Source of the DNA: Candidatus Enterousia sp.
Lineage (GTDB): Bacteria; Pseudomonadota; Alphaproteobacteria; Rs-D84
Assembly (NCBI GenBank): GCA_045587125.1
Contig: JAZNBN010000016.1
Span: forward strand, 96,728 to 160,727
Direction of reading: 5' to 3'
DNA: 64,000 nucleotides
Part shown: piece by piece, positions 1 to 64,000 of the stretch
Position numbering within the stretch: the stretch's first letter is position 1
How the letters are laid out: every line of letters begins with the position of its first letter
The notes under the pieces: generated by a model
What the model saw: the letters and a program-made list of their open reading frames with translations, nothing else
What the model was told of the DNA's origin: nothing
Database searches by the model: none
Position numbers and translations under genes: made by a program

Positions 1-1028
1 CGTATCGTGATTTGCCAATGAAATTAAATCAGTGGGTAAATGTTATGCGCTGGGAAATGCGTCCACGTATGTTCTTGCGTACGTCTGAATTTAACTGGCA
101 AGAAGGCCATAACGTTTTTGCAACACACCAAGAAGCCAACGCAGACGCACGTAAAATGCATAAAATGTATGGCGATTACATGCGTGATATTTTGGCAATA
201 CCATCTATTATGGGTGAAAAAACAGCCGAAGAAAGATTTGCCGGTGCAGACCACACATACACATTGGAACACATTATGCAAGACGGTAAAGCATTGCAGG
301 CCGGTACATCACATGACCTGGGTCAGCATTTTTCAAAATCTTTTGGTATTCAATTCTTGGGTACAGATGGAAAATTACAGCATGCCTGGACGACCAGTTG
401 GGGAACAACAACTCGTATGATGGGTTCTATGTTTATGGTGCATTCTGATGATGATGGTTTGATTTTGCCACCGGCGGTTGCTCCATATCAGGTTGTAATT
501 ATTCCGATTACTCGTGATGATACGGCTGATAAATTAAATGCGTATGCAGAAGAATTGGGTGAAAAATTACGTAACGTTGGCGTTCGTGTTTTGGTTGATA
601 CATCTGATATGCGTGCCCCAGATAAAATGTGGAAATGGATTAAACGTGGTGTGCCGTTACGTGTAGAAATTGGTGCCAGAGAGATGGAATCAGGTGATGT
701 TACGATTACCCGTCGTGATATTGGCCGTGAATCTAAACGCACAATTCAGGAAACAGAATTGATTGAAACTGTAAATGATATTATGCGTGACATTCATGAT
801 ACAATGGTCGCACGTGTAGAACAACGTAATCGTGAAATGATACATGACGTGGCCGATTTAAATGCACTGAATACTGCATTGGCGAACGGTGAAATTGGAT
901 TTTTCCGTATTAAATATGACATGACTACAAATGCAGAATTTGAAGCGTTAATGGAAAAATACAAAATAACACGTCGTTGTTTAGATGACAATGATCCGAC
1001 GTATGTATTCGTTGCAAAATCTTATTAA
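1..1028 (+). CDS. proS: Prolyl-tRNA synthetase, C-terminal ~340 aa (5' end outside window)
   Basis: Frame open from nt 3 (YRDLPMKLNQW). Class IIa core motifs (RPRMFLRTSEFNWQEGH, GTSHDLGQHF) and an anticodon-binding/C-terminal domain of the archaeal/eukaryote-like ProRS type. Hairpin terminator follows. Confidence 0.9.
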   Translation, partial: YRDLPMKLNQWVNVMRWEMRPRMFLRTSEFNWQEGHNVFATHQEANADARKMHKMYGDYMRDILAIPSIMGEKTAEERFAGADHTYTLEHIMQDGKALQAGTSHDLGQHFSKSFGIQFLGTDGKLQHAWTTSWGTTTRMMGSMFMVHSDDDGLILPPAVAPYQVVIIPITRDDTADKLNAYAEELGEKLRNVGVRVLVDTSDMRAPDKMWKWIKRGVPLRVEIGAREMESGDVTITRRDIGRESKRTIQETELIETVNDIMRDIHDTMVARVEQRNREMIHDVADLNALNTALANGEIGFFRIKYDMTTNAEFEALMEKYKITRRCLDDNDPTYVFVAKSY

Positions 1029-1031
1029 AAA

Positions 1032-1055
1032 ACGGGGTGTGTGCCCCGTTTTTTT
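1032..1055 (+). terminator. Rho-independent terminator after proS
   Basis: Stem ACGGGG/CCCCGT, 6-nt loop, T-run. Confidence 0.8.
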
Positions 1056-1144
1056 ACTTGTTTGTTTTATGTCTGCATAATCCCATATCTTATCTTGTTT
1101 TTTTATGATATAATATTACACAGAGTAAACGTGGGAGAGATTAT

Positions 1145-2074
1145 ATGAAAATTTCAATTATAGGTTTGGGGTCTGTTGGTTCTGCGGTTGCGACCGCTGT
1201 AAAAAACACAGGTTTGGCACATGAAATTGTTTTGTTTGACCGTGATGGTATTCGTGCACGTGCCGCCGCCGAAGATTTAGGGCATGCCGCTGCGTTTTCT
1301 TATGACGTAAAAATTACGGCTGTAAATAATTATCGTGCAATCCGCGGCAGTGAAATTGTCGTTATCGCCGCAGGTGCAAATCAAAAGCCCGGCGAAACCA
1401 GAACAGATTTATTGCATGCAAATGCAAATGTGATAAATGATATTGTTCCACGTGTTATGGCAAACGTAGATGCAAAAACAGTAAAATTGATAATCGTTAC
1501 AAATCCATTAGATGTTATGGTAATGTTGGCACAAAAATTATCTGGTCTGCCGGCAAGCCGTGTAATTGGCACAGGTACAATGTTGGATTCTGCACGTCTG
1601 CGTACAATATTGGCACGCCAGTTATCTGTTTCAACCCAATCTATTAACGCGTATGTTTTGGGTGAACATGGCGACAGCAGTATGATAAATTGGTCGTCTG
1701 CATGCATTGGCGGAATTGATTTAAATTCATTTTGTCGTCAAACAAAAATATCTTTGCCCCAGACGACACGTAATACAATATTGCATCGTGTTCATAACGC
1801 AGCCTATGAAATAATTCGCGGTCGTGGTGCAACATGGGATGGAATTGCCGGTGCGGTTGCGGATTTGGTACGTTGTATTGTAAATGATGAAAACCGCATA
1901 TTGACGGTCAGCACCGTTGATGGTGTTGGTGCGAAATCACTTGCCATGTCTTTACCACGTGTTGTTGGAAATCATGGTGTTGTTGCAACATTGATGCCAA
2001 AAATGAATGCAGTGGAATCCGCAGCATTACGGGCCAGTGGTAAAATAATCCGAAAAAATTACAATTCAATCTGA
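1145..2074 (+). CDS. ldh: L-lactate dehydrogenase (LDH/MDH family)
   Basis: N-terminal Rossmann IIGLGSVG, GANQKPGETRTDLL (Gln at the LDH/MDH discriminating position), catalytic GEHGDS. RBS GGGAGAG upstream. Confidence 0.8.
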   Translation: MKISIIGLGSVGSAVATAVKNTGLAHEIVLFDRDGIRARAAAEDLGHAAAFSYDVKITAVNNYRAIRGSEIVVIAAGANQKPGETRTDLLHANANVINDIVPRVMANVDAKTVKLIIVTNPLDVMVMLAQKLSGLPASRVIGTGTMLDSARLRTILARQLSVSTQSINAYVLGEHGDSSMINWSSACIGGIDLNSFCRQTKISLPQTTRNTILHRVHNAAYEIIRGRGATWDGIAGAVADLVRCIVNDENRILTVSTVDGVGAKSLAMSLPRVVGNHGVVATLMPKMNAVESAALRASGKIIRKNYNSI

Positions 2075-2078
2075 TTTA

Positions 2079-2103
2079 AGTCCGGTTTGCCGGACTTTTT
2101 TTT
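2079..2103 (+). terminator. Rho-independent terminator after ldh
   Basis: Stem AGTCCGG/CCGGACT, loop TTTG, T8. Confidence 0.8.
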
Positions 2104-2173
2104 GAATACTGTCATATACAATTTATGTTCTTTACGTGGTATATTTTTATTAAAACAACATAGGGGAAATAAT

Positions 2174-2473
2174 ATGCCTGATGAAGTACGATATTTAATC
2201 TCAGAACAGCAAGACAGATTTGAAGCCATTTTTAACGGTCAAAAGGTTGGTGAAATAACATTTGTTCGTGTTGGTATTGATAAATTGATAATTGAATACA
2301 CTGGGGTTGACCCAAAATTCAGACATAAAAACATAGGATTGTCTTTGGTACGCAGTGTTGCACACATGGCACGCAATCAAAAAAGACATGTTATAACATT
2401 GTGTCCATTTGCCCGTGCAATGTTTAACAGATATTCTGAATTTGATGATATTCGTTTAATGAACGCACATTAA
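2174..2473 (+). CDS. Small GNAT-like N-acetyltransferase (YjdJ type)
   Basis: Start moved to the ATG at 2174 behind GGGGAA. Pattern IEYTGVDPKFRHKNIGLSLV...ITLCPFARAMF resembles the short GNAT C-terminal family. Confidence 0.65.
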   Translation: MPDEVRYLISEQQDRFEAIFNGQKVGEITFVRVGIDKLIIEYTGVDPKFRHKNIGLSLVRSVAHMARNQKRHVITLCPFARAMFNRYSEFDDIRLMNAH

Positions 2474-2499
2474 AAAAACGGGAAATTCCCGTTTTTTTT
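2472..2499. terminator. Bidirectional terminator between GNAT gene and sodB
   Basis: A7-ACGGGA-loop-TCCCGT-T8, between convergent genes. Confidence 0.8.
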
Positions 2500-3085
2500 A
2501 ATTTCTAAGGTTTTCTGCTACGAAATTCCAATTTATTAAATTGTTTAAAAAGTTATCTATAAAATCTGCACGTCTGTTTTTATAATCCAAATAATAAGAA
2601 TGTTCCCAAACGTCTAATGTTAAAACAGGTTTCATATTATGTGCAATTGGTGTATCTGCATTTGCCATATTTACAATTTTTAATTTATCACCATCTTGGA
2701 CCAACCACGTATAACCACTGCCGAACAAAGAAGTGGCGGCGGATTTAAATTCTGTTTTAAAGTTTTCAATACTGCCGAAATTATCAATAATTTCCTGTGG
2801 AACTTTTGCTATGCATTTTGGGCACATTCCTTGAAAGAAAAAGTCATGATTATAAACCTGGGCTGCGTTATTAAATATTTTTTTATCCGAATCATTTTGT
2901 GCAGATTCTTTGATTATATCAATCAATGAAACCTGTTCGTATTTTGTGTTGTTAATAAGTTTATTCAGATTGTCTATATATGTTGCAACATGTTTGCCAT
3001 GGTGTGTTTCTAATGTGTCTTGGGATATATATGGACTAAGCGCGTATGTCGCATACGGTAATGGGAATTGGGCCAGTGTGAACAT
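2498..3085 (-). CDS. sodB: Iron superoxide dismutase
   Basis: LPYATYALSPYIS..THHGKHH-type N-terminus, FNNAAQVYNH (Fe-type Gln), DVWEHSYYLDYKNRR metal-binding motif. Confidence 0.92.
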   Translation of the reverse strand: MFTLAQFPLPYATYALSPYISQDTLETHHGKHVATYIDNLNKLINNTKYEQVSLIDIIKESAQNDSDKKIFNNAAQVYNHDFFFQGMCPKCIAKVPQEIIDNFGSIENFKTEFKSAATSLFGSGYTWLVQDGDKLKIVNMANADTPIAHNMKPVLTLDVWEHSYYLDYKNRRADFIDNFLNNLINWNFVAENLRN

Positions 3086-3218
3086 GTATATTTCTCCTTT
3101 GTTTTAGGTGTTTATTGTTGCATAAATACTGATTTTTACAACAGGAAAAAAATAATGAAAAAGCACTTGCGGTGTTGGTTATATATTTTCTATAATCCGA
3201 TTATCAAAAGGAGAAAAA

Positions 3219-3794
3219 ATGAAAAAATTATCGATTGTTTCTATGTTGTTTGGCTTGTTAATTGCGGGTAATGCATCTGCTGCGGACATAACGGTTTATT
3301 ATGCACCATCATGTCCACATTGTCATCATGCACGTGATTTTATATCAAATACATTGATTTATGAATATCCAGAATTAAAGGTAACAATGGTTGATGTTAC
3401 ACAGCCACAACATCGTAATATATTTAAATCTGCATTGGAAAAATGTGGTTTTACATCTGGTGGTGTACCTGTTTTGGTTGTTGGTGATAAATGTGAACAG
3501 GGTTATGCAGATTTTATGCAGGATACATTGCGTAAACATATCGAGGTAGATTTATCAGATGCGCAAAAGCAAACTGCTGCGGATAATAAAAAGGCAATGA
3601 CAACGGATGCTGATAAATTTAAATCAGATAACCCAGACCGTAAAAATGCCATTTCTGAATACAGTGCTGAAATATCAGACGCATCTGCGGGTCAAAAAAA
3701 AAATAATGGTGACAATGGCCTAATCTGGTTGGGTGCATTGTTGGTTTTATTGGTTGCGGGTCTGGGGTATGTTCTGGTTCGCAAGGATAAATAA
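3219..3794 (+). CDS. Exported thioredoxin-fold protein (CPHC) with C-terminal membrane anchor
   Basis: Signal peptide MKKLSIVSMLFGLLIAGNASA, redox motif YYAPSCPHCHH, glutaredoxin-like GGVPVLVV, C-terminal TM LIWLGALLVLLVAGLGYVLV. Confidence 0.6.
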   Translation: MKKLSIVSMLFGLLIAGNASAADITVYYAPSCPHCHHARDFISNTLIYEYPELKVTMVDVTQPQHRNIFKSALEKCGFTSGGVPVLVVGDKCEQGYADFMQDTLRKHIEVDLSDAQKQTAADNKKAMTTDADKFKSDNPDRKNAISEYSAEISDASAGQKKNNGDNGLIWLGALLVLLVAGLGYVLVRKDK

Positions 3795-3814
3795 AATAAC
3801 AGATTGGATAAACT

Positions 3815-4552
3815 ATGTTTGATTTAACAGTACTTGATTACATTTATGTTGGTATTGTTGTAGCGTCAACGTTATGGGCGACATTGCGTGGTGGTGTTTA
3901 TGAAACTATTGCGACAATGTCATGGGTTGTGGCTGCGATTGCTGCACGTATTGCATCACCATGGTTGGATAATTTACTACAATTGTGGTTTGATTTATCT
4001 GAATCAACTGTGGGGACATTGGTTGCGTCTTATTTTATTGTATTTTTTGCGGTTTTAATGTTGGTTGGTTTTGTCAATCAAAAACTGCGTGACAAAATTC
4101 AGGGCAGCATAATGAACATCACAGATAGAACATTGGGTGTAATATTTGGTATTATACGCGGTTTGGTTGTAATGGGTGTTTTTTATTGGGTTGCACTGTG
4201 GTATTATTCAGATGTTCCTGCGTTACCACAATGGTTGTCCCAGGCACGTACCCGTCCAATTATGCAAATTACGGCTGTAAAATTAGATGAATGGTTTTTC
4301 CCAGGACCGGAAAATAAATTGTTGGCACGTGATATGGCGGGAACACACGAAGCGTTGGAAATTTATAACAATCTTATTAATCCTGCAATCATGGGGGCAA
4401 AATCAGATAAAAAAGATAGCAATCCCGGGGTTGTAACACAAGATACAGAAACAGGTTATAAATCATCGGAACGTGCGGCCTTGGAAAATCAGTTGTTACA
4501 AATTGAAACTGTTGCACGTGCAATAGAAGAACACGAAGGAAAACCCGAGTAA
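3815..4552 (+). CDS. cvpA: CvpA-family membrane protein
   Basis: N-terminal DYIYVGIVVASTLWATLRGGVYE and four TM segments typical of colicin V production protein family. Confidence 0.7.
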   Translation: MFDLTVLDYIYVGIVVASTLWATLRGGVYETIATMSWVVAAIAARIASPWLDNLLQLWFDLSESTVGTLVASYFIVFFAVLMLVGFVNQKLRDKIQGSIMNITDRTLGVIFGIIRGLVVMGVFYWVALWYYSDVPALPQWLSQARTRPIMQITAVKLDEWFFPGPENKLLARDMAGTHEALEIYNNLINPAIMGAKSDKKDSNPGVVTQDTETGYKSSERAALENQLLQIETVARAIEEHEGKPE

Positions 4553-4579
4553 ATTTATTGCGTTATCTCTAAGGAAATC

Positions 4580-4609
4580 ATACCTGCTGACACAGCAGGT
4601 ATATTTTTT
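4580..4609 (+). terminator. Rho-independent terminator after cvpA
   Basis: 10-bp stem ATACCTGCTG/CAGCAGGTAT, 3-nt loop, T-run. Confidence 0.8.
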
Positions 4610-4641
4610 ATAAAATTAAAGCAAAATAAAGGAGATAAAAA

Positions 4642-5163
4642 ATGTTCTTGAAATCAAAAATATGTTTAACTGTTTTCATAGTTTACGAAGCGGCAGTTAT
4701 ATCTTTTCTTCATTTTCAAAGTACGTGCGATGCAATATTTTCGTCTGCATTTTGTACCAGTTGGTTTCGATACTTTTTATTTTGTGTGATTGTTCCACTG
4801 TTTGTTGGATTGATTTTAATGTGGATAAACGAAATCATCAGGGCACATCACAGACGTAGATTTATACGCCGTGCAAAAAATACTGTAAATGGTATCTTAA
4901 GTGCTGTTCGTGGTCATATGTCAAAACATATGGACGTTGCAGATATAGAAAAAATAATCACTGCGGCTGTATTAATCGGTATCAAAAAATATGCAGACCG
5001 TCATCCAAATTTGCGTCATAATATAAACAATGTTATGGATTTGGCGCATGGTGATATGGAATTAGATATTATGTCAACGGCTGACGAAATCAAGACATCA
5101 AAAAAACATCCTGTCAAAACCGTGGTACGTTCCAGAAAAAAAGTAGTAACAAAGAAAAAATAA
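4642..5163 (+). CDS. Hypothetical membrane protein with basic C-terminus
   Basis: RBS AAGGAG upstream, two or three hydrophobic segments, Lys/Arg-rich tail, no recognisable motif. Confidence 0.5.
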   Translation: MFLKSKICLTVFIVYEAAVISFLHFQSTCDAIFSSAFCTSWFRYFLFCVIVPLFVGLILMWINEIIRAHHRRRFIRRAKNTVNGILSAVRGHMSKHMDVADIEKIITAAVLIGIKKYADRHPNLRHNINNVMDLAHGDMELDIMSTADEIKTSKKHPVKTVVRSRKKVVTKKK

Positions 5164-5185
5164 TTAAACAAAATTCCTTTCATAC

Positions 5186-5211
5186 AAAAACCGTTGTTAT
5201 GACGGTTTTTT
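5186..5211 (+). terminator. Rho-independent terminator
   Basis: AAAAACCGT-loop-ACGGTTTTTT. It lies inside the N-terminal extension of track ORF 5199, which supports the later start at 5268. Confidence 0.6.
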
Positions 5212-5267
5212 ATTTGTTGCTTTATTTTTCGATTTTTATTCTAATATGTATATTCAGGAGAAAAAGT

Positions 5268-7886
5268 ATGAATACTAAAATAACAGGTTTGTCATCAAAA
5301 CAGGTTATAGCAAGTAGAAAGATATACGGCATAAATCAAATGCCACGTCCAAAGTCTAAAACGGCATGGGATTTTTTAAAGCAGGTTTTCCAAGACAGAT
5401 TAAATATAGTTTTATCAATAATGACATTGATTTTTTTGGTCTTGGGATTGGTTGGGTATGGCAGTATTTCAGAAGCAATAGGTATTGGTGCGGTTTTGCT
5501 AGTTATGTCAGTCACAACAGTTACAACAAAGCTGAAAAGTCAACGCAGTGCCGAAGAATTATACCAAAAATCATCAATGCAAAATGTTACTGTAATCAGA
5601 AATGGTACACCTTTGGAAATTGATAGTACCCAGGTTGTCGTTGATGATGTTGTGGTGCTGCGTGCGGGTGAAAAAATATGTGCCGATGGGTATATTATTT
5701 ATGGCGAGATTGAGGTAAATAATTCCATATTAAATGGCGAAAGCACAGAGTGTAAAAAAATACCTGCACCCAAAAATTATGTGTTTGACGGCAAAGCCCC
5801 AATAACATCAGACAGTTATACTGATTCATACAGTGTTTTTTCTGGTACAACGGTGCTTAGTGGCAAAGCGTACATGCGCGCGGCCAGAATCGGTGCAAAT
5901 ACAGAAAATGCGAAAATAATGGCGACGCTTTATTCTATTGATGAAGTAAAAACAACATTACAAATTCAACTGGATAATATGGCGGCACTGATAAGCAATT
6001 TTGGTTCGATATGTGCATTGGTAATATTTTGTGTATTATTGGCCGTTAATATATTTTCTGTGGACTTTGTCTTGGATGCTTCGTTGATATATGTAGTATT
6101 CGGTTCTTTAACGGTTGCCCTGACTATTTTTGTGGCGGCTGTTCCCGAAGGTTTACCATTTATTATCGGAATTATAACCAGTCAAAATGTTAACAGAATG
6201 ATTAAATCAAACATATTGGCTAAAAATCCCCAAAAAATACCCGAGGCAGGCAATATCCAATTACTGTGTACAGATAAAACGGGGACTTTGACATATGGTT
6301 TTTTACAGGCCGTAAATAATTTTGCGGGTGATGGTACAGATATTGGATTTGATAAAAATTCAAAAAATAAAACCAAAGAAATGTTTTTTGAAAATATATC
6401 CCTGACATGTGATTGTACGTTTGATAAACGTAATAATATTATTGGTGGAAATATGACGGGGCGTGCACTGTTTTTGGCGGTAAAAAAAATTGCTGATTAT
6501 ATAACAGACCTGCAACATAAAAATAACATATCAGACAGAATTGTTTTTAATAGTGCCCGTAAATTTTCCGCAGTACAGACATCTGGGCGTGGTGCCATGT
6601 GCTTTTATATGGGGGCCCCAGAAATGATATTGTCGCATGCCAAATCATATATCGATAAAGATGGCCGGAAAAAAGCCTTAAATCATCAATTGATGAACGA
6701 TTTAATTAAACAGAATGCAAAAAAAGCAATGCGATTGGTCGCAACCGCGTTCAGTAACACATGGACCGACGGACATATTTTGCCAGATGATTTGGTTTTG
6801 ATATCTGTGGTGGCAATGCGTGATAAAGTCCGCCCTGGTGTACATGATGTAATTGGTGCAATGTCAAAATCTGGCGTTCAGGTAATGATGATTACCGGGG
6901 ATATTTTAGATACCGGATATGCAATTGCATGTGATTGTGGAATTATAACATCTGATACTGATTTGGCAATTACCGCAAATGATTTTGATAAAATGTCAGA
7001 TGATGAAGCTCGTCGCAGTCTAAGTAAAATCAAAGTGATTGCACGTGCGACACCTGGAACAAAATTACGTTTGGTTCAATTGGCACAATCGTTGAATTTA
7101 TGTATTGGAATGTGCGGTGATGGAACAAATGATGCACCTGCATTAAAACGTGCAGATGTTGGCTTTGCAATGGGTGATGGTACAGATGTTTGCAAAGAAT
7201 CAGGAGATATAATAATTACGGATAATAATTTTATATCAATTGCAAATTGTATTTTATTGGGACGAACATTCATGCATAACGTTATAAATTTCTTAAAGTT
7301 CCAATTGCCGATAAATTTCACTTTGGTGGTTGCTAGTATTTTGTTTCCGATAATATTTGGTCTGGATGCATTCACAGCGGTTCAAATATTGTTGGTAAAT
7401 ATTGTCATGGACAGTTTAAATTCATTAGCGTTTGGTGGCGAACCTCCACGCAAAGAATATCTGATGGAACCCGCTAATGGCAAAGATGCACCATTATTAT
7501 CCAAGACTCAGATAAAGAGTATTCTGTGGTCTACATTTACATTTTGTTGTATTTTTGCGGTATTGGCGGGATTAAATACGCGTGGTGTATTTGTTTCAGA
7601 ATCAACATATATGTCCGCCAGATTCGCGTTACTGATAATTATGGCGGTTATGAATGGTTTTGTTGTGCGTACAAAAGGTTGGAATATCTTTGCAGGTCTG
7701 CGAAATAATTTAATGTTTATCTATGTGGCATTTGGTATTTTATTATCGACTGTGTTTGCGGTATCTTTTGGTGGTGCGTTTTTACAGTTGCATCCATTAA
7801 ATCTAACACAATGGTTGATTGTGTTGGGTTTGTCGATTTTGGTTATTCCTATCAATATTCTGTATAAACAGATGGTCAAACAATAA
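5268..7886 (+). CDS. P-type cation-transporting ATPase (P2-like, Ca2+/Mg2+ type)
   Basis: CTDKTGTLT phosphorylation site, PEGLP, MITGD, GDGTNDAPALKRADVGFAMG, about 10 TM. Start at the ATG behind AGGAG. Confidence 0.9.
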   Translation: MNTKITGLSSKQVIASRKIYGINQMPRPKSKTAWDFLKQVFQDRLNIVLSIMTLIFLVLGLVGYGSISEAIGIGAVLLVMSVTTVTTKLKSQRSAEELYQKSSMQNVTVIRNGTPLEIDSTQVVVDDVVVLRAGEKICADGYIIYGEIEVNNSILNGESTECKKIPAPKNYVFDGKAPITSDSYTDSYSVFSGTTVLSGKAYMRAARIGANTENAKIMATLYSIDEVKTTLQIQLDNMAALISNFGSICALVIFCVLLAVNIFSVDFVLDASLIYVVFGSLTVALTIFVAAVPEGLPFIIGIITSQNVNRMIKSNILAKNPQKIPEAGNIQLLCTDKTGTLTYGFLQAVNNFAGDGTDIGFDKNSKNKTKEMFFENISLTCDCTFDKRNNIIGGNMTGRALFLAVKKIADYITDLQHKNNISDRIVFNSARKFSAVQTSGRGAMCFYMGAPEMILSHAKSYIDKDGRKKALNHQLMNDLIKQNAKKAMRLVATAFSNTWTDGHILPDDLVLISVVAMRDKVRPGVHDVIGAMSKSGVQVMMITGDILDTGYAIACDCGIITSDTDLAITANDFDKMSDDEARRSLSKIKVIARATPGTKLRLVQLAQSLNLCIGMCGDGTNDAPALKRADVGFAMGDGTDVCKESGDIIITDNNFISIANCILLGRTFMHNVINFLKFQLPINFTLVVASILFPIIFGLDAFTAVQILLVNIVMDSLNSLAFGGEPPRKEYLMEPANGKDAPLLSKTQIKSILWSTFTFCCIFAVLAGLNTRGVFVSESTYMSARFALLIIMAVMNGFVVRTKGWNIFAGLRNNLMFIYVAFGILLSTVFAVSFGGAFLQLHPLNLTQWLIVLGLSILVIPINILYKQMVKQ

Positions 7887-7891
7887 AAATA

Positions 7892-7916
7892 AAAAAATCC
7901 CTGTGTGGGATTTTTT
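7892..7916 (+). terminator. Rho-independent terminator after ATPase gene
   Basis: AATCCC-TGTGT-GGGATT + T6. Confidence 0.75.
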
Positions 7917-7944
7917 GCAAGACAAAATAACTAAGGGGGCGAAA

Positions 7945-8964
7945 ATGAATAAAAAAATAATCGTAACAGGTGGTACTGGTTATATCGGTTCACATACAAC
8001 AGTTGCATTACAGAATGCAGGTTTTAGTGTTGTTATAATGGATAATTTATCCAATTCAACAATGACAAGCATAGATGGTATCGAACAAATTACAGGAATT
8101 CGCCCAGAATTTATCAAAGTTGATTGTGCAGATGCATCAGCACTTAAAACAGCATTTTCTGCACATAGTGACGCAATAGGGGTAATTCATTTTGCAGCAT
8201 TAAAGGCGGTTGGTGAATCTGTAGAAAAACCATTGCTGTATTATCGTAATAATTTGAATTGCTTGATAAATGTTTTGGATATGATGTGTGAATTTAATAT
8301 TTCAAATATTGTTTTTTCGTCATCTGCAACTGTTTACGGTGTTCCAGATGCTTTGCCGGTTACCGAAGAAACGCCTTTGCAACCTGCGACTTCGCCATAT
8401 GGGCAAACTAAGGTTATGGCTGAAAATATTATTCGTGATACTGTACGTGCATATCCGAGAATTCATGCGACATTACTGCGGTATTTTAATCCAATTGGTG
8501 CACACCCCAGTGGTTTAATTGGTGAATTGCCAAATGGTGTACCGAATAATTTAATGCCATATATAACTCAAACTGTTGCTGGTATTCGGCCATTCTTAAA
8601 TATTTTTGGTGATGATTATGATACACCTGATGGATATTGTGTACGTGATTATATTGATGTCAATGATTTAGCAAATGCACATGTTGCAGCAATGCGTCAC
8701 ATGATGGATAATTCAGATGGTATAAGTGTATTTAATTTGGGAACAGGGCATGGTGTATCTGTTATGGAATTGGTTAAAAAATTTGAAATTGCCACAGGTT
8801 TAACAGTGCCCTATAAAATTGCACCGCGTCGTTCAGGTGATGTTCCATCAATTTGGGCAGATGCGTCATTGGCATATCGTGTATTGGGTTGGCGTGCAGA
8901 AACCTCCCTGCAAGATACTTTAGCTTCTGCATGGCGTTGGCAAGAAAAGTTAAATAATAAATAA
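7945..8964 (+). CDS. galE: UDP-glucose 4-epimerase
   Basis: VTGGTGYIGSH Rossmann, SSSATVYG, PYGQTK (YxxxK). Start at the ATG behind GGGGG. Confidence 0.9.
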   Translation: MNKKIIVTGGTGYIGSHTTVALQNAGFSVVIMDNLSNSTMTSIDGIEQITGIRPEFIKVDCADASALKTAFSAHSDAIGVIHFAALKAVGESVEKPLLYYRNNLNCLINVLDMMCEFNISNIVFSSSATVYGVPDALPVTEETPLQPATSPYGQTKVMAENIIRDTVRAYPRIHATLLRYFNPIGAHPSGLIGELPNGVPNNLMPYITQTVAGIRPFLNIFGDDYDTPDGYCVRDYIDVNDLANAHVAAMRHMMDNSDGISVFNLGTGHGVSVMELVKKFEIATGLTVPYKIAPRRSGDVPSIWADASLAYRVLGWRAETSLQDTLASAWRWQEKLNNK

Positions 8965-9023
8965 AAGGCGTTCTTGATTTTATTCCGTCTTTAATTTAAA
9001 ATATTTGCAATAAAGGAGAAAGT

Positions 9024-9527
9024 ATGAAAAAGAGCTTATTTTATGTTCTGACTATTTTATTGTCTGTGAATGCTGTACAGGCAAATACAGATAAAACAAA
9101 AACAGAATTACGTGATGCTATTTATACTAATTGCACAAAAGATGCAAAATCAAATGCAAAGATCATAAATGGTTCAAGTGTATGTTCATGTGTTGCAGAT
9201 AATACTTTAAAGGCACTTGATACAGCTGCGTTTAATGCGTTTGAACAAGGTGGCTGGGACGCATATCAAGAACACGTCAAAGGTAAATCTGAAATTGCAA
9301 AAATAACAGATTCTTGCAATAACAAGTCTTCTGTGGCAAATAAAAATCTGTTGTCCAAAGAAATGTTTGATAAATATGTAAAGAAAATGCAAGAGGCCAA
9401 GAAGAATGGAACAAGTGGCAAGACTAATTCTGGCATCTCAAACGAAGGTCTTTTGAAATTGTTAAAAAATAATTCAGGCAAGGTTTCTTTAAAAGAATTA
9501 CTACAAAAGAAAGCACAACAACAATAA
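9024..9527 (+). CDS. Secreted hypothetical protein
   Basis: RBS AAGGAG, signal peptide ...LLSVNAVQA, Lys-rich, no recognised domain. Confidence 0.55.
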   Translation: MKKSLFYVLTILLSVNAVQANTDKTKTELRDAIYTNCTKDAKSNAKIINGSSVCSCVADNTLKALDTAAFNAFEQGGWDAYQEHVKGKSEIAKITDSCNNKSSVANKNLLSKEMFDKYVKKMQEAKKNGTSGKTNSGISNEGLLKLLKNNSGKVSLKELLQKKAQQQ

Positions 9528-9535
9528 AAATATTT

Positions 9536-9559
9536 AACCGCCTGTTTGGGCGGTTTTTT
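9536..9559. terminator. Terminator between convergent genes
   Basis: AACCGCC-loop-GGCGGTT + T6. Confidence 0.75.
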
Positions 9560-9584
9560 ATGTGAATCTTTTGTTTTATCTGAT

Positions 9585-11351
9585 TTATTCATTCAAAAAT
9601 CCACCAGATTGCATTTTCCATAATCTTGCGTAAATACCATCTTTATGTAATAGGTTTTTATGGTTCCCGCTTTCTACTATTTTGCCTTTATCCAGTACGA
9701 TTAATCTATCCATATTTCTAAGTGTTGACAGTCTATGTGCAATGACAATAGTTGTACGACCTGCGGATAATTTTGTAAACGATTCTTGGATTGTTTTTTC
9801 TGTTTCACTGTCCAGTGCAGATGTTGCTTCATCTAATATTAATATAGGTGCGTTTTTCAGAAACGCACGTGCAATCGCCACCCTTTGTCTTTGACCGCCC
9901 GACAGTTTTATCCCACGATCTCCAATACGTGTATCGTATTTATTTGGTGTAGATAAAATAAATTTATCTGCGACTGCGTCTTTGGCAGCACGTATGATTT
10001 CCTTTTCAGATGCGTCCATTCGTCCATATTGAATATTTTCACGGATAGTTCTGTTAAACATGGTTGAATCTTGGGGGATAAATGCAATGTTTTTATGTAA
10101 GGATTTCTGGGTAATCGATTTAATGTCTTGTCCATTAATATATATCGCACCACTGGTCGGGTCATACAAACGCATAATCAGATTTACCAGTGTTGTTTTG
10201 CCTGCTCCAGACAGACCGACTATTCCAACTCGCTCGCCCGGTGCAACAGAAAAAGACAGATTTTTTAATACGTTATTTTTACCATAACCAAAACAAAGTT
10301 TTTTAATTTCTAACACTGCATTTGATACGATTAAATCAGTTGCATCTGGTTTGTCGGTAATGCTGATTGGTTTTATCAGTCCGTTATAAGAACCAACCGC
10401 ACGTCCCCATTTTTCAACAAAGTTTTTGATTTCCATGATTAAGTTAAAAGATAATGAGCTGATACCTACAAATACACTAAGTGCAAAAGATATGTCCGCA
10501 ATTGAAGATTTACCGTTTGCATACATATATCCGCACAGTACAATCAATGCAGTCATCCCAACTACGTCCATTATATAATTACCGGGTGCCCAAAAGAAAC
10601 GAGATTGTGCATGACCTGTGCGCGCTGTTTTTTCATATTCTGTTCGGTATGGTTCTGCACATTTTTGTTCCCAATCTGCGTTTGCAAATAATTTTACTGC
10701 CATGAAATTAGATAATGTGTCCAGCAGACGGCCATGCAATGAATTTAAAACCTTTGATGTTTTTGCAGATGCATTCAGTGCATATTTTATACGCCATACC
10801 CCCCATCCAACACGACAAATCACAGCTGACATAATAACCAATACATATTGCCAACCAATTTCAAATAATCCGCCAAGACCTAATATAAATGCCCCAACCG
10901 TTGCAGCTGTATTGCCGAATACCATATTAAATGTTTCATAAAAGCCAGTGGCGATACTGTCTATTTGTGAATTGATTTTGCCCGGCATAGACTCTGTATA
11001 ATATTCAGCGGTCTGATTAAAAACATATTCATATAAATCTGCGGATATTCTGTTATAAGATTTATACTTAATACAGTTATCAAATACAGTCCAACGCATG
11101 ACGGCACCTGTTACTAAGGTTGCACGTACTGCAAAGTATGCAATCGCAACAGGTGTAATATTTAGTAAAGCATCTGGTGCAGGTTGTGATTCCAATGTTG
11201 AAATTACCATCTTGATAAAAAATGCAGGTATAACACTAAAACCGGCTGTATCAAAAACTGATAATACAAAATATAATAATGCCCAACCTTTAGTGTACCG
11301 AAACAGGTTTTTAGAATAAAAACTTAACACAGAATCAGGAAATATTCTCAT
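9585..11351 (-). CDS. ABC exporter, fused permease/ATPase (MsbA-like architecture)
   Basis: Six N-terminal TM, Walker A GLSGAGKTT, signature LSGGQRQRVAIARAF, Walker B ILILDEATSALD. Confidence 0.9.
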   Translation of the reverse strand: MRIFPDSVLSFYSKNLFRYTKGWALLYFVLSVFDTAGFSVIPAFFIKMVISTLESQPAPDALLNITPVAIAYFAVRATLVTGAVMRWTVFDNCIKYKSYNRISADLYEYVFNQTAEYYTESMPGKINSQIDSIATGFYETFNMVFGNTAATVGAFILGLGGLFEIGWQYVLVIMSAVICRVGWGVWRIKYALNASAKTSKVLNSLHGRLLDTLSNFMAVKLFANADWEQKCAEPYRTEYEKTARTGHAQSRFFWAPGNYIMDVVGMTALIVLCGYMYANGKSSIADISFALSVFVGISSLSFNLIMEIKNFVEKWGRAVGSYNGLIKPISITDKPDATDLIVSNAVLEIKKLCFGYGKNNVLKNLSFSVAPGERVGIVGLSGAGKTTLVNLIMRLYDPTSGAIYINGQDIKSITQKSLHKNIAFIPQDSTMFNRTIRENIQYGRMDASEKEIIRAAKDAVADKFILSTPNKYDTRIGDRGIKLSGGQRQRVAIARAFLKNAPILILDEATSALDSETEKTIQESFTKLSAGRTTIVIAHRLSTLRNMDRLIVLDKGKIVESGNHKNLLHKDGIYARLWKMQSGGFLNE

Positions 11352-11465
11352 AGTCTAAATATTAAAACATAGTTATGTTTATTTCAATACAAATTTATAT
11401 AACGAAATTTGATATTTATAAAAAGCGATATAGAATATATCAAAGGATATCAAAATGCTGAAACA

Positions 11466-11591
11466 ATCAGTATGCCACGTACAGGCTTTCTTAGTTTGCA
11501 TGCATTGATGACCGCAATTTCGCAATTCTATGACCCTGATTCAGAATCCAAATATGGAATTGTTGGCATAGAATTACAGGTTACAGAATAA
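11466..11591 (+). pseudogene. 3' fragment of an ASCH-domain gene (relic paralogue of the end of 24030..24812)
   Basis: ISMPRTGFLSLHALMTAISQFYDPDSESKYGIVGIELQVTE matches the last 40 aa of 24030..24812 at 31/40 positions. The upstream part of the domain is absent. Confidence 0.6.
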
Positions 11592-11601
11592 TCGTAAAAA
11601 A

Positions 11602-12372
11602 TTATTTTTCTGCCTCGGTGATTTTTGCACGCAGTTCTGGTTCGTTTGCCTTTATCCAATCGTATGCACATTCCATAAAATCAGTGAAAGATTTACGATT
11701 TGTGTACATATCGTGCAGTGTTTCAAAAATAGGATGTCCAGCAATGTTCATATCATAAAAATAATTGTATGCAATATATTGTGGTGGCGTGCTAAGTTTT
11801 GCAATTTCAGAATTTCGTATAATTGTTTCAACTACTAATTCAGACAGTAACCATTTCAGATGTGGAAAATTATATTCTGATTTATCGTCTTGGAAATGTT
11901 TCTGCCACGCATAAAACCACACAAAGTGTGTTATTTCATGCAAAGCCATTGATATGGCATCATTTGGTTCAAAGTTATAATAAATGGAAAAACTGTTGTC
12001 ATCCAAATAACGTGGGCAAATCGGGTTAAGCGCAACGAAAGCGACCATATCGTTCATAATCTCAGAACAGTCCATATCGAACGCAGATGAATATGCATTA
12101 TTCAGATTTTTTGCAACTGGCGCCCATGCGTCTTCAAACATATGGATTGAATTTTCAATTTCTGCCTGTCTGTCGTTTCTGATTTTTTGCAGTTCGTGTT
12201 CCAGATATTCAAACCTTTTTTCTTGGGGTAATGATTGTGCGTATTCAAAATCCAATGACGGGTATGCATTAAACAACATTTTTTTCCACCACATTGGGGT
12301 ATCATCTTGCTGATGATAATAAATGAAATCTATATCTGGTTCAAAATCACGTTGTTGCCATTTTAATTTCAT
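11602..12372 (-). CDS. Hypothetical protein with HExxH motif (putative zinc metallopeptidase-like)
   Basis: LHEITHFVWF motif mid-protein, no signal peptide. Its start overlaps the upstream gene's stop by one nucleotide (12372). Confidence 0.5.
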   Translation of the reverse strand: MKLKWQQRDFEPDIDFIYYHQQDDTPMWWKKMLFNAYPSLDFEYAQSLPQEKRFEYLEHELQKIRNDRQAEIENSIHMFEDAWAPVAKNLNNAYSSAFDMDCSEIMNDMVAFVALNPICPRYLDDNSFSIYYNFEPNDAISMALHEITHFVWFYAWQKHFQDDKSEYNFPHLKWLLSELVVETIIRNSEIAKLSTPPQYIAYNYFYDMNIAGHPIFETLHDMYTNRKSFTDFMECAYDWIKANEPELRAKITEAEK

Positions 12373-13085
12373 TATCTGTCCTTTGTATTTTGTATTTGTT
12401 GCATTGCGTTATATTCAGTCATCATTTTTTTGACCGCCCCTATTAAATCAGTTCGTATTACTTCTGGGGTGATATATGTGTTTGCAAAAGAATTTTCAAA
12501 CATCGTTTGCACAGGTTTGTTAAATAATTCAAGGCATATAATATCAACGATACGTTCTTTGATATTATGTGGAACATTGTATTTTTTTATAATGGGTTCT
12601 TCTATTAAAATATGCACGAATTCATGCAGGCATATATTTAATAGACCATATTGGTTTCCTTGGAATTCGGACATTCTTAATATAATACCTGGGTTTCTAC
12701 CATATGCGTATGCACCGCCCAATCCATATTCACATTGTATGTATATATGTTCTGGTAATTGTGCGTTCCAACTGGCCAATAATGGCACGATTTGTTTTTC
12801 TATGGCACGCAGCATATTGGGTATAACATCATTTGTTATCGTGGCATCTAATCGTGTTAAATCAGATTCTTTATAAATTTCATTTATGAAAAGATTACGA
12901 TAATACTTAATTTGTTCAGGGGTTGGTTTTTTAATTTCCATAAATTCATGAATGCGTTTATCATTTGGAACAAAGTTATTATATTTATATCCGAATTGTT
13001 TAAGTTTTGTATGATAATTATTATGTGCCCAGGCAGTAATTTTCCAAGATTCTTGTGCGTTGACATGTCTTAGATTAATTTTCAT
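12372..13085 (-). CDS. Hypothetical protein with HExxH motif (putative zinc metallopeptidase-like)
   Basis: LHEFVHILIEE motif at a similar relative position to its downstream neighbour, no signal peptide. Confidence 0.5.
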   Translation of the reverse strand: MKINLRHVNAQESWKITAWAHNNYHTKLKQFGYKYNNFVPNDKRIHEFMEIKKPTPEQIKYYRNLFINEIYKESDLTRLDATITNDVIPNMLRAIEKQIVPLLASWNAQLPEHIYIQCEYGLGGAYAYGRNPGIILRMSEFQGNQYGLLNICLHEFVHILIEEPIIKKYNVPHNIKERIVDIICLELFNKPVQTMFENSFANTYITPEVIRTDLIGAVKKMMTEYNAMQQIQNTKDR

Positions 13086-13171
13086 ATAACGTCCCCTTTA
13101 TTTATAGATTATAGCATCTTTTGCATTATATCTGTATTGAAAATTGTAATATTTAGGTATAAAATACTGGT

Positions 13172-14638
13172 ATGAAAAAAACATTTTACATCTTTCGTCA
13201 TGGTGAAACAGACTATAACGCACAAAAACGTATGCAGGGCTGGGTTGATATACCACTGAATGCGAATGGTGTGGCCCAGGCACATACGCTGGCACAAAAA
13301 TTATCGGGTATTTCATTTGATTGTATTTATTCTTCACCGCTATCACGTGCATTGGATACAGCCAAGATTGTTGTTGGTGACAAAGATACAAAAATTATTA
13401 CAGACGGTGGATTACGTGAATGGAATATGGGGTTGTTGGGTGGAAAAATTGTACGTATAACGGATGAACCAATTGATACCCCGATTGATATGATGGCTGA
13501 TACAGTAAATGTTCCGTATGCACTGATATCAAATGATGATTATGTTGTACCAAATGGCGAAAGTTATAATATGTTTGCCAAACGTGTATGTGATGCGATT
13601 GCAGATATTGCAAAAAACACAGATGCACAAATAATCGGTATTGCGACCCACGGTGGTGTGGCCAAGGTTTTAATAAAATCATTAACAGATGTGCATTGGT
13701 CACGTGTAGGAATGCCAAATTGTGGATTTTTCAAATTAGAATATGATGGCGAAAAATTCACAATGCGTGAAGTGCCGGATTGGCTAATGCCAATGGTTAC
13801 AGATAATACAGGTAAACCATTAACTGTATACCATGGTACATATTACGATTTTGATTATTTTCGCCCATTGACACACTTTGGTAACTTGGTAAATGCACAA
13901 AGTAATCTAAATGAAGGCAAATGGAAACGTGATACTAATATAGATATAACAAAGCCAAAGATTATACCTGTGAATTTGCGTGCGGGTCGTTGGGACGAAA
14001 TTCCGGATTTGAACGACCACAGTGTTCAGAATTTTATGGGCATTTTATTTCAGTATATGTGTGGCGATAAAATTGCTGACTTTATTCGTGTGTTAAATAT
14101 TCGTGATGAAGCAGAATTTTATAAAAATATTTCATCAGCAAAACAGGCGGTGTTGGAAATGGATATTGATGTTCCATGGCAATTTGATTGGGTGTGTGAA
14201 CCTGTGCGTGGGACAATGCCTATGGACACAGTGCACGATGAATTAGGTTTAGAAACATTGTTTGATGTTCATAGTGTGGAAAACCTGTTCTTTCAGCGAA
14301 TGATTTTATATTTTGAATCAATTGGTTTAACTGGGTTTAAGTATAAAAATTATACCGAAGGTCCTGGTGATATGTCGTATATAAACCTTCGTCAGAATAA
14401 TATTGTGCGAACGGATAAAGTGTTGCCATCGCATTCTTTGCCGACGTCAAAACAGACTGCACAATTGAATCGGTTGCGTGCAGATTTTGCAAAGGCGTAT
14501 AAGCCACGTAAATTTACAAAGATTGAAAAAGAAATGTTGTTGGGTGAATTAATTAACTTTGCGACATTTAGGTTTGATGAAATAAAATACATGTCAAAAA
14601 AATCATGGTCAAAATCGAACAATCAATCTGAAAGATAA
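13172..14638 (+). CDS. Histidine phosphatase (PGAM-like) fused to a ~280-aa C-terminal domain of unknown function (possible ART-like)
   Basis: N-terminus FYIFRHGETDYN..QGWVDIPLN..G..QA and HGG are histidine-phosphatase motifs. C-terminus has VYHGTYYDFDYF..THFG and KYKNYTEGPGDMSYINL. Confidence 0.7.
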   Translation: MKKTFYIFRHGETDYNAQKRMQGWVDIPLNANGVAQAHTLAQKLSGISFDCIYSSPLSRALDTAKIVVGDKDTKIITDGGLREWNMGLLGGKIVRITDEPIDTPIDMMADTVNVPYALISNDDYVVPNGESYNMFAKRVCDAIADIAKNTDAQIIGIATHGGVAKVLIKSLTDVHWSRVGMPNCGFFKLEYDGEKFTMREVPDWLMPMVTDNTGKPLTVYHGTYYDFDYFRPLTHFGNLVNAQSNLNEGKWKRDTNIDITKPKIIPVNLRAGRWDEIPDLNDHSVQNFMGILFQYMCGDKIADFIRVLNIRDEAEFYKNISSAKQAVLEMDIDVPWQFDWVCEPVRGTMPMDTVHDELGLETLFDVHSVENLFFQRMILYFESIGLTGFKYKNYTEGPGDMSYINLRQNNIVRTDKVLPSHSLPTSKQTAQLNRLRADFAKAYKPRKFTKIEKEMLLGELINFATFRFDEIKYMSKKSWSKSNNQSER

Positions 14639-14663
14639 CCATCGCCCATTTTTGTGGTTTATT

Positions 14664-15200
14664 TTATCTGTCCAGACCTTGGTTTAAAAACGAGGCGATT
14701 TGATTGGCGCCGTCCGGCATATATCGTTTAAAACGGCCTGTTGCCAATGTTTTCTTCCATAGTTCATGGCACTCTTCTTTCGACAGTCCAGTAAAATCCA
14801 CCTTGTCTTGCAGAACATACACTTTGATTTTTCCGTTTCTGATTTCTTGCATAATGTCAAATTCATAGGATTTTAAAATCGGTACATCGTGCAGACAATA
14901 ATAATCATCACCGTCTGGTATAAAACCATCCGAAGAAACTTCGTATACGTATGCTTTGGCACCTGTCAGATTTTGGTTTATACTTTCAACATACAATGTA
15001 TCTATTCCGTTGGGACTTTTCCAATCGCTGCTGATTATTCGCATAGCGGCATACAATTGCGCGTGTTTAAAACTAGGGGATGCAAATGCTGCGGTTATCG
15101 GAGTCCGCATACCGTTAATATGCGCACGTTTCATTCTGATAAAACCGTCTGTGATTTCACATTGCGACCCATGATAAAGTCTTTTTGGTTTTTCGGTCAT
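14664..15200 (-). CDS. Hypothetical protein, possible H-Y-E type ADP-ribosyltransferase-like fold
   Basis: Start at the ATG 15200 behind GAAGGA. RLYHGS, AAFASPSFKHAQLYA and AYVYEV are laid out like PARP-type NAD-binding motifs. This is from memory and is not HMM-verified. Confidence 0.5.
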   Translation of the reverse strand: MTEKPKRLYHGSQCEITDGFIRMKRAHINGMRTPITAAFASPSFKHAQLYAAMRIISSDWKSPNGIDTLYVESINQNLTGAKAYVYEVSSDGFIPDGDDYYCLHDVPILKSYEFDIMQEIRNGKIKVYVLQDKVDFTGLSKEECHELWKKTLATGRFKRYMPDGANQIASFLNQGLDR

Positions 15201-15211
15201 ATACTTATTCC

Positions 15212-15272
15212 TTCTTTTCCACAAATTATACCACAATTCATCACGCTCTGCATCACAGTTTTTTTGTGTTTT
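15212..15272 (-). promoter_or_regulatory. Promoter/leader cassette, copy 1 (diverged)
   Basis: Minus strand reads ...CTGTGATGCAGAGCGTGATGAATTGTGGTATAATTTGTGGAAAAGAAGGA...ATG. Extended -10 TGGTATAAT; homologous to the copies at 19752 and 20881. Confidence 0.6.
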
Positions 15273-15452
15273 CCGAATTGTCTGGCATACCGCACAGATA
15301 ATATCTGGTTTTTCGTTAAATGATAGAAATTAAACAACAAAATAAGATTTGACAATATACTTGTTTGTGCTATGTTGAGGGTGCGCTAGGCTAGTATCAA
15401 TAAAAGGTGTATGAAACCCCAAAATACTTTACATAAATTACAAGGAGTTTTT

Positions 15453-16733
15453 ATGATACGTGAAGAATATTTAAATCCTGAATATATGTATAAATTTATT
15501 AACGCATTGTGTCGTACAGATAATTGGATGTTAACGGATTTTCAGTTCGGACGCTTGGAATACAAAACTTTTGAACAACCAGGTTTGATGTATAACAAAT
15601 ATGGTTATAACATGGTATATAAATGCGAAATCTACAGATTGTCAACTTGGCCGGTTCATTTTGGTGAAAAGTATTTAGGTAATATTGGAGTAACGCAGGA
15701 TATCTTAAAGAAACAATTAGATTATAAAACTATATATTTTGATATTCGTAACGAATGTTTTGCAGAACATGATAACAATGTCGCATCCTTTAAGGCATAT
15801 CCTGCGTTTTTTAGTATGGATAATCAGGTTTATTATGGAATTTATAATCAACCGCGTGTTATGCGCCATCATCGCAGTCGGGCACGTGAGATGGAATGTT
15901 TATCTGAATATATGAAAGAAATGAATGCCACAGCGCATAATATATTTACTATTAATGAATTGTTATATAACACGAGCTCTAGAGGCAGTTTTTTTGCTGG
16001 ATTTCCTGATTGGACATCTTTGTATGATAATCGAAAACAGGCAAATAAAGCAGTTGTTAAACTTGTTACTGGCGAACACGATTGTAAAAAATATAAAAAA
16101 TTGACATCTCTAGATCGTCCAACAGATGAGTTTAAATTGCCGCTGCATCAAGATAATGTGCCGCATTTTTACACAAATAATGTACTAGAATTAACACTGC
16201 CAATTGCCGAGTCTGTATATGCACTTGCCGATAAAGTTCATAACAGTTTGCGTAGTATCGAGAATTCTTTATATGTGTTAGGTTCTGTCACGTATCAGAC
16301 TATGGTAAAGCAAGTGGACCTCTTGCGTTTGATTGTAAATTTTGATGGGAAAACAGAATCTTTTGATCGTACGAACCTTTTGCGTTTAAAACATGATTGT
16401 TTTTTAGAAGACGAGAGTTTTGGTGGCGGAACAGGATATTTTGACCTCTATGATCATTATCCACTGACTGCTACAGTATTTCAAGCTCAACAAAATTCTC
16501 AAAAATTGGCTTTAAAAGCACCCCAAGAAGTTGAAGTATGCAAGAATGTAATGGATACTTCTTTTAGAAGCATTAAGTCTTCTATGGAAGGGTATAACGA
16601 ATTGCTTGGCGAAATTAATAAATTACGAACCGCACCACCATCATTGGATAGAATGTTAGAGATATCAAATGCTATCAAGGTCTTAAAAAACAAACGGACG
16701 TGGGATAAATTGAATGCCGCCAAAGAAAAATAA
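15453..16733 (+). CDS. Hypothetical protein (426 aa)
   Basis: Start at the ATG behind AAGGAG, TTGACA-17-TATGTT promoter upstream, no recognised motif, terminator follows. Confidence 0.6.
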   Translation: MIREEYLNPEYMYKFINALCRTDNWMLTDFQFGRLEYKTFEQPGLMYNKYGYNMVYKCEIYRLSTWPVHFGEKYLGNIGVTQDILKKQLDYKTIYFDIRNECFAEHDNNVASFKAYPAFFSMDNQVYYGIYNQPRVMRHHRSRAREMECLSEYMKEMNATAHNIFTINELLYNTSSRGSFFAGFPDWTSLYDNRKQANKAVVKLVTGEHDCKKYKKLTSLDRPTDEFKLPLHQDNVPHFYTNNVLELTLPIAESVYALADKVHNSLRSIENSLYVLGSVTYQTMVKQVDLLRLIVNFDGKTESFDRTNLLRLKHDCFLEDESFGGGTGYFDLYDHYPLTATVFQAQQNSQKLALKAPQEVEVCKNVMDTSFRSIKSSMEGYNELLGEINKLRTAPPSLDRMLEISNAIKVLKNKRTWDKLNAAKEK

Positions 16734-16765
16734 AAAGCCGACAAGATGTAAAGCAAAAGAACGAT

Positions 16766-16792
16766 AAAAAACGCACCGTTTGGTGCGTTTTT
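16766..16792 (+). terminator. Rho-independent terminator; also left copy of a repeat shared with the tRNA-Thr locus
   Basis: AAAAAACGCACC-GTTT-GGTGCGTTTTT; 26 nt identical to 27051-27076. Confidence 0.8.
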
Positions 16793-16875
16793 AAACGGGT
16801 GGCCCTTGTCGGGATGCCAAGGCGAGTCCAAATTCCAAGATTTCCAATGTTTCTAGACACAGATATGTAATCTAT

Positions 16876-17136
16876 CTAAATTTGTTTATCTAATTTAATT
16901 TCCCAACACTTATCTGTCCCCAGGTCATTAGGCTTGGTTGTTATGGCAACAGATGAAATCTTGTATGTAGCGGTTGTATTAGTATAACCTTTATGAAAAA
17001 CAACAGTGCTATAATGTTTATTGGTTAATCGTTTATTCCAATATTCAGAGCATTCACGATATTCTGATGTTTTTTTGCCTGATATAATCAGGTCAAACCA
17101 ATGATGTTTTAGTACAAGATGCAATACGTTGTTCAT
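16876..17136 (-). CDS. ASCH-domain protein (small)
   Basis: LKHHWFDLIISGKKTSEYR...VVFHKGY pattern of the ASC-1 homology beta-barrel. Confidence 0.6.
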   Translation of the reverse strand: MNNVLHLVLKHHWFDLIISGKKTSEYRECSEYWNKRLTNKHYSTVVFHKGYTNTTATYKISSVAITTKPNDLGTDKCWEIKLDKQI

Positions 17137-17150
17137 ATATAATTTTGTTC

Positions 17151-18056
17151 CTATTCAAACATTTCCAATGGTATGTCGTATTCGTTACAAAAATCATAAA
17201 AGAATTCTAAAAACGCTTGTACTTTCGGACTTTTAATTGTTAACGGATTTCCAATTCCAGTTAAAATATATTCATAGTCAAAATCAATGTTTGGAACTTC
17301 TACCAATCGTTCATTACGCATAGTGCACCATTCAGGCATCAGTGATATACCGGCACCATCACAAACCAATTGGTATGCAATAGATGCAGAATCAGTTGTC
17401 AGATTTAATTTCTTTGCACGTTTCAGAATGAAATTACATTCTGGTAATTGCAAGAATTTTTGTCGGATGCATAATTCAAAGTTTTCCAACATGTCATCCA
17501 TATCTTTTGGTACACCATGTTTATTCAAGTATTCAGGCGTAGTATAAAATTTTGTTTTAGTCTTAAATTTGAATAACGGTTTATTCCCTGGGATTTTTTG
17601 CAGCGATCGTATATCAAGTATAGATATGTCCGGATTTGACATATTCATATGGCGATTTGTTAAAATATCTAAACGGATTTTTGGGTGTTTGGCATATAAC
17701 TTGTATAATTCGGTAAACAAACGACTGCCGGCAAATCCTTCTTCGGTCCAAATAGAAATATGACCTGTCAGTTCATCTGGACCTGTAATATTATGATAAA
17801 TATTATCAAGTGTATTTACAATGTTTTCAATATCTGCATATAATTGTCGTGTTGCATTTGTTGGCACGCTGCCTGCTGAGCTACGGATTAATAAACGTGT
17901 TTTAAATCTTGCTTCTAAATCAGAAATTATTTTAGACATATTGGAATGTTTTATTCCATTTCGGTCTGCAGCGGCCTGGATTTGGCCTAAATCAATTACT
18001 TCTTTTAGTGCTAACAGTTCGCGTAAAAACGTAATTTTTGTTTTAATAGTTGGCAT
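17151..18056 (-). CDS. LysR-family transcriptional regulator
   Basis: N-terminal wHTH LRELLALKEVIDLGQIQAAADRNGIKHSNMSKIISDLEARF plus a ~200-aa substrate-binding domain. Confidence 0.85.
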   Translation of the reverse strand: MPTIKTKITFLRELLALKEVIDLGQIQAAADRNGIKHSNMSKIISDLEARFKTRLLIRSSAGSVPTNATRQLYADIENIVNTLDNIYHNITGPDELTGHISIWTEEGFAGSRLFTELYKLYAKHPKIRLDILTNRHMNMSNPDISILDIRSLQKIPGNKPLFKFKTKTKFYTTPEYLNKHGVPKDMDDMLENFELCIRQKFLQLPECNFILKRAKKLNLTTDSASIAYQLVCDGAGISLMPEWCTMRNERLVEVPNIDFDYEYILTGIGNPLTIKSPKVQAFLEFFYDFCNEYDIPLEMFE

Positions 18057-18309
18057 TACTTTCCTTTTTTAATGATACTTTTTACCATACAACAGGAAAA
18101 AAATCTAAACAATAGTTATTTTTTTAGGATATAAAACATTTTGTATATCGACGAAAAAAGATAAAAAACCTTGGAAAACATACCTGTATAGCGTTTCCAG
18201 TCCCCTTTTTATACATTGTCTTGTGTAAAAAGAGTATAAAATAAAACATAAAAACCTAGTCTATAATTCCTTCGTGTCCAACAACAAAGAAATAACAAGG
18301 AGTTTTAAA

Positions 18310-18564
18310 ATGACACACGCAGATGTTTGGTTCGCTATTGATTCGTTCGCAAAAGAGCACAAAGTATCCTGTTCAGGATTGGCAAAACGTAGCGGATTAG
18401 ATGCAACGACTTTTAATAAAAGCAAACGGTGGTCCAAATATGGGCAACCACGTTGGCCTTCTACAAACAGTATTGCAAAGATATTGGAAAGTACAGGGTC
18501 CAGTCTATACGATCTTACAAAATATTTTTCAACAAATTCTTCACCGGCACAACAAGCTATATAA
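18310..18564 (+). CDS. Small HTH DNA-binding protein (phage-repressor-like N-terminal domain only)
   Basis: Start behind AAGGAG. IDSFAKEHKVSCSGLAKRSGLDATTFNKSKR..GQPRWPSTNSIAKIL resembles the HTH of alphaproteobacterial S24-type repressors, but no peptidase domain is present. Confidence 0.55.
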   Translation: MTHADVWFAIDSFAKEHKVSCSGLAKRSGLDATTFNKSKRWSKYGQPRWPSTNSIAKILESTGSSLYDLTKYFSTNSSPAQQAI

Positions 18565-18586
18565 AAATACAGATAAATAAAATTCA

Positions 18587-18609
18587 CCGCCCAGATGGGC
18601 GGATTTTTT
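18587..18609. terminator. Terminator between convergent genes
   Basis: CCGCCC-AGAT-GGGCGG + T6. Confidence 0.75.
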
Positions 18610-19741
18610 ATCTTTCTAGTGTCGGTACTTGCATTGTTTTGTTCTTTTCAATCTCGATCATTGCGACTGTGAATGCATCGGTTCCATCTGTGCATTTGAT
18701 ATCGGGTGTATAACCGTTCAGTTCGAAATTTTCTGTAAATAATTCACGATATACACAGCCGACATTAAACTGCATATGTGAATGTGGTAATAATATGTCT
18801 GCATAGTTATAGCCATACACTTCGCCACCACGTGTGTTCGTTCCAACAAACCTTGCCTTTGGATGGTTGTGCAACAGAGTGCATATCAGTTCCCCTGATG
18901 ACATTACGCCACCGTCTATCAGAATATAAATTGGTCCATTAAAACCTGCACGTGTTGCATCAAATTTTGGTAATGTATCACCGTTGCTGTTGTCTGTGTA
19001 AATAATGGGGTCTGTCGTTGATTTAATATTGAATTTGGTGCCGTTTACATGTTCGTATATTTTTTTTACGGCATTTGCATCCGGGTTATTTCGAATATAT
19101 TGTCTGCGTGCAAATGGAAAGTTTTCATCGCCTAAAATATAACCCGCCATATCGGACAAAGGGGCACTATTGCCACCACCATTACCGCGCAGGTCAATGA
19201 TAAGTGTTTTTGATTGCAACAGAATTGTATGCCATTGTTTCTCAAATGTTTTGCGTTCCGTATCTGTCCATCCATATAGCGTTGGTACTGCTATAATCCC
19301 AACATCACCACGTTGTTCGGTATGGAATTTTTTGCCGCTTGCAATATTTTTTCCGACATTTGGTCTTGGTTTGCGCAGTGTGGTTCGGACACTCGTATCG
19401 TATCCAACCATACGTAAATTTATATGATTGTCTGGTATTATCTCAATCGCAGGGCGTATTTGTTCCAGCAGTTCTGCCGCCGTCATATCGTGTGCATTGT
19501 TGCGAATGTCAAGCAACGTCTTCAAGATTTTGCGTTTCAATATTTCGTCATGAAACGGCCAACCACAATATATATTTATTAAAACTCGTGCAAAAACTGA
19601 TACTTCATGTTGGAACTGCTCGGCGGTCAGTTTGGTGCTTGGGGTCTTAGATTTTTTGTTTCCAGCTTCAACCAAATCTTCTGTTTTGGAATCACGCAGT
19701 AATAATTCTTCCATTTCACTGATTGTTGGTATCTTGGTCAT
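18608..19741 (-). CDS. S41-family (C-terminal processing/tail-specific) peptidase-like protein, cytoplasmic
   Basis: IIDLRGNGGGN and IDGGVMSSGE motifs typical of S41 peptidases, no signal peptide or PDZ recognised. Confidence 0.65.
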   Translation of the reverse strand: MTKIPTISEMEELLLRDSKTEDLVEAGNKKSKTPSTKLTAEQFQHEVSVFARVLINIYCGWPFHDEILKRKILKTLLDIRNNAHDMTAAELLEQIRPAIEIIPDNHINLRMVGYDTSVRTTLRKPRPNVGKNIASGKKFHTEQRGDVGIIAVPTLYGWTDTERKTFEKQWHTILLQSKTLIIDLRGNGGGNSAPLSDMAGYILGDENFPFARRQYIRNNPDANAVKKIYEHVNGTKFNIKSTTDPIIYTDNSNGDTLPKFDATRAGFNGPIYILIDGGVMSSGELICTLLHNHPKARFVGTNTRGGEVYGYNYADILLPHSHMQFNVGCVYRELFTENFELNGYTPDIKCTDGTDAFTVAMIEIEKNKTMQVPTLER

Positions 19742-19751
19742 AAATTATCCT

Positions 19752-19810
19752 TTCTTTCCCGCAAATTATACCACAGGCAATCACACTTTGCATCACAGTT
19801 TTTGGTGTTT
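19752..19810 (-). promoter_or_regulatory. Promoter/leader cassette, copy 2
   Basis: Minus strand: CTGTGATGCAAAGTGTGATTGCCTGTGGTATAATTTGCGGGAAAGAAAGGATAATTTATG. Extended -10 at 19765-19773, with the RBS directly upstream of the S41 gene. Confidence 0.65.
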
Positions 19811-19815
19811 GTACT

Positions 19816-20871
19816 TTAACTATTCTGTTTTAATTTCTTAAAAAGACCTATCGCAACAGGGGTGTCTAAGTAATGTGAGCTTTGTTCAGTGGGCTGTGTT
19901 TCATATAATTCTTTATCGTTCTTTGGTGATACGTAAATCTTTTTTTGTAATCGCATAATTCGTTGTCCTAACATTCCATAATACGGATTTTGGTCATCGA
20001 TTCTGTGGCCGTCCTCGTGGGATAGTATCATCAGAAAATCTAGCAAGGGATTGCTTTCAATCAATGCGTTTGTTGTGATTCTTATCTGCTTAGTCGAATG
20101 GCTATAAGTATTTTTACCGTCATGGCTTGGCATAAAACCGCCAGCAACCCCAAATTTTTGTGCACTTGCATCTATTATGAGTTTGGCAAAATTATCGATT
20201 TCTTTTTGTGATAAATGTTCAAATTTTTGTGCCATATCAAAAAGATATTTGTTCTCAGATATAATATTCCAATATGTTTCTAATCGTTCGCCAGTAATAA
20301 AGTCTCTATTCCTTAAATCGGTTAACGTTATCATTTCTTGTGCATATCTTTTATTTAGCTCAATTATTGACTTGTTATCTTGCGGGGTAATTTGTGCTAA
20401 TTCTTTTTCATATTTGCGTTCCAATTTTTCTATTTCTGGGTCAAATGTAGAATAATTGGTGGCAGATATTTCTGGTGCGGCTTGCCATTCTGTATCTGCT
20501 TGTGCTAAATCGGGATATTGTGTTTTTAGAATTTCATATTCTTGTGTGTTGGTCGGATTTAAATTGTATTTTATTAGTATTGCACGTATTTTGTTTTCTG
20601 CATGAAAAGCGGCATTTATTTCATCCCATGTTTTCCAGTGTTTGATACTTGCGTACATGGTATCAAGGTCATCATTGAACATCGCTTTGAAATCTTGCCA
20701 AGTGTGATTTCTGTTGCCATATTTTTTGTATGCTTCATAAAACAGTTTATCCTCAGGTGACATTTTTTCTACTTGCATAATATAGTCCAAGAAAGGTGTC
20801 TGTGTTTCGTTGGCTTGGATTATTTTATTAATAATATTTTTTGTTGCGATATTGAATTGTTCTGCTTTCAT
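19816..20871 (-). CDS. Hypothetical protein with HExxH motif (putative metallopeptidase-like)
   Basis: ILSHEDGHRIDDQ near the C-terminus, helical N-terminal two thirds, no signal peptide. Confidence 0.5.
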   Translation of the reverse strand: MKAEQFNIATKNIINKIIQANETQTPFLDYIMQVEKMSPEDKLFYEAYKKYGNRNHTWQDFKAMFNDDLDTMYASIKHWKTWDEINAAFHAENKIRAILIKYNLNPTNTQEYEILKTQYPDLAQADTEWQAAPEISATNYSTFDPEIEKLERKYEKELAQITPQDNKSIIELNKRYAQEMITLTDLRNRDFITGERLETYWNIISENKYLFDMAQKFEHLSQKEIDNFAKLIIDASAQKFGVAGGFMPSHDGKNTYSHSTKQIRITTNALIESNPLLDFLMILSHEDGHRIDDQNPYYGMLGQRIMRLQKKIYVSPKNDKELYETQPTEQSSHYLDTPVAIGLFKKLKQNS

Positions 20872-20880
20872 TGTCTATCT

Positions 20881-20940
20881 CTTCTTTCCCGCAAATTATA
20901 CCACAGGCAATCACACTTTGCATCACAGTTTTTTGTGTTT
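20881..20940 (-). promoter_or_regulatory. Promoter/leader cassette, copy 3
   Basis: About 50 nt identical to copy 2 (TTTCCCGCAAATTATACCACAGGCAATCACACTTTGCATCACAGTTTTT on + strand), directly upstream of 19816..20871. Confidence 0.65.
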
Positions 20941-21075
20941 TGGGGGCATGGGGTGGGTACGGAGTGGAATCGCGCGCCCCAAATAAAATAAAACCCAACC
21001 GCCCGCACTTTTGTGTTCGCAAAAAGAAACGCTGGAATTTTAAGATTGTATACGGAAAAAGTGGATTATAATTAC

Positions 21076-21104
21076 TTGAAAAAAACAAAAACCTGCTTTA
21101 TAAT
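21076..21104 (+). promoter_or_regulatory. Sigma70-type promoter of the tyrS leader
   Basis: TTGAAA (21076-21081), 17-nt spacer, TATAAT (21099-21104). Confidence 0.55.
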
Positions 21105-21113
21105 AAATGAGAA

Positions 21114-21194
21114 ATGACAAAAAGTAGTTTGCATTTTAATCAGATTTCAGACGGTGCGCAATTTTGCGTACGTGGTTTTTATTACGCCTATTGA
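21114..21194 (+). CDS. Candidate tyrS leader peptide (26 aa, MTKSSLHFNQISDGAQFCVRGFYYAY)
   Basis: ATG-to-TGA ORF ending TTT TAT TAC GCC TAT TGA. The stop abuts the first arm of the alternative hairpins. The RBS is weak. Confidence 0.5.
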   Translation: MTKSSLHFNQISDGAQFCVRGFYYAY

Positions 21195-21263
21195 CCCCTT
21201 ATGGTGTTATGGGTTTGATCGGCTTTGGCACCATAAGGGGTATATGCCAAAGCCAATTTTTTT
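21195..21263 (+). promoter_or_regulatory. Antiterminator/terminator switch (attenuator) upstream of tyrS
   Basis: 12-bp stem 21195-21206/21229-21240 is mutually exclusive with the 9-bp stem 21221-21229/21246-21254, which is followed by T7. Confidence 0.6.
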
Positions 21264-21295
21264 ATTCATTAAACAAAAAACAAAGGATTTAAGTA

Positions 21296-22495
21296 ATGAA
21301 AACCAAAGAACAAATTATTGATGAAATTCTGGATAGGGGCATAATCGTTGATATTTTGCCATCGCGTGCGGAATTTAAGAAAAAATTATTAACCGAAAAA
21401 CTGCGCTTTTTTATCGGCGCCGACCCGACAAATACATCGCTGCACCTGTCGCATGCCAAGAACTTTATGTTATTGGAAGAGTTCAGAAAATTGGGACACG
21501 AAGTCTTTGTATTGTTCGGTGACTTTACCGCATGCATTGGCGACCCCAGTGACCGCAATTCTGCGCGCGCCAGATTAACACCGGAACAAGTACACGAATT
21601 TTCAGCAGACTGGGTGCGTCAAATCTCGCCAATTATCAACTTTAACGACCCAGACAACCCAGCCAAAGTGGTCTTTAATGGTGAATGGTTGAATAAACTG
21701 ACTATGCATGATTTGATTGAATTGTCGTCAAATACAACGGTTCAACACATGTTGGAACGTGATATGTTTCAAAAACGGTTGGCGAACAACCGGCCAATTC
21801 ACCTGCACGAATTCCTGTACCCAATTTTCCAGGGCTTTGATTCTGTTGCACTGGACGCGGATGTTGAATTGTGTGGCACGGACCAGACGTTTAATGCGCT
21901 GATGGGGCGGACATTATTGCGCAAATTAAAGAACAAAGAAAAATTCATTGTGTGCAATAACCTGATGGAAAATCCGATAACTGGCGAACTGATGTCAAAA
22001 TCACGTGGTACAGGTGTTTTCTTGAACACAGATGCAGACACGATGTTTGCGCAAATCATGGCGCAACCCGATGAAATGATACGCATATTGTTGATAAATA
22101 ATACACACGTTCCATTGTCGGAAATAGACGCGTTGGATATTGAAAATGAACCGATGCGTGCAAAACTGTTCACCGCACAAAAAATAACAGAAATATTCCA
22201 CGGTGCGGGCGCGGCGATTTTGGCACAGGAAAACTGGTGCAAAACATTTTCTGACCGGTCTTTCCCAGACAATGCACCAGAAATCAAAACCACGCAAGAC
22301 GAATTATCCGTAATGGAAATCTTGAAATTAGGTATGCCGGACGCATCAAACAGTGAATTGCGCAGACTTGTTACCCAAAACGCAGTTACTATAAACGATG
22401 ACAAGGCAAACGACCTAAATCAAGCATTCATAACCGATAAACCATTATGCGTGCGTGTTGGTCGTAAAATATTTTTCAAAGTCACAAAAAAATAA
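21296..22495 (+). CDS. tyrS: Tyrosyl-tRNA synthetase
   Basis: HIGH-type motif TSLHLSH, KMSKS-type motif LMSKSRG, C-terminal S4-like domain (ELRRLVTQNAVTIND). Confidence 0.88.
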   Translation: MKTKEQIIDEILDRGIIVDILPSRAEFKKKLLTEKLRFFIGADPTNTSLHLSHAKNFMLLEEFRKLGHEVFVLFGDFTACIGDPSDRNSARARLTPEQVHEFSADWVRQISPIINFNDPDNPAKVVFNGEWLNKLTMHDLIELSSNTTVQHMLERDMFQKRLANNRPIHLHEFLYPIFQGFDSVALDADVELCGTDQTFNALMGRTLLRKLKNKEKFIVCNNLMENPITGELMSKSRGTGVFLNTDADTMFAQIMAQPDEMIRILLINNTHVPLSEIDALDIENEPMRAKLFTAQKITEIFHGAGAAILAQENWCKTFSDRSFPDNAPEIKTTQDELSVMEILKLGMPDASNSELRRLVTQNAVTINDDKANDLNQAFITDKPLCVRVGRKIFFKVTKK

Positions 22496-22506
22496 AGAGG
22501 TAAAAA

Positions 22507-23508
22507 ATGGCAATATTGGAACGATTGGCAGAAATGCAAAATGCCCATGGTAAAAACCGTCTGGTAATGATACTGGACGGTATGGGTGTTGCGGTAATGA
22601 GTAAATTACTGGATGCAAATGGATTTTTTTGTCGTCATTTGGCGGACGTTGAAACGGCCATTATTCCTGCGACAACCGTGGCGGCAACAACCGCATATCG
22701 CACAGGCAAAATGCCGTGGGAAACAGGATTTATTGGTTGGGCGCAATATTATTCTGAAACAGACGAAGTTATCGAAGTATTCAGAAGTACAAACCTATAT
22801 ACAGGCGAAGTGTCTAAAATGCCCCAAACCACAAATACGCTACCGTGTAAAACAGTAGTTGAAGAATTGAATAACAAAGGTCGTTCTGCGTACGAAGTTA
22901 TGCCTGGCTTTGCCCCGGGCGGTTTTGATACGTTTGAACAATGGCTGGCACGTATTGTGGAATTGTGCAATACAGAATCTGACGCGTATATTTACGCATA
23001 CTGGACAGAACCAGATTCAACCCTGCATGAATTAGGCTCAGACGCCCCAGCGGTCAAAACATTGTTGCGCGATATGGAACAACAGATAGAATTTGCACTA
23101 AAACAGATTCGCAATAAAACGGATGTCTTGATAACAGCCGACCATGGGCATACAGATATTGAATCTTTGTTTGTTGACGATGTTCCAGAATTGCTGGACT
23201 GTTTGTTGCATCCATTGTCACTGGAAAGTCGTTGTGTGTCGCTGTTTATAAAACCAGAATCTCTGGCAGAATTTCCAGGCCTGTTCAATAAACACTTCGG
23301 CAAATGGTTCAAATTGGTGACCAAATCAGAATTTGAAAAACAATACCTGCATGCAGAATGTCCTGTGCGTTTTATTGGTGACTTTGTTGCGCTGGCAACT
23401 GATAAATATGACTTGAAACAGCGACCAGATACAATTGTTCTTAAAAGTCACCACGCAGGTATAACTTCAGACGAATTAGAAATACCGATTATAAAAATAA
23501 GTATATGA
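22507..23508 (+). CDS. Alkaline-phosphatase-superfamily enzyme (nucleotide pyrophosphatase/phosphodiesterase-like)
   Basis: MILDGMG, nucleophile region PATTVAATTAYRTG, ITADHGHTD. Starts 12 nt after the tyrS stop. Confidence 0.65.
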   Translation: MAILERLAEMQNAHGKNRLVMILDGMGVAVMSKLLDANGFFCRHLADVETAIIPATTVAATTAYRTGKMPWETGFIGWAQYYSETDEVIEVFRSTNLYTGEVSKMPQTTNTLPCKTVVEELNNKGRSAYEVMPGFAPGGFDTFEQWLARIVELCNTESDAYIYAYWTEPDSTLHELGSDAPAVKTLLRDMEQQIEFALKQIRNKTDVLITADHGHTDIESLFVDDVPELLDCLLHPLSLESRCVSLFIKPESLAEFPGLFNKHFGKWFKLVTKSEFEKQYLHAECPVRFIGDFVALATDKYDLKQRPDTIVLKSHHAGITSDELEIPIIKISI

Positions 23509-23541
23509 AATATTGAGTTTTTATAAATCGTAGTCTAAGAT

Positions 23542-24033
23542 ATGACAAAGGAAACCAAAATGTCAGAACGTGCAATGTTTAAGGGTGTAATTAACCTGAT
23601 TATAAAACAAGACGACAAAGTCTTACTGTTCTTTCGCAATGATGGATTTTTTAACTATGATGGTGGTTGGTGGGTTTTGCCGGCAGGACACATTGAACAG
23701 GGTGAAACTGCCATGGCAGCAGCCATACGTGAGGCAAAAGAAGAACTGGATATCGACATTGCGCCCGACGACATCAAATGCGTACACGTTACCAGCAATC
23801 TGGCCAGTCGCACAGAATCTTTTGATTTCTTTTTTGAGGTATCAAAATACACTGGCACAATTCGCAACTGCGAAGGGGATAAATGTGCCGATATGCAGTA
23901 TTTCACATTGGACGAAGTCGCCAAATTGAAGAACGTTGTTTCAACAACCCGTATATCATTGGCGGGATTGGCGCGTGGCGAAATATATTCCGAATGCAAA
24001 TCATATCGCAGTGAACAAAAGGATACAAAATGA
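23542..24033 (+). CDS. Nudix hydrolase
   Basis: Nudix box GHIEQGETAMAAAIREAKEELDI. Confidence 0.85.
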   Translation: MTKETKMSERAMFKGVINLIIKQDDKVLLFFRNDGFFNYDGGWWVLPAGHIEQGETAMAAAIREAKEELDIDIAPDDIKCVHVTSNLASRTESFDFFFEVSKYTGTIRNCEGDKCADMQYFTLDEVAKLKNVVSTTRISLAGLARGEIYSECKSYRSEQKDTK

Positions 24034-24812
24034 TAAAAGAACTAAGTTATTCTGCATATATTTTGCCGGTGCGTGATGGACAGGTCGCCTTGCTGAAATA
24101 CGGTGAAAATGGATACGGACCAATTGGTGGGCGACTGGATGATGGCGAAGATTTTTTGACTGCGCTGCGGCGTGAACTGACCGAAGAACTGGGCGATGGT
24201 GCAACAATGCTGGCAGATAGTGCGATTGAAATTCCGGTGCCATATGCATTTCGTCACCCAACCCCCGAACGGGCACAACGTCGTGGCACATGGGGCGAAG
24301 AACATCATTTTTATATCGTTCACGTCCCAGATGATATGGAATTGAATTTCTGCGAAAATCGCCCCGAAGAAATTTCGGTTGCATGGGTCGCACCAGACGA
24401 CTTATTAACCCCACAAATCACACCATTTGACGATATGCGTGAATTTTATTCGAACCACATATTACCGAACCTAAATTGTCGGTTTTCAATGAGCCTGCGT
24501 CCTGAATACTATGAAATGGTGCTTTCTGGCGAAAAAGATATTGAACTGCGTCTGTATGATGAAAAGCGTCGCAGAATGCACAACGGTGACACTGTTTTGA
24601 TTTACAACGCGCAAAATCGCAATGATTATATTCGTGCAAAGATCGTTCGCCTGCATATTGTGCGCAGTTTTGCAGACTTGGCCACAAAAATCAGTATGCC
24701 ACGCACAGGATTTGCGTCGTTAAACGCACTGATGTCTGCAATATCAAAATTCTATGATGCTGAAATGGAATCCAAATACGGTATTGTGGGGATAGAGTTA
24801 GAGGTTATATAA
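24030..24812 (+). CDS. Nudix hydrolase fused to a C-terminal ASCH domain
   Basis: Nudix box GGRLDDGEDFLTALRRELTEELG. C-terminal ~115 aa is ASCH-like (MSLRPEYYEMVLSGEKDIELRLYDEKRR...). The ATGA start overlaps the upstream Nudix gene. Confidence 0.8.
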   Translation: MIKELSYSAYILPVRDGQVALLKYGENGYGPIGGRLDDGEDFLTALRRELTEELGDGATMLADSAIEIPVPYAFRHPTPERAQRRGTWGEEHHFYIVHVPDDMELNFCENRPEEISVAWVAPDDLLTPQITPFDDMREFYSNHILPNLNCRFSMSLRPEYYEMVLSGEKDIELRLYDEKRRRMHNGDTVLIYNAQNRNDYIRAKIVRLHIVRSFADLATKISMPRTGFASLNALMSAISKFYDAEMESKYGIVGIELEVI

Positions 24813-25146
24813 CCACAAACTCGTTTAATTCCAGCCAATCAGTTTTCTGAAAATCGGGAAAGTATTTGTTAAAAAAGTCAATGTGGACCGTACGCCAGTA
24901 TGCCAGGGACAGGTCGCCTTCGCCCTCTATTTTTGCCCATGCGTCATCAATGTCACAAAACCGACACTTTCGAACGGCTGTAATTTGAATTCGTATTGTT
25001 TCGCCACGACTGTTATAGATTTCCTGAATGTCACCAATTTTTGCCATTGGTTCTTCGTCATAATTCCGGCTACAGGTTCCACGTTTGTGCCCATTGCGCA
25101 CCAGTTCAAACAATTCATCATTATCAAAAGTCCAACGGTTATCCAT
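24805..25146 (-). CDS. ASCH-domain protein
   Basis: ELVRNGHKRGTCS...IGDIQEIYNSRGE..IQITAVR...EGEGDLSLAYWR pattern of ASCH (YqfB-like) proteins. Confidence 0.65.
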   Translation of the reverse strand: MDNRWTFDNDELFELVRNGHKRGTCSRNYDEEPMAKIGDIQEIYNSRGETIRIQITAVRKCRFCDIDDAWAKIEGEGDLSLAYWRTVHIDFFNKYFPDFQKTDWLELNEFVVI

Positions 25147-25187
25147 GCGCTACACCATTTTCTGTGATTATAAGTTTATTAACCTCG

Positions 25188-25385
25188 TCACTCGCCACCA
25201 TTTATCCACGCCAGGCAACCGTCATATCTGTGTGGTTCCATCGCCAATGGGATACATAGAATTGGTTTGTTTGGGTCAATTATACTTTCAAATAATTTAT
25301 TTGAAATAATTGTTTGTTCGTCGCTACCACCACCAAGTATTATATGTATTATTGTTTCCCTTTGTTTAGTGTTTCTATAACCCAA
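25188..25385 (-). pseudogene. Possible N-terminal fragment of an S51/glutamine-amidotransferase-like peptidase gene
   Basis: IILGGGS...KPILCIPLA resembles the start of peptidase E-like proteins. Only 65 codons remain, and they overlap the end of the upstream Nudix gene. Confidence 0.3.
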
Positions 25386-25765
25386 TTTTTTATAACGGTT
25401 GGATACAGTTTTGTATCGGCCAGTTCCGATATTTTTATTTTTTCAAATCCGATTAAATCTTCCTGGCTGGTAATGTTTTCGGTGTTTATATCTACACGTT
25501 TAACAACTTCAATCCCGTACAGGAAATTTCCATTGGAATCATAGCCCTGATTTTCAATAGCCAATAAGATACCATCATGAATAGTGATGTCAGATTCTGC
25601 AACACCCATTTCTTCATTCAGTTCACGTGTAATGCACTGATTCAATGTTTCGCCAATTTCCAATCCGCCACCAGGCAAGAAATAATAACCGCCAGCCAAG
25701 TGCTTGCATAAAACGATGCTATCACCTTGCACAATTAAACATCTGCTTGTTGTTTGTGTTCGCAT
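25349..25765 (-). CDS. Nudix hydrolase
   Basis: Nudix box GGGLEIGETLNQCITRELNEEMGV. Confidence 0.85.
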   Translation of the reverse strand: MRTQTTSRCLIVQGDSIVLCKHLAGGYYFLPGGGLEIGETLNQCITRELNEEMGVAESDITIHDGILLAIENQGYDSNGNFLYGIEVVKRVDINTENITSQEDLIGFEKIKISELADTKLYPTVIKNWVIETLNKGKQ

Positions 25766-25784
25766 GACTATATTCCCCCTTGTT

Positions 25785-26630
25785 TTATCTTATAATCGTG
25801 TGCTTGAACCACTGTTCTTGGAAAGCGGTTTTTTGTTCAATATATTCATCTGCAAAATCAAACCCATCTGGTACAACAACCAGTTTGTCGTCATTATCAT
25901 TAGTACGGTGAATGATTGCGATACATCGCCCCAGAAAATCCTTTAACGGATAATCTGGTCCCAATACATATGCATCTAATTCTTCGCCATCGCCCGATAT
26001 GGTGTTTGGTATAAATCCATAATTCACTTCGTATGTAAAGCCGTGTTTTGGATGTTTACTACCCATGGGGCGGTCCATTTGTACACGAACTAATTTGCCC
26101 AAGAAATCACGTGCATTGACTGGTATGGGATTTACCATTTTCTGATAATTCAAAACCATATTAAACCCTGGAACAATAGACGGAATAAATTCATTGTCGT
26201 ACTGCATGTGTTGAATATCCGCCAGTGTTGCCCACTTGACGGATTGTACCTCGCTTGCCTGTGGTTTTAAATCAGAAATTTTAGCATTACTGTGCACTAG
26301 CCACACATCAACGAAATCCATCGGTCGCTTAATTGTGCCAACCAGTACAGATTTTTCGGGGTCTGGTGTCAGTCCTAACTCTTCCATTGTTTCGCGAACA
26401 CACGCATCCCAACTGGATTCGCCTGCGATTGCCCCGCCACCAGTCTGGCCCCACATGTTTGGAAATTTCTTGGCCGTACCCATGCGTTGTTGCAACAGGT
26501 ATTCGCCGGCATCATTTACAATCCATACATGCACAGACAGCTTGTTCAATCCGCTGGGGATTTGTTGTCCGCGTTCAATTGTTGAAACTGGATTGCGCAA
26601 ATTATCATACAGGGTGTTTTTTTCGGACAT
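25785..26630 (-). CDS. Nudix hydrolase fused to a short inorganic-pyrophosphatase-like C-terminal domain
   Basis: Nudix box GGGAIAGESSWDACVRETMEELGL. C-terminus has NYGFIPNT, GDGEELDAYVLG and NDDKLVVV, resembling family I PPase motifs. Confidence 0.7.
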   Translation of the reverse strand: MSEKNTLYDNLRNPVSTIERGQQIPSGLNKLSVHVWIVNDAGEYLLQQRMGTAKKFPNMWGQTGGGAIAGESSWDACVRETMEELGLTPDPEKSVLVGTIKRPMDFVDVWLVHSNAKISDLKPQASEVQSVKWATLADIQHMQYDNEFIPSIVPGFNMVLNYQKMVNPIPVNARDFLGKLVRVQMDRPMGSKHPKHGFTYEVNYGFIPNTISGDGEELDAYVLGPDYPLKDFLGRCIAIIHRTNDNDDKLVVVPDGFDFADEYIEQKTAFQEQWFKHTIIR

Positions 26631-26768
26631 TTAAAATCCTTATGGCTGGGGTTATAGAATCAGTATAGATTACAATATTTATGTTGTCAAAGTTTATGTA
26701 TGCTGATTTTTTCACAGCATACAATCCTTTTTAACATCTGTTGAATTTGGTTTATACTGAATTCCGGA

Positions 26769-27004
26769 ATGGCGGAAAGGTTTTATCTTTGTATTGATTT
26801 AAAGAGTTTCTTTGCCTCGGTCGAAGCGGTTGACCGTGGGCTGGACCCATTTACAACAAACCTGGTGGTGGCAGACCCGTCACGGGGGCGGGGGTCGGTC
26901 TGTTTGGCGATAACGCCGGCGATGAAGGCGCTGGGGATTCGAACCGATGCCGGGTCTTTGAAATCCCGCGTGGGGTCGAATACATCACCGCCATGCCCCG
27001 CATG
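26769..27004 (+). pseudogene. Y-family DNA polymerase (DinB/UmuC-like) N-terminal relic, frameshifted and truncated
   Basis: YLCIDLKSFFASVEAVDRGLDPFTTNLVVADPSRGRGSVCLAITPAMKALGI. After a 1-nt frameshift near 26941 it continues RNRCRVFEIPRGVEYITAMPRM, and similarity ends at ~27004. Visibly GC-rich relative to its surroundings. Confidence 0.7.
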
Positions 27005-27050
27005 ACTTCACCACTAAACACAAAAATCAAAAGAGCAGGAATATTCAAAC

Positions 27051-27078
27051 AAAAAACGCACCGTTTGGTGCGTTTTAA
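27051..27078 (-). terminator. Terminator downstream of tRNA-Thr; right copy of the repeat shared with 16766
   Basis: Minus strand AAAACGCACC-AAAC-GGTGCGTTTTTT immediately 3' of the tRNA. Confidence 0.8.
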
Positions 27079-27081
27079 AAC

Positions 27082-27157
27082 TGGTGCCGGTTGTCGGACT
27101 TGAACCAACGACCTACTGATTACAAATCAGCCGCTCTACCAGCTGAGCTAAACCGGC
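27082..27157 (-). tRNA. tRNA-Thr (anticodon UGU)
   Basis: Manual fold: GCCGGTT acceptor, GCTC/GAGC D-stem, anticodon loop TTTGTAA, T-arm GTTGG-TTCAAGT-CCGAC, encoded CCA; 76 nt. Confidence 0.95.
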
Positions 27158-27300
27158 GTTGCCACCCAATTATACATATCTGAAAAACGAACGCAAGTAA
27201 AAAATCATAAAACAGCCAAAGAATTATCTTTTTTATTAAACACGCTTGACAAAACGTCTGTATGTACTATGATATAAAAGAAAATAAAAAAGGAGTTGAA

Positions 27301-27756
27301 ATGTTTTTAATATTTAACAAACAATTTCGTGCGGAAGACAAATTTTTTCATGAAATTGCTAAAAAAATCAAAGCAACAAAAACACTGCATAACGTAGATA
27401 TGCCTAAATGGGAATGTTATCAATTGGATTCCATTGATGTGCATTTTCAGATTGATGAACGTATATTGAGAGTTTTGGATAAAGAAGGCAATCAGATTGG
27501 AACAGACATGAATTGTGAATTTAGACAAGGTTATACAACCGCAGACGAATTGCAAAGAGTCCGTTTTAATAGATTCAGTCATTTGTTGCAATTTGTGCGT
27601 ACAGAATATGCACAAAGAAAAGAAAAAGCAGAAAAATTAGAACGTGCCACAAAACAAATACAAGAAAAGAAATCTAAATTAGATACAGAACTTGCAAAAA
27701 AGAAAGAGGCCGAAGCGGTAATTGCAAACGCCACAAAACGTTTAAGAGAATTGTAA
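27301..27756 (+). CDS. Hypothetical protein with coiled-coil C-terminus
   Basis: TTGACA-17-TATGAT promoter, RBS AAGGAG, Lys/Glu-rich helical tail. Confidence 0.55.
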   Translation: MFLIFNKQFRAEDKFFHEIAKKIKATKTLHNVDMPKWECYQLDSIDVHFQIDERILRVLDKEGNQIGTDMNCEFRQGYTTADELQRVRFNRFSHLLQFVRTEYAQRKEKAEKLERATKQIQEKKSKLDTELAKKKEAEAVIANATKRLREL

Positions 27757-27760
27757 AGAT

Positions 27761-27783
27761 ACGGGCAATACGCCCGTTTTTTT
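27761..27783 (+). terminator. Rho-independent terminator
   Basis: ACGGGC-loop-GCCCGT + T7. Confidence 0.8.
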
Positions 27784-27822
27784 GGTGTTGCAAACGTAAA
27801 AATCATTGCTAGAATAATCATC

Positions 27823-29070
27823 ATGAAAAAATTACCAGAACTTTTGGCCCCTGCGGGCACGCTGGACGCGTTCAAGACCGCCATACTTTATGGTGCTGAT
27901 GCTATTTATGCGGGGTTGCCGGGTTTTTCAATGCGTGCACGTGCAAAAATCACTGTTGACGAGGTCAAACAGGGTATAGAACTGGCACATGCCGCGGGGA
28001 AAAGGGTTTATTTGGCGTTTAACCTGTTTGCACATGATTCTGAATATGCGAATATGGACCGTGTCAGCAAGATTATAAATTATCTGTCGCCTGATGCGTT
28101 GATTGTATCTGATGCGGGTATCATGATGTATGTTCGTGAAAATCACCCAGATATTCCAATTCATATTTCAACCCAGGCGAATATTTGTTCTGCGAAAACG
28201 GTTAAGTTCTGGCAAAATGCGGGTGCAAAGTTATGCGTTTTAGCGCGTGAGGTTTCACACAACGAATTTAAAAATATCAGAAAAGAATGTCCAGACATTG
28301 GATTGGAAATTTTTGTTCATGGTGCAATGTGCATGTCTTATTCTGGACGTTGTTTATTGTCTAATTTTGTAACGGGTCGTCCGGCCAATCGTGGTGCATG
28401 TGCGCAACTGTGCCGTTGGAAATATGACGTGATTTTACGCGAACGTGAAAGTGGTCTGGAAATGCCGATTGATGAAGACGAACGTGGCGCATACATTATG
28501 AATTCGCGTGATTTGTGTTTAATGCCACGTCTGGGTGAAGTTATATCCGCAGCTCCAGACAGTCTGAAAATAGAGGGTCGCAATCGGTCTGAATATTATG
28601 TGGGTTCTGTGGTTCACGCATATCGTTGTGCGATGGACGCATACGCACGTGACCCAGAAAATTTTAACCCAGACGAATTTATGGCGGAATTAAATAGATT
28701 AGAAACACGTGGTTATACAACGGCGTTTTTTGATGGTCCTGTAAAGCCGGAAGCGCATAATTATGAAACAACACGCAGTACGTCTGATTATCATGCGGCG
28801 GGCGTAATAACGGCTGTGGATGAAAATAACATTACATTTGAATTGCGTAATGAAACACGCATTGGCGATGAAATAACATTTATTTTGCCGAACACTATGG
28901 ACACTGTTTCGGTTAAACTTGATAAATTGATAAATGCCAAAAATGGCGAAGTGGTGGAAAAAATGGCGGCCGGCATGGGTAACAGTATTTTAATCCCGCG
29001 GTCTGCATTGGGAACCACACATGCCGACAAATTCGTACCATACGTTTTGGCATATAAACATAAAAGATAA
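27823..29070 (+). CDS. U32-family peptidase-like protein (RlhA/TrhP/UbiU-type family)
   Basis: LLAPAGTLDAFKTAILYGADAIYAG...FSMRARA N-terminus and Cys-rich central region typical of peptidase U32. Confidence 0.85.
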   Translation: MKKLPELLAPAGTLDAFKTAILYGADAIYAGLPGFSMRARAKITVDEVKQGIELAHAAGKRVYLAFNLFAHDSEYANMDRVSKIINYLSPDALIVSDAGIMMYVRENHPDIPIHISTQANICSAKTVKFWQNAGAKLCVLAREVSHNEFKNIRKECPDIGLEIFVHGAMCMSYSGRCLLSNFVTGRPANRGACAQLCRWKYDVILRERESGLEMPIDEDERGAYIMNSRDLCLMPRLGEVISAAPDSLKIEGRNRSEYYVGSVVHAYRCAMDAYARDPENFNPDEFMAELNRLETRGYTTAFFDGPVKPEAHNYETTRSTSDYHAAGVITAVDENNITFELRNETRIGDEITFILPNTMDTVSVKLDKLINAKNGEVVEKMAAGMGNSILIPRSALGTTHADKFVPYVLAYKHKR

Positions 29071-29077
29071 TAAATAT

Positions 29078-29635
29078 ATGTGTATAAAAAAGAATATGCC
29101 ACAAAATCGTGGTGATGTTCGCCCACTAAGGCCGATTCTTAACAGAAAAAAGATAGAAGAATTGTTGGGTGAAAAATTTGAAAACTTTGTTATGTATTAT
29201 TTGGACACAAACAAATTGAATCGCAAGGTTTATAATACCAGTCCCGTTGTCGGTCATAAACAGATTCAAGAAACAATATCACAGATAACACAGGATTGTG
29301 CAAACAGTTCTGAATTAAGCAATCGTGAATTGTTGGCTGTATTTGCCAAGACGGTTGATTGTAATTATTCAGATTGGTTTACAGATCGTGTTTTCTTTCG
29401 TGTGCCACCATATGATACGAATGGTAAATGTATTGCGGGCAATGTGATTTTCTTTAACAATCAGACCGGCAAGTATGAAACTGTGCCACGTGGTTGGTTT
29501 TACGCAGGCGGTAAAAATTGTCGTGGTTCTGCATCCGAAGAATCTGTATTGTCGGTAATGAAAACTTTGAAAGAATATCATGCAGAGTTATTGGACAGGC
29601 AATTTGTAAAACAACGAATGATACAGGAAAAATAA
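29078..29635 (+). CDS. Hypothetical protein, tandem paralogue A (start uncertain: 29078 or 29096)
   Basis: Shares LLGEKxxN, AKTV, (A/V)(G/A)NVIF(F/Y), AxEES motifs with the next gene. Confidence 0.55.
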   Translation: MCIKKNMPQNRGDVRPLRPILNRKKIEELLGEKFENFVMYYLDTNKLNRKVYNTSPVVGHKQIQETISQITQDCANSSELSNRELLAVFAKTVDCNYSDWFTDRVFFRVPPYDTNGKCIAGNVIFFNNQTGKYETVPRGWFYAGGKNCRGSASEESVLSVMKTLKEYHAELLDRQFVKQRMIQEK

Positions 29636-29646
29636 AAGGGTAAAAA

Positions 29647-30174
29647 ATGAAATTTTTTGATTTGTTCAGAACAAATAATAAAATCGTTTTATCAAATGCC
29701 GCGGCGGACGGTTCACGTCCTGAATTGACTGTTCGTATGGCAGAAAAATTATTGGGTGAAAAAGTCCAGAATATGGCGATGTATAATTTAAAGACATTAA
29801 AGCCATTAAAAGATACATATAACGATCAAAAATTAATTTATGGCCGTCATGTCAGTCGTCATGCAAAAAATTTTATAAAGGTATGCCAGGAAAATCCAAA
29901 ATTTAAAAATAAAAAACCAATGTGGGTTGTTGCAAAAACGGTCAGTCATTGGTTTGATAAGTCTGGTGATTTGATGAAGCCTGTACCAGAATATGTTGAT
30001 TGTGGGCGTTTGGTTGTTGCGAATGTAATTTTTTATGATATGAAACAGAAAAAATATACGCCTTTGTATTCAGATGGTTCGTGGTTTCGTGTTGGTGCCA
30101 AACATTGTTATACCGTCGCCGCTGAGGAATCGATATATAATGCATTGCAAGAATTATCTTGCAGGCTAAGATAA
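29647..30174 (+). CDS. Hypothetical protein, tandem paralogue B
   Basis: RBS AAGGGT. Collinear similarity to 29078..29635. Confidence 0.6.
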   Translation: MKFFDLFRTNNKIVLSNAAADGSRPELTVRMAEKLLGEKVQNMAMYNLKTLKPLKDTYNDQKLIYGRHVSRHAKNFIKVCQENPKFKNKKPMWVVAKTVSHWFDKSGDLMKPVPEYVDCGRLVVANVIFYDMKQKKYTPLYSDGSWFRVGAKHCYTVAAEESIYNALQELSCRLR

Positions 30175-30197
30175 AAAATCCCCCTTGTGGGATTTTT
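30174..30197 (+). terminator. Rho-independent terminator
   Basis: AATCCC-loop-GGGATT + T5. Confidence 0.7.
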
Positions 30198-30266
30198 GTT
30201 TTTGTGATAAAATTCAAATAATCAGGAAAAAACGAAGGAAAAAATGATAAAATTCCGCAGAAATCT

Positions 30267-30286
30267 AGAGAGAGAGAGAGAGAGAG
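30267..30286. repeat. (AG)10 dinucleotide microsatellite
   Basis: Twenty consecutive AG-phase nucleotides. It lies inside an 18-codon micro-ORF (30244-30300). Confidence 0.95.
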
Positions 30287-30323
30287 TTAAAAACATTTAA
30301 CGCAAACGCAGTTTGCGTTTATG

Positions 30324-30370
30324 AATAATCACCTTAATGGCATGCCGTGCCATTAAGGTGATTATTTTTT
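30324..30370 (+). terminator. Strong orphan hairpin terminator (no annotated gene directly upstream)
   Basis: Perfect 18-bp stem AATAATCACCTTAATGGC/GCCATTAAGGTGATTATT, 7-nt loop, T-run. Confidence 0.65.
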
Positions 30371-30415
30371 TATAACGAAAAGGGTGGTTTATAGAAAAAA
30401 GGAAATTAAACACTC

Positions 30416-30699
30416 TTGTCACCCCTGCGAAGGCAGGGGTTGGGCCTAAGAAGTGTGAGGGAAGCGAACCAAATAGGAAAAAATTGTAAATTTTTTGTCA
30501 TTCTGGGGCTTGACCCCAGAACCTAGGTGAATGTGTAGTGCGAAGCACACAACAAGAAAAGGAAAAAAGGCACAAGAAAGAAAAAATTAAAAACATTGTC
30601 ATTGCGAGGGGTGTTAACCCCGTGGCAATCCAGTGAATCGTGCTTTGTTATACTAAGGCCAAATTAACTGGATTGCCGCGCTATCGCTCGCAATGACAA
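30416..30699. repeat. Cluster of four TTGTCAYY-headed palindromic (REP/MITE-like) units
   Basis: Units at 30416-30440, 30495-30521 and 30596-30633, plus an inverted copy at 30668-30699. Each starts TTGTCA(C/T)(C/T) and carries a GC-rich hairpin. Confidence 0.6.
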
Positions 30700-30737
30700 A
30701 GGAAGCAAACAAAAAAACAAAAACGAAAGGAAAGGAC

Positions 30738-32066
30738 ATGAAAAAATATTTTTTAACCACCGCATTAATGGGAACGTTTATTGCACCTGCATTCGGTGCC
30801 GATAAAATAATAACCAGTGCGAACACCTGTACGGTTGATGTATTGGGCGTATCGGACAATAACGCGACGGCAAATACAATTGCGACATGGGATTTGATAG
30901 ATTATACATTGGACCCGGGGGAATACCTGAACGTAACGGACACGTCGGTTACAGAAACCACATGCCCCGCGGGATCATATTGCGTTGGTGGTGGATTCAC
31001 GGTTGAAACTGCGAACAACAGTATCGCCCAATGTCCAACGGGATATCCAAATTCTGCAAACGGTGCGTCCGCCGATACCCAGTGTTATACGGCCTGTACG
31101 GTTGCAACGGCAAACATAGCACATGCAACGGCGGTATCTGGTAATGATTACTATGGCACCGGCACGGATACCTGTGGCGCAACGGCATGCGAAACGGGAT
31201 ATCACGTAGATGGTGGGGTAACAATAGTCGAACAAACACCACTAATCCCCGTAAATTACGAAACTGAGGGTAATGGTTATACTTATATTGATCAGTCTGG
31301 TATAGCGCACATCGATGCATCGGCTGCAGGTCTGACTACGAACAACACATGGGCAACAGATTTTGACTATGGCGTTGTCTATGGTCGTGCGTCATGTCAA
31401 CCAAGCACAGACCCCGCATTTGTGTATGTTATGAATAATATGGAGGCCGTTTCTAGTGGCAGTAAAACCATGGACGAACTTCGTACGGAATTAACGACAC
31501 AGTACGGTCAGACAAAGGCCAATTTACTGATGGATTATTTGGAACTAGAGATGTCAGGTGCAGAAGACGTGTATACGAATGAGGCGAATTTTGAAACATT
31601 TGCAAAATACTTTGTGACGCTAAGCGAATCGTCCGATAAAAATTATACGACGGACAGCACAGGTCAGTATTGTTATTGCCAAATGGATGGATTTAGTCCG
31701 ATTACGGAGGGTGTCCTTGGTGAAAAAACATCAGTCACGTCTGCCCCGTGGGTGTTCCTCCGCGACTTCGGATCGGCGGGCGATTGCGCGTCCTTTTGCG
31801 CGAACGACTGTGCGTACGACCTGCGGTACGTTGACGTGGACCTTCGCGCCTTCCGGGCCGTGGTATTCGGTGTGTTTGAAGCGAAAATATCTGCCACCTG
31901 CACCGCCAACACAATCAATATTGATTGGAACCCAGATAATAATGGTGCACATACAATCAATCAGTGTACGTATGATGGCAGTATTACCGTTCCATCCGAC
32001 CCAGTAAAGCCAGGATATACGTTTATGGGATGGAAACTTCTTGAAAAAAGTACCACAACCGAATAA
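30738..32066 (+). CDS. Secreted Cys-rich surface protein with C-terminal Listeria-Bacteroides-type (Flg_new) repeat
   Basis: Signal peptide MKKYFLTTALMGTFIAPAFGA, repeated CP(A/T)G..C motifs, C-terminal PVKPGYTFMGWKL. Confidence 0.65.
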   Translation: MKKYFLTTALMGTFIAPAFGADKIITSANTCTVDVLGVSDNNATANTIATWDLIDYTLDPGEYLNVTDTSVTETTCPAGSYCVGGGFTVETANNSIAQCPTGYPNSANGASADTQCYTACTVATANIAHATAVSGNDYYGTGTDTCGATACETGYHVDGGVTIVEQTPLIPVNYETEGNGYTYIDQSGIAHIDASAAGLTTNNTWATDFDYGVVYGRASCQPSTDPAFVYVMNNMEAVSSGSKTMDELRTELTTQYGQTKANLLMDYLELEMSGAEDVYTNEANFETFAKYFVTLSESSDKNYTTDSTGQYCYCQMDGFSPITEGVLGEKTSVTSAPWVFLRDFGSAGDCASFCANDCAYDLRYVDVDLRAFRAVVFGVFEAKISATCTANTINIDWNPDNNGAHTINQCTYDGSITVPSDPVKPGYTFMGWKLLEKSTTTE

Positions 32067-32090
32067 AAAACAGTTTCATCTTCCTGACTG

Positions 32091-32119
32091 AAAAAAATCC
32101 CCCATCTGGGGGATTTTTT
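32091..32119. terminator. Bidirectional terminator
   Basis: A7-TCCCCC-ATCT-GGGGGA-T6 between convergent genes. Confidence 0.8.
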
Positions 32120-32135
32120 GTGTATCGTGTTTTTT

Positions 32136-32675
32136 TTATTCTTCACGAACCCTTTCACGTTCGTGTTCCCGTTCACCAATTTGTCGGACATTGTCATGTG
32201 TAAAGACCTGTTGGGTATTTTGCACAGTATTACCCGTACGTGGCGTACCAGATTCGAATTCCATAATTTTTTTACGCAAAATTTCAATACTGTTTTGTAT
32301 CTTGGTGTTTGCATTTTGATACCATGAATTACGTTGATTCGCCGGGCATTTAATTGTTTCCTGGGCATCACGTGATGCGACAATTTGAATGTGCCATTTC
32401 TGACGATGAATAAATACCGCAGATTGTGCATATTTGGTCGCAGGATTATTATATGGAAAAGCAAAGATCACATCGCGTACTGTATCCAATGCATTTGTCC
32501 ATGCATTCCCCAGTGTCCCACCGTCCAACCAATTTTTTAACGACAACCCAGAAAACAAAGTTTCAATAGCGTTATCTATTTGTGCTTTGTCTTGTTCTGT
32601 CAGTTGACTTTGCATAAATGCATCAATTGATTGACCGCTAAGCATCGCCAGTGTTTTTTCAAAGTCCATACTCAT
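32136..32675 (-). CDS. Hypothetical protein (paralogue of the N-terminal domain of 32692..33744)
   Basis: Shared pattern LFSG(L/F)S..NW....LG..W.NAL...... with the upstream gene. Confidence 0.6.
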   Translation of the reverse strand: MSMDFEKTLAMLSGQSIDAFMQSQLTEQDKAQIDNAIETLFSGLSLKNWLDGGTLGNAWTNALDTVRDVIFAFPYNNPATKYAQSAVFIHRQKWHIQIVASRDAQETIKCPANQRNSWYQNANTKIQNSIEILRKKIMEFESGTPRTGNTVQNTQQVFTHDNVRQIGEREHERERVREE

Positions 32676-32691
32676 GTTTTTTTATCCTTGG

Positions 32692-33744
32692 TTACGCAGT
32701 TTTTTGGTTATACTTTGCAAACATGAACATTTTGATTTGTTGCTGTTTGATTTGCGTTTCCTGAACAGGTTTCAGTGATGTAATTTTTTGTTCAGGCTGT
32801 TTTACCTGTTGTGGTTTTACCTGTTCTGGAACTTTTGCAACAGGTTGCTTCGTTTGTTGCGGTTTTGCAATTGCATGTACCTGTTGTTGCAATTTTATTT
32901 GTGCGTATTGCCATTGAACAGGTTTTGGTGCATGTTGTGCTTTTGCCTGTTCCGCCACCTTGGCAACAGGTTGTGATTGAATGGCAGGTTTTACCTGTTC
33001 TTGTGCCTTTGCAGCGGCCTGTGCCTGTGGTATTTGAACGGCGGGTTGTTTTACCTGTTGCGGTTTTACCTGTTCTTGAACCTTTGCGACAGGTTGCGCC
33101 TGTTGCGCTTGAAGCTCAGGTTGTTTCACCTGTTGCGGTTTTACCTGTTCTTGTGCCTTTGCAGCGGCCTGTGCCTGTGGTATTTGAACGGCGGGTTGTT
33201 TTACCTGTTGTGGTTTTGTCTGTTCTTGTGCCTTTGCAGTGGCCTGTGCCTTTGGTGTGTTTGCCACTTCCGCAGTTTTAACGGCATTTTTATCAACAGA
33301 AAATTCAATCTGATACTGTTTAAACTGTTCATATATCAGATTTATAATGCCCATTGCCTCGCGAATCAGTTTTATGCCATATGCACGCATCTGTTTTGCC
33401 TCGATTTCAGGTTTGTTCAGCGTGTTTTGACTGTTCTGATTCGTCATGATGACCTTTGACCAGTACTTTTTATGCGCATCATACGTACGTTTCAAGTATT
33501 TTGTAACTGGGTTTTCGGGATTTTTAGATTTAATAAACCCGTCGCATTGACCCAATGCATTATGCCATGATTGCCCCAATGATTTTTTATTGGTCCAATT
33601 TATCCATGAAAAACCAGAAAATAATTTAAGGTACGCATCAGTTAATTTTTTTCGCGTATCAGAATCGATAATTTTTGCCAAATTTTTATCAATTTTGATA
33701 ACGAATTTTTCCTGCGATTGTGCGGTTTGTACTTGTGTTTTCAT
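32692..33744 (-). CDS. Hypothetical protein with Gln/Pro/Lys/Ala-rich 24-aa tandem repeats
   Basis: N-terminal domain paralogous to 32136..32675. C-terminal repeats AKAQEQVKPQQVKQPAVQIPQAQA. Confidence 0.6.
   Translation of the reverse strand: MKTQVQTAQSQEKFVIKIDKNLAKIIDSDTRKKLTDAYLKLFSGFSWINWTNKKSLGQSWHNALGQCDGFIKSKNPENPVTKYLKRTYDAHKKYWSKVIMTNQNSQNTLNKPEIEAKQMRAYGIKLIREAMGIINLIYEQFKQYQIEFSVDKNAVKTAEVANTPKAQATAKAQEQTKPQQVKQPAVQIPQAQAAAKAQEQVKPQQVKQPELQAQQAQPVAKVQEQVKPQQVKQPAVQIPQAQAAAKAQEQVKPAIQSQPVAKVAEQAKAQHAPKPVQWQYAQIKLQQQVHAIAKPQQTKQPVAKVPEQVKPQQVKQPEQKITSLKPVQETQIKQQQIKMFMFAKYNQKTA
32800..33260. repeat. Coding tandem repeat, ~72-nt unit (144-nt super-unit)
   Basis: 70 nt at 32991-33060 recur identically at 33135-33204. 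Diverged 72-nt copies lie on both sides. Confidence 0.85.
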
Positions 33745-33994
33745 ATCGAACTCCTTTGGTTAAAATCGAAGTTCTGTGGCATCCCCCACAGCAAATATAT
33801 ATAGTGTGATTTTTTAACATGTCAACCCCTGTCAAGTAAAAAGATTTTTTGACAAGACGTATTTGTTTATGTAAATATGATATTGTTCTTATCAGAGCAA
33901 CATACTGTTGCCAATAATGGGCGGTATGGATATGAACCATAATCTTGCCAATAATGGGGGTTATGCTAATTCATCGAAACCAAGGAGTTAAAAG

Positions 33995-35011
33995 ATGAAA
34001 AAAACTTTAAAAGCAGCAGTCGCTTTGTCAGTTTTGACTGCACCAGCGTATGCTGCGAATTTGGAAAACCCACTGTACATGCCAAAGCAGGGTGCAGTAT
34101 ATTCCAAAACGTCTGTCGGGGTCATGTATAAAAAAGCAGACCATTCGGCGGCACAACAACAAAAAGGTCATGCAGGTGCCACAGAATTTCCAATCTGGCG
34201 TGCACACGAAGAATTAGGCTATGGTATTTTAGATGATTTGGAACTGTATGGTAAATTCGGATACACACACGACGGCGATATTGATCGCAAGGGTATGCAT
34301 CTGGGCCGTGCAGGGTTAAAATACCGTGCATTAACAACAGAAGGCGGATTCGTATGGGATATGTTTGCTGATATGCACTTTGGTGGTGTCAGTGCTATGT
34401 CCGGTTCATATGCCGCAGACGGTTTTACATATGATAACTATTCCAATGGTCGTTGGGGATTCCATTTGGGAACACAATTCGGTCAAACATGGGATAAATT
34501 CAGCGTTGCTGCATTCGCAGAATTACTGCACACATTCGGCAATGATAATAATGAAATTGAAATCAACAGTATTTATGTAGAACAAATGGGTGTCACATTG
34601 GATCGTGCTACGTTGACTGCGATGGGTATCCCAAGCGAAATCTCTGTTGATTTGGCGTCAACTACGGAATTCAATGCCGGGTTCAAGGCGTTCTATGAAA
34701 TTGATGACACATGGTCAATTGGTGGTGGTTTCACATGGAAACGTCATGAAGATAATGGTGTAAAAGGTTTGGCAACAGATGTTACGAATCCTGCTGCAGC
34801 ACCATTAATCGCAGGTCTGTTAAAAGAAACGGCCGATATGAACGATGGCTTTGATGAATATATTGTTTCATTGTCTGTTGCAAATCAAATCACAGACATG
34901 ATGCAGGTTGCTGTATATGGTGAATACACATTTGATAATTCACACAGTGGTTCACAAAACGGCACAGACGTCAAGGCTGAATTGGGCGTTCGTTTGAACG
35001 TTGAATTCTAA
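33995..35011 (+). CDS. Outer-membrane beta-barrel protein (porin-like)
   Basis: Signal peptide ...LTAPAYA, alternating amphipathic strands, aromatic C-terminus RLNVEF. Confidence 0.7.
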   Translation: MKKTLKAAVALSVLTAPAYAANLENPLYMPKQGAVYSKTSVGVMYKKADHSAAQQQKGHAGATEFPIWRAHEELGYGILDDLELYGKFGYTHDGDIDRKGMHLGRAGLKYRALTTEGGFVWDMFADMHFGGVSAMSGSYAADGFTYDNYSNGRWGFHLGTQFGQTWDKFSVAAFAELLHTFGNDNNEIEINSIYVEQMGVTLDRATLTAMGIPSEISVDLASTTEFNAGFKAFYEIDDTWSIGGGFTWKRHEDNGVKGLATDVTNPAAAPLIAGLLKETADMNDGFDEYIVSLSVANQITDMMQVAVYGEYTFDNSHSGSQNGTDVKAELGVRLNVEF

Positions 35012-35050
35012 AACAAACGTTTGAAATAAAAAATAACTTATATTGGACAG

Positions 35051-35077
35051 AATCCCGCAATTTTGCGGGATTTTTTT
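35051..35077 (+). terminator. Rho-independent terminator
   Basis: AATCCCGC-loop-GCGGGATT + T7. Confidence 0.8.
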
Positions 35078-35156
35078 GTTGCGTTTTGTTGCAGTATTTT
35101 TGTAACATAAATCACAGGGTCGGGGGAATGTTAAATACAACAGGAAAGGTTTTGTT

Positions 35157-36104
35157 ATGAAAGCGTATTTAGATATCTTAGATAACTGTCTGACCCACGG
35201 AACAATGTCTGGCAATCGGACCGGAATTGATACTGTGCGTATTCCATGGGGTGCGACATTTGAACATGATATGTCAAATGGTTTCCCATTGGTTACAACC
35301 AAGAAAATGGGATTGAAAAACATTGCCACAGAATTAGAATTCTTTATTCATGGCATAACAGATAAAAAGTGGTTGCAGGACCGTAATTGTCATATATGGG
35401 ACGAATGGGCGAATCCATCTGTGTGGAAACCATTGTACAAAGAAAAATTGCTTAAATTATCGGTTGGTAATTGGACGCATGCCGTGGATAAAACTATGCG
35501 TGAAGAAGCAATGAACACCACACGTGATTTGGGACCGATTTATGGTTGGCAATGGCGTCATTTCGGTGGTCAGTATAAATGGAATCCGGAAAATCCATAT
35601 GATAATTTTGAGAAATCGGCACCCGGTGTTGATCAATTGGCAAACGCGGTGGATATGATAAAACGCGACCAAACAAATCGCCGTATTATCGTAAATGCGT
35701 GGAACCCAAAAGATCAACCACAAATGGCATTGCCACCATGTCACATTATGCACCAGGTTTTGGTTCATGATGGCAAATTACACCTGATTTGGACCCAGCG
35801 TTCATGTGATATGTTTCTGGGAATACCGTATAATATCGCATCTTATGCGTTACTGCTGTTACTGTACGCCAAAGAAGCGGGATTAAAACCTGGTGTTTTG
35901 CGTGGTGAATTGCATGATGTTCATATTTATGAAAATCATATCCCCCAGGTCAAAGAACAACTGTCACGCACACCACATAAATTGCCAACGGTTGAAATTC
36001 CAAATGAAAATTGGCATGGAATGCTGAAATGGCACGCCCAGGACGGATTCAAATTAAAAGATTATGTTTGCCATGAACGTTTGCGTGGTGATGTTGCCAG
36101 ATAA
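35157..36104 (+). CDS. thyA: Thymidylate synthase (ThyA type)
   Basis: NRTGIDT, FPLVTTKK, WNP.D....LPPCH..HQ catalytic Cys region, DVHIYENH. Confidence 0.93.
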   Translation: MKAYLDILDNCLTHGTMSGNRTGIDTVRIPWGATFEHDMSNGFPLVTTKKMGLKNIATELEFFIHGITDKKWLQDRNCHIWDEWANPSVWKPLYKEKLLKLSVGNWTHAVDKTMREEAMNTTRDLGPIYGWQWRHFGGQYKWNPENPYDNFEKSAPGVDQLANAVDMIKRDQTNRRIIVNAWNPKDQPQMALPPCHIMHQVLVHDGKLHLIWTQRSCDMFLGIPYNIASYALLLLLYAKEAGLKPGVLRGELHDVHIYENHIPQVKEQLSRTPHKLPTVEIPNENWHGMLKWHAQDGFKLKDYVCHERLRGDVAR

Positions 36105-36130
36105 AAAATGCCCATTTGGGCATTTTTTTT
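36103..36130 (+). terminator. Rho-independent terminator after thyA
   Basis: AATGCCC-ATTT-GGGCATT + T8. Confidence 0.8.
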
Positions 36131-36204
36131 ATGTAATGTTTTTACAAATGCTTGCACTGGTTTTCAGAAAATGATATAATATCACAAAAGGAATTGGAAG
36201 GGAT

Positions 36205-37317
36205 ATGAAAAAATCAAGGGTTTCTGCCGTTTTTGCCGGTATTTTGCTGGGTATGCCTTTTGTGGCAGATGCTGCATATCCTGTTTATAATGGGTATCAG
36301 GGTGGTATGACAATGCCGGTGCAACAGATGCCTGTTCAACAGCCAATGCAATATGCACAACCTCAAAAAATGCCATCTCAGACATACAGTTTGGGTTATA
36401 ATCCTGCGGTTATGGCACAACCAACCCGTGTAACGGGTGCGTTGCCCCGTGTTGGGTCCAGTCAAACTGTGGCGGGGCGTCAATATTATCAGCCTGCTGA
36501 TTATGACAGATTGGCAGACAGTGGGCTGTACGTTGGATTGTCTGTTGCGTATAATGCGTCTTTGATGGGCGGTATGTCCGCGGATTATAGTGGCGAAACA
36601 GATTCATATACTGTGCCGGGTGCTTTTAAAGAGGCTAAATATGATTCAGACAGTATAATTCCATTGCAATTATCTGTGGGTGCGGCGATTAATAATGATG
36701 TTCGTGTTGATTTTTCTTATACACGTTATTCTGGATTGGCGTATCCAAAAACAGTTGAAACATCTGATGGTGCCGGTGGGTATATTCCTGCCCAGGTAGA
36801 AGGTGGTGCCATAACTGCAAATTCAACGATGTTAAACGTGTATTATAATATTGATACATTTACAGGATACTTGGCGGGCGGTTCATTGCGTCCGTATGTT
36901 GGTGCCGGTGTTGGTATATCATTAAATACAATCGCAGATTATACGGTTTATGACAATACTTTCTATGAAGTTGAACCTGATATTTCAAATTTGCCTGCGG
37001 GTAAATTAACGGGTGTTTCTGATATTGTTGCATATCATAATGGTGGTACAACCGAAGAATTGGCATTTATGCTAGAAGGTGGCGTTACCACAGAACTAGA
37101 AGGTGGTATAAAATTGGACTTCTTTGTTCGTTATGCGAACTTGGGCGAAGTAAAAACATCGGGCAGTATTGTTATGTCCCAGGTTGAATGGTTGTCTGAC
37201 GGTGCCGGCATGGAATACGAGGCCCCATATGACAGTGTTTATCACTATACAGAATGGTATGAAAGTGGTCGTTTGGGCTTGGTTGATGTTGGCCTAAGGT
37301 TGCGTCTACAATTCTAA
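36205..37317 (+). CDS. Outer-membrane beta-barrel protein with Pro/Gln-rich N-terminal region
   Basis: Signal peptide ...MPFVADA, PVQQMPVQQP low-complexity region, C-terminal barrel ending LRLRLQF. Confidence 0.65.
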   Translation: MKKSRVSAVFAGILLGMPFVADAAYPVYNGYQGGMTMPVQQMPVQQPMQYAQPQKMPSQTYSLGYNPAVMAQPTRVTGALPRVGSSQTVAGRQYYQPADYDRLADSGLYVGLSVAYNASLMGGMSADYSGETDSYTVPGAFKEAKYDSDSIIPLQLSVGAAINNDVRVDFSYTRYSGLAYPKTVETSDGAGGYIPAQVEGGAITANSTMLNVYYNIDTFTGYLAGGSLRPYVGAGVGISLNTIADYTVYDNTFYEVEPDISNLPAGKLTGVSDIVAYHNGGTTEELAFMLEGGVTTELEGGIKLDFFVRYANLGEVKTSGSIVMSQVEWLSDGAGMEYEAPYDSVYHYTEWYESGRLGLVDVGLRLRLQF

Positions 37318-37377
37318 GATGGTTTATTGCCGGACGCGTGTCCGGTGATATACGTTTATCAGGTTAAGAGAGAGAAT

Positions 37378-39024
37378 ATGAAAAATAAATCTGTTGGTTT
37401 TTCTTTGATTGCGGTATTGGCGGTTTTGCCATTGGATTCGGATGCCGCAATTCGTGTTGGTAATAATTCACGCAATAAATATCAACAGGCAAATATTGCG
37501 GCTGCGGTCGTTCAAGATGTTCAGCCTACGGAATTACCGATAAATGTAAAAAATACAGATTTGGCAAATCAAATACTGTCTGGCGACACGTCATCGGGTG
37601 TTGGAATTGACACATTGGAACAATGTTCTATGATTTATCCGACGGGGATTTTTGAATGGTCAACCCCAACAATTGGACGCAAGGCAGGTTCGCCTTCTAT
37701 GTGTACGGCGGTTGTTGAAATGCGTGCATTGATGGCGGGGCCAAATGGTGAAAATTTGATTTTGGCACGTGCAAATTTGGCGGCGGGTGATTCTGTTAAA
37801 TGTAACATTTCCGCATTTCCCGAGGGGTCATGGTTACCTGATGCAGGCAATGTCGTATTTCCGGCCGATTCCGAACCGACCAAAGAAGACGTTATTGCGG
37901 TCATGAACCAAGAACAAAAGCAAAATGCGGCGATAAAGATTATTGGCGGTACGATACTGGGCGGATTGATTGGTAATTTCACCGGTGCAAATGATGTTGG
38001 TAACGACAGTATGTTGGGGACCGACAAAGATAAATTAAAAAATACAGCCATTGGTGCGGCCGGTGGTGCGGCTGTAATGCTTGGTAACGCATACGGTGGC
38101 AAGGTTGCGGGCGATATGATTTTATCTGCCGGTGTAAATGCGGCGGCTGGTGGTGTAATTGGTAACGTTATGGCATCTGGTGATTCTGTATTACGTATTG
38201 AAAAATGTGTCGTAGATAAACAAGAAACAACATGTCTGTGGGGATATTATAAAGAAACCAACACCCTGGAGGCAACCAAACAGGCGTTCGTAAACGTTGC
38301 AGATATTTCCGATTTTTATGTGTGTGATAAGTCAGAGATGAAAAATTGCAAAAGGGAACGTTTGACCGGTGGTTTGCCAGTAGACTATAACAGTAAAACA
38401 CGTGAATCTGATAAACTGCCTATGACTTTGACAGATGCGTTTGAAAAACGGTTTGAAGACGTTTCAACAGACTACAGATATTGTTTCAAAGACGGCCAGA
38501 TGGAAAAAAATTCCAGTTGTAACGAGGCAAAAGATGCTTATATCGCAATAGAGGATGCATCAATAGTTACCAAAACACAACCTGCAATGGTTGTCGGGGT
38601 CCAGGATAAAAAATTCGGTTATAAAAAATCTGAATGGGATTCCGATATAAAAAAGAATTTCGAACAAGCAAATATTGTCGGACGTAATGGCAAAGGCGAA
38701 GCGATTAGTTTGGGTATAGACATAGAAACATTTGACCTTAACAAATTTGATCCGATGACATTGGATGCCGATGATGGTGGTATTATTGATTTAGATAACA
38801 AGGCACGTTTAAAGGGAACTTTGACCGGTGCCGGTGTTGGTGGTGCAATGGGTGCATATACCGCATACCAAGGTGCCCAGGACGAAGTTACACAACGTTG
38901 GATGGCCGAGGTTCAGGCATACAAAGATTCACTGAATAAAATCGTCTGTGTAACAGGAACCAGATTCCTTAGCAGTTATAACGACGATGCCTTTATTCCT
39001 GTGGCAACACAAACACAACAGTAA
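37378..39024 (+). CDS. Secreted hypothetical protein with Gly-rich hydrophobic segments
   Basis: Start at the ATG behind GAGAGAGA, signal peptide ...LPLDSDA, Gly/Ala-rich stretches. Confidence 0.55.
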   Translation: MKNKSVGFSLIAVLAVLPLDSDAAIRVGNNSRNKYQQANIAAAVVQDVQPTELPINVKNTDLANQILSGDTSSGVGIDTLEQCSMIYPTGIFEWSTPTIGRKAGSPSMCTAVVEMRALMAGPNGENLILARANLAAGDSVKCNISAFPEGSWLPDAGNVVFPADSEPTKEDVIAVMNQEQKQNAAIKIIGGTILGGLIGNFTGANDVGNDSMLGTDKDKLKNTAIGAAGGAAVMLGNAYGGKVAGDMILSAGVNAAAGGVIGNVMASGDSVLRIEKCVVDKQETTCLWGYYKETNTLEATKQAFVNVADISDFYVCDKSEMKNCKRERLTGGLPVDYNSKTRESDKLPMTLTDAFEKRFEDVSTDYRYCFKDGQMEKNSSCNEAKDAYIAIEDASIVTKTQPAMVVGVQDKKFGYKKSEWDSDIKKNFEQANIVGRNGKGEAISLGIDIETFDLNKFDPMTLDADDGGIIDLDNKARLKGTLTGAGVGGAMGAYTAYQGAQDEVTQRWMAEVQAYKDSLNKIVCVTGTRFLSSYNDDAFIPVATQTQQ

Positions 39025-39053
39025 TAAAAAAACGCCCAATCGGGCGTTTTTTT
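39025..39053. terminator. Bidirectional terminator
   Basis: A8-CGCCC-AATC-GGGCG-T7 between convergent genes. Confidence 0.8.
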
Positions 39054-40413
39054 ATTTTTTAACAATTTCTAATATTTTTGAAACAATGTCATCAATTGCG
39101 ATGCGTTCTTGTTCCATTGTGTCGCGATGACGTAATGTAACTGTGCCATCTTCCATTGTTTGATGATCCACAGTTATACATACAGGTGTTCCAATTTCAT
39201 CGTGTCTGCGATAGTTTTTGCCAATATTGCCGGAATTTTCCAATTCAATACGTCCGATACCCAATTTGCGCAATTTTGCAACGATATCGTTTGATATATT
39301 TAACAATTCTGGAACATTGCGTGCCAATGGAATAACCGCCGCCTTGACCGGTGCCAGTGCAGGTTTTAATTTCAACACAGTACGTGTTTTGCCGTCACCT
39401 AAATCTTCGTCCGTGTATGCTTCTAACATAACGGCCAACATTGCACGATTAACACCCATTGCAGTTTCAATAACAAATGGGATAAAGTTTTCGCCGCTTT
39501 GTGGGTCAGAATACGACAGTTTTGTTGTACTGTCTTTATTTTCCATGACATTTGCGTTTATTTTGAAATCGCCCTGTGATTTTGTGTGGGACCCTAAATC
39601 AAAATCTTGTCTGTTATGAATGCCTTCAACTTCATCGAATCCGTCTGGGAATTCGTATTCAATGTCAACAGCAGCCTTGGCATAGTGTGCCAGTTTGTCA
39701 TGTGGTGCAAAACGTAATTTATTGGCTGGGATTCCCAATACGTTTACCCACCAAGCCATACGTTCGTCCATCCACATTTTATGGAATTTTTCATCATCTG
39801 ATGGATTAACAAAATATTGCATTTCAGCCTGTTCAAATTCACGCATACGGAATACAAAACCACGTGGTGAAATTTCGTTACGGAACGCCTTGCCAATTTG
39901 GGCAATGCCAAATGGTAATTTATGTGGGCGTGCATCCAATACGTTTTTAAAGTTTGTATATGTTGTTGTGGCTGTTTCTGGACGCAGATATGCGTTTATA
40001 GCACCGTCTGCGGTCGCCCCGATTGACAGCCCCATCATCAATTGATACGCACGTGGTTCAGTGATTTCAGTACTGCCACAATTGTCGCATTTTGAAGTGT
40101 CTTTCATTTTATCCTGGCGCATACGTGCACCGCATTTTTTGCATTCAACCAATGGATCAGAAAAACCGGCTTCGTGTCCAGAATATTTCCACAATAATCT
40201 GTTGGTGATTAATGCGGCATCCAAACCTTCGATATCATCACGTGAATAAATCATGGCATTCCACCATGCATCACGAATGTTTTTCATTAATTCAATACCG
40301 TATGGACCATAATCGTATGTACCGCCCAATCCACCATATATTTCAGAACCTGTGAAAATAAAACCACGACGTTTGCAAAGTGCGACAATATCATTAACTG
40401 TTTTTGCTGGCAT
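39052..40413 (-). CDS. glyQS: Glycyl-tRNA synthetase, single-chain (alpha2) type
   Basis: RRGFIFTGSEIYGG, FRNEISPR, Zn-knuckle CKKCG...CDNCG, C-terminal anticodon-binding domain. Confidence 0.92.
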   Translation of the reverse strand: MPAKTVNDIVALCKRRGFIFTGSEIYGGLGGTYDYGPYGIELMKNIRDAWWNAMIYSRDDIEGLDAALITNRLLWKYSGHEAGFSDPLVECKKCGARMRQDKMKDTSKCDNCGSTEITEPRAYQLMMGLSIGATADGAINAYLRPETATTTYTNFKNVLDARPHKLPFGIAQIGKAFRNEISPRGFVFRMREFEQAEMQYFVNPSDDEKFHKMWMDERMAWWVNVLGIPANKLRFAPHDKLAHYAKAAVDIEYEFPDGFDEVEGIHNRQDFDLGSHTKSQGDFKINANVMENKDSTTKLSYSDPQSGENFIPFVIETAMGVNRAMLAVMLEAYTDEDLGDGKTRTVLKLKPALAPVKAAVIPLARNVPELLNISNDIVAKLRKLGIGRIELENSGNIGKNYRRHDEIGTPVCITVDHQTMEDGTVTLRHRDTMEQERIAIDDIVSKILEIVKK

Positions 40414-40591
40414 AACTTAATCCCTTAATTTTTGTAACGGAATATATATTATACAGTTTTTATCTTTTTACAATAAAAAAACCAAATTAAAAATTATATA
40501 TAACACGCTTGACAATCAGATGTTTTGTGTTTAATTTTATTTGTATATTTACTATAACTATGTCTGATACTTCGTACAAGGAACCAAAAAT

Positions 40592-41392
40592 ATGAATAAA
40601 GAACAACAAAAAAAGAGCAGTAAATACAAACTTATTTTGAAGCTAAATGGTGTTGAATATGATCTGGGTAACTTGCCACAAGGATTTGTTATTCAGGGAG
40701 ATGTGGTTATACCCACAATGAAAGATTTAACGATTTTGCCAGACATGTCCACCGTAACAGTCAAAGGAAATTTTGATTGTAAAGCAACAGGATTAAAAAC
40801 GCTGCAAGGTGCCCCAATAAGGGTTGAAGGCGATTTTATATGTGATGATAATAATTTAAGGTCGCTGGAAGGTGCGCCACAATGGGTTGGTGGAAAATTT
40901 TCTTGTTGTTTTAATAAATTAAATACATTGGAAGGCGGTCCACAATATGTTGGGCGTAGTTACGATTGTTCATTCACCGAATTAAAATCACTAAAAGGTG
41001 CACCTGCACATGTCGGTGGAAGCTTTAACTGCAGAGGTAGTAGAGAAAGCGATGGTTCATATTATGGCTCAGGATATCTTTACAATGAATATAATGATTG
41101 GAATGGTGAAAATGCAAATACACTAAAAACACTGAAAGGTGCACCAGCATATGTTGGCGGAGACTTTAATTGTGCTATGAATTTCATAACTACTTTGAAA
41201 GGGGGGCCTAAATATGTTGGGGGGGATTTTTTGTGTTTTAGAAATTGTTTGACTTCTTTGAAAGGGTTGCCAAAAGTTTGTGGTGGAAGAGTAGAATATT
41301 ACGACAATAACATAACTGATGGTTTCAAAGTAATCAGCAATATAAGTAGAATTAAAGTAACTGTAAAAGTGTTAAAGGATAAAACACGTTAG
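40592..41392 (+). CDS. Repeat protein with ~23-aa L.G.P..VGG.F.C..N.L..L units (LRR-like)
   Basis: At least eight consecutive units, e.g. LQGAPIRVEGDFICDDNNLRS / LEGAPQWVGGKFSCCFNKLNT. No signal peptide. Confidence 0.6.
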   Translation: MNKEQQKKSSKYKLILKLNGVEYDLGNLPQGFVIQGDVVIPTMKDLTILPDMSTVTVKGNFDCKATGLKTLQGAPIRVEGDFICDDNNLRSLEGAPQWVGGKFSCCFNKLNTLEGGPQYVGRSYDCSFTELKSLKGAPAHVGGSFNCRGSRESDGSYYGSGYLYNEYNDWNGENANTLKTLKGAPAYVGGDFNCAMNFITTLKGGPKYVGGDFLCFRNCLTSLKGLPKVCGGRVEYYDNNITDGFKVISNISRIKVTVKVLKDKTR

Positions 41393-41394
41393 AT

Positions 41395-41422
41395 AAAAAT
41401 CCCCCAAACGGGGGATTTTTTT
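41395..41422. terminator. Bidirectional terminator
   Basis: A5-TCCCCC-AAAC-GGGGGA-T7. Confidence 0.8.
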
Positions 41423-41603
41423 ATTGTACGTCTGGGGCGATTGCACCAACGGGACATACCGCTGCACATGTGCCACATGAAATACATTTAGATGTGTCAA
41501 TTACACATTTGCCATCTGCGCCAATTGAAATTGCCGCCACAGGGCACATTCCCATACATGTATGACAACCAATACATTGATTTGGATTAATTTTATAAGC
41601 CAT
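41421..41603 (-). CDS. 2x[4Fe-4S] ferredoxin
   Basis: Two CxxCxxCxxxCP motifs (CIGCHTCMGMCP, CISCGTCAAVCP) in 60 aa. Confidence 0.88.
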   Translation of the reverse strand: MAYKINPNQCIGCHTCMGMCPVAAISIGADGKCVIDTSKCISCGTCAAVCPVGAIAPDVQ

Positions 41604-41615
41604 TTTTTACCCCTT

Positions 41616-42371
41616 TTATTCACGATTAAACAGACTTAACAGATATTGGAACATTGCAACAAAAGATATATATAAATGCAATGCACCCAACACCGCCAAT
41701 TGATTTTTCTGTGTATCATCACCGATTACAGAATATGCATGTTTCAGGTTTTGCATATCGTATGCTGTAAACAGTGCGAAAATCAATACGCCAATAAATG
41801 AAACGATTGTTCCAAATGTTCCGCCCAGCATCGCAGGCCAAATAAATGACAGAATACTAATGATAATCAAACCAATCATGCCCATCATTAAAAAGATTCC
41901 CATAAATGACAGGTCTTTGACAGTTTTATATCCAAACATTGCCATACATGCAAACATTAATGCCGCAACGATAAACGCAGTCAATATTGATACAGGATTA
42001 ACAGTCAATGCAACCATAATCAGTGGTGTCATTGTAACCCCAATCAGAATTGCGTATATAAACAACATCCATGCCGCAGTGCCTGGCTTCATGTGAAATA
42101 CGCGAATTTGTGCCCACAAAGATAAACCCAAACCGCCAAACAGTAATATGTAATATAATGGCGACATGCCACCTGTATGCAGGTTAAACAAATATTGCAA
42201 TCCACCACCCCAAATTGTCAGGTACGCAGCCAACGCAGTTACACCAACCGCCCCAAACATCAGTGCGAAAATACGCTTTAAATAAGATTCTATACCACCG
42301 ACCGCATTTTTCTGTTGTCCAGAAATATGACGTGCAGTCGTGTCCTTTACAATTTGTTTACGTGGTGCCAT
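41616..42371 (-). CDS. BAX inhibitor-1/YccA-family membrane protein
   Basis: Start at the ATG behind AAGGAGAAA, seven TM segments, N-terminal SYLKRIFALM pattern. Confidence 0.75.
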   Translation of the reverse strand: MAPRKQIVKDTTARHISGQQKNAVGGIESYLKRIFALMFGAVGVTALAAYLTIWGGGLQYLFNLHTGGMSPLYYILLFGGLGLSLWAQIRVFHMKPGTAAWMLFIYAILIGVTMTPLIMVALTVNPVSILTAFIVAALMFACMAMFGYKTVKDLSFMGIFLMMGMIGLIIISILSFIWPAMLGGTFGTIVSFIGVLIFALFTAYDMQNLKHAYSVIGDDTQKNQLAVLGALHLYISFVAMFQYLLSLFNRE

Positions 42372-42457
42372 TTTATTTTTCTCCTTGTTATTTGAAATAA
42401 ATATAATACAATTCGTTATCTTTTCAAGACAAATAATAACACAAAGAGGTATTTTTA

Positions 42458-42691
42458 ATGTCCACAATAAAAAATACATTTGCTGCAAAATTGGGTCGTT
42501 GCTCTTTTAATGGGGATTTGGCATGTCTTAGTGCGGAAAGTGCAGCTAAACAATCCAGAAAAGATTTGGATGTACGTATTCAAGAATTAAAGGCTGATTT
42601 AGAAAACGCAACAGATCCTAAAAGTATTGCCAATATCAAAAAGGTTCTGTCCAGTTTGGAATTTATACAGTATATACAAAAAGGCAGATAA
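42458..42691 (+). CDS. Small hypothetical protein (77 aa)
   Basis: ATG-initiated ORF ending 6 nt before lgt, helical, no motif. The coding call is tentative. Confidence 0.4.
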   Translation: MSTIKNTFAAKLGRCSFNGDLACLSAESAAKQSRKDLDVRIQELKADLENATDPKSIANIKKVLSSLEFIQYIQKGR

Positions 42692-42697
42692 TAATAA

Positions 42698-43504
42698 ATG
42701 TCAATAATCATCAATCCAATTTCACCAGTTGCATTTTCTGTCTTGGGTATTGATGTGCGCTGGTATGCACTGGCGTATATTGCCGCATTTATAATTGGGT
42801 ATTGGTTGTTTAAAAAGATTATCAATCGTCCAGACAGTGTTTTAAAAATAACATCTAAGCAATTAGATGATTTACTTACCATGGTTGTATTTGGTGTAAT
42901 TATCGGTGGACGATTGGGATATGTTTTGTTTTATAATCCGATTTATTTTTTTACGCATCCGCTGGAAATATTGGCCGTGTGGCATGGCGGGATGAGTTTT
43001 CATGGCGGATTAATTGGCGTTATATTATCAATATTTTTATTTGCACGTAAAAATCGTGTAAATGGTTGGTCTGTGTTGGATATTATGTCTGTTGTTGCGC
43101 CAATTGGATTGTTTTTTGGCAGAATTGCAAACTTTATAAATCGTGAGGTTATGGGTCGTCCCACAGACGTACCATGGGGCGTTGTTTTTAATGGTGATAC
43201 ACCTATTCCCCGCCACCCCAGCCCTTTGTATGAGGCCACCACCGAAGGTTTATTGCTGTTTATAATCATGTATTGTCTGTACAGATATACCACATTAAGA
43301 AATCGCCCCGGTGCAATTGCGGGTATTATGGGCATGTTGTATGCCACGTTTCGTGTGTTCTGCGAACAATTCCGTGCGCCAGATGCACATATAGGATTTT
43401 TGACATCATGGGGATTGACCATGGGACAATTGTTGTCTGGGATAATGTTTATTGCGGGGGGGCTGATTTTGGCTTGCGCAATGAAACGAAATAAATTAAA
43501 ATAA
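42698..43504 (+). CDS. lgt: Prolipoprotein diacylglyceryl transferase
   Basis: VRWYALAYIAAF, HGGMSFHGGLIG, GRIANFINRE..GRPTDVPWGVVF. Confidence 0.92.
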   Translation: MSIIINPISPVAFSVLGIDVRWYALAYIAAFIIGYWLFKKIINRPDSVLKITSKQLDDLLTMVVFGVIIGGRLGYVLFYNPIYFFTHPLEILAVWHGGMSFHGGLIGVILSIFLFARKNRVNGWSVLDIMSVVAPIGLFFGRIANFINREVMGRPTDVPWGVVFNGDTPIPRHPSPLYEATTEGLLLFIIMYCLYRYTTLRNRPGAIAGIMGMLYATFRVFCEQFRAPDAHIGFLTSWGLTMGQLLSGIMFIAGGLILACAMKRNKLK

Positions 43505-43589
43505 AATTGCAACCAAAGGGGGAATTTATGGCATTTAAAATAATCTTGGAAGATGATACTCAGGATTAATGGATTCAGATATGAATTAT

Positions 43590-43612
43590 AAAAGCCCATT
43601 TGGGCTTTTTAT
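43590..43612. terminator. Terminator between convergent lgt and Nudix gene
   Basis: AAAGCCC-ATTT-GGGCTTTTT. Confidence 0.7.
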
Positions 43613-43618
43613 TTTTAT

Positions 43619-44215
43619 TCAATTTTGCTGGATAATACTTTGCAACACAAAACCATATTTGACGATAGGTGTTTCATTGGATGCCGCCAAAAAATCGTCT
43701 TTGGTAATATTTACATCAATTGAATTATCAAAAGTGATTTTTGTTGCGTGCACAGATGATTTTTTATCCATCAATAAATCCAAGCAATCTTTTGCATTTA
43801 TACGAACCAGTCCAGCAACTTCATCAGGTTGAAAATGAAAATCTGTGAATCCATTTGATATTTTATTTGCATAAATATGTGCAAAAGCACGATCGTGCCA
43901 ATTTTTTTGTGGTTTATCTTGTCTCCAAAATACAATATCCAACGCAATTGCATTTGATACATCTATATCAATTCCAATTTCTTCATGAATTTCACGATGA
44001 AATGCATCACGTACAGTTTCGCCTGCCAGAACATGCCCCGATGCAGTTGTGTAAAGTTTTCCGGAATCCGCACGAATTTGAAAATATACATTTCCAATAT
44101 CGTCATATATCCAACAGTGAACAGTTTTATGCCATAACCCGTTTTGATGAACAATATCACGCTTTTCTGTACCGATTTTATTCATATATTCGTCATAAAT
44201 ATCCAGATGTTCCAT
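43619..44215 (-). CDS. Nudix hydrolase (IDI/YfcD-like)
   Basis: Start at the ATG behind AAGGGAG. LWHKTVHCWIY and Nudix box GHVLAGETVRDAFHREIHEEIGI. Confidence 0.8.
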   Translation of the reverse strand: MEHLDIYDEYMNKIGTEKRDIVHQNGLWHKTVHCWIYDDIGNVYFQIRADSGKLYTTASGHVLAGETVRDAFHREIHEEIGIDIDVSNAIALDIVFWRQDKPQKNWHDRAFAHIYANKISNGFTDFHFQPDEVAGLVRINAKDCLDLLMDKKSSVHATKITFDNSIDVNITKDDFLAASNETPIVKYGFVLQSIIQQN

Positions 44216-44260
44216 AAAATCTCCCTTTGCTAAGCGCATGATAATAAAATAGAAAGAAAA

Positions 44261-44297
44261 ACAAAACAAAAAATGTCCCGTTGGGACATTTTGTTTT
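44261..44297 (-). terminator. Terminator after 44373..44927
   Basis: AATGTCCC-loop-GGGACATT, T-rich on the minus strand. Confidence 0.7.
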
Positions 44298-44372
44298 TAT
44301 GGTGGTGTGTTCAGGATTGATTTAGCTTTACTTAATTCAACACTGATGTTTATATACGATTATATATTTTTG

Positions 44373-44927
44373 TTATTTTGTATGTTGAGATGCATTATAT
44401 ACAATCGTATCCACAGGATTTGTTTGTGTTTTGTTTGGTTTAGCAGGTGTTTCTGTTTTATTTTGAATTTTGTTTGATTTGTTGTCTGTGACGTTTTGAA
44501 CACCATTCATAACCAAGCAAGAAAGCACTGATGCAATAATCATCAGCATAAGTTCGCGGTATTTTAGATTGAACATATATTTTTTAAGATTTGCATTAAT
44601 GGTGCTTTGAAAAATATGATCGACTTGATACCACATATTTTCTGCCTTGTTTGCAGAAAAATTCATCATAATATAATCTGTATCGCTATTTCGTTTCATC
44701 CATATTTTATTGTTTGGCAAAATTTTATAACAGTTATCATTGAAACATACAAGGTATTGTTCTGATGATTTTTCTGGATCTATGTTGTTATAACGACTAA
44801 TGTATACGTTGCCAACCAATACTCTGTTGAAGTCAAACATAATGGTTTGATATTTATTTGTGTTATCTTCTAATTGGTTCAACACATCTGTCAAATTTGT
44901 AGCTTCAACATGTTTTTGTTTTTTCAT
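44373..44927 (-). CDS. Hypothetical membrane-anchored protein
   Basis: One TM (LMLMIIASVLSCLVM) near the C-terminal third, no motif. Confidence 0.5.
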   Translation of the reverse strand: MKKQKHVEATNLTDVLNQLEDNTNKYQTIMFDFNRVLVGNVYISRYNNIDPEKSSEQYLVCFNDNCYKILPNNKIWMKRNSDTDYIMMNFSANKAENMWYQVDHIFQSTINANLKKYMFNLKYRELMLMIIASVLSCLVMNGVQNVTDNKSNKIQNKTETPAKPNKTQTNPVDTIVYNASQHTK

Positions 44928-45041
44928 TTTAATTACCTTTTTAATAAAAATTTGCTCGTCAATACTTTACGTATCGTATTTAAGCGATATGATATCACTA
45001 AATTTATATCCGTCAAGTTTTTTTCTGATATGAATCTAACA

Positions 45042-45097
45042 CAGATAAAAATAAAACACCCAACAGGGTGTTTAATTTTTATGGCGGATGGTGAGGG
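45042..45097. repeat. 56-nt direct repeat, distal copy (terminator plus last 16 nt of tRNA-Ser)
   Basis: Identical to 45285-45340 by eye. Confidence 0.9.
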
Positions 45098-45284
45098 TGC
45101 CTTGACAAACAAAAATTAAAATCAAAAAAATCGTGTACCTACGATTTTTTAAGATTTTCTTAATTGTTTATCGTCGTATTCCCTCGGCTTGCCAGCCTGC
45201 GGGGCATTCGTAACGATTTGATTTCGCATGGCTTATCAAATCTACTCATTGTCGAACCCCTTGGGGGTTCTCATCCAACCACCG

Positions 45285-45340
45285 CAGATAAAAATAAAAC
45301 ACCCAACAGGGTGTTTAATTTTTATGGCGGATGGTGAGGG
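45285..45340. repeat. 56-nt direct repeat, tRNA-proximal copy
   Basis: Covers the tRNA-Ser 3' end (45325-45340) and its downstream terminator hairpin AACACCC-loop-GGGTGTT. Confidence 0.9.
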
Positions 45341-45414
45341 ATTCGAACCCCCGGTGGAGTTGCCCCCACAACGGTTTTCAAGACCGCCGCATTCGACCGC
45401 TCTGCCAACCATCC
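45325..45414 (-). tRNA. tRNA-Ser (anticodon UGA)
   Basis: Manual fold: GGATGGT acceptor, anticodon loop CTTGAAA, long variable arm, T-arm GGGGG-TTCGAAT-CCCTC, encoded CCA; 90 nt. Confidence 0.95.
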
Positions 45415-45564
45415 TAAACTTCATTAGAACCGACACGTAGTTTATATCTTGAAATGAAAAAAGTCAAATGTATTTTTTTATTGCGTGCCAAATTGTGTTT
45501 GTTTTTTGGTTGTATTCAATAATTCTTTTGTTACGATATTTTGTATAAACCAGGGGGAATTATT

Positions 45565-46035
45565 ATGAATGTTAAAATAATCAAGCCATCGGAAAAATAT
45601 ATTGAACACATGGTGCTGTTGGCAGATGAAGCCCGTCAGTATCACATTGATATATTAAATGGATATTTCAAATCAGATGCCTCATCTGTGGAACGTGATG
45701 TTATTCGGCACAGTATATCGCAATGCGATAAAAGTATAAACTTTATTGCGATTGATGATTCAGATAATGTTATCGGTATGATAATGGGGGACGTGTTATA
45801 TAAACCTTGGTTGATAAATTCTGATATTGGTCATGTTGGTAATTTTATAGTAACGGCAAATGCACGTGCCCAAGGCATTGGTAAAAAATTAATGGACGCA
45901 TTTATATCAGAATGTAAACAACGCAATATAAAAGAGGTAACATTGGGGGTATATAACAAAAACATTAATGCATATAAATTTTATAATGACTATGGTTTTG
46001 AACCGATTGTGCAAAAAATGAGTTTAAAGTTATAA
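45565..46035 (+). CDS. GNAT-family N-acetyltransferase
   Basis: Start behind GGGGGA. Acetyl-CoA motif RAQGIGKKLMDAF and C-terminal AYKFYNDYGFEP. Confidence 0.8.
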   Translation: MNVKIIKPSEKYIEHMVLLADEARQYHIDILNGYFKSDASSVERDVIRHSISQCDKSINFIAIDDSDNVIGMIMGDVLYKPWLINSDIGHVGNFIVTANARAQGIGKKLMDAFISECKQRNIKEVTLGVYNKNINAYKFYNDYGFEPIVQKMSLKL

Positions 46036-46073
46036 TATATAATCTAAAAGTACCGCCCCAATTGGGGCAGTAT

Positions 46074-46844
46074 TTATATATTCAATAAAATATTTTTAAA
46101 CAATTTTCGGGCACTGTGGTATTTATCACGCATATCTGTATCAGAACCAATCAAATGTTGTCCCACAGAAGAATTATCCGATACGATTAAAATAGCAGCA
46201 GCAGATTTTCCAATTAAATTCATAGAATTGAAAAATGTTGCCGATTCCATTTCTATAATATTTGCACCCATATTTTTAAATTCATCCAGATGTTGGTATT
46301 CGCACATAACGCTGTCCACAGAAATAGGGACGGCTTTTACAATATTTATATTTTGCATTTTGCAAATATTTTCAATTTCACAGTTTAACTGTTGGTTGGC
46401 ATACGCCCGTTTAAACATATTATTTGCATCCAGTTTATCGTATAAATACAATGATGCGCCATCGCCGGATATTGAATATTCTGGAATAATAATATCACCC
46501 AGTTTTATTTCTGGTACCAATGCCCCAACTGAACCGATGAACACAAATTTATCACAGTTTAAATCACTGCATGATAAACAAAAGTCAATCATATTTGGTG
46601 CGCCAACTTTTAATTGCGTATACAGATATTTTTTACCATTGTGCATAATTTTATGCACAGTTATATCTTTGTTTGAACAAATAACTTCAAAGTTAATATC
46701 GGACAAATTAAATACTTTTTCAATGGCCCAAGATGGTGCCACAAAAGCACAGTCAAAATGTTCACTTGATGCAATTCCGTAAACCATTTTTAATATATCA
46801 TCTGTATTAGAATATTGTTTAAATTTTTCTATAACATTGGTCAT
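46074..46844 (-). CDS. Nucleoside phosphorylase-family protein (PNP/UDP_1 fold)
   Basis: FIGSVGALVPEIKLGDIIIPEYSISGDGAS and IEMESATFF motifs. Confidence 0.65.
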   Translation of the reverse strand: MTNVIEKFKQYSNTDDILKMVYGIASSEHFDCAFVAPSWAIEKVFNLSDINFEVICSNKDITVHKIMHNGKKYLYTQLKVGAPNMIDFCLSCSDLNCDKFVFIGSVGALVPEIKLGDIIIPEYSISGDGASLYLYDKLDANNMFKRAYANQQLNCEIENICKMQNINIVKAVPISVDSVMCEYQHLDEFKNMGANIIEMESATFFNSMNLIGKSAAAILIVSDNSSVGQHLIGSDTDMRDKYHSARKLFKNILLNI

Positions 46845-46999
46845 ATTTTTACCCTTTTATTTCAGAATACCTTGTTAAGGGTACATTATAAAGTGATTTT
46901 GGTCAAAATAATTATATGTGTATGAGATTATGATAATAGCACGGTTTGTCTTGCTTTTTGTTCGCTATTATTATACTATCGTCGCAAAAGGATTTTTAT

Positions 47000-47848
47000 A
47001 TGCCACGTGTATCTGTTTTAACCCCGATTTATAATACAAATCCGACGCATTTGCGTGAGATGATTGAATCTATTTTGAATCAAACTTTTACGGATTTTGA
47101 ATTTTTGATTTTAAACGATAGTCCTGAAAACAAGGAGATTGAAAAAATTGTAAAATCGTATAAAGACAAACGCATCAAATATATTAAAAATGACAAAAAT
47201 ATGGGGATTTCTGCATCGCGTAATAAATTGATGGATATGGCGTGTGGTGAATATATTGCGGTATTTGATCATGATGATATATCTGTGCCATCGCGTCTTG
47301 AACATCAGGTTGCGTTTTTAGATAAAAACCCACATATTAGCGTGGTAAGTGGTTGGCTGGAAAAGTTTGGAGACACCAAAAACAATGGCGAAATATGGCG
47401 TCAGCCTGAACATGATTCTGATATCAAAATAGCCATGACAGAAAATTGTTCTGTATGGCATACGGCCGCTATGATACGTAAATCAGTTCTGGTGGATAAT
47501 GATATTAAGTACGAAGAATATTATTCCCCATGCGAAGATTATCGTTTATGGTCACGTTTAATGTGTGTGACTAATTTTCATAATTTACAAACAGTATTGG
47601 TAAAATATCGTGTGTTTGCCAATCAAACATCCGCACGTCAAAATACACGTATGAAGACACTGCATCATGTTATTCGTCTGGCTATAATTAATCAATTTCC
47701 TGCATATCGTGATGCAGCGGTTAAGATGGGGCTTACTGGCACCAGATTTAGACTGCGTTTGTTCGGACGTATCCCATTGATAAAGATAAAAAACAATACA
47801 ATATATTTATTTGAATTTATCCCTGTATTTAAGATTAAGTGGAGATAA
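47000..47848 (+). CDS. Family 2 glycosyltransferase
   Basis: VSVLTPIYNTNPTHLREMIESILNQTFTDFEFLILNDSP, DHDD. Confidence 0.85.
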   Translation: MPRVSVLTPIYNTNPTHLREMIESILNQTFTDFEFLILNDSPENKEIEKIVKSYKDKRIKYIKNDKNMGISASRNKLMDMACGEYIAVFDHDDISVPSRLEHQVAFLDKNPHISVVSGWLEKFGDTKNNGEIWRQPEHDSDIKIAMTENCSVWHTAAMIRKSVLVDNDIKYEEYYSPCEDYRLWSRLMCVTNFHNLQTVLVKYRVFANQTSARQNTRMKTLHHVIRLAIINQFPAYRDAAVKMGLTGTRFRLRLFGRIPLIKIKNNTIYLFEFIPVFKIKWR

Positions 47849-47852
47849 TTAA

Positions 47853-48671
47853 ATGAAGTTGCTAATACGATTGTTGGTGTGTTTAATTCCAGTCAAAAAG
47901 TGGCGTCAGTCATCCAGGGCTTTTTTATTGAATAAAATTTATCGCAATCGTTTCATCGTTTGTTGCATAGATGTAATGAATCTTATGAGCGCAAAAATAT
48001 GTAATAAGAAAAGATATGATGTGATTTATTCGATTGGACATAATTGTGCATGTGCTGCGAATCTGAAAAGATTTAATCTGCGAAATACAAGTGGCCCATT
48101 AGATTGGTTGTGGCGTCCAACATTATCCCAGGTTTTTGATGTTTTATCTAGCGATTTTAAGGATTTTCTTATAAAAGAAGATTTGGTCAAGATAGAAAAA
48201 AATCCGGTTCAGACAAATCATGATATGGAACACGATTATTATTACAATACCAGAAATAATTATCAGTTTTTACATGATTTTCCAACAGGATGTCCACTTG
48301 ATGAATGTTTTGATAAAGTAAAGACAAAATACGACAGAAGGATACAGCGTTTTATTAGTGATATGCATAGTCAGAAAGATGTTTTACTGGTTTACTTGAT
48401 ATTACACGACAAATTTGTATTTTCGGATGCAGAAGTGATACAAATGTGCAATTCATACTGTGATCATATTGGCAGAAGTATTGATTTTTTATTTATAGAA
48501 AATACTACATCTGATAATGGCGAAATAATAAAAAAACAATTAAGTAATAATATAACAAAAATATCTTTGTGCGTTGATATACAAAAAAATTTAAATGGTG
48601 ATAAAAAACAGTTGGCTGCAGTCTTTTCTAAATGTCAACTTAAACATTTTGAATATAACTTAGGGGGATAA
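47853..48671 (+). CDS. Hypothetical protein of LOS/capsule loci (DUF1796-like)
   Basis: YDVIYSIGHNCACAANLKRFNLRNTSGPLDW pattern. The start is uncertain. Confidence 0.5.
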   Translation: MKLLIRLLVCLIPVKKWRQSSRAFLLNKIYRNRFIVCCIDVMNLMSAKICNKKRYDVIYSIGHNCACAANLKRFNLRNTSGPLDWLWRPTLSQVFDVLSSDFKDFLIKEDLVKIEKNPVQTNHDMEHDYYYNTRNNYQFLHDFPTGCPLDECFDKVKTKYDRRIQRFISDMHSQKDVLLVYLILHDKFVFSDAEVIQMCNSYCDHIGRSIDFLFIENTTSDNGEIIKKQLSNNITKISLCVDIQKNLNGDKKQLAAVFSKCQLKHFEYNLGG

Positions 48672-48673
48672 CG

Positions 48674-49594
48674 ATGCCAAAAATTAGTGTAATTATTCCT
48701 GTGTATAACGTAGAAAAATATTTGTCCAGATGTTTAGATTCTGTAATCAATCAAACTTTTTCAGATATTGAAATTATTTGTATAAATGATGGTAGTACAG
48801 ATAATTCAAGTAAAATTCTGTCTGAATATGCGGATCGTGATTCCCGTATAAAAATTGTAAATCAGAAAAATTCTGGATTGTCTGCCGCACGAAATACAGG
48901 CTTGAAAAATATGTCAGGGCAATACATCAGTTTTATAGATTCAGATGATTGGATTGATACTAATTATTACGAGTGTTTATTATCCTTGATGAATGAAAAT
49001 GATGCAGATATTGTGTCTGCGGGCATTAGAATTGTTAATCAAGGCTATGTGTCAGATAATCCTACAAAAAATTTGATAACGGATAATTTTGAAGAAAAAC
49101 TGAAAAATCTGATAAATGGCAGTGTTTGTGATAAATTATTCAAGAAAGATTTGTTTCAAAATCTAGAATTTCCGCTTGGACGATATTATGAGGATAATAT
49201 TGTCATATTACAATTAATGCATTTATCGCATTTAGTTGTCTTTACCAACCAAGTGTCTTATTACTATTTCATAAACCAGTCTGGTATTTGCCGCTCCATA
49301 GATAAAAAGATAATGAATAAAAAACGAGAAGACAGGATGTTTTTTGTGCGGGAAATAATGAAGTTTGCAAGACTATTTTACCCGAAAAACGACACAGAAA
49401 TAAAAAACTTTTTGATAAGAACGATTGCCGGTGATTTTATATCAAAGAAATCGGCATATTATTTAGAAATCAGAAATTTATTTGGAACCAGATATTTGGC
49501 CAAAATAAAACTGCGCAAATTATTTTCCAAGCAGTTTGAACATATTAAGAAAAAAATAATCAATTCCTGTGGCACGGGTAAAAGATTACGTTAA
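48674..49594 (+). CDS. Family 2 glycosyltransferase
   Basis: ISVIIPVYNVEKYLSRCLDSVINQTFSDIEIICINDGSTDNS, DSDD. Confidence 0.85.
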   Translation: MPKISVIIPVYNVEKYLSRCLDSVINQTFSDIEIICINDGSTDNSSKILSEYADRDSRIKIVNQKNSGLSAARNTGLKNMSGQYISFIDSDDWIDTNYYECLLSLMNENDADIVSAGIRIVNQGYVSDNPTKNLITDNFEEKLKNLINGSVCDKLFKKDLFQNLEFPLGRYYEDNIVILQLMHLSHLVVFTNQVSYYYFINQSGICRSIDKKIMNKKREDRMFFVREIMKFARLFYPKNDTEIKNFLIRTIAGDFISKKSAYYLEIRNLFGTRYLAKIKLRKLFSKQFEHIKKKIINSCGTGKRLR

Positions 49595-49612
49595 TAACCA
49601 AGGGGATAAAAT

Positions 49613-50623
49613 ATGTCTACAATACCAATATTTATAACCACAGACGAAAATTATATCCATTATGCTGCTATAATGATTGCAAGTGTTTGTTATAATACAA
49701 AGTGCAAATGTGTTTTTTATTGTTTGGCTGATAATGTATCTGATTTTAGAAAAAAGCAAGTTGAAGAGTTGAAAAAAGAATTTTCAAATTTTGAAATAAA
49801 TTGGATTGATTTAAGTCCATCTCTTAAAGAATTCATATGTAATACATATTTGCCTAAAAATACTAAACAGGTATATACAGCAAATTTAGCAAATTACAGT
49901 CGTTTCTTTATTCCAAATTTGGTGCCAGATATTGACAAAGGATTGTATATAGATACAGATTTGCTATGTTATGGTGATATCGCTGAATTATATAACCAGG
50001 ATTTAGATGGTAATATTATTGGTGCAGTCGCAGATTCGTTTGTTATGACGGATAAATCGGCATTTGAAAAAGTATATAAATATATTTCAAAACAGCATTT
50101 GTACTTTAATGCCGGTGTAATGTTAATAGACTGTAAAAAATGGCGTGAAAATAAAATAGCTGAAAAAATCGCAAAATGTGATTCAGAAATTCGTGATATA
50201 AAATTATTTAATACGCAAGATCCGTTAAACAAGTGTTTTGAAGATGCTTATAAATGGCTTGAACATAAATTTAATTGGTTTTCATCATTTAGTAATGAAA
50301 ATTATTTAGACAAAGATATCCAGAATTATATTTCTAGAAATTTGCCTGTCACGGATATTGTAATTCATCATTTCCCGGGCGACAAACCAGATCAAAAGCC
50401 AAAAAAATTTGATGTCAAGACGTTAAGAAATTTTTGGTTCTTCGCATCAAAAACAGTCTTTTATCCAGAAATGCTATCAACACAGATTGAACAACTAAGG
50501 GTATTGGCAACCAGTGCTCACACAACAAGAGTAAAGTTGTTCGGAAAAATACCGTTGCTGAAAATTCGCAAGGGGAACGTGTATTTATTTAATTTTATAA
50601 AATTATTTACGGTGAAAAAATGA
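49613..50623 (+). CDS. Family 8 glycosyltransferase (LPS/LOS hexosyltransferase-like)
   Basis: IFITTDENYIHYAA, YIDTDLLCYGDIAELY, YFNAGVMLID. Confidence 0.85.
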   Translation: MSTIPIFITTDENYIHYAAIMIASVCYNTKCKCVFYCLADNVSDFRKKQVEELKKEFSNFEINWIDLSPSLKEFICNTYLPKNTKQVYTANLANYSRFFIPNLVPDIDKGLYIDTDLLCYGDIAELYNQDLDGNIIGAVADSFVMTDKSAFEKVYKYISKQHLYFNAGVMLIDCKKWRENKIAEKIAKCDSEIRDIKLFNTQDPLNKCFEDAYKWLEHKFNWFSSFSNENYLDKDIQNYISRNLPVTDIVIHHFPGDKPDQKPKKFDVKTLRNFWFFASKTVFYPEMLSTQIEQLRVLATSAHTTRVKLFGKIPLLKIRKGNVYLFNFIKLFTVKK

Positions 50624-51561
50624 AAATATTAATTACGGGCGGTGCTGGTTTTATTGGTTCAAATTTAGCGGATAAATTATATGATTTAGGGAATGATATC
50701 ATAATTATTGATAATTTTAATGATTATTATTCGCCAGAACAGAAACGTAAAAATATAATGAACAAACCTTATATTGTTTATAAGGCAGATATTTGTGACA
50801 TTGATAAGCTGGAACAAATATTTTTAGATCATAATATTGATGTTGTAATTCATTTGGCAGCACGTGCAGGTGTTCGCCCAAGTTTAGAAAATCCAATTGC
50901 ATATGGTCAGACTAATTTGATTGGCACTATGAATATATTAGAAACAATGCGTAAATATGGATGCAAAAAGTTATTATTTGCATCATCTTCATCTGTGTAT
51001 GGAAATTGTGCCGCAGATAAATTTAGTGAAGATATACCACGTACAAATCCTATTTCGCCATATGGTGCAACAAAACTTATGTGTGAAGAAATTGCATGGA
51101 CTTATGCGTATTTATATAATATGAAAATAATAGGATATCGTTTCTTTACTGTTTATGGTCCACGTATGCGTCCGGATTTAGCGATTCATAAGTTTGCAAA
51201 AATGATACTGCATGGTGATGAGATTCCAAAATTTGGTGATGGTTCAAATGTTCGTGATTATACGTATATTGATGATATCACAGATGGTATTATTGCCGGT
51301 TTATCTTACGACAAGACAAATTTTGAAATTATTAATTTGGGTGGTGGAAACCCTGTGTCGCTAAATCAGATGATTCAAACGATATCTGATGAGCTGGGGC
51401 AGACACCAAGGATAAAACAAATGCCTATGCAGGCCGGCGATGTTGATAAAACTGTGTCAGATTGTACCAAGGCGGCACGTTTATTGGGGTATACACCAAA
51501 AATAGATTTTAAAACAGGTGTACATAATTTTATTAAATGGATGAAAAATGAAAATATTTAA
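50620..51561 (+). CDS. NAD-dependent sugar-nucleotide epimerase/dehydratase (UDP-glucuronate 4-epimerase-like)
   Basis: ITGGAGFIGSNL, SSSSVYG, PYGATK. Confidence 0.85.
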   Translation: MKILITGGAGFIGSNLADKLYDLGNDIIIIDNFNDYYSPEQKRKNIMNKPYIVYKADICDIDKLEQIFLDHNIDVVIHLAARAGVRPSLENPIAYGQTNLIGTMNILETMRKYGCKKLLFASSSSVYGNCAADKFSEDIPRTNPISPYGATKLMCEEIAWTYAYLYNMKIIGYRFFTVYGPRMRPDLAIHKFAKMILHGDEIPKFGDGSNVRDYTYIDDITDGIIAGLSYDKTNFEIINLGGGNPVSLNQMIQTISDELGQTPRIKQMPMQAGDVDKTVSDCTKAARLLGYTPKIDFKTGVHNFIKWMKNENI

Positions 51562-52525
51562 AAAAGTTCGTTATCAAAATGGGCGTCGTCACATTTATTT
51601 GTTTGGAATAAAGATTTTTAGTTATAAAAGGCATATGCCTAAGTATAAGCGTATTTATCTTAAACGTTACAGCGGACTGTCCCGGGATGAAATACAATAT
51701 TGTTTAAAACAACAGTTTAAGAAATATATAGGACACAGACTACATTTAAATAATCCACGCACATTTAATGAAAAATTACAATGGCTGAAATTGAACTGCC
51801 AGAATCCATTGATGACAAAATGTGCGGACAAGGTGGGTGTCCGCGACTATGTCAAAGAAAAAATAGGGGACAAATATTTAATTCCATGTTTGGGGGTTTG
51901 GGACAAGGCAGAAGACATAGATTTTGATGCTTTGCCAGATAGGTTTGTTCTAAAAGTTAATTGGGGCAGCGGTCAAAATATAATTGTAAAAAATAAAGCA
52001 GAATTAGACATTATAGAAACTTGTAGCCAATTAAACACATGGCTAAAAACAGAGCACAATCATTATTATAATTTTTTCGAATGGCCATATAAAGATATTA
52101 AACCCAAAATCATAGCAGAGAAATATTTAGATTTTGCGGCAGATTTATTAGATTATAAAATAATGTGTTATAATGGTATTCCTAAAAATCTATTTGTTTG
52201 TTCTGAACGGCAGAGTGGTTTAAAAGTGACGTTTTTTGATTTAAATTGGAAAAGGTTGCCCTTTACAAGAAAATATCCTGCTTCAAAGAAAAAAATAGAA
52301 CGACCAAAAGAACTTGCAGAAATGATAAATATTGCGAAAGTTTTATCAGAACCTTTTCCGTTTGTTCGGGTAGATTTCTTTTGTCATAATAATCATCTGT
52401 ATGTCGGCGAATTAACTTTTTTCCCGGGGGCGGGATTAGAACGTTTTACCCCGAATAAATACGATAAAATAATGGGGGCGTTGTTATTATTACCCCATAA
52501 GTCGTGTGGTCCAGCACAAATTTAA
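51548..52525 (+). CDS. TupA-like ATP-grasp protein of polysaccharide loci
   Basis: FNEKLQWLKL...CADKVGVRDYV...FVLKVNWGSGQNIIV pattern. Confidence 0.55.
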   Translation: MKIFKKVRYQNGRRHIYLFGIKIFSYKRHMPKYKRIYLKRYSGLSRDEIQYCLKQQFKKYIGHRLHLNNPRTFNEKLQWLKLNCQNPLMTKCADKVGVRDYVKEKIGDKYLIPCLGVWDKAEDIDFDALPDRFVLKVNWGSGQNIIVKNKAELDIIETCSQLNTWLKTEHNHYYNFFEWPYKDIKPKIIAEKYLDFAADLLDYKIMCYNGIPKNLFVCSERQSGLKVTFFDLNWKRLPFTRKYPASKKKIERPKELAEMINIAKVLSEPFPFVRVDFFCHNNHLYVGELTFFPGAGLERFTPNKYDKIMGALLLLPHKSCGPAQI

Positions 52526-52538
52526 TAAATTTACATCG

Positions 52539-52568
52539 AAAAATAATCCGGCTTTGCCGGATTATTTA
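52539..52568. terminator. Bidirectional terminator
   Basis: 10-bp stem AATAATCCGG/CCGGATTATT between convergent genes. Confidence 0.8.
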
Positions 52569-53042
52569 TGCAGACAGATATGATACAAACCAGCCTTTTA
52601 ATGTATTGGTAGACTCAACAACTGAAAAATTAGTAGTTGTTTGTGCGTGTGTGCTTACCGCTTTAAATGTTATGGTATTATTGTTTTGTGTTAATTTATA
52701 TATGATAAAAACAATATAATTTACATCATGTAATTTTACTGGCATTGTAACGGTTGATGTATTTAAGGGGATTTCGCCACCCATTTCAACCCAGCCACTT
52801 TTATATTTTCTGAACCAAGTATGGTTATTTTCGTCGCTTGGATTTTGCCATTCTATTACATAGTCTGCACTTGAAATGTTCGGGATTTCACTTTCTTTGG
52901 CCAACGCTACGCCACCTGGTGTTTCACCGTCATGTACACGTAATGTTTTGGCATCTGTGTCCATAGTTATTTCACCAACGGCCCCCGTAAAATTATCGTT
53001 TTCCAATGTCGTCCCACGACGAATTTGAATTTGTCTTGCCAT
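52566..53042 (-). CDS. Phage tail-fibre-like small protein (Mtd/HylP-type N-terminal motif)
   Basis: MARQIQIRRGTTLENDNFTGAVGEITMDTDAKTLRVHDGETPGG is the N-terminal motif common in phage fibre or hyaluronidase proteins. Confidence 0.55.
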   Translation of the reverse strand: MARQIQIRRGTTLENDNFTGAVGEITMDTDAKTLRVHDGETPGGVALAKESEIPNISSADYVIEWQNPSDENNHTWFRKYKSGWVEMGGEIPLNTSTVTMPVKLHDVNYIVFIIYKLTQNNNTITFKAVSTHAQTTTNFSVVESTNTLKGWFVSYLSA

Positions 53043-53078
53043 TTTTTGTCCTTTGATTATTTGAAAGTTTGGGAAAAT

Positions 53079-53105
53079 AAAAAAAACACCCGCACATTGG
53101 CAGGT
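53079..53105 (-). terminator. Probable nrdDG operon terminator
   Basis: Minus strand ACCTGC-loop-GCGGGT followed by T8. Confidence 0.6.
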
Positions 53106-53153
53106 TTTGTATAGAGATATAATACCACATTTTAACTAAAAAATCAAGTCATT

Positions 53154-53855
53154 TTATTCGCGCCATACAACAGACGTAAACAAAGCATTTATTTTATCAC
53201 GCAATGTTGCGTCATTAAAGAACTGTTCACGCAGAGCAGGGGTGGTTTTGTTTTCCTCGTCTTCAAAGTGTGGAATATACTTTTGAATAGCAATGTTTTG
53301 TACACCCTTGTGTGCCAGAATATCTGCGATTTGTAATAAATCATCTTTGGTGACAAAGCGTGGGTCGCATGTAATGCGTACTTCAAAATCTTTACCTGTG
53401 GCCAGCCATATGTCCAGACTGCGAATCATATTATCATACGCAATATGTTGACCTGTTAAATCTGGATATTTTTCGCACGTTGCCTTAAAATCCAATCCAA
53501 TCCAATCAACAAATTCAGATGCACGTTTTAATAATTCTGGATAAAAGCCATTTGTATGCAGTCCAATTTTAAATCCTAAATCCCGCACACGTTTCATGTA
53601 TTCTATGGCTGTGTCACCTTGCATCAATGCTTCGCCACCAGAAAAGACGATGGCTTCTAATTTGCCAACACGTCCCTTTAACCATTCAAAGGTTTTTTCT
53701 GGGTCATATTCACCGTCATGTGGACATAATAAATGGGGGTTGGAACAATATACACACCGTAATGGACAACCAACCAAGAACAAAACCGCAGCCAGTTTTC
53801 CAGGATAATCTATTGTGGTGAATGGTACCAATCCCCCGATTTGAACTTCACGCAT
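53154..53855 (-). CDS. nrdG: Anaerobic ribonucleotide reductase activating protein (radical SAM)
   Basis: GCPLRCVYCSNP cluster motif, FSGGEA. Starts 3 nt after the preceding ORF. Confidence 0.9.
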   Translation of the reverse strand: MREVQIGGLVPFTTIDYPGKLAAVLFLVGCPLRCVYCSNPHLLCPHDGEYDPEKTFEWLKGRVGKLEAIVFSGGEALMQGDTAIEYMKRVRDLGFKIGLHTNGFYPELLKRASEFVDWIGLDFKATCEKYPDLTGQHIAYDNMIRSLDIWLATGKDFEVRITCDPRFVTKDDLLQIADILAHKGVQNIAIQKYIPHFEDEENKTTPALREQFFNDATLRDKINALFTSVVWRE

Positions 53856-53858
53856 TTT

Positions 53859-54041
53859 TTATGCTGCTTTTTTCAACAAATCAGAATGTCTTTGACCAGT
53901 ACTCAGGCTGTTTGCTTCTGTAAATGTTTTACGTTCACAGAATTCAGAATATTTGCCAATATTAAAGTTTGAAACAGGTCTGATAAAACCCATACTGCGT
54001 GAAAAAATTTCGCATGGTGTTCTGTGTGCATTATTTGTCAT
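53859..54041 (-). CDS. Stand-alone glycyl-radical C-terminal module of NrdD (60 aa)
   Basis: SRSMGFIRPVSNFNIGKYSEFCERK matches the RVCGYLG...FN.GK..E...R glycyl-radical motif. Own RBS GGGGAG. In frame with nrdD, 17 codons after its TAA. Confidence 0.7.
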   Translation of the reverse strand: MTNNAHRTPCEIFSRSMGFIRPVSNFNIGKYSEFCERKTFTEANSLSTGQRHSDLLKKAA

Positions 54042-54092
54042 GTTATTCTCCCCTTTCTTTTTCTGATTTGTTATTTTGTTTATTTTTTTTGA

Positions 54093-56126
54093 TTACTCTT
54101 TCGTATCCTGATTTGCGGCATTTTCTGCATCGCATTTTGGACAGAATTCAAATTTACCCGCCAAATATCCATGTTTTGGACATATTGAAAACGTTGGTGT
54201 CAATGTCATATATGGCACTTTATAGTTTTCAAATATTGTGCGGACAATTTTTTGTGCGGCATCACCACTGGATACAGGTTCGCCCATGTACAGGTGCAAC
54301 ATTGTGCCGCCTGTGTATTTGCGTTGTAATTCTTCTTGGTGTTCCAATGCAACAAATGGATCGTCTGTAAAGTTCACAGGCAATTGTGTTGAATTTGTAT
54401 AGTATGGTGCTTCTTTTGTTCCCGCAGTTATAATGTCTGGGAAATTCTTGACGTCTGTTTTTGCAAAACGATAAGAACATCCTTCTGCTGGGGTTGCCTC
54501 CAGGTTATACAAATTGCCTGTTTGTTCTTGGAATGTTGCCAGATTTTCACGGATGAAATCCATAACATCCAAAACCAATTTTTTACCCATTGGTGTAGCG
54601 ATATTTTCACGGTCGCCTGTAAAGTTACGTACCATTTCATTTGCGCCATTTACACCAATTGTTGAAAAGTGATGATTCCAATTACCCAAATAACGTTTGG
54701 TAAATGGATACAGGCCATTTTCCATGTTTTTGGAAATAATTTGACGTTTGATTTCCAATGCATCACGACCCAAATCCAGTAATCTTTTCAGTTCACGGAA
54801 CAAACCTTCACGATTGCCACGGTGGATATAGCCCAATCTGGCCAAGTTAATTGTGATAACGCCGATTGAACCTGTTTTTTCAGCAGATCCAAACAATCCG
54901 CCACCACGTTTTAACAATTCACGTACGTCCAAACGTAATCTGCAACACATAGAACGAACGTCTGTTGGGTTCAGGTCAGAATTCAAGAAATTCTGGAAAT
55001 TTGGAATACCATATTTTGCAGCCAATTCAAACAAAGGCTTTACATTTGGATGTTCCCATGGGAAATCAGGTGTAATATTATATGTTGGAATTGGGAATGT
55101 AAATGGACGACCCAACGCATCACCTTCGGTCATAACCTCTAAAAATGCCTTGTTAATCATATCCATTTCATTTTGCAAATCGCCATATGTGAAATCAGCC
55201 TGTTTTTTACCAATAAATGGACGTTGTGGTTTCAAATCTTCTGGGCATGTCCAGTCAAATGTGAAATTGATAAATGGTGTTTGTGTTCCCCAACGACATG
55301 GTACAGCGCAATTAAATACCAATGTTTGCATTGCATTTTTTACATCTGCGTATGACAAATTATCAACCCTGACGTATGGCGCCAAATATGTATCAACAGA
55401 CGAAAAAGCCTGAGCCCCTGCAAATTCATTTTGTAACGTGCCCAAGAAGTTTACCATATGTGAAATCGCGGTCGCCATATGTTTGGCAGGTTCACATTGT
55501 AAATACCCAGGAACGCCATTAAATCCTTCGTATAACAATTCACGCAAAGACCAACCTGCACAATACCCGGTCAGCCAACCTAAATCATGAACGTGAATTG
55601 CCGCAGTTTTATGTGCCTCTGCCACTGCACGTGGATACAGATTCAGCCAATATTCTGCGGTAACACGTTCGCTGGTACGCAATATCAGACCACCGATGGA
55701 ATATCCGATATTAGCGTTCTCTTTGATACGCCAATTTGAACCACCGACGTAACCTTCTATAATTTCAACCGCATCAACCATAGATTCGCGAATTTCTGTA
55801 CGTTTTTGACGATATATAATATAAGCCTGGGCTGTTTTATATGCACGTGAATCCATCAGTGCACAAACAACTATATCTTGTACATCTTCCACAGTTGGTG
55901 TTTTTTCTGCGAATTTTTCATCCAGTCTTTTTAATACTTCCTGGGTAACCTTAACGATTTCGACATCAGACATTTCTGTTGTGACTGCAACCGCCTTTTT
56001 AACGGCCTCAAAAATCTTTTTAGAATCAAAAGGTACTGTTTCACCACTGCGTTTCTGCACAGCGACCAAACGTGTCTTTAATGTTGGTGTGATTTGAATT
56101 TGTATTTCATTTTGTGTTTCCGACAT
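54093..56126 (-). CDS. nrdD: Anaerobic ribonucleoside-triphosphate reductase, large part lacking the glycyl-radical tail
   Basis: N-terminal ATP-cone (VQKRSGETVPFDSKKI), class III RNR core, C-terminal Zn ribbon CPKH...CPKC, then TAA. Start at the ATG behind AGGGGT. Confidence 0.9.
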   Translation of the reverse strand: MSETQNEIQIQITPTLKTRLVAVQKRSGETVPFDSKKIFEAVKKAVAVTTEMSDVEIVKVTQEVLKRLDEKFAEKTPTVEDVQDIVVCALMDSRAYKTAQAYIIYRQKRTEIRESMVDAVEIIEGYVGGSNWRIKENANIGYSIGGLILRTSERVTAEYWLNLYPRAVAEAHKTAAIHVHDLGWLTGYCAGWSLRELLYEGFNGVPGYLQCEPAKHMATAISHMVNFLGTLQNEFAGAQAFSSVDTYLAPYVRVDNLSYADVKNAMQTLVFNCAVPCRWGTQTPFINFTFDWTCPEDLKPQRPFIGKKQADFTYGDLQNEMDMINKAFLEVMTEGDALGRPFTFPIPTYNITPDFPWEHPNVKPLFELAAKYGIPNFQNFLNSDLNPTDVRSMCCRLRLDVRELLKRGGGLFGSAEKTGSIGVITINLARLGYIHRGNREGLFRELKRLLDLGRDALEIKRQIISKNMENGLYPFTKRYLGNWNHHFSTIGVNGANEMVRNFTGDRENIATPMGKKLVLDVMDFIRENLATFQEQTGNLYNLEATPAEGCSYRFAKTDVKNFPDIITAGTKEAPYYTNSTQLPVNFTDDPFVALEHQEELQRKYTGGTMLHLYMGEPVSSGDAAQKIVRTIFENYKVPYMTLTPTFSICPKHGYLAGKFEFCPKCDAENAANQDTKE

Positions 56127-56152
56127 ATCTATAACCCCTATTTTTTGTAAAA

Positions 56153-56201
56153 ACACAACATATAGTATTATTTTTGTTTGCTTAGTAACAATATATAGTT
56201 T
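56153..56201. promoter_or_regulatory. NrdR box pair 1 upstream of nrdD
   Basis: ACACAACATATAGTAT (56153-56168) and TAACAATATATAGTTT (56186-56201) fit the acaCwAtATaTwGtgt consensus. The boxes start 33 nt apart. Confidence 0.7.
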
Positions 56202-56383
56202 TGTGAATGAACTCGCAACGAACAAAAAAACAAAAAAATGTTTTTTTTCGCTTTACTTTTTAAAAAGCAGATTTTCTGCATGTTACAGCATGAAAACAGA
56301 ATCGGTTGTTTGATACCAATACATGTTTTGTGTCAATAAAATGTGTTTTTTATCACAGGAAATGATTCGTTTTTTACATAAAA

Positions 56384-56431
56384 ACACAAAATATAGTTAT
56401 AAAAACGCGATGCTTTTACTATATGTTGTGT
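56384..56431. promoter_or_regulatory. NrdR box pair 2
   Basis: ACACAAAATATAGTTA (56384-56399) and TTACTATATGTTGTGT (56416-56431), 32 nt apart. Confidence 0.65.
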
Positions 56432-56551
56432 TGAATCGATTCGGGTCGGATTGTATAAATAGGTTGTTTTTCTTACTAAAAACAGGTATATTGTCTATGT
56501 CTGTGTTATAAACACATAGATATAACTTTAACTAAAAACAAGAGTATTATC

Positions 56552-58141
56552 ATGATGATGAAAAATATATATGAAATGCTGCAAGATGTCTGTTCGCGGA
56601 ATAAAGACGGTATTTTCTTTGTCAGACAGAACGAAACATATGCAGATTTGTTAAAAAAAGTAAAGCAACGTGCCGTATTGTTGGCGAAACGCTTTGGAAT
56701 CAAAAAGGGGGATACTGTCGCAATTTTGTCTGGCAATACACCTGATTTCTTGCGTTCTTATTTTGCCATCACATCTCAGGGGGCCAAGGTTTTGATGCTG
56801 GATACAGGATTGCAACCATCTGAACATATCAATATGATGAAACGTACAGATTGCAAACTGACATTGGCGCAAAAGCACTATTTTATAGAAGGTGCCCCAT
56901 CAGAAATGTTTGATATTGAAAACATTGACGATACAGATGAAAAAGATTTTGTGGCTGCGGACGTTGTAAATACAGATATTGCCCAGTTGTCCTTTACATC
57001 TGGTTCAACCGGTAACCCCAAGGTTGTGGGTTTAACTCATAATAACCTGTTATCTTTGGCAGATGGGGCCCAGTTTTATAAAGATGTAATTTTACCGGGA
57101 TACACATTTTATGGATTTTTACCACTTTATCATATATATGGTGTGGTTATAAATATCATTGTGCCGATTGCACTTCAGGGAAAATTGTTATTACAACCGG
57201 TTTTAAAACCCCAAGAATTTATCAAAGACTTTAAACAATATAAACCAGAAGTTATTCCGGCTGTACCCAGAATATGGGAAGTTTTCTATAAGAAAATAGT
57301 TGATACGGCCCGTGATAAACACGTTTGGACATTAATGCGTGTTGTTGTATCACTGCGTAAGGTTTTACGTGCGATTGGATTGGGTGTAATTGTGGACAAG
57401 GTTACAAAACCAGTTCATGATGCATTTGGTGGTAATACCAAAGTTTTGGTATCAGCGGGTGCGACATTAAAACCATCAATTCGTAAATTCTATGAAAAAA
57501 TGGGCTTTGTTGTTGGGGATTGTTATGGTTTGACAGAAACCACAGGACCTGCGAACTTTAACTTTGCATTCCGTCGTGCAAATGGTTCTATGTATTACGC
57601 AGGACCATTGTTGGGTAACGAAATCAAAATTCATAACCCAGATAAAAATGGTGTTGGCGAAATATGGGTCCGTGGTAATATGGTCATGACAGGCTATATT
57701 GATAACGATGAAGCCAATGCCGAGGCTTTTGAAGACGGGTGGTTTAAAACAGGCGATATTGGTTGTCTGGACAAAGTAGGGCGTTTGACCGTCAAAGGTC
57801 GTCAAAAACAGGTTATTGTTTTAGACAGTGGTAAAAATGTTTATCCAGACGAACTGGAAGATCTGTATATGCAAAATGATGAAATATTGAATGCGGCTGT
57901 ATTTGAATATGTTATCAAAGACAAAGTCGTACCTTTTGCAGTATTTCAGGTAAAGCCAGGTACAACCACCGCACGTGTTGCGTTGTTGTTGAAAAAGTCT
58001 AATTTGGCAATTGCACAATACAAATGGGTAAAGCATTTCGCAATTACCGAAGAAGAATTGCCATCAACATCTGCCAAGAAAGTAAAACATTTCGCGGTTC
58101 GTGATATGTTGGACAAAGGTGCGTTTACACGTGGTGAATAA
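56552..58141 (+). CDS. AMP-dependent synthetase/ligase (long-chain acyl-CoA synthetase-like)
   Basis: AMP-binding motif LSFTSGSTGNPKVV, YGLTET, WFKTGDIG, GRQKQ. Confidence 0.85.
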   Translation: MMMKNIYEMLQDVCSRNKDGIFFVRQNETYADLLKKVKQRAVLLAKRFGIKKGDTVAILSGNTPDFLRSYFAITSQGAKVLMLDTGLQPSEHINMMKRTDCKLTLAQKHYFIEGAPSEMFDIENIDDTDEKDFVAADVVNTDIAQLSFTSGSTGNPKVVGLTHNNLLSLADGAQFYKDVILPGYTFYGFLPLYHIYGVVINIIVPIALQGKLLLQPVLKPQEFIKDFKQYKPEVIPAVPRIWEVFYKKIVDTARDKHVWTLMRVVVSLRKVLRAIGLGVIVDKVTKPVHDAFGGNTKVLVSAGATLKPSIRKFYEKMGFVVGDCYGLTETTGPANFNFAFRRANGSMYYAGPLLGNEIKIHNPDKNGVGEIWVRGNMVMTGYIDNDEANAEAFEDGWFKTGDIGCLDKVGRLTVKGRQKQVIVLDSGKNVYPDELEDLYMQNDEILNAAVFEYVIKDKVVPFAVFQVKPGTTTARVALLLKKSNLAIAQYKWVKHFAITEEELPSTSAKKVKHFAVRDMLDKGAFTRGE

Positions 58142-58173
58142 AACTAAATATTTGATATTAGGTTTTTAATCAT

Positions 58174-58205
58174 AAAAAGTGGGGTTGCGGACCCCACTTA
58201 TTTTC
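58174..58205 (+). terminator. Rho-independent terminator
   Basis: AAGTGGGGT-loop-ACCCCACTT followed by a T-rich tract. Confidence 0.65.
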
Positions 58206-58274
58206 CTATAAAAACCTCTTGACAAATAATTTTGCTGTGTTATATTCCTAAGGTTGTAACAAAGGATACAAGAT

Positions 58275-58481
58275 ATGTTTAATATGATAAATGGTGCGGA
58301 TAACATGGAATCTATTGATTCAAAGGTTAATAAATTGTATGACCAGGTTTCTGTTGCAAAAATGCATTACAGAACGCCTGAAAACGCTCAATTTATTGCT
58401 GATATGGAACGCGATATTGATACTTTAATCGAAAAAAAGATGAAGTTATCAATGTGTGCGATTCCTACAATTAGTCGCTAA
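58275..58481 (+). CDS. Small hypothetical protein (68 aa)
   Basis: TTGACA-17-TATATT promoter upstream, terminator downstream, no motif. Confidence 0.45.
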   Translation: MFNMINGADNMESIDSKVNKLYDQVSVAKMHYRTPENAQFIADMERDIDTLIEKKMKLSMCAIPTISR

Positions 58482-58488
58482 AACAATG

Positions 58489-58516
58489 AAAAAAATCCCC
58501 CGATTGGGGGATTTTT
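58489..58516. terminator. Bidirectional terminator
   Basis: AATCCCCC-GATT-GGGGGATT flanked by A and T runs. Confidence 0.8.
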
Positions 58517-59756
58517 ATTTACATATTGCAACATACGGTGATACGGATTTTTCTGTATCTATGGTTCCTGTGCCACAATCCATACAATTAAATCGTCTGT
58601 TTTGGTTATGCAGTGAATCTAATGGAATATCAATATTTTCAAAATCTTTGATTGCGTCTATATATCCCCGATTTGGAAATCCGAAATACAATGCGCGACT
58701 GCTGCCACTGCAATCGGCTATATTTCCGGCATAGCATCGTGGGCTGTCCAACTTAGATGGGTCTGGAACGCAAATTGTTTCGCATGTATCTGGGTCTGTA
58801 ATCATACGTTCACAATCTGTACATGATGTTTGCGGAATACGCAGTGTCGTCCCAGGTGCCGCATATATATTGCCCTGGATAAAAGAATCACATTTTTTTG
58901 AATCTGTTATTGTTGTGGGATCTATGACGCATTCCCATTCCATTGTATTATAATTCAGGCGTGCAATCATTTTATCTGGGCATGTTCTGTCTGGAAAAGG
59001 GCTGATACAATCCCATACACTGTCTATTAAAATAGCGGTTTGATCATTTGCACATAATGGTTTTCTTCTTTCATCTGCCACGCATTCTTGTAAATCAGAA
59101 TCCCAAATTGTATCGCCACCGCAATCTGTCTTGGTGTTTTGCCCGATGCATTGCCAACGTCCAAATCTGTATGTTTTAACGGTGCCAGTGGGGCAATTAA
59201 CATCCGCGGTTACAACGTCAAAGTTAGTCGTTATTATTTGGGGTTTTTCATAATGTGTCAGATATACCAATTGATTATCAACCAATTTTAATTTAGATAT
59301 TATTTCGGCCGGCACAATTCGTTTTGTTGATGTTCCGCCTGAAATAATAGTTTTGTCGTTAAACATGCCAAAAGTGCCAGAATCAGCATAATGTTCTTCC
59401 AATATTTCCATCATTGCATTGTGATTTTGTGGGTCAATTGGTGCGGTATAGGTTACGATATAACTGAATGCGGGCTTTTGACGACCTTCTGCGTTACAAT
59501 CTGTTTGTTTAAATTTCGCGTTCAGACATATAAATTCACTGCCTATGCCATTTTGTTCAATGCATACGTCTTGAAAAGGAACAGAATTAATTTGTGCGTT
59601 ATGCACTGCAACGGCACATTGTGCGATTGCACGCAAATCAGATTGTTCAATTGCATATTCTGTTTCGTGTTTTTGGATACGTTGGCTGGGGCTGTCCATT
59701 AAATAATAGCCCGCCATAAACAGTGCAACTAAAATCATGATAAAAATATTCATCAT
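58515..59756 (-). CDS. Membrane-anchored Cys-rich hypothetical protein
   Basis: N-terminal TM MMNIFIMILVALFMAGYYL. C-terminal half has many spaced Cys residues. Confidence 0.55.
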   Translation of the reverse strand: MMNIFIMILVALFMAGYYLMDSPSQRIQKHETEYAIEQSDLRAIAQCAVAVHNAQINSVPFQDVCIEQNGIGSEFICLNAKFKQTDCNAEGRQKPAFSYIVTYTAPIDPQNHNAMMEILEEHYADSGTFGMFNDKTIISGGTSTKRIVPAEIISKLKLVDNQLVYLTHYEKPQIITTNFDVVTADVNCPTGTVKTYRFGRWQCIGQNTKTDCGGDTIWDSDLQECVADERRKPLCANDQTAILIDSVWDCISPFPDRTCPDKMIARLNYNTMEWECVIDPTTITDSKKCDSFIQGNIYAAPGTTLRIPQTSCTDCERMITDPDTCETICVPDPSKLDSPRCYAGNIADCSGSSRALYFGFPNRGYIDAIKDFENIDIPLDSLHNQNRRFNCMDCGTGTIDTEKSVSPYVAICK

Positions 59757-59825
59757 TCCCTCTTGCGATTTATTAAAAGTCTAGGTAATATAGAAACAAA
59801 TTGCAACAGGAAATCTGGAAAAGAT

Positions 59826-60305
59826 ATGAAAAAAATTATATTTACTTTATTTGTTTTGTTTTTGACTGGATGTGGTTTCAGACCAATGTATTCTGGGACC
59901 AGTACGGATATATACGTAAAACCAATCAGTGGTATCAATGGTATTGATTTGCGTAACGCGTTGTGGGCAAAGTTTGGTGGTCAACACAGTGCAGATGCAA
60001 AATATACACTGGTTGTTGATCTGGATGAACCCATTACTCAGTACAAAGCGTTGGAACAAACTGGTGATGCCACATGGCAAGAGGTGTCTTTGGTCGCCAA
60101 GTATTCATTGTTCTATGGCGATAAACAGATTGCCAGTGGTACCGAACGTGTTGCAGAATCATATACGTTTGTATCTTATTTGGTGGCGTCAAATGCGTCT
60201 TATAATAATGCTGTACAAAATGCCATACGTGTATTATCCGAAGAAATTGGTGCACGTGCAATTGCGGAAACATATAAATATGAAAACGAAAGTGCAGATA
60301 AATAA
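59826..60305 (+). CDS. lptE: LPS-assembly lipoprotein LptE
   Basis: Lipobox FLTGCGFRPMY, size and position directly upstream of holA. Confidence 0.75.
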   Translation: MKKIIFTLFVLFLTGCGFRPMYSGTSTDIYVKPISGINGIDLRNALWAKFGGQHSADAKYTLVVDLDEPITQYKALEQTGDATWQEVSLVAKYSLFYGDKQIASGTERVAESYTFVSYLVASNASYNNAVQNAIRVLSEEIGARAIAETYKYENESADK

Positions 60306-61294
60306 TGAAATGGAAAGATGCAGATTTTAAAAGCGGAATTGATAAAGTTCGTGCAGTCTTGATTTTTGGACCGGACGCAGGGCAGGTTGATGAATACTGT
60401 GATTTGGCAATTGAAAAACTGGGAATTGAAAAAGATAATTTATTTGCGCTGGATTCTGATGATTTAAATGAAAAGCAAGATGCTTTGTTCGCAGAAAGTT
60501 GCAGTCCATCAATGTTTGGTGGTCGTAAAATGGTTTTAATATCCAATGCAGGCGATTCTTCTGCTAAGCAAATTAATGATTTGGTATCACACCCTGGATT
60601 ATGCGCCACTGTTATTGTAACGGGGGGTGATTTGCGTACTGGTGGTGGATTGCGTTCTTTGTTTGAAGGTTCGGATGATATGGCGGCTTTGGGTTGCTAT
60701 ACAGACGATGCACGTACATTGGCAACGTTAATCAGAAATGAATTATCTGCATCTGCGGGGATTATGCAAATAACACCAGATGCAATGGAATATATGACAT
60801 CTCATTTGGGTGGGGACCGTGGTATTACGCGTGGTTTTTTGGCAAAAATTGCATTATATGTTAATGACAAAAGAATTGTTGAATTGTCTGATGTTGAAAA
60901 ATGCTTGCCTGATACGGGGGCGGCGGACATGGACGATTTTTTATATTCTTTGACGGCCGGACATATCCAGCAAACAATGACCGCTTTGGACAGATTATTA
61001 TATGATAACAAAGAACCAAATATGTTAATACGTATGTTGGATATTCATTTTAAAAAATTACAAACGGCGGTTGTAGAAGGTCAATTACCCAGACTGTTTT
61101 GGAAAGTAGAAGATAAATTTAAACAAGCAATGAAAATATGGCCTGAATCAGAAATAACGGCTGTATTGGTACGGTTAAATGAATTGGAACGCCAATTGCG
61201 TACCAAGGGTATGCCCGCTGAGATTTTATTGCGTGATTTCGCATTAAAATTATCTGTTCGTGCTGCCAGATTTGCAATCAGACGGAGGAATTAA
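60305..61294 (+). CDS. holA: DNA polymerase III delta subunit
   Basis: VLIFGPDAG...SMFGGRKMVLI N-terminal pattern, ~330 aa, lptE-holA synteny. Confidence 0.75.
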   Translation: MKWKDADFKSGIDKVRAVLIFGPDAGQVDEYCDLAIEKLGIEKDNLFALDSDDLNEKQDALFAESCSPSMFGGRKMVLISNAGDSSAKQINDLVSHPGLCATVIVTGGDLRTGGGLRSLFEGSDDMAALGCYTDDARTLATLIRNELSASAGIMQITPDAMEYMTSHLGGDRGITRGFLAKIALYVNDKRIVELSDVEKCLPDTGAADMDDFLYSLTAGHIQQTMTALDRLLYDNKEPNMLIRMLDIHFKKLQTAVVEGQLPRLFWKVEDKFKQAMKIWPESEITAVLVRLNELERQLRTKGMPAEILLRDFALKLSVRAARFAIRRRN

Positions 61295-61298
61295 AGTT

Positions 61299-62060
61299 AT
61301 GCTAGCATCTGTTTATGCCCCAAAAGATTTTAAAAGATTACGTGCCGCAGGTGATATTGTCGCCAGATGTTTTGATTTTATATCTCCACATATCAAAGCA
61401 GGCATTTCAACAGGCGAAATAGACAGAATGGTTGCCCAGTTTTTAAAAGAAAACGGCGCACGTTCGTCTGATTTGGGGTACCAAGGATATCCAAAAAATA
61501 TTTGCACATCTGTAAATGATGTTATTGTGCATGGAATCCCCAGTGATGACGTTGTTTTAAAAGACGGTGATATTGTAAACGTAGATTTAACTGCCGAATA
61601 CAAAGGATTTCATGGTGATGCATCACGCATGTTCATGATTGGTAATGTGTCATCTCAGGCACGTAAATTAGTTAATGTATGCCAAGATGCATTGAACGCT
61701 GCAATATCCATTTGTGCCCCCGGTGTCCCATTGTCTGAAATTGGAAAAACAATAGAAGCGGTTGTAAATCCACATGGTTTTTCTATATCACGTGATTTTG
61801 TTGGTCATGGCATTGGTAAAGTAATGCACGATGACCCGCAAATATATCATTTTTATGATCGCCGTTGGGACAAGGTAAAAATGGTCCCAGGTTTGGTCTT
61901 TACAATTGAACCGATGATAAATACGGGATCTGCTGAATGTAAAATAGACCCAGATGGTTGGACTGCACGTACTGTTGATGGTGGATTGTCTGCCCAGTGG
62001 GAACATACGATTGGTATTACCGAAGATGGTGCAATTATTTTCACAGAAAAAATGATTTAG
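61299..62060 (+). CDS. map: Methionine aminopeptidase type I
   Basis: VHGIP, D(I/V)V..D metal ligands, GHGIG, EPM..., WEHT. Confidence 0.93.
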   Translation: MLASVYAPKDFKRLRAAGDIVARCFDFISPHIKAGISTGEIDRMVAQFLKENGARSSDLGYQGYPKNICTSVNDVIVHGIPSDDVVLKDGDIVNVDLTAEYKGFHGDASRMFMIGNVSSQARKLVNVCQDALNAAISICAPGVPLSEIGKTIEAVVNPHGFSISRDFVGHGIGKVMHDDPQIYHFYDRRWDKVKMVPGLVFTIEPMINTGSAECKIDPDGWTARTVDGGLSAQWEHTIGITEDGAIIFTEKMI

Positions 62061-62067
62061 GTAAATT

Positions 62068-62769
62068 ATGGCAGATAAAGACTTGTTATTTCATAATGGT
62101 CATCGTGAACGTCTAAGGGAAAAATTATTGGACGATAAATTGACCAGTTATGAAAAACTTGAATTACTGTTAACCTATGCGATTCCCAGACGTGATGTGC
62201 GACCACTGGCACGTCGTTTGATACAAAAGTTTTTAAGTGTGTATCACATATTCACTGCACCAATGGAAGACCTGCTTAGTGTACCCGGTGTTGGTAAAAG
62301 TACAGCATTATTGATAAAGCTTGTACATGAATTAATGTTGGTATCGTACAGAGAAAGATTGGCAGACGGTGTTATATTAGAAGACCCATTTGTTATTCAA
62401 GAATATTGCAGACAATTATTAATCGGCCAGAAAACAGAAGAGGTTCATGTGTTGTATTTGGGACCGCACAAGCGTTTAATTCATAGTGAACAACACAGTC
62501 ATGGTGATTTTACTAAATCTGGCATTATACCGGGTGCAATTGGTCGTACTGCGGTGCATAATCATGCGGTAAGTGTTATTATTGTACATAATCATCCATT
62601 GTCGGATAATGATTTTTCACAAGATGATATAGACGCAACAACTATGGTTGAACAAGTTTTGAAACCACTTGGGATTGATTTGTATGATCATTACTTGGTC
62701 AAATCTATTGGTTCTGTTGTCTCTTTACGTGAAACAGTTTGGATGCATAAATCTTTATTTAACAAATAA
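62068..62769 (+). CDS. radC: RadC-family JAB-domain protein
   Basis: HhH region LLSVPGVGKSTA and JAMM-like HNHPLSD motif. Confidence 0.85.
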   Translation: MADKDLLFHNGHRERLREKLLDDKLTSYEKLELLLTYAIPRRDVRPLARRLIQKFLSVYHIFTAPMEDLLSVPGVGKSTALLIKLVHELMLVSYRERLADGVILEDPFVIQEYCRQLLIGQKTEEVHVLYLGPHKRLIHSEQHSHGDFTKSGIIPGAIGRTAVHNHAVSVIIVHNHPLSDNDFSQDDIDATTMVEQVLKPLGIDLYDHYLVKSIGSVVSLRETVWMHKSLFNK

Positions 62770-63363
62770 TTCCGTAACGTCGCATACACTGGATAACTTT
62801 TTTGATTCAACCATAACCATTTTATTGTTTATTAATTCGTATGTTGTCTGGGTTGCCATACTGGGGGTTAACCAAGATTCTATCCATGGTCTGGATATTT
62901 TTATTACCTGAAATTTTGGTTTAAAAATAAATTTCAATTTTTGTAATGCGCATTCTGCGCCATTTATTGTTCTGAAATCATCGGTTGTTATGGTGCGAAA
63001 TCTATTATTTTCATTTATTTCAATTGTATATTCGTCCCAAAAATGTGCTGTTCCATTTTCATGACGTATGCGTGTTATTTTATCATCTTGACCATCAGAA
63101 TTTATATCAAATGAAAAAGTTTCTATTCTGGTTACACCTGTGCCTGTTTCGTCGGGTTTATAGCCTATTTTATCTTTGGTTTCCCCCAGTCCATCATTAA
63201 ATATTATGGCACGATTTTTTTGTTTTTGTGTTATATTTACGGCTGCGGTTCCAAATGTTTGCACATCGTTTTTGTTTTTATGTATCAGACCGTATCCAAC
63301 AAACACTGACACCACTATGCCTAACATAATTAAAACAGTTATTGTATTGCCGCGAATTTTCAT
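62755..63363 (-). CDS. Membrane-anchored hypothetical protein
   Basis: N-terminal TM ITVLIMLGIVVSVFVGYGLI, no motif. Confidence 0.5.
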   Translation of the reverse strand: MKIRGNTITVLIMLGIVVSVFVGYGLIHKNKNDVQTFGTAAVNITQKQKNRAIIFNDGLGETKDKIGYKPDETGTGVTRIETFSFDINSDGQDDKITRIRHENGTAHFWDEYTIEINENNRFRTITTDDFRTINGAECALQKLKFIFKPKFQVIKISRPWIESWLTPSMATQTTYELINNKMVMVESKKLSSVCDVTELFVK

Positions 63364-63367
63364 TGTA

Positions 63368-64000
63368 TTAAATCCTTTGTGTTTGACCGACTTTCCAGCC
63401 TTCTATTTGTTTTATTGCGTTTGCTACACGTGTCAGTTCGCCTGGGGTCAGTTCGGACATTTTTTTAGTAATAGGAATACCGGTTAATTTTTCAATACGT
63501 CTGTGATAAGACGCAGTATTATTTTCAGATGGCGGGGCATATCGACTGATTGCACCCTGTACAGTCAGTTTATTATAAGAATCTGTACGTAATAATGCTT
63601 CGATTGCATACATTCCGGTTGCTTCATCTGGGAATACTGCAAAACCACCCGCCTGTCCGATTGCGCCGACTTTGCGTGCGAATTCAGAATATCTGATATT
63701 GCCAGGGTTTGAATTTCGCCATGCACGTGTACCGCCTGTACGTTTTACAGATGTTCCATCTGGCATTTTATATATTACATCTTTACCTGATTCGATTGCC
63801 TGCCTTGATTGATTGGCGACATTTATTGGTGCATATTGTTGTGATGTATTAACATTAACTTCTGATGGGGTTCCTGCACCATACACAGGCATTTCTGAAA
63901 ACGGAATTTCATGCAAAGGCACGTCAGACACATTAGAATCATAAATACGTAAATTTTCATATAACCCGCCGTTGCCATCCAGTGTATCTTGACGCATTGC
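63368..64000 (-). CDS. Hypothetical protein with WRN.NPGNIR motif (start may lie beyond the window)
   Basis: Frame is open to the window edge. AWRNSNPGNIRYSEFARKVGAIGQAGGFAVF is a motif I associate with phage or cell-wall-associated proteins (from memory only). Confidence 0.45.
   Translation of the reverse strand, partial: AMRQDTLDGNGGLYENLRIYDSNVSDVPLHEIPFSEMPVYGAGTPSEVNVNTSQQYAPINVANQSRQAIESGKDVIYKMPDGTSVKRTGGTRAWRNSNPGNIRYSEFARKVGAIGQAGGFAVFPDEATGMYAIEALLRTDSYNKLTVQGAISRYAPPSENNTASYHRRIEKLTGIPITKKMSELTPGELTRVANAIKQIEGWKVGQTQRI

Follow-up and report, generated by a model that had tools for sequence, protein, structure and literature searches.

A predicted leader-peptide attenuator with tyrosine sensor codons upstream of tyrS in Candidatus Enterousia-like alphaproteobacteria

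Known regulators of synthetase genes and the tyrS locus

Transcription attenuation by translated leader peptides is textbook knowledge for tryptophan, histidine, phenylalanine, leucine, threonine and isoleucine/valine. In the trpL leader of Escherichia coli, segment 1 of a 1:2 hairpin contains the sensor codons, and the untranslated RNA terminates. As for tyrosine, tyrS is the founding example of T-box control in Firmicutes, and the tyrosine genes of E. coli are controlled by the TyrR protein. Among synthetase genes, the pheM-pheST attenuator is mentioned in two reports (PMC1262725; bioRxiv 10.64898/2026.09.09.750475), and leader-peptide attenuators have been predicted for trpS and leuS in Streptomyces (PMC1262725) and for hisS paralogues in Bacillus (PMC2965389). 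A first, sequence-only reading of the locus described here knew of no such attenuator for tyrS, and our literature searches, which found pheST, trpS, leuS and hisS, also yielded none for tyrS. No tyrosine-responsive leader was found in these searches: the only leader with Tyr among its sensor codons is aroR (Phe-Tyr-Phe), which precedes aroF in Corynebacterium glutamicum and is reported to respond to phenylalanine and not to tyrosine (PMC11802643).

The 64-kb window, i.e., the whole stretch of DNA that was analysed, comes from a Candidatus Enterousia-like alphaproteobacterium of the order Rs-D84. Its tyrS gene (21296-22495) lies on the plus strand, as do the promoter, the leader elements and the phosphodiesterase-like gene described below, and encodes a tyrosine--tRNA ligase of 399 aa (TIGR00234, 276 bits for a cutoff of 113.8; Pfam PF00579, tRNA-synt_1b). 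Taken together, comparative sequence analysis and folding models make it likely that tyrS transcription is set by the supply of charged tRNA-Tyr, through a ribosome-mediated leader-peptide transcription attenuator.

The proposed element resembles pheM-pheST of E. coli and Salmonella in that a short leader ORF with many codons for the cognate amino acid precedes a synthetase gene, antiterminator and terminator hairpins are mutually exclusive, and tRNA charging would be sensed via the ribosome position. It differs from it by the amino acid, Tyr instead of Phe, by the lack of any sequence or structural homology, by its host, an alphaproteobacterium of reduced genome, and by an mRNA predicted to be nearly leaderless. 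Moreover, the antiterminator here adjoins the stop codon, and an anti-antiterminator of the 1:2 type finds no support in covariation. With trpL of E. coli, it shares regulatory codons located 3-4 codons before the stop, a stop-codon ribosome that would mask the antiterminator 5' arm, a leader stop codon ~70 nt upstream of the termination point and an upstream hairpin that is a candidate pause element. Unlike in trpL, this upstream hairpin (P0) competes with no other segment and the naked RNA is predicted to fold into the antiterminator. The trp-type logic initially attributed to the locus is thus retained as a ribosome-position switch, but not as a strict four-segment copy of trp.

As in the tyrS T-box of Bacillus subtilis and other Firmicutes, poor tRNA-Tyr charging would switch a terminator to an antiterminator. 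However, the T-box binds uncharged tRNA directly (Stem I, T-box bulge), whereas the sensor would here be a translated ORF, and no T-box sequence is found. The Rfam searches agree with the sequence-only reading that this is not a T-box (RF00230): at the gathering threshold, no T-box or amino-acid leader family is matched in the whole window; the region 20850-21400, searched at E up to 10, gives chance-level matches to unrelated families only, none of them to a T-box nor to the His, Leu, Thr, Trp and Phe leader families. Together with this absence of match, the small size of the transcript before the terminator, only ~150 nt of which 81 nt are ORF, led us to reject the T-box reading. Judged from these searches, the resemblance to the curated Rfam leaders is one of mechanism, not of descent.

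The Streptomyces trpS/leuS and Bacillus hisS leaders are, like ours, comparative-genomics predictions upstream of synthetase genes outside gamma-proteobacteria, but they concern other amino acids and other phyla, without tyrS or tyrosine codons. The aroR leader has in common with ours a Tyr codon among its sensor codons and an aromatic amino-acid context; it differs by preceding a biosynthetic gene and by its single Tyr between Phe, compared to three Tyr in the last four codons. Finally, one report describes mycobacterial polycysteine leaderless short ORFs that sense cysteine by ribosome stalling (bioRxiv 10.1101/834739). As described there, they are similarly regulatory short ORFs on leaderless transcripts that sense one amino acid, except that the amino acid is cysteine, that the hosts are Actinobacteria and that operonic expression is attenuated.

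Promoter, leader ORF and tyrosine codons

A sigma-70-type promoter (21076-21104) lies upstream of tyrS, with a -35 box TTGAAA (21076-21081), a 17-nt spacer and a -10 box TATAAT (21099-21104), all as first read. It matches the consensus at 11 of 12 positions and is the top promoter-like site within 20500-22700. As no promoter-like site is found between the terminator and tyrS (21264-21295), tyrS must be transcribed through the terminator, and the promoter is, from this arrangement, the one that drives the leader and tyrS together. Its -10 box ends 9 nt before the leader ATG, so that the leader mRNA would be nearly leaderless and would offer no space for a Shine-Dalgarno sequence at the usual distance. 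The promoter position places the putative transcription start site near the leader ATG, and suggests that translation of the ORF depends on leaderless or near-leaderless initiation.

The tyrS gene has a Shine-Dalgarno sequence (AAGGA, 21283-21287), 8 nt upstream of its ATG in an unstructured A-rich spacer; as it is unsequestered in every predicted fold, control would be transcriptional and not translational. An alkaline-phosphatase-superfamily phosphodiesterase-like gene (22507-23508; Pfam PF01663) starts 11 nt after tyrS, with its own Shine-Dalgarno sequence, and is probably co-transcribed with it. An obligatory linkage of the leader to this gene was rejected, as the two are linked in only about one third of the loci. 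Elsewhere in the window, 7887-9023 holds an epimerase-like ORF and is not a 1.1-kb gene-free gap.

The same promoter-leader module is present in all 54 related loci recovered. Loci were counted as related when their TyrRS was at least 74% identical, with the addition of one contig (L083) in which the leader is located before a gene other than tyrS. The 53 full-length leaders come from 35 genome-derived loci and 18 complete metagenome-derived ones, and 51 sequences make up the nucleotide alignment. In 53/53 related loci the promoter matches the consensus at 10 or more of 12 positions, and its -10 box ends 8-10 nt upstream of the leader ATG. Upstream of the promoter, the sequences of the related loci are unrelated; the promoter-leader-tyrS module travels as a unit among differing genomic contexts.

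Between promoter and tyrS lies the leader ORF (21114-21194, MTKSSLHFNQISDGAQFCVRGFYYAY), conserved in frame and length and consisting of 26 codons and a TGA stop (21192-21194). Its last five sense codons are TTT TAT TAC GCC TAT, exactly as claimed, and the last four (21180-21191), encoding the invariant Tyr23, Tyr24, Ala25 and Tyr26, are the putative sensor codons. This Tyr cluster near the ORF end is cognate to the downstream gene, tyrS. Tyr accounts for 3.8% of the codons in the window, and the chance of finding at least three Tyr in the last four codons is ~2e-4. The stop codon directly adjoins the antiterminator and the next base is always C.

A failure of the leader ORF and its Tyr codons to be conserved in relatives had been named beforehand as refuting; when checked, both are conserved. 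A 26-codon ORF ending in FYYAY is kept in all 53 full-length leaders, whose frame 0 is never stopped, compared to 1-4 stops always present in frames 1 and 2. Indels, which are many in the 3' spacer, are absent across the 81 nt of the ORF. Among the 51 aligned sequences, the stop codon is only ever TGA or TAA, and Tyr codons undergo only synonymous change (Tyr24, TAC to TAT). Eight lineages, less than 70% identical over codons 2-19, each keep the frame open, the chance of which is 0.16-0.29 per diverged lineage. The N-terminal 19 residues vary freely among relatives and substitutions are evenly distributed over the three codon positions (30/31/33), so that the N-terminal peptide sequence itself is apparently not under selection. 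The leader is maintained as an open reading frame and would be translated in the proposed attenuator.

Promoter, short ORF and terminator formally resemble a minimal gene. Alternatively, therefore, the ORF could be a self-standing small-protein gene, terminator included, or else the hairpins could be an unregulated, constitutive 5'-UTR structure, without any tyrosine control of tyrS. We regard this as extremely improbable, since the N-terminal 19 residues are unconserved and without codon-position bias, tyrS has no separate promoter after the terminator, the Tyr enrichment fits the downstream gene, and covariation (see below) keeps a terminator-competing helix adjoining the stop codon.

The 3' part of the leader is conserved at the nucleotide level, from 21172 to 21257, beyond the coding requirement, and the alignment indicates that RNA-level constraint of some kind acts on this segment. 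Synonymous changes are absent from its GGT, TTT, GCC and two TAT codons, and the changes of Gly21 are all non-synonymous (Val, Cys); the constraint on the codons around Gly21 thus looks nucleotide-level rather than peptide-level. The antiterminator loop (21207-21220) is almost invariant.

Such conservation of codons 20-26 and of the loop beyond coding need, with no obvious need for an invariant loop, would fit a ribosome-independent RNA. The region 21150-21260 would then be a riboswitch or a protein- or tRNA-binding RNA that acts on the same terminator and antiterminator, e.g., an operator for autoregulation by TyrRS or a sensor of tRNA-Tyr other than a T-box, the ORF being incidental. This appears unlikely, however, given that all lineages have kept the frame open and its length unchanged through the variable 5' half, that the stop is swapped only between two stop codons and that the Tyr codons change only synonymously. 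Furthermore, no Rfam family whatsoever is matched, and ~100 nt holding two exclusive helices leave little space for an aptamer. A mimic of the tRNA-Tyr anticodon loop, CUGUAAA, is not in the leader; this motif occurs in the 5' regions of some distant relatives, with no consistent hairpin, and was rejected.

The invariant C-terminal residues and the constant C after the stop bring to mind a TnaC-type arrest peptide, C being the weakest +4 termination context in E. coli. Free tyrosine together with ...GFYYAY would slow release at TGA-C or TAA-C, the ribosome would remain on the antiterminator arm and termination would occur at high tyrosine, a regulatory logic that would make sense. We nevertheless hold it to be very improbable: position 21 (Gly) has changed to Val or Cys but never synonymously, which is the opposite of peptide-level selection, the antiterminator stem begins with that C, which accounts for its invariance, and sensing of tRNA charging is a simpler account of three Tyr codons. 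A related, more speculative proposal, to which we give only a slim chance, is that ...GFYYAY and stop-C form an arrest module sensing free tyrosine, or free Tyr and Tyr-tRNA, or that the abundant ~150-nt RNA expected from termination, or else the leader peptide, has an additional role in trans like that of rnTrpL and peTrpL in Sinorhizobium. If true, the arrest module would be a peptide/ligand-gated switch, a mechanism not known for any synthetase.

Competing hairpins and the predicted ribosome-dependent switch

The attenuator that we favour relies on two competing helices downstream of the leader stop codon, both of which were found by our reading as previously described. The antiterminator (21195-21240) is a perfect 12-bp stem adjoining the TGA, in which S2 (CCCCTTATGGTG, 21195-21206) pairs with S4 (CACCATAAGGGG, 21229-21240). 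The intrinsic terminator (21218-21263) pairs S3 (21218/21221-21229) with S5 (21246-21254/21257); its core is a 9-bp hairpin, GGCTTTGGC (21221-21229) with GCCAAAGCC (21246-21254), followed by AA and T7 (21257-21263). The terminator announced ~35 nt before tyrS is therefore present, but its T-run ends 32 nt upstream of the ATG. The two stems had been said to overlap and to be mutually exclusive. The overlap is restricted to C21229, the only shared base, but exclusivity holds and is topological: both stems together would be a pseudoknot with a 5-nt linker spanning a 12-bp helix. An extended antiterminator, in which 21207-21215 pairs with 21221-21228, is also predicted; the G-U-rich antiterminator extension shows no covariation and is kept as a possibility. 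The loop sequence TTATGG (21207-21212) was rejected as an alternative partner of S4, since it shows no covariation where S2 and S4 vary. Predicted stabilities are -27.5 kcal/mol for the antiterminator and -18.3 kcal/mol for the terminator, whose 21221-21254 hairpin is not flagged by the terminator scan because its loop exceeds 8 nt. In most relatives, the terminator core stem is of 11 bp, and it is followed by U5-U8.

The antiterminator is paired in 98.9% of cells of the alignment and the terminator in 96%. Each of the two competing helices has a single fully compensatory pair (UA 29 / AU 19 / CG 2 and UA 45 / CG 4, respectively), and a second varying pair of the terminator is GC 30 / GU 21. 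A covariation check of the alternative hairpins had been suggested: compensatory changes are found in P0, S2:S4 and S3:S5, where 7 pairs change on both sides compared to 0-2 in register-shifted controls, and the observed covariation score is reached by 0/500 shuffles. RNAalifold independently returns P0 and the antiterminator as consensus structure, and the 196-nt leader folds with z = -3.1 compared to shuffles. By these covariation patterns, both competing helices are maintained by selection.

P0 (21154-21171), a hairpin absent from the sequence-only reading, is the helix with the best covariation support. Located inside the ORF, it has the sequence GTGCGCA-ATTT-TGCGTAC, followed by GTGGTTTTT, and pairs 21154-21160 with 21165-21171. 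Compensatory changes are found in five of its seven pairs (e.g., GC in 25 sequences and AU in 25), despite the amino-acid replacements that they cause in the leader peptide. P0 is predicted to have a stability of -8.5 kcal/mol, and the terminator scan marked it as terminator-like. P0 could act as an RNA-polymerase pause hairpin, synchronising transcription with translation.

Downstream of P0, S1 (TGGTTTT, the Gly21-Phe22 codons, 21173-21179) could, in ribosome-free RNA, pair with 21249-21255. This pairing is part of the minimum-free-energy fold of the naked RNA, with a mean probability of 0.81. Covariation is never seen in its pairs, which are disrupted in 4-6 sequences; this S1:S5 'superattenuation' helix is therefore kept as a possibility only. 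Other pairs of the naked RNA, 21186-21191 with 21242-21247, were rejected because they are broken in many relatives. The predicted ground state of the ribosome-free RNA is the antiterminator; termination without translation would need the putative S1:S5 pairing.

The idea that a stalled ribosome and a stop-codon ribosome select different helices is reproduced in silico by constrained folding, in which ribosome-covered positions are masked. When the A site holds Tyr23 or Tyr24, the ribosome does not cover 21195-21206, and masking the window accordingly gives the antiterminator (p = 0.88-1.0). With the stop codon in the A site, 21195 to ~21202 is masked, and masking as at Tyr26 or at the stop gives the terminator (p = 1.0). 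At the stop position with S2 masked, the terminator reaches p of at least 0.79 in 51/51 homologues, and at the Tyr23/24 stall positions the antiterminator wins in 45/51; the two never coexist in partition-function folds. In one group of sequences (L023-L027), the terminator is the favoured equilibrium fold at the stall positions too, so that a switch would there need co-transcriptional kinetics. The initial claim of stalling on the Tyr codons is supported by these models for Tyr23 and Tyr24, but not for Tyr26, which is too close to the stem to be an 'on' codon. A ribosome stalled at Tyr26 should act like a stop-codon ribosome, and Tyr23 and Tyr24 would thus be the effective sensor codons.

According to the proposed attenuator, transcription would begin a few nt upstream of the leader ATG, and P0 and the U-rich stretch that follows it would probably pause RNA polymerase until the leader ribosome catches up. 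When Tyr-tRNA is plentiful, the ribosome would pass Tyr23, Tyr24 and Tyr26, reach the stop and cover 21195-21206. With the antiterminator 5' arm covered, S3 would be free to pair with S5, and the terminator hairpin and U7 would end transcription at ~21263; the product would be a ~150-nt leader RNA, with little mRNA for tyrS. Under a shortage of Tyr-tRNA, Tyr23 or Tyr24 would occupy the A site of a stalled ribosome, whose front edge would be at ~21192-21195. The 12-bp antiterminator would then form once 21229-21240 is transcribed, sequestering the terminator 5' arm, and the read-through polymerase would enter tyrS and, in the window genome, the phosphodiesterase-like gene. Under this model, the leader would be expected to respond to tyrosine supply in vivo.

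Distribution and significance of the tyrS leader

The leader is not found upstream of 14 Patescibacteria tyrS genes (42-55% identity), nor in five alphaproteobacterial/Rickettsiales-like MAG lineages whose TyrRS is 63-66% identical, and the conserved-core nhmmer profile has no match in either set of tyrS loci. The possibility that the leader was inherited along with the gene from these distant TyrRS relatives was rejected, as it is missing upstream of their tyrS. As far as its distribution shows, the leader element is real and clade-specific, with an origin within a single genus-level clade. The nhmmer search finds it as a single copy per locus and detects no other in the 64-kb window, which led us to reject a second copy elsewhere, e.g., before a tyrosine transporter. 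We also rejected leader attenuation as a habit of the synthetase genes of this genome: the 5' UTR of glyS (39052-40413, minus strand) is short and plain.

The hosts are uncultured gut and rumen symbionts with genomes of less than 1 Mb that have lost most regulators. Amino-acid biosynthesis is missing in Enterousia (PMC12306168), and raising TyrRS could therefore be among the few responses left to poor tRNA-Tyr charging.

If confirmed, the element would be the first attenuator known to date with ribosome stalling specific to tyrosine, and another independent invention of attenuation for a synthetase gene. As it spans only ~190 nt from promoter to tyrS and is apparently leaderless, it could be a portable sensor of tRNA-Tyr charging. 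The read coverage of the leader compared to that of tyrS in rumen and gut metatranscriptomes could also report tyrosine limitation in situ. Finally, that so reduced a genome keeps or has invented a regulation of tyrS suggests that these bacteria are truly limited by the charging of tRNA-Tyr.

Anatomy and conservation of the tyrS leader

Direct reading of 20700-21500 places, on the + strand, a -35 box (TTGAAA, 21076-21081), a 17-nt spacer and a -10 box (TATAAT, 21099-21104) ahead of a 26-codon leader ORF (MTKSSLHFNQISDGAQFCVRGFYYAY, 21114-21194) ending in TTT TAT TAC GCC TAT TGA. It is followed by two overlapping stems, the antiterminator S2:S4, formed by CCCCTTATGGTG (21195-21206) and its complement CACCATAAGGGG (21229-21240), and the terminator S3:S5, whose core is formed by GGCTTTGGC (21221-21229) and its complement GCCAAAGCC (21246-21254). 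AA and a run of seven T (21257-21263) then precede the tyrS ATG at 21296. All these elements lie where the sequence-only reading had placed them when it proposed a Tyr-codon attenuator.

The leader promoter matches the consensus at 11/12 positions and is the top sigma-70-like site of the region, where the number of promoter-like sites, as a count taken alone, is not above that of shuffled sequence. From its position, the 5' UTR of the leader mRNA would be only ~0-4 nt long, and the mRNA therefore leaderless or nearly so. The 196-nt leader folds more strongly than its shuffles (z = -3.1). The ORF downstream is a genuine tyrS, matching TIGR00234 (276 bits, for a cutoff of 113.8) and Pfam PF00579. 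As no promoter-like site was found on scanning the terminator-tyrS interval, and as the tyrS Shine-Dalgarno is predicted to lie in unstructured A-rich RNA, regulation of tyrS by the leader would most simply act on transcription.

A TyrRS protein search of representative genomes gave 35 loci (76-100% identity), all in MAGs of rumen, colon or faecal origin whose label is Candidatus Enterousia or Alphaproteobacteria; the 260 nt upstream of tyrS carry the module described above in 35/35. A scan of metagenome contigs for a degenerate F-Y-Y-A-Y-stop motif, any synonymous codon being permitted, provided 19 further real leaders and 5 chance matches. As this motif was demanded by the scan, the metagenome leaders are no independent test of it, and the diversity gained lies elsewhere in the leader. 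Genome- and metagenome-derived leaders together make an alignment of 51 distinct sequences. At 53/53 loci a promoter of at least 10/12 is found, the end of its -10 box lying 8-10 nt ahead of the leader ATG; the DNA upstream of the promoter is unrelated among these loci.

The leader ORF has 26 codons in every aligned sequence; its frame never contains a stop codon and the two other frames always contain 1-4. Indels are absent from the 81-nt ORF, versus many in the post-terminator spacer. In at least 8 lineages, nucleotide identity over codons 2-19 drops to less than 70%, and the frame stays open in each (chance probability 0.16-0.29 per lineage). Substitutions in this N-terminal half are evenly distributed over codon positions 1, 2 and 3 (30/31/33), which indicates that an open frame of fixed length is kept there, and not a protein sequence. 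The frame and all three Tyr are thus kept in relatives, as expected of a Tyr-sensing leader in the initial proposal. The alternative of a separate small-protein gene that carries a terminator of its own fits poorly with this unconserved N-terminus, with the reliance of tyrS on read-through and with the conservation of a competing helix.

The 3' part of the leader is, on the contrary, strictly conserved at the nucleotide level (21172-21257), GGT, TTT and GCC showing no synonymous change, as could be expected of a ribosome-independent riboswitch or protein-binding RNA. Such an RNA would however not explain why the ORF is maintained, why the stop codon varies only between TGA and TAA, nor why the Tyr codons, invariant in amino acid, change only synonymously (solely TAC to TAT), and the leader has zero Rfam matches. 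A TnaC-like arrest peptide sensing free tyrosine could alternatively be read into the unchanging C-terminal residues and into the C found after the stop codon in every case; but this C doubles as the opening base of the antiterminator stem, and the few changes of Gly21 are all non-synonymous, synonymous ones being absent, which points to a constraint on RNA instead of peptide. Codons 21-26 are more conserved in nucleotide sequence than can be fully accounted for, candidate reasons being a pausing U-run, pairing of S5 with S1 (the Gly21-Phe22 codons) and codon choice.

Competing helices and ribosome position

Base-pair counts on the alignment were used to assess helix support. The sequence-only reading had recognized both competing stems but overlooked a hairpin inside the ORF, P0 (21154-21160 / 21165-21171), in which 5/7 pairs show compensatory double changes; at one of them, 25 sequences have GC and 25 have AU. 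As these changes alter the encoded residues (AQFCVR, AHFCAC, ARFCVR and others), it is the RNA helix, and not the peptide, that is under selection. P0 is terminator-like in a terminator scan and, together with the following GUGGUUUUU, makes a good candidate pause signal by analogy with the 1:2 pause hairpin of the trp leader; it would hold the polymerase close to the Tyr codons and so let the ribosome catch up.

S2:S4 is paired in 98.9% of alignment cells, one pair being UA in 29, AU in 19 and CG in 2 sequences. S3:S5, which has 11 bp in most relatives (ATTGGCTTTGG / CCAAAGCCAAT), is paired in 96% of cells, with one pair UA in 45 and CG in 4 sequences, and another GC in 30 and GU in 21. When the three helices are combined, 7 pairs change on both sides versus 0-2 in register-shifted controls, and the observed covariation score is reached by 0/500 shuffles. 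An independent RNAalifold run on the alignment gives P0 plus the antiterminator as consensus. Two other, possible pairings of the naked-RNA minimum-free-energy fold, S1 (TGGTTTT, 21173-21179) with 21249-21255 and a G-U-rich extension of the antiterminator (21207-21215 / 21221-21228), show no covariation, and disruptive changes occur in a few relatives.

The two stems never coexist in partition-function folds, in agreement with their proposed mutual exclusivity, but their overlap is limited to the shared C21229. General pseudoknot geometry suggests that they are sterically exclusive, since a joint H-type pseudoknot would need a 5-8 nt linker to cross a 12-bp stem.

The effect of ribosome position was modelled by folding the transcript to the U-run with the bases that a ribosome would cover kept unpaired; these run from the 5' end and reach 11-15 nt beyond the start of the P-site codon. 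In the window, the mean pair probability of the antiterminator is 0.96 in naked RNA, 1.00 with Tyr23 in the A site and 0.88 with Tyr24; that of the terminator is 1.00 with either Tyr26 or the stop codon in the A site. Folded in isolation, the antiterminator hairpin has a predicted energy of -27.5, the terminator of -18.3 and P0 of -8.5 kcal/mol. Under the stop-position mask, terminator probability is at least 0.79 in 51/51 homologues, and under the Tyr23/24 stall masks the antiterminator prevails in 45/51. Masked folding thus reproduces, in the window and in these 45 homologues, the proposed logic in which a Tyr stall leads to the antiterminator and arrival at the stop codon to the terminator. 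The exceptions at the Tyr23/24 stall (related loci L023-L027, L017 and L071) have stems with a mismatch, and kinetics instead of equilibrium would have to decide their structure. Single uncompensated switch-helix mismatches are seen in L071 (S2 TTATGG, S4 CCTTAA), L019 (GGCTTGGGC), L003 (GGGA) and L017 (GGTA); they could represent intermediate steps in evolution, variation within populations or chimaeric assemblies.

Distribution and gene neighbourhood

Enterousia belongs to the order Rs-D84; it is described as probably symbiotic or parasitic, with a genome <1 Mb that encodes no amino-acid biosynthesis (PMC12306168). The leader is present at every locus with a TyrRS of at least 74% identity, including the partial contig L084 (74%). 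It is absent from five lineages with 63-66% identity, where the promoter is plain and the UTR short, and from upstream of tyrS in 14/14 Patescibacteria loci. When the conserved core was used as an nhmmer profile, each positive locus gave exactly one hit, and there was no match in leader-negative loci or elsewhere in the 64-kb window. From this distribution, the leader looks like a tyrS-specific innovation of a single genus-level clade. The only other synthetase gene of the window, glyS (dimeric-type glycine--tRNA ligase, 39052-40413, minus strand), has neither leader ORF nor terminator in its upstream region (40414-40500), where a TTGTAA...TATAAT promoter would leave a 5' UTR of ~35 nt; attenuation is thus not a general rule among this genome's synthetase genes.

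The neighbourhood of the module is often rearranged, flanks being unlike even between close relatives. An alkaline-phosphatase-superfamily phosphodiesterase-like gene (Pfam PF01663, 22507-23508, + strand) starts 11 nt past tyrS; it lies 3' of tyrS in only ~1/3 of related loci, and upstream of the leader in locus L073. The sole exception to tyrS linkage is L083 (ODAJ011855404.1), a 6.5-kb contig without tyrS, in which the full promoter-leader-terminator module (2490-2740) directly precedes a homologue of this gene (71% identity). The two readings are that this lineage has deleted or relocated its tyrS, and that the leader has been recruited to another gene. Just downstream of tyrS in the window, 23542-26630 is a dense cluster of hydrolase genes: NUDIX-domain ORFs (23542-24033 and 25349-25765), NUDIX-domain ORFs fused to an ASCH domain (24030-24812) or to a pyrophosphatase-like domain (25785-26630), and a separate ASCH-domain ORF (24805-25146).

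After the 35 loci, the next TyrRS matches in representative genomes are from Patescibacteria (42-55% identity). In a comparison with loci L035-L050, the nearest TyrRS relatives from the genome scan outside the clade itself are those of Patescibacteria/CPR, if a small number of alphaproteobacterial or Rickettsiales-like MAGs of reduced genome (63-66%) are set apart, a likeness that could result from gene transfer among episymbiotic reduced-genome lineages. CUGUAAA, the sequence of a tRNA-Tyr anticodon loop, occurs in the tyrS 5' region of leader-less relatives (TyrRS 63-66%; L056:2455-2475, L058:2455-2470, L085:~1383). E. coli thrS is autoregulated through an anticodon-arm mimic and, by analogy, the motif hints at a possible mimic for autoregulation; folding gave it no consistent hairpin-loop placement.

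Comparison with known attenuators

Literature search returned pheST and trpS2 of enterobacteria as classical leader-peptide attenuators, and predicted ones for trpS and leuS in Streptomyces (PMC1262725) and hisS paralogues in Bacillus (PMC2965389). The Phe-Tyr-Phe leader aroR of Corynebacterium is reported to respond to Phe, not Tyr (PMC11802643), and leaderless polycysteine regulatory ORFs are described in mycobacteria (bioRxiv 10.1101/834739). No report of a Tyr-codon leader peptide controlling tyrS was found in the literature outside subscription-only papers, an absence that is not proof. The tyrS leader shares the familiar geometry of E. coli trpL, with sensor codons 3-4 codons before the stop codon, and the latter immediately before the antiterminator arm, ~70 nt from the termination point. 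It differs from this archetype in being nearly leaderless, in having a conserved upstream hairpin that does not compete with other segments, and in its predicted default, when untranslated, to the antiterminator.

The leader does not pass for a T-box, in line with the initial preference for an attenuator, nor for a homologue of the curated Rfam leader families, and the in-silico-testable defining features of a leader-peptide attenuator are present, apart from a 1:2-type anti-antiterminator, for which S1 with 21249-21255 is a possible candidate. Conservation, covariation and positional folding all support the tyrS leader as a predicted leader-peptide attenuator. This kind of regulator is itself well known, and what is new is tyrosine, tyrS and the Rs-D84 Alphaproteobacteria. 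Its mechanism would be unsurprising, and the tyrS leader should be of interest to specialists of attenuation and of reduced genomes.

Follow-up and report, generated by a model that had tools for sequence, protein, structure and literature searches.

A conserved core of tyrS and a cytoplasmic NPP-type phosphodiesterase gene in the genome-reduced Candidatus Enterousia has probably accreted accessory nucleotide house-cleaning or salvage cassettes alongside it. Instead of a single new system, the locus resembles a mosaic of small accessory cassettes. The tyrS-NPP pair and the attenuator in front of it are conserved, while the Nudix and ASCH genes turn over among species.

Structure of the locus

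The window (the whole analysed stretch, 64,000 nucleotides) belongs to Candidatus Enterousia, a gut representative of the Alphaproteobacteria. Genomes of these bacteria are smaller than 1 Mb and have neither the TCA cycle nor respiration (PMC12306168). The cluster at positions 21296-26630 comprises tyrS, an NPP-type alkaline-phosphatase-superfamily gene (AP), four intact Nudix domains and two ASCH domains, together with a truncated pyrophosphatase (PPase) domain and one gene relic. The genes form two convergent units with the following features.

21076..21104, plus strand: sigma-70-type promoter of the tyrS operon, TTGAAA-17-TATAAT, 11 of 12 consensus matches
21117..21194, plus strand: leader ORF of 26 codons, MTKSSLHFNQISDGAQFCVRGFYYAY-stop, with Tyr at three of the last four codons
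21195..21240, plus strand: antiterminator hairpin of 12 bp, CCCCTTATGGTG / CACCATAAGGGG, beginning right after the leader stop codon
21221..21262, plus strand: intrinsic terminator recognised from the sequence, 9-bp stem GGCTTTGGC / GCCAAAGCC, then a T-run
21296..22495, plus strand: tyrS, tyrosine-tRNA ligase, 399 aa (TIGR00234, 276 bits at a cut-off of 113.8; PF00579, E 1.1e-53)
22507..23508, plus strand: AP, cytoplasmic NPP-type alkaline-phosphatase-superfamily enzyme, 333 aa (PF01663, E 1.8e-13)
23542..24033, plus strand: NudA, stand-alone Nudix hydrolase, 163 aa, intact Nudix box (PF00293, E 3.9e-17)
24030..24812, plus strand: fusion of Nudix (N-terminal) and ASCH (C-terminal), 260 aa (PF00293 and PF04266)
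24805..25146, minus strand: stand-alone ASCH of the 3s9x/1t62 type, 113 aa, EGEGD motif (PF04266, E 3.4e-16; PDB 3s9x, E 3.3e-13)
25188..25385, minus strand: gene relic, N-terminal 65 aa; an intact 202-aa gene adjoins AP in L012
25349..25765, minus strand: NudC, stand-alone Nudix hydrolase, 138 aa, intact box (PF00293, E 1.5e-9)
25785..26630, minus strand: fusion of an IDI/YfcD-like Nudix and a "mini-PPase", 281 aa (PF00293 and PF00719)
26662..26690, minus strand: promoter-like site, TTGACA-17-TATACT, 11 of 12 consensus matches, 32 nt 5′ of the Nudix-PPase start codon

All genes were confirmed where the original prediction had placed them, and Pfam and NCBIfam profile searches agree with its domain assignments. 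The layout that it described, with a minus-strand unit converging on a plus-strand unit, also holds, as do the ATGA overlap joining NudA to the Nudix-ASCH fusion and the four intact Nudix boxes in about 3.1 kb. The genes present, the integrity of their catalytic motifs and the arrangement of the operons are direct observations. The cluster genes have a GC content of 37-44%, near that of tyrS (42%). The borders of the cluster are a tRNA-Thr and a relic of a Y-family polymerase gene (56.5% GC).

The tyrS operon and its attenuator

Transcription of the plus-strand unit would run from the promoter through the Tyr leader peptide and the antiterminator/terminator to tyrS, the NPP-like gene, NudA and Nudix-ASCH. 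The spacers of 11 and 33 nt, the 4-nt overlap and the lack of convincing terminators suggest that these genes are co-transcribed.

The TyrS sequence is 84-95% identical across Enterousia species, and the position of the promoter is kept in related species. The leader ORF with its C-terminal GFYYAY-stop is conserved in 11 Enterousia-like species, and its N-terminal part is variable. In the alignment of related species 99% of the antiterminator cells are paired, and at one pair compensatory changes of two independent types occur (UA to AU, UA to CG). Within the antiterminator loop lies the 5′ arm of the terminator, which overlaps the antiterminator 3′ arm by one base; the terminator itself is invariant or varies as G-U/G-C in 11 of 11 species. 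When tyrosine is plentiful, the ribosome at the leader stop codon would cover the antiterminator 5′ arm and the terminator would form. When Tyr-tRNA is scarce, the ribosome would stall at the YY codons, allowing the antiterminator to form and the operon to be read through. The tyrosine attenuation proposed earlier for tyrS therefore stands in the form of a conserved Tyr-codon leader-peptide attenuator and not of a T-box, which was sought at tyrS and not found.

AP starts 11 nt after tyrS, behind an AGAGG ribosome-binding site, and carries both motifs reported before, ATTVAATTAYRTG and ADHGHTD. Seven of its residues (D24, T57, D170, H174, D212, H213 and H316) are invariant in 15 sequences. By analogy with bacterial NPP we take the Asp and His residues to be metal ligands and T57 to be the candidate nucleophile. 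The AF2 model has a pLDDT of 93.6, and Foldseek ranks ENPP5, ENPP6 and phosphonoacetate hydrolase highest among its matches (TM ~0.7, identity 15%). Such an enzyme would cleave a phosphodiester or pyrophosphate bond of a small substrate.

Nudix and ASCH genes

Five boxes of the GX5EX7REXXEE type are present in the window, four of them within 3.1 kb, and these are the boxes of the four cluster proteins. The four Nudix domains are similar to each other only at the level of the Nudix box and hence did not arise by recent tandem duplication. Their best NCBIfam matches, all far under cut-off, are NTP pyrophosphohydrolases such as MutT, NudG and NudI, as well as IDI and RppH. The predicted substrates are non-canonical or surplus (d)NTPs or NDP-X compounds, and the house-cleaning role, which is the default reading for Nudix proteins, is likewise a prediction.

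The ASCH part of the Nudix-ASCH fusion has the octapeptide SGEKDIELR (GxKxxExR type) and matches Pyrococcus PH0355 (2z0t, E 1.1e-14). This fusion family has only 152 homologues, and where these are named the annotation is Alphaproteobacteria MAG. The nucleoside ac4C, whether free or in tRNA, is a substrate of ASCH proteins of either octapeptide type, which remove its acetyl group (bioRxiv 10.64898/2026.02.27.708502). The ASCH proteins of the cluster may thus deacylate N4-acylcytidine, free or in tRNA.

The minus-strand genes, in the order Nudix-miniPPase, NudC, relic and the second ASCH type, probably form an operon transcribed from its own promoter towards the plus-strand operon. The mini-PPase is a truncated family-I pyrophosphatase-like domain that covers positions 31-102 of the 153 in the PF00719 profile and matches the PDB pyrophosphatase 3d63 (E 6.5e-8). 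Within the Nudix-miniPPase family, conservation is strongest in this C-terminal domain. The fusion of a Nudix domain to a pyrophosphatase-like domain favours a PPi-releasing (d)NTP pyrophosphohydrolase for this protein, in which the PPase-like domain would remove the PPi made by its Nudix partner. The relic has no Pfam match, and its residues 7-63 are 71% identical to positions 9609-9782 of L012 (tblastn).

Comparison within Enterousia and Alphaproteobacteria

How stable is the cluster among related species? Species and loci are labelled L001 and so on, and the Enterousia-like sample includes 12 of them (L001-L011 and L031). In all 12 tyrS is followed by AP, so that the association is not unique to the genome studied here. 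Window positions 25141-25784 are missing from the closest relatives, L001 and L005, which have neither NudC nor the relic. L002 lacks NudA and positions 24816-26651, that is, the minus-strand unit. In L011, Nudix-PPase, ASCH, ASCH and NudA lie upstream of tyrS and are oriented differently, and in L010 other genes occupy the interval from AP to the U32 peptidase gene. Fifteen other alphaproteobacterial species (L012-L026) have AP without any of the Nudix/ASCH genes of the cluster nearby. The original prediction of one coherent tyrS-coupled module therefore holds for the tyrS-NPP pair, which is fixed, but not for the Nudix/ASCH set, which has been gained, lost and rearranged among congeneric species. 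The presence of Nudix/ASCH genes within a few kb of tyrS-AP in three differently arranged genomes (L001, L010 and L011) could mean that linkage is under selection, rather than that synteny decays slowly.

Occurrence of the components outside the genus

In Clostridium sp. CAG:1000 a T-box precedes tyrS, and AP lies ~15 nt behind it; the next gene is convergent, so the operon has two genes and ends with AP. The second Firmicute, L039, has a T-box, tyrS, a spacer of ~550 nt and then AP. In contrast to the leader-peptide attenuator of Enterousia, the Clostridium tyrS uses a T-box, and two Tyr-sensing RNA mechanisms thus stand ahead of one gene pair. In five other Firmicutes (L041, L047, L049, L051 and L071) an ASCH, an ASCH-Nudix fusion or a mini-PPase adjoins AP. 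The accretion model leaves these neighbours unexplained, and they hint at a real functional link.

Nudix-ASCH orthologues (50-67% identity) have no tyrS or AP within 6 kb and adjoin integrases, Mrr, GmrSD, HsdR and DNA methyltransferases. Orthologues of the Nudix-PPase fusion likewise occur in restriction/integrase islands away from tyrS. A 282-aa Nudix-miniPPase is followed by a Nudix of 133-158 aa in all four homologues inspected (42-45% identity), one of which has an ASCH gene in third place. Among 88 cases, the same-strand neighbours of the mini-PPase count a Nudix gene in 11 and Ham1 in three. Among 26 long mini-PPase forms, five are fused to Nudix and two to nucleotide or deoxynucleoside kinase domains. 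The recurring parts are small sub-modules, such as Nudix-miniPPase with a second Nudix and sometimes an ASCH gene.

Alternative explanations

The general idea that these genes encode hydrolases of nucleotide derivatives is supported. Its stricter form, in which all eight genes are one module turning over dinucleoside polyphosphates, ADP-ribose or NDP-X and coupled to tyrS as the source of ApnA, we consider very unlikely. The tyrS-AP pair is conserved across the genus and seen again in one Firmicute, Nudix/ASCH genes stand near it in three different arrangements, AP matches among solved structures ENPP4, deposited as bis(5′-adenosyl)-triphosphatase (E 1.2e-5), and the Nudix part of the Nudix-ASCH fusion weakly matches the plant Ap4A hydrolase 1f3y (E 0.0075). 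However, the gene content varies even inside the genus, the components are separate from tyrS and AP outside it, and the two convergent units each have their own promoter. Among the NCBIfam equivalogs, none for a hydrolase of Ap4A or ADP-ribose reaches cut-off. By our reasoning, the PPase fusion fits PPi from NTPs and not Ap4A or ADP-ribose cleavage, where no PPi is released. Alternatively, only tyrS and the NPP-like enzyme may form a functional unit, induced together at Tyr-tRNA shortage, with the Nudix/ASCH genes as bystanders. The candidate targets would be tyrosine-linked: tyrosyl-adenylate or another tyrosyl-nucleotide, O-phosphotyrosine, or a step of tRNA-Tyr processing. The attenuated pair, with AP 11 nt behind tyrS, in 12 of 12 Enterousia-like species and the two T-box-tyrS-AP loci of Firmicutes agree with this, and tyrS is the commonest neighbour family of AP (15 of 80 loci). 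Yet we find it improbable: AP neighbours otherwise vary greatly, in about 50 other Firmicute species and in 15 of the Alphaproteobacteria AP has no tyrS within 8 kb, and a T-box-like core motif sought immediately 5′ of AP genes was found at none. As L033 and L039 are probably related to each other, the recurrence may amount to just one extra event; its P against prior expectation is ~0.02-0.04 by our own estimate.

About equally improbable is that the Nudix, ASCH and mini-PPase cassettes are mobile conflict or defence genes next to tyrS by chance, acting in the cleaning of modified (deoxy)nucleotides or in nucleotide depletion during infection. In the cleaning version, scavenged or phage-derived modified bases would be kept out of host DNA, and modification-dependent restriction would not be triggered. 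One Nudix-ASCH orthologue lies between an integrase/excisionase element and Mrr with an ADP-ribosylglycohydrolase, another between HsdR, GmrSD and two N6_N4 methyltransferases, and one adjoins an integrase, Bro-N and an SLFN-like helicase. The flanks of Nudix-miniPPase operons differ by contig and include type I R-M, RloB/AAA_21, NERD, HinfI R-M, Fic and AAA_5. Two viral contigs carry a mini-PPase, in one case beside ORFs that we read from their translations as RNase H-like and DNA-ligase-like, and the polymerase relic and tRNA-Thr at the cluster borders also fit. All four Nudix proteins match the candidate defence Nudix PDC-S07 (three at E 1e-11 to 2e-7, a fusion at 0.0017), but such matches reflect the similarity common to Nudix proteins in general. 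The cluster proteins match no further PADLOC model, AP and the 113-aa ASCH match none at all, and the AP family was not found in IMG/VR. The genes most often next to the mini-PPase are not defence genes but GNAT, Nudix, LigT, Ham1 and methyltransferase genes, and the GC of the cluster genes is close to that of tyrS. In small genomes, moreover, any accessory gene tends to end up in the few variable regions, where defence genes collect as well. Accretion of cassettes beside a conserved tyrS-NPP core remains the reading that we prefer.

Other ASCH sequences in the window

Two more ASCH sequences had been proposed in the window. The gene at 16876 is borderline, since it reaches 19.8 bits with PF04266 (cut-off 21.2) and the match covers the N-terminal motif only; this ORF also matches phrog_625 (E 3.7e-19). 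The relic noted near 11466 is real and lies at 11409-11591; its match to the C-terminal end of the Nudix-ASCH fusion extends over 42 aa at 76% identity.

Gene Content of the tyrS Cluster

The ORF map and the Pfam and NCBIfam scans confirmed each gene named in the original prediction. These genes are listed here together with a fifth Nudix gene of the same window.

Genes of the tyrS cluster and the fifth Nudix gene (coordinates, strand, product, domain match)
21296–22495, plus strand: tyrS; TIGR00234, 276 bits
22507–23508, plus strand: AP, NPP-like gene of the alkaline phosphatase superfamily; PF01663
23542–24033, plus strand: NudA, stand-alone Nudix gene; PF00293, Nudix box 23686–23745
24030–24812, plus strand: Nudix-ASCH fusion; PF00293 and PF04266, Nudix box 24129–24188
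24805–25146, minus strand: ASCH113, stand-alone 113-aa ASCH protein; PF04266
25188–25385, minus strand: 65-codon relic; no Pfam match
25349–25765, minus strand: NudC, stand-alone Nudix gene; PF00293, Nudix box 25610–25669
25785–26630, minus strand: Nudix-PPase fusion; PF00293 and the central part of PF00719, Nudix box 26379–26438
43619–44269, minus strand: fifth Nudix gene, 216 aa; PF00293, E 1.1e-8

The spacer between tyrS and AP is 11 nt long, with a ribosome-binding site inside, and the ATGA overlap proposed to join NudA and the Nudix-ASCH fusion is seen in the sequence. The remaining part of the window is ordinary chromosome and includes genes for ThyA, a class II aminoacyl-tRNA synthetase, Lgt, a nucleoside phosphorylase-type protein, a P-type ATPase, and an ABC exporter. 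The nearest loci in public genomes are those of Candidatus Enterousia MAGs, with protein identity of at most 95%. Enterousia belongs to the order Rs-D84 and has genomes of less than 1 Mb without TCA cycle or respiration (PMC12306168). The high conservation of tyrS (84–95% identity across species where AP shows 70–95%) suggests that this is the housekeeping copy.

Conservation of the Cluster across Species

The comparison was done at the species level by mapping the window proteins onto the best 80 of 281 AP loci, and all counts of AP neighbours rest on these 80 loci, in which related species are non-independent observations. In all 12 Enterousia-like loci (L001–L011 and L031) tyrS is directly followed by AP. 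The six other elements differ from locus to locus among these 12 congeners, and the 68 other species have none of them around AP. For example, L001 and L005 have NudA, Nudix-ASCH, ASCH, and Nudix-PPase, with NudC and the relic missing (window 25141–25784), while L002 has neither NudA nor any part of the minus-strand unit (Nudix-PPase, NudC, relic, ASCH113). L009 carries an additional gene between NudA and the fusion, and L010 has another gene set between AP and the U32 peptidase gene, including a Nudix gene without PPase domain. In L011, genes for Nudix-PPase, ASCH, a stand-alone ASCH, and NudA lie upstream of tyrS in changed orientations. Since gene content differs between loci, the segment from AP to tRNA-Thr/U32 is a variable region. 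The view that everything from tyrS to Nudix-PPase forms one conserved system did not hold, as only the tyrS-AP pair is constant across species.

In 15 more alphaproteobacterial species AP is present at 37–74% identity, with neither tyrS nor cluster genes within 8 kb. The gene pair appears again in Clostridium sp. CAG:1000 (L033, 6308–8984), where tyrS stands behind a T-box and AP comes about 15 nt after tyrS, a convergent gene then closing the two-gene operon. The same order, with a longer spacer, was found in a Bacilli MAG (L039). Directly upstream of Firmicute AP genes there was no T-box-like core motif except those before tyrS. Two loci (L047, L049) have an ASCH gene of the fusion's subfamily directly upstream of AP. 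At L041 (9661–9999) AP is followed by a stand-alone mini-PPase, a truncated family I pyrophosphatase-like domain, 58% identical to that of the window.

The tyrS Leader

The structure of the region 21076–21262 supports its interpretation as a putative tyrosine-codon leader-peptide attenuator of tyrS. A near-consensus promoter (21076–21104) lies upstream of a 26-codon leader ORF, which ends with GFYYAY-stop in 11 of 11 Enterousia-like species; the C-terminal tail of the peptide is invariant among them and its N-terminus drifts. A 12-bp antiterminator hairpin begins directly after the leader stop codon, and a 9-bp terminator with a T-run has its 5′ arm within the antiterminator loop, one base being common to both hairpins. 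The terminator is invariant and 99% paired in the 11 species. The antiterminator is 99% paired too, has two different compensatory changes at one position, and reaches a covariation score that was matched by 0 of 500 shuffles, a support that is modest since the leader sequences are 90% identical. A ribosome stalled at the YY codons would leave the 5′ arm of the antiterminator free, and a ribosome at the leader stop codon would mask it. No obvious 1:2 pairing partner was identified for this arm.

A T-box was rejected as an alternative. Rfam model RF00230 gave no match in the window at the gathering threshold and none at E ≤ 10 in 20800–21400; as a positive control, the model was found upstream of tyrS in L033, L039, and L073. 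The predicted tyrosine attenuation of tyrS is supported by the leader ORF, antiterminator, and terminator, with a mechanism other than the T-box.

As in the trp and pheST/pheM attenuators of E. coli, the leader encodes a short peptide with many cognate codons, here before an aminoacyl-tRNA synthetase gene, and its stop abuts a stem competing with a U-run terminator. It differs from those systems by its predicted sensing of tyrosine, by its gene, tyrS, and by its host, a gut alphaproteobacterium. Our literature search did not find a described tyrS leader-peptide attenuator, and the one proposed here would add tyrS, in an uncultured lineage of very small genome, to the genes under classic attenuation.

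The NPP-Like AP Protein

Residues D24, T57, D170, H174, D212, H213, and H316 do not vary among the 15 sequences aligned (AP and 14 homologues at 36–90% identity). By analogy with bacterial NPP we take T57 to be the candidate nucleophile and the other six to be metal ligands. The bimetal site (Asp, Asp-His, Asp, His, His) and Thr/Ser nucleophile of the alkaline phosphatase superfamily are both found in AP. The best structural matches of its AlphaFold model (pLDDT 93.6) in Foldseek were ENPP5, ENPP6, phosphonoacetate hydrolase, and autotaxin, with TM about 0.7 and about 15% identity; for ENPP5, ENPP6, and PhnA the E values were 1e-14 to 1e-16 and the probability 1.0. On the basis of the invariant residues and the structural matches, AP is an NPP-clade enzyme with a predicted intact active site. 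These structural neighbours act on varied substrates, namely nucleotides, choline phosphodiesters, lysolipids, and phosphonoacetate.

The AP protein shares the fold, PF01663, the bimetal ligand set, and the Thr nucleophile with ENPP4, 5, and 6 and phosphonoacetate hydrolase. It differs from them in its smaller size (333 aa), in its identity of only about 15%, and in its predicted cytoplasmic location, since we read its N-terminus as having no evident signal peptide or membrane anchor. The search yielded 1344 homologues at E ≤ 0.001, some of which also match PglZ (PF08665), and no NCBIfam model matched AP. A prophage or phage origin of AP was rejected, as no relative was present in IMG/VR, and a PHROGs search gave nothing for AP or ASCH113.

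Nudix Domains

The four intact Nudix boxes reported for the cluster are all canonical (GX5EX7REUXEEXGU) and lie within PF00293 domains, with PF00293 exceeding the gathering score in each of the four proteins. The NCBIfam equivalogs (MutT, NudG, NudI, RppH, NudC, NudE, and ADP-ribose/Ap4A hydrolases) gave best scores of 16–46 bits against cut-offs of 95–475. The weak best matches, to MutT, NudG, NudI, RppH, and IDI, are all below cut-off, so no substrate is transferable to the cluster proteins. The canonical box and PF00293 are shared with house-cleaning (d)NTP pyrophosphohydrolases of the MutT, NudG, NudI type and with the IDI/YfcD-like branch, to which the Nudix part of the Nudix-PPase fusion is nearest. 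Unlike the MutT/NudG/NudI type, two of the four cluster proteins are fusions, one with ASCH and one with a truncated PPase, and to our knowledge such combinations are uncharacterised so far.

In pairwise comparison, similarity among the four domains is confined to the region of the Nudix box. Recent tandem duplication as their source was rejected for this reason, and the four genes thus represent distinct subfamilies brought together. The fifth Nudix protein shares most similarity with the Nudix domain of the Nudix-PPase fusion (30% identity in a 98-aa stretch), and its gene lies among housekeeping neighbours, namely Lgt, tRNA-Ser, a GNAT gene, and a gene of nucleoside-phosphorylase type.

Mini-PPase and the Nudix-PPase Fusion

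PF00719 matches the Nudix-PPase fusion with 33.2 bits against a threshold of 23.5, at profile positions 31–102 of 153. The mini-PPase is about 110 aa long in all relatives and is not a full-length family I PPase, which has about 150–175 aa and a complete active site. It keeps the central core of the family I soluble inorganic pyrophosphatase without both ends of the canonical enzyme; by our own mapping, it lacks the N-terminal Glu/Lys/Glu and C-terminal Tyr/Lys of the E. coli PPase active site. Its motifs DR, NYGFIPNT, DG-E-LD, and DDK are family-invariant and align with metal-/PPi-binding residues of PPase.

In sampled metagenomes, human gut included, most mini-PPases stand alone and have about 110 aa (L181–L260, L101, L102, and L041), and the domain occurs in two viral contigs. 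Its same-strand neighbours include GNAT (12/88), Nudix (11/88), LigT (6/88), and Ham1 (3/88); ASCH is outside the 25 commonest families adjoining mini-PPase genes. Among the 26 longer forms there are fusions with glyoxalase-like (6), Nudix (5), and nucleotide-kinase (2) domains. Nudix and Ham1 NTP pyrophosphatases release PPi, and association with these two unrelated classes fits a role of the mini-PPase in clearing their PPi product. The fused Nudix domain is predicted to release PPi and should be an NTP/dNTP pyrophosphohydrolase, and the fusion points to at least one such enzyme among the cluster Nudix proteins. For a module centred on ApnA, as had been proposed, specific support was absent; the PPase fusion points to NTP pyrophosphohydrolysis instead. 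The 110-aa mini-PPase is, as far as we know, uncharacterised, and the Nudix-miniPPase fusion defines it as a widespread truncated pyrophosphatase.

Homologues of Nudix-PPase (42–45% identity, on contigs of 25–29% GC) were followed by a small Nudix gene in all four look-ups and by ASCH as the third gene in one of them. Strict orthology of the Firmicute Nudix-PPase/Nudix/ASCH operon with the minus-strand unit was rejected for the second and third genes. This operon has a 133-aa Nudix that is closer to NudA (28–32% identity) than to NudC, and its 130-aa ASCH has no detectable similarity to either window ASCH. The two units therefore resemble each other in domain order.

Directly upstream of the Firmicute operon lies a 102-aa gene (L081, 6663–6971; also L082–L088) with a sub-threshold match to PF05014 (E 0.0011), nucleoside 2-deoxyribosyltransferase-like. 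This likeness would fit a deoxynucleotide-sanitation operon.

ASCH Proteins and the Nudix-ASCH Fusion

Both cluster ASCH proteins exceed the PF04266 cut-off of 21.2 bits, the fusion with 44.8 and ASCH113 with 60.3 bits. The ASCH half of the fusion has relatives in Pyrococcus, PH0355 (E 1.1e-14) and PF0455, and its octapeptide SGEKDIELR holds the complete GxKxxExR. ASCH113 belongs to the 3s9x/1t62 group, and its octapeptide as read from the translation is GHKRGTCS, with Lys and Thr present and the terminal R replaced by S. The structure relatives (3s9x/1t62, PH0355) are structural-genomics entries. A 2026 preprint (bioRxiv 10.64898/2026.02.27.708502) reports that members of both octapeptide groups remove the acetyl group of ac4C, in the nucleoside and in tRNA; the GHKRGTCS variant of ASCH113 is a class outside those assayed there.

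The fusion and ASCH113 share PF04266 with ac4C amidohydrolases/tRNA ac4C erasers (YqfB, TthASCH, and Pyrococcus Pku), and the fusion shares the GxKxxExR octapeptide as well. Unlike these proteins, the fusion joins ASCH to a Nudix domain. It had 152 homologues in our search (50–93% identity), and the named ones are from Alphaproteobacteria MAGs. Its distant orthologues adjoin integrases, Mrr, GmrSD, HsdR, DNA methyltransferases, and an SLFN-like helicase, and neither tyrS nor AP was found near them. In two Firmicute species (L051 and L071, 7076–7888) a 270-aa ASCH-Nudix fusion lies immediately upstream of AP. The domain order is opposite to that of the window, indicating that the same two domains were fused independently. 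A literature search for co-occurrence of Nudix and ASCH found nothing relevant. The Nudix-ASCH fusion would tie ASCH deacylases, lately reported as ac4C erasers, to nucleotide-pool hydrolysis.

The ASCH relic noticed near 11466 is real. It covers 11409–11591 on the plus strand, has 76% identity over the last 42 residues of the Nudix-ASCH fusion and, judged by this similarity, is the relic of a second copy of the fusion. The ASCH gene placed at 16876 is confirmed as an ORF (86 aa, 16876–17136, minus strand) with a borderline, sub-threshold ASCH match, 19.8 bits for PF04266 against 21.2. This ORF has an SGKKTSEYR motif and a strong match to phrog_625 (E 3.7e-19) and adjoins a LysR-type regulator gene; its product may be a small phage-type ASCH-like protein.

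Functional Interpretation

The evidence separates a stable core, consisting of the attenuator, tyrS, and the NPP-like gene, from shifting accessory cassettes, namely NudA with Nudix-ASCH, Nudix-miniPPase with NudC, and ASCH. This is explained most economically as accretion of genes for nucleotide house-cleaning or salvage in a variable region, the bacterium being a genome-reduced scavenger. That this organism scavenges is probable in view of the reduced metabolism of Enterousia.

Less probably, TyrRS and the NPP-like enzyme may be truly linked in function, and the same gene pair under two different Tyr-sensing leaders in two phyla speaks for it. A conflict-related role of the Nudix/ASCH cassettes is likewise less probable: these are repeatedly placed in restriction and integrase islands, PADLOC gives this role no specific support, and the AP family is absent from viral contigs (IMG/VR). 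In PADLOC-DB v2 there was no specific system match, only generic Nudix similarity to the single-gene candidate PDC-S07; one weak match (E 0.002) was to PDC-M11B, and AP and ASCH113 had zero matches. The cluster was rejected as a known defence system on these generic Nudix matches.

Two bolder proposals, which we consider unlikely, would see the NPP-like enzyme as a dedicated partner of TyrRS or as belonging with ASCH, Nudix, and mini-PPase to a loosely linked, exchanged tool-kit. In the first, tyrosine-sensing RNA control of the NPP-like enzyme would be exerted in Enterousia by a leader-peptide attenuator and in a Clostridium-like Firmicute by a T-box, and the substrate of the enzyme would be a tyrosyl or tyrosine-linked nucleotide. 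In the second, the tool-kit would be horizontally exchanged, and genome-reduced gut bacteria would detoxify scavenged modified nucleotides with it. This would explain why certain domain combinations (Nudix-PPase then Nudix and ASCH; AP with ASCH-Nudix or with mini-PPase next to it) recur in unrelated small-genome gut lineages and close to modification-dependent restriction genes. The tyrS-NPP pair, placed under two independent tyrosine-sensing leaders, offers a first lead to the function of a branch of the alkaline phosphatase superfamily that is large and uncharacterised.

If accretion of accessory genes is the whole explanation, the abundance of Nudix and ASCH genes suggests pressure on nucleotide-pool hygiene. 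This organism of less than 1 Mb has at least five Nudix and two ASCH genes in 64 kb, plus the ASCH relic and the borderline ASCH-like ORF.

Other Genes of the Window

A 78-codon relic of a Y-family DNA polymerase (26769–27005, plus strand), with a sub-threshold match to the IMS/UmuC-DinB N-terminus (E 5.6e-4), adjoins tRNA-Thr (27082–27157, minus strand) at the border of the variable region. The relic has 56.5% GC and the genome 37%; L002 carries a relic that is 94% identical. Foreign or mobile DNA is the probable source of the relic.

The gene at 13172–14638 (plus strand) encodes a His_Phos_1 (histidine-phosphatase) domain followed by about 290 residues without family match, where the sole hit, below threshold, was the ART-PolyVal domain known from polyvalent proteins of phages and conjugative elements. 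Three hypothetical proteins without Pfam match, all on the minus strand (11602–12372, 12372–13085, and 19816–20871), have the HExxH motifs HEITH, HEFVH, and HEDGH and may form an uncharacterised metallopeptidase-like family. The 237-aa member resembles, by eye only, an ORF near AP in L015 and L016.

What the first reader, a model, noticed from the sequence alone, without database searches (positions are those of the whole stretch)
53859..54140. nrdD is split: the glycyl-radical domain is a separate 60-aa ORF behind an in-frame TAA
The large class III RNR ORF ends ...ICPKHGYLAGKFEFCPKCDAENAANQDTKE-TAA (stop at 54093-54095), just after the C-terminal Zn ribbon. Exactly 17 in-frame codons later (SKKINKITNQKKKGENN, containing GGGGAG as an RBS) an ATG at 54041 opens a 60-aa ORF. 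That ORF carries the glycyl-radical motif: TPCEIFSRSMGFIRPVSNFNIGKYSEFCERK, compared with E. coli RRVCGYLG...PFNAGKQEEVKRRVKH.

In canonical NrdD the radical glycine sits about 15 residues after the second CxxC on the same polypeptide. Here the radical-bearing module appears to be a stand-alone peptide sandwiched between nrdD and nrdG. This would resemble a built-in GrcA/YfiD-type spare part.

Alternatives are stop-codon read-through, a recent inactivating mutation, or an assembly error. The intervening segment contains an A8 run.
Basis: partly seen in the sequence, partly recalled or inferred. Interest (0 to 1): 0.65.

Follow-up and report, generated by a model that had tools for sequence, protein, structure and literature searches.

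The report
Two-piece anaerobic ribonucleotide reductase
This gut bacterium encodes its only enzyme for making DNA building blocks in two pieces, with the radical-carrying glycine on a separate 60-residue protein; the arrangement is conserved in many bacteria, phages carry the small piece alone, and I found no paper describing it.

Summary
On the minus strand, nrdD (56126-54096, 677 aa) stops at TAA 54095-54093, just after its Zn ribbon. A 51-nt spacer follows, containing GGGGAG. A 60-aa ORF (54041-53862) then carries the glycyl-radical motif, and nrdG starts 3 nt after its stop.

The NrdD profile PRK08270 is divided exactly: positions 4-651 lie on the large chain and 650-682 on the small one.

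This is not an error, a pseudogene or read-through:
- 104 related loci keep the split, with spacers in all three frames (37/40/26).
- Every small ORF has its own Shine-Dalgarno sequence and ATG.
- dN/dS of the small ORF is about 0.07.
- The genome, and 40 of 41 genomes of the genus (Candidatus Enterousia), have no class I/II reductase.

The same split occurs in Cupriavidus necator H16, Ralstonia solanacearum and Paracoccus denitrificans. A profile search found 4272 protein clusters, and the best 150 are all short.

Complete phage genomes carry only the small gene, without the barrel or the activase. One-piece relatives nest inside the split clade.

The best reading is a two-subunit glycyl-radical enzyme whose radical subunit acts in trans. 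A June 2026 review still says spare-part proteins are known only for formate lyases.

The parts
56153..56201 (-). Two NrdR-box-like palindromes upstream of nrdD: AAACTATATATTGTTA at 56201-56186 and ATACTATATGTTGTGT at 56168-56153. Their centres are 33 bp apart.
   Evidence: Read from the sequence. They match 13/16 and 14/16 positions of the NrdR-box consensus, which I recalled from memory. An nrdR gene is present in the genome. No statistical test was run.
54093..56126 (-). nrdD large chain, 677 aa plus TAA. It holds the ATP-cone, the ten-stranded barrel with the finger-loop MCCRL, and a C-terminal CxxH...CxxC metal ribbon. It has no glycyl-radical loop.
   Evidence: PF03477 plus PF13597 positions 1-531; PRK08270 positions 4-651 at 1022 bits. 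The AF2 model matches solved NrdD structures.
54132..54182 (-). Metal-ribbon ligand codons C649, H652, C662 and C665 of the large chain.
   Evidence: All four are invariant in the 96-sequence alignment A2.
54042..54092 (-). 51-nt A-rich spacer, in frame in this genome, with Shine-Dalgarno GGGGAG at 54053-54048.
   Evidence: In 104 related loci the spacer is 20-92 nt, falls in frames 0/+1/+2 as 37/40/26, and has an SD-like motif in 104/104.
53859..54041 (-). 60-aa glycyl-radical subunit. The predicted radical glycine is G18 (codon 53990-53988) in the motif SRSMGFIRP. C10 is invariant. There is an 18-residue helical C-terminal tail.
   Evidence: PRK08270 positions 650-682 and PF13597 positions 532-562. 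Invariant residues are R7, C10, R15, M17, G18, R21, P22, N27, G29, K30, E33 and R37. dN/dS is 0.07-0.08. The genome holds a single copy.
53154..53855 (-). nrdG activase (radical SAM, 233 aa). Its ATG lies 3 nt after the small ORF's stop and has no evident SD of its own.
   Evidence: TIGR02495 NrdG2 at 179 bits against a cut-off of 131. The distance from the small-ORF stop to the nrdG ATG is 1-7 nt in 89 of 99 loci.
53088..53105 (-). Terminator-like hairpin followed by a T-run, after nrdG. This is the likely operon end.
   Evidence: Consensus scan only.

Best explanation
The locus is a three-gene operon, nrdD(large)-nrdD(small)-nrdG, encoding a naturally two-piece class III (anaerobic) ribonucleotide reductase.

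The 677-aa chain supplies the ATP-cone, the catalytic barrel with its finger-loop cysteines, and the C-terminal CxxH/CxxC metal ribbon. The 60-aa protein is translated on its own, from its own Shine-Dalgarno sequence and ATG. It supplies the glycine loop (G18) that NrdG converts to the glycyl radical, and this loop must insert into the barrel next to the finger-loop cysteine to start catalysis.

Shown here:
- The exact complementary split of the NrdD profile.
- Independent translation signals.
- Purifying selection on the small ORF.
- Lineage-wide conservation of the split.
- Sole-RNR status of the enzyme.
- Occurrence of the same split in cultured bacteria.
- Lone small genes in phages.

Inferred:
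- The small protein is the NrdG substrate and docks in trans as the fused domain does in one-piece NrdD.
- nrdG translation is coupled to that of the small ORF.
- The subunit can be exchanged. Phages that supply only this piece must rely on the host's large chain and activase.
For: Division of the profile:
- PRK08270 covers 4-651 on the large chain and 650-682 on the small ORF. The artificial read-through fusion covers the Pfam NRDD model end to end, 1-562.

Conservation of the split:
- The split is present in every locus examined from the genus (L001-L020) and in related families of the order (L021-L032), always with nrdG next.
- In 104 loci the spacer is 20-92 nt and the frame offset 0/1/2 is 37/40/26. 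An SD-like motif is present in 104/104.
- dN/dS is 0.07-0.08 at dS 1.37.
- The small ORF exists as 394 90%-identity clusters of stand-alone proteins. The profile search gives 4272 50%-identity clusters at E<=1e-3 and 939 at E<=1e-10, and all of the best 150 are 47-152 aa.

The enzyme must work:
- The genome (96.75% complete) has no PF02867, and neither do 40 of 41 genomes of the genus, so this is the only RNR.
- The same split is present in C. necator H16 pHG1 (676 aa plus 66 aa, 142-nt spacer), R. solanacearum (683 plus 58 aa, ATGA overlap), Cereibacter azotoformans, P. denitrificans and Thiothrix.
- nrdDG of H16 is reported as needed for full denitrification (PMC2864759, citing Siedow 1999).

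Phages:
- 417 IMG/VR stretches encode the small protein.
- 74 of the best 80 loci have no nrdD or nrdG within 4 kb.
- In 20 whole viral records (9 at least 90% complete, 8 with terminal repeats) the only NRDD match, where there is one (19 of 20), is the small ORF.
- 19 of those 20 records have no radical-SAM gene.

Structure:
- The AF2 model of the read-through fusion has pLDDT 82 and pTM 0.80 and matches NrdD structures.
- The small protein modelled alone is not compact (pTM 0.33), and its glycine loop has pLDDT 54.
Against: - There is no transcript, peptide or activity evidence for this organism, which is an uncultured MAG.
- The glycyl-radical part of the AF2 model has only moderate confidence (pLDDT 46-86). 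I could not read the coordinates, so docking of G18 next to the finger-loop cysteine is inferred from homology and not shown.
- In this particular genome the spacer is in frame with a single TAA, so a minor read-through product cannot be excluded.
- Reduced ~1-Mb genomes can salvage deoxynucleosides, so being the sole RNR is strong but not absolute proof of activity.
Confidence: 0.85

Rival explanations
1. Stop-codon read-through, or another recoding event, joins the two ORFs, so the functional enzyme is a normal single-chain NrdD.
For: In this window the spacer is exactly 17 in-frame codons behind a single TAA, with no second stop. One-piece relatives of the same subfamily exist with a 10-20-aa linker.
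Against: - In 104 related loci the small ORF lies in frame 0, +1 or +2 almost equally (37/40/26), often with several stops in between.
- Each small ORF has its own SD and ATG.
- In R. solanacearum the two genes overlap as ATGA, and in C. necator they are 142 nt apart.
- No single recoding mechanism fits all of these.
- Phages carry the small gene with nothing to fuse it to.
Confidence: 0.04
2. A recent nonsense mutation, or an assembly or sequencing error in the A-rich stretch, has broken an ordinary nrdD, leaving a pseudogene or an artefact.
For: The source is a MAG, an A8 run lies beside the stop, and reads could not be inspected.
Against: - The same architecture occurs in more than 100 independent assemblies of the genus and order, and in finished genomes of cultured bacteria.
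- The small ORF is under strong purifying selection.
- It is the only RNR in the genome.
Confidence: 0.01
3. The small protein is an accessory, for example a regulator, chaperone or optional spare part, and does not carry the catalytic radical. The large chain would obtain its radical in some other way.
For: No biochemical data exist. The AF2 confidence for the glycine loop is modest.
Against: - The large chain ends at profile position 651 and has no RxxG[YF] loop anywhere.
- The small ORF keeps exactly the residues that are invariant in the fused glycyl-radical segment of one-piece relatives: R, G, R-P, N, G-K, E, R.
- It always lies directly in front of the activase gene.
Confidence: 0.06

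Closest known systems
Canonical one-piece class III RNR NrdD with activase NrdG (phage T4 1H79, T. maritima 4COI/4U3E, P. copri 8P23, S. thermophilus 9D3X, E. coli)
   Same: It has the same barrel, ATP-cone, C-terminal metal ribbon and glycine-loop motif, and an adjacent radical-SAM activase. The AF2 model matches these structures (TMq 0.54-0.62).
   Different: Here the polypeptide ends after the metal ribbon, and the glycine loop is a separate gene product. The second metal ligand is His (CxxH) where T4 and E. coli have Cys. Sequence identity to the solved structures is only about 20%.
One-piece members of the same PRK08270 subfamily (Maricaulis/Hyphobacterium, many Actinobacteria; P0269-P0388)
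   Same: They are 55-61% identical to the window's enzyme. They share the CxxH...CxxC ribbon, the invariant Cys eight residues before the glycine, and the same C-E-V-W-T-R-V-M-G-Y-H-R-P core.
   Different: In them a 10-20-residue linker joins the two parts into one chain. In my tree they nest inside split lineages at three or more places, which suggests secondary re-fusion.
GrcA/YfiD, the autonomous glycyl-radical 'spare part' of pyruvate formate-lyase
   Same: Both are small stand-alone proteins carrying a radical glycine that must work with a large barrel made as a different polypeptide. A phage-encoded version also exists (T4; from my own knowledge).
   Different: GrcA belongs to PF01228 and backs up a PFL that has its own glycine loop. 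The protein here belongs to the NRDD C-terminus (PF13597 532-562) and is the only glycine loop available. A June 2026 review states that spare-part proteins are known only for formate lyases (PMC13450708).
Split class II RNR NrdJa/NrdJb (Pseudomonas aeruginosa; Crona et al. 2015, cited in PMC9669993)
   Same: It is an RNR catalytic subunit naturally encoded as two adjacent genes, with the C-terminal zinc-finger module on the second chain.
   Different: It is a different class (B12-dependent) with a different split point. The second chain carries redox cysteines, not the radical.
nrdD-nrdG of Cupriavidus necator (Alcaligenes eutrophus) H16 megaplasmid pHG1 (Siedow et al. 1999)
   Same: It has the same split architecture: 676-aa and 66-aa genes followed by nrdG. 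The locus is reported as required for anaerobic, denitrifying growth (PMC2864759).
   Different: The literature treats it as a two-gene nrdDG system. I could not read the 1999 paper (not held), so I do not know whether the small ORF was noticed.

Membership tests
Class III RNR catalytic subunit NrdD (PF13597 / NCBIfam PRK08270) | Barrel domain that matches the family profile above its cut-off | tested here: met
   PRK08270 scores 1022 bits against a cut-off of 548. PF13597 has E = 3.7e-169.
Class III RNR catalytic subunit NrdD (PF13597 / NCBIfam PRK08270) | Finger-loop cysteine(s) for the thiyl radical | tested here: met
   M393-C394-C395-R396 is invariant in 96 sequences.
Class III RNR catalytic subunit NrdD (PF13597 / NCBIfam PRK08270) | C-terminal four-ligand metal ribbon | tested here: met
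   C649, H652, C662 and C665 are invariant. His replaces the second Cys.
Class III RNR catalytic subunit NrdD (PF13597 / NCBIfam PRK08270) | Glycyl-radical loop RxxG[YF] on the same polypeptide as the barrel | tested here: not met
   The large chain ends at profile position 651. The loop (positions 650-682) is on a separate 60-aa ORF.
Class III RNR catalytic subunit NrdD (PF13597 / NCBIfam PRK08270) | Dedicated radical-SAM activase NrdG encoded alongside | tested here: met
   TIGR02495 scores 179 bits against a cut-off of 131. The gene starts 3 nt after the small ORF.
Class III RNR catalytic subunit NrdD (PF13597 / NCBIfam PRK08270) | Glycyl radical formed, and NTP reduction under anoxia | not testable with these tools
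   This needs EPR and an activity assay. Indirect support: it is the sole RNR in the genome and genus.
GrcA/YfiD autonomous glycyl-radical cofactor | Homology to the PFL-type Gly_radical domain (PF01228) | tested here: not met
   A Pfam scan of the small ORF at E<=0.01 returns only PF13597.
GrcA/YfiD autonomous glycyl-radical cofactor | Backs up a parent enzyme that has its own glycine loop | tested here: not met
   The large chain lacks the loop, and the genome holds a single copy of the small ORF.
GrcA/YfiD autonomous glycyl-radical cofactor | Small stand-alone protein that carries the radical glycine motif | tested here: met
   It is 60 aa with its own SD and ATG and is conserved as a stand-alone protein.
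Split RNR (NrdJa/NrdJb type) | Class II, B12-dependent barrel (PF02867) split into two genes | tested here: not met
   The genome has no PF02867 match. The barrel here is class III.

The most novel reading that the evidence does not exclude
The ~60-residue protein is a dissociable, replaceable radical cartridge for a large clade of class III RNRs. NrdG would activate it, possibly while it is off the enzyme. It would dock onto the large chain beside the metal ribbon, and after oxygen cleavage only the 7-kDa piece would need to be remade. Phages exploit this by encoding just the cartridge, with no barrel and no activase, to recharge or boost the host reductase during infection. This would be the first trans-acting glycyl-radical subunit outside pyruvate formate-lyase. 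It would also give a natural system for studying how activases reach the buried glycine loop.
Probability: 0.35. Interest if true: 0.85.

Novelty: new variant of a known kind. Interest (0 to 1): 0.7.

Why it matters
Glycyl-radical enzymes are described as single chains whose C-terminal glycine loop must swing out of the barrel to be activated and then back in to work. How that happens is an open mechanistic question.

A natural enzyme whose loop is a separate 7-kDa protein would let that step be studied with two purifiable components. It would also change how class III RNRs are annotated. The large chains are currently called complete NrdD, while the small genes are called 'hypothetical' or are unannotated.

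It further identifies a phage auxiliary gene of previously unknown function (phrog_4132).

For Candidatus Enterousia and other gut and rumen Alphaproteobacteria with ~1-Mb genomes, this is the only route to deoxynucleotides.

Tried and rejected
- Siedow et al. 1999 on the C. necator H16 nrdDG locus is not held, by DOI or by PMC id.
- Six literature searches and several full-text look-ups found no description of a split class III RNR. They turned up only the split class II NrdJa/b and GrcA.
- tblastn of the window's small ORF against the INPHARED phage set gave only two weak hits. The one I inspected, MT835493, is an 802-aa one-piece NrdD fused to a glutaredoxin-like tail. The other, in ANMV-1, lies under an annotated NrdD gene. 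The lone phage copies appeared only with a family profile against IMG/VR.
- I considered whether the invariant C10 of the small protein is the fourth metal ligand, tethering the two chains. This is weakened because one-piece NrdDs with CxxH...CxxC and no Cys at that position exist (phage MT835493 and G075), so His is probably the ligand. The role of C10 remains unexplained.
- My motif regex missed 8 of 112 loci. Two that I checked by hand (L029, L073) hold intact small ORFs with motif variants. L030 ends in the same truncated large chain, with no small ORF in the fetched piece.
Full report
**Observation**

On the minus strand the window holds three genes in a row:
- nrdD, from the ATG at 56126 to the TAA at 54095-54093.
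- A 60-codon ORF, from the ATG at 54041 to the TAA at 53861-53859.
- nrdG, from 53855 to 53154.

The large ORF ends ...ICPKHGYLAGKFEFCPKCDAENAANQDTKE. The 51-nt spacer is in frame, contains an A8 run and has GGGGAG 6 nt before the ATG. The small ORF reads MTNNAHRTPCEIFSRSMGFIRPVSNFNIGKYSEFCERKTFTEANSLSTGQRHSDLLKKAA.

The family profiles are divided exactly between the two ORFs.
- NCBIfam PRK08270 (684 positions) matches the large chain at 4-651 (1022 bits, cut-off 548) and the small ORF at 650-682.
- Pfam NRDD matches at 1-531 and 532-562.
- The artificial read-through fusion covers the Pfam model end to end, 1-562.

nrdG is a TIGR02495 activase (179 bits, cut-off 131).

**Not an artefact, pseudogene or read-through**

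The window lies in a 1.10-Mb, 96.75%-complete genome. Record titles of near-identical loci name the organism Candidatus Enterousia, an uncultured gut and rumen alphaproteobacterium.

Every same-genus locus I fetched (L001-L020), and loci from other families of the order (L021-L032), show the same layout. The large chain stops a few residues after CPxCD, a short spacer follows, then a ~60-aa ORF with the glycine motif, then nrdG.

Across 104 loci that my script could parse:
- The spacer is 20-92 nt.
- Its length modulo 3 is 0, 1 or 2 in 37, 40 and 26 cases.
- The nrdD stop is TAA in 98 cases and TAG in 5.
- All 104 small ORFs have an SD-like motif before an ATG.

No read-through or frameshift mechanism can serve all three frames. 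The small ORF's 42-codon core has dN/dS of 0.07-0.08 at dS of about 1.4. Two of the eight loci my regex missed were checked by hand and hold intact small ORFs with motif variants.

With more than 100 independent assemblies agreeing, that check is no longer decisive.

**The enzyme must work**

The genome has no PF02867 (class I/II RNR) match. Neither do 40 of 41 genomes of the genus. The single 21-bit hit is marginal. The controls matched in 12 of 14 reference genomes. The genome has one copy of the small ORF and an nrdR gene. The split NrdD is therefore the only de novo route to dNTPs. Deoxynucleoside salvage cannot be excluded in such a reduced genome, but it would not explain the purifying selection.

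**Distribution**

The small protein exists as 394 90%-identity clusters of stand-alone proteins of similar length. Sources name most of them 'hypothetical protein' and some 'anaerobic ribonucleoside-triphosphate reductase'. A profile of ten small ORFs, searched against 1.84 billion representative proteins, found 4272 clusters at E<=1e-3 and 939 at E<=1e-10. All of the best 150 are 47-152 aa long, so they are stand-alone proteins and not the C-termini of long NrdDs.

tblastn against plasmid and megaplasmid records found the same arrangement in cultured bacteria:
- Ralstonia solanacearum: a 683-aa chain plus a 58-aa 'hypothetical protein' overlapping it as ATGA.
- Cupriavidus necator H16 pHG1: a 676-aa chain, a 142-nt spacer, and a 66-aa ORF that RefSeq calls nrdD.
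- Cereibacter azotoformans, Paracoccus denitrificans and Thiothrix fructosivorans.

In C. metallidurans CH34 the genome paper lists nrdD and nrdG as Rmet_5137 and Rmet_5139, leaving 5138 between them. It reports the H16 nrdDG genes as needed for full denitrification (PMC2864759). That is in-vivo evidence that a split enzyme functions.

In an even sample of 151 Pseudomonadota genomes, seven have a PRK08270-class NrdD. Five of these are split and two are one-piece.

**One-piece relatives and history**

The one-piece alphaproteobacterial relative (Maricaulaceae) and 119 of its 120 best homologues, many from Actinobacteria, carry the same core, C-E-V-W-T-R-V-M-G-Y-H-R-P. A 10-20-residue linker joins it to the ribbon. 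They are 55-61% identical to the window's enzyme.

I built a FastTree phylogeny from 537 barrel columns, rooted on two canonical one-piece NrdDs.
- The split lineages (Enterousia, its order, other Proteobacteria, one viral contig) fall at the base.
- The one-piece forms nest among them in three places.
- Fitch parsimony reconstructs the subfamily ancestor as split.

Sampling is small and biased and some nodes are weak. An ancient fission followed by several re-fusions is therefore a tentative reading.

**Phages**

A profile scan of IMG/VR found 417 viral stretches encoding the small protein. Of the best 80 loci, 74 have the small ORF with no NrdD barrel or NrdG within 4 kb, and 5 have a split nrdD next to it.

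I then searched 20 of the whole viral records. Nine are at least 90% complete and eight have direct terminal repeats.
- In 19 of them the only NRDD match is the small ORF, at profile positions ~530-562. The twentieth has no match at all.
- 19 of the 20 have no radical-SAM gene.

The best viral match (L125, from a 40-kb record with terminal repeats) is 74% identical over residues 6-43 and has the Enterousia-type FSRSMGF signature. A tail-protein gene lies nearby. These phage proteins fall in phrog_4132, 'unknown function'. A phage that encodes only this piece must use the host's large chain and activase. That argues the subunit acts in trans and can be exchanged.

**Structure**

AF2 on the read-through fusion, using a 96-sequence alignment rich in one-piece relatives, gave pLDDT 82 and pTM 0.80. 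The glycine-loop part scored 46-86. Foldseek places the model with the solved NrdD structures 9D3X, 8P23, 4COJ and 1H79, at TMq 0.54-0.62. The small protein modelled alone gave pLDDT 75 and pTM 0.33, with a flexible glycine loop (pLDDT 54) and two helices. This is consistent with a peptide that folds on its partner.

**Mechanism proposed**

1. The operon, possibly under NrdR control through two NrdR-like boxes at 56201-56153, is transcribed as one unit. The only terminator-like site follows nrdG.
2. The large chain and the small protein are translated separately.
3. nrdG begins 1-7 nt after the small ORF's stop in 89 of 99 loci, without an evident SD. It may therefore be translationally coupled to the small ORF, its presumed substrate.
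4. NrdG abstracts the hydrogen from G18.
5. The loop sits in the barrel next to C394/C395 and starts catalysis.

Steps 2 and 3 rest on sequence signals. Steps 4 and 5 rest on homology.

**Comparison with what is known**

The enzyme is a class III RNR in every feature except the one that normally defines the catalytic subunit: a glycine loop on the same chain.
- It works like GrcA/YfiD in being a stand-alone radical carrier. It is not a member of that family, because it is not PF01228 and there is no intact parent loop.
- It resembles NrdJa/NrdJb only in being a split RNR.

I found no paper describing it. [quoted passage not shown]

Earlier notes of this scan report the same arrangement in other genomes. 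I re-derived their main claims independently: conservation, occurrence in laboratory bacteria, and lone phage copies.

**Verdict**

This locus is one well-conserved member of a widespread, database-visible but apparently undescribed two-subunit form of class III RNR.

Noticed in passing
window 56153-56201 (-), and 56385-56430 (-): Two NrdR-box-like palindromes sit just upstream of nrdD, with centres 33 bp apart. A second, weaker pair of similar AT-rich boxes (cacaacatatag..., aactatattttgtgtt) lies further upstream, towards the divergent AMP-ligase gene. The genome encodes NrdR (G000:C1:4815-5255).
   Followed up: partly
window 53855-53861 and loci L001-L112: nrdG's ATG lies 1-7 nt after the small ORF's stop in 89 of 99 loci, with no obvious Shine-Dalgarno sequence. 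This suggests the activase is translationally coupled to its presumed substrate peptide.
   Followed up: partly
window 52566-53042 (-): A 158-aa ORF directly downstream of the nrd operon has a phage-type 'major tropism determinant' N-terminal domain (PF18454, E = 2e-13). This is an isolated tail-fibre-like fragment in a ~1-Mb bacterial genome.
   Followed up: no
window 51548-52525 (+) and 56552-58141 (+): The flanking genes are a TupA-like ATP-grasp protein (PF14305) and an AMP-binding acyl-CoA-ligase-like enzyme (PF00501). They appear unrelated to the nrd operon.
   Followed up: no
small ORF residue C10 (window 54014-54012) and its relatives: A cysteine eight residues before the radical glycine is invariant in the split and the fused members of this subfamily. 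It is absent from canonical one-piece NrdDs that also have CxxH...CxxC. Its role (second metal site, disulfide or tether) is unexplained.
   Followed up: partly
C-termini of the small proteins (window 53862-53870; P0121-P0268): Many small subunits, and the fused relatives, end in -AA, -IAA, -VA or -AAE (here ...LLKKAA). This resembles C-terminal degradation tags, or it may be a docking element. It was not tested.
   Followed up: no
G034 (same order): L023, L030, and G034:C21:307-426: One related genome carries two nrdD large-chain genes that both end right after the Zn ribbon. One of them sits in a 1108-aa open frame. The genome also has an extra small-ORF-like match on a third contig.
   Followed up: no
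L124 (phage MT835493, locus 2030-4438): A gut phage encodes an 802-aa one-piece NrdD with a C-terminal glutaredoxin/thioredoxin-like extension, followed by a thioredoxin-reductase-like gene.
   Followed up: no
L073:3501-3683: One Enterousia genome has Ser in place of the otherwise invariant Pro in the G-F-I-R-P motif of the small protein.
   Followed up: no
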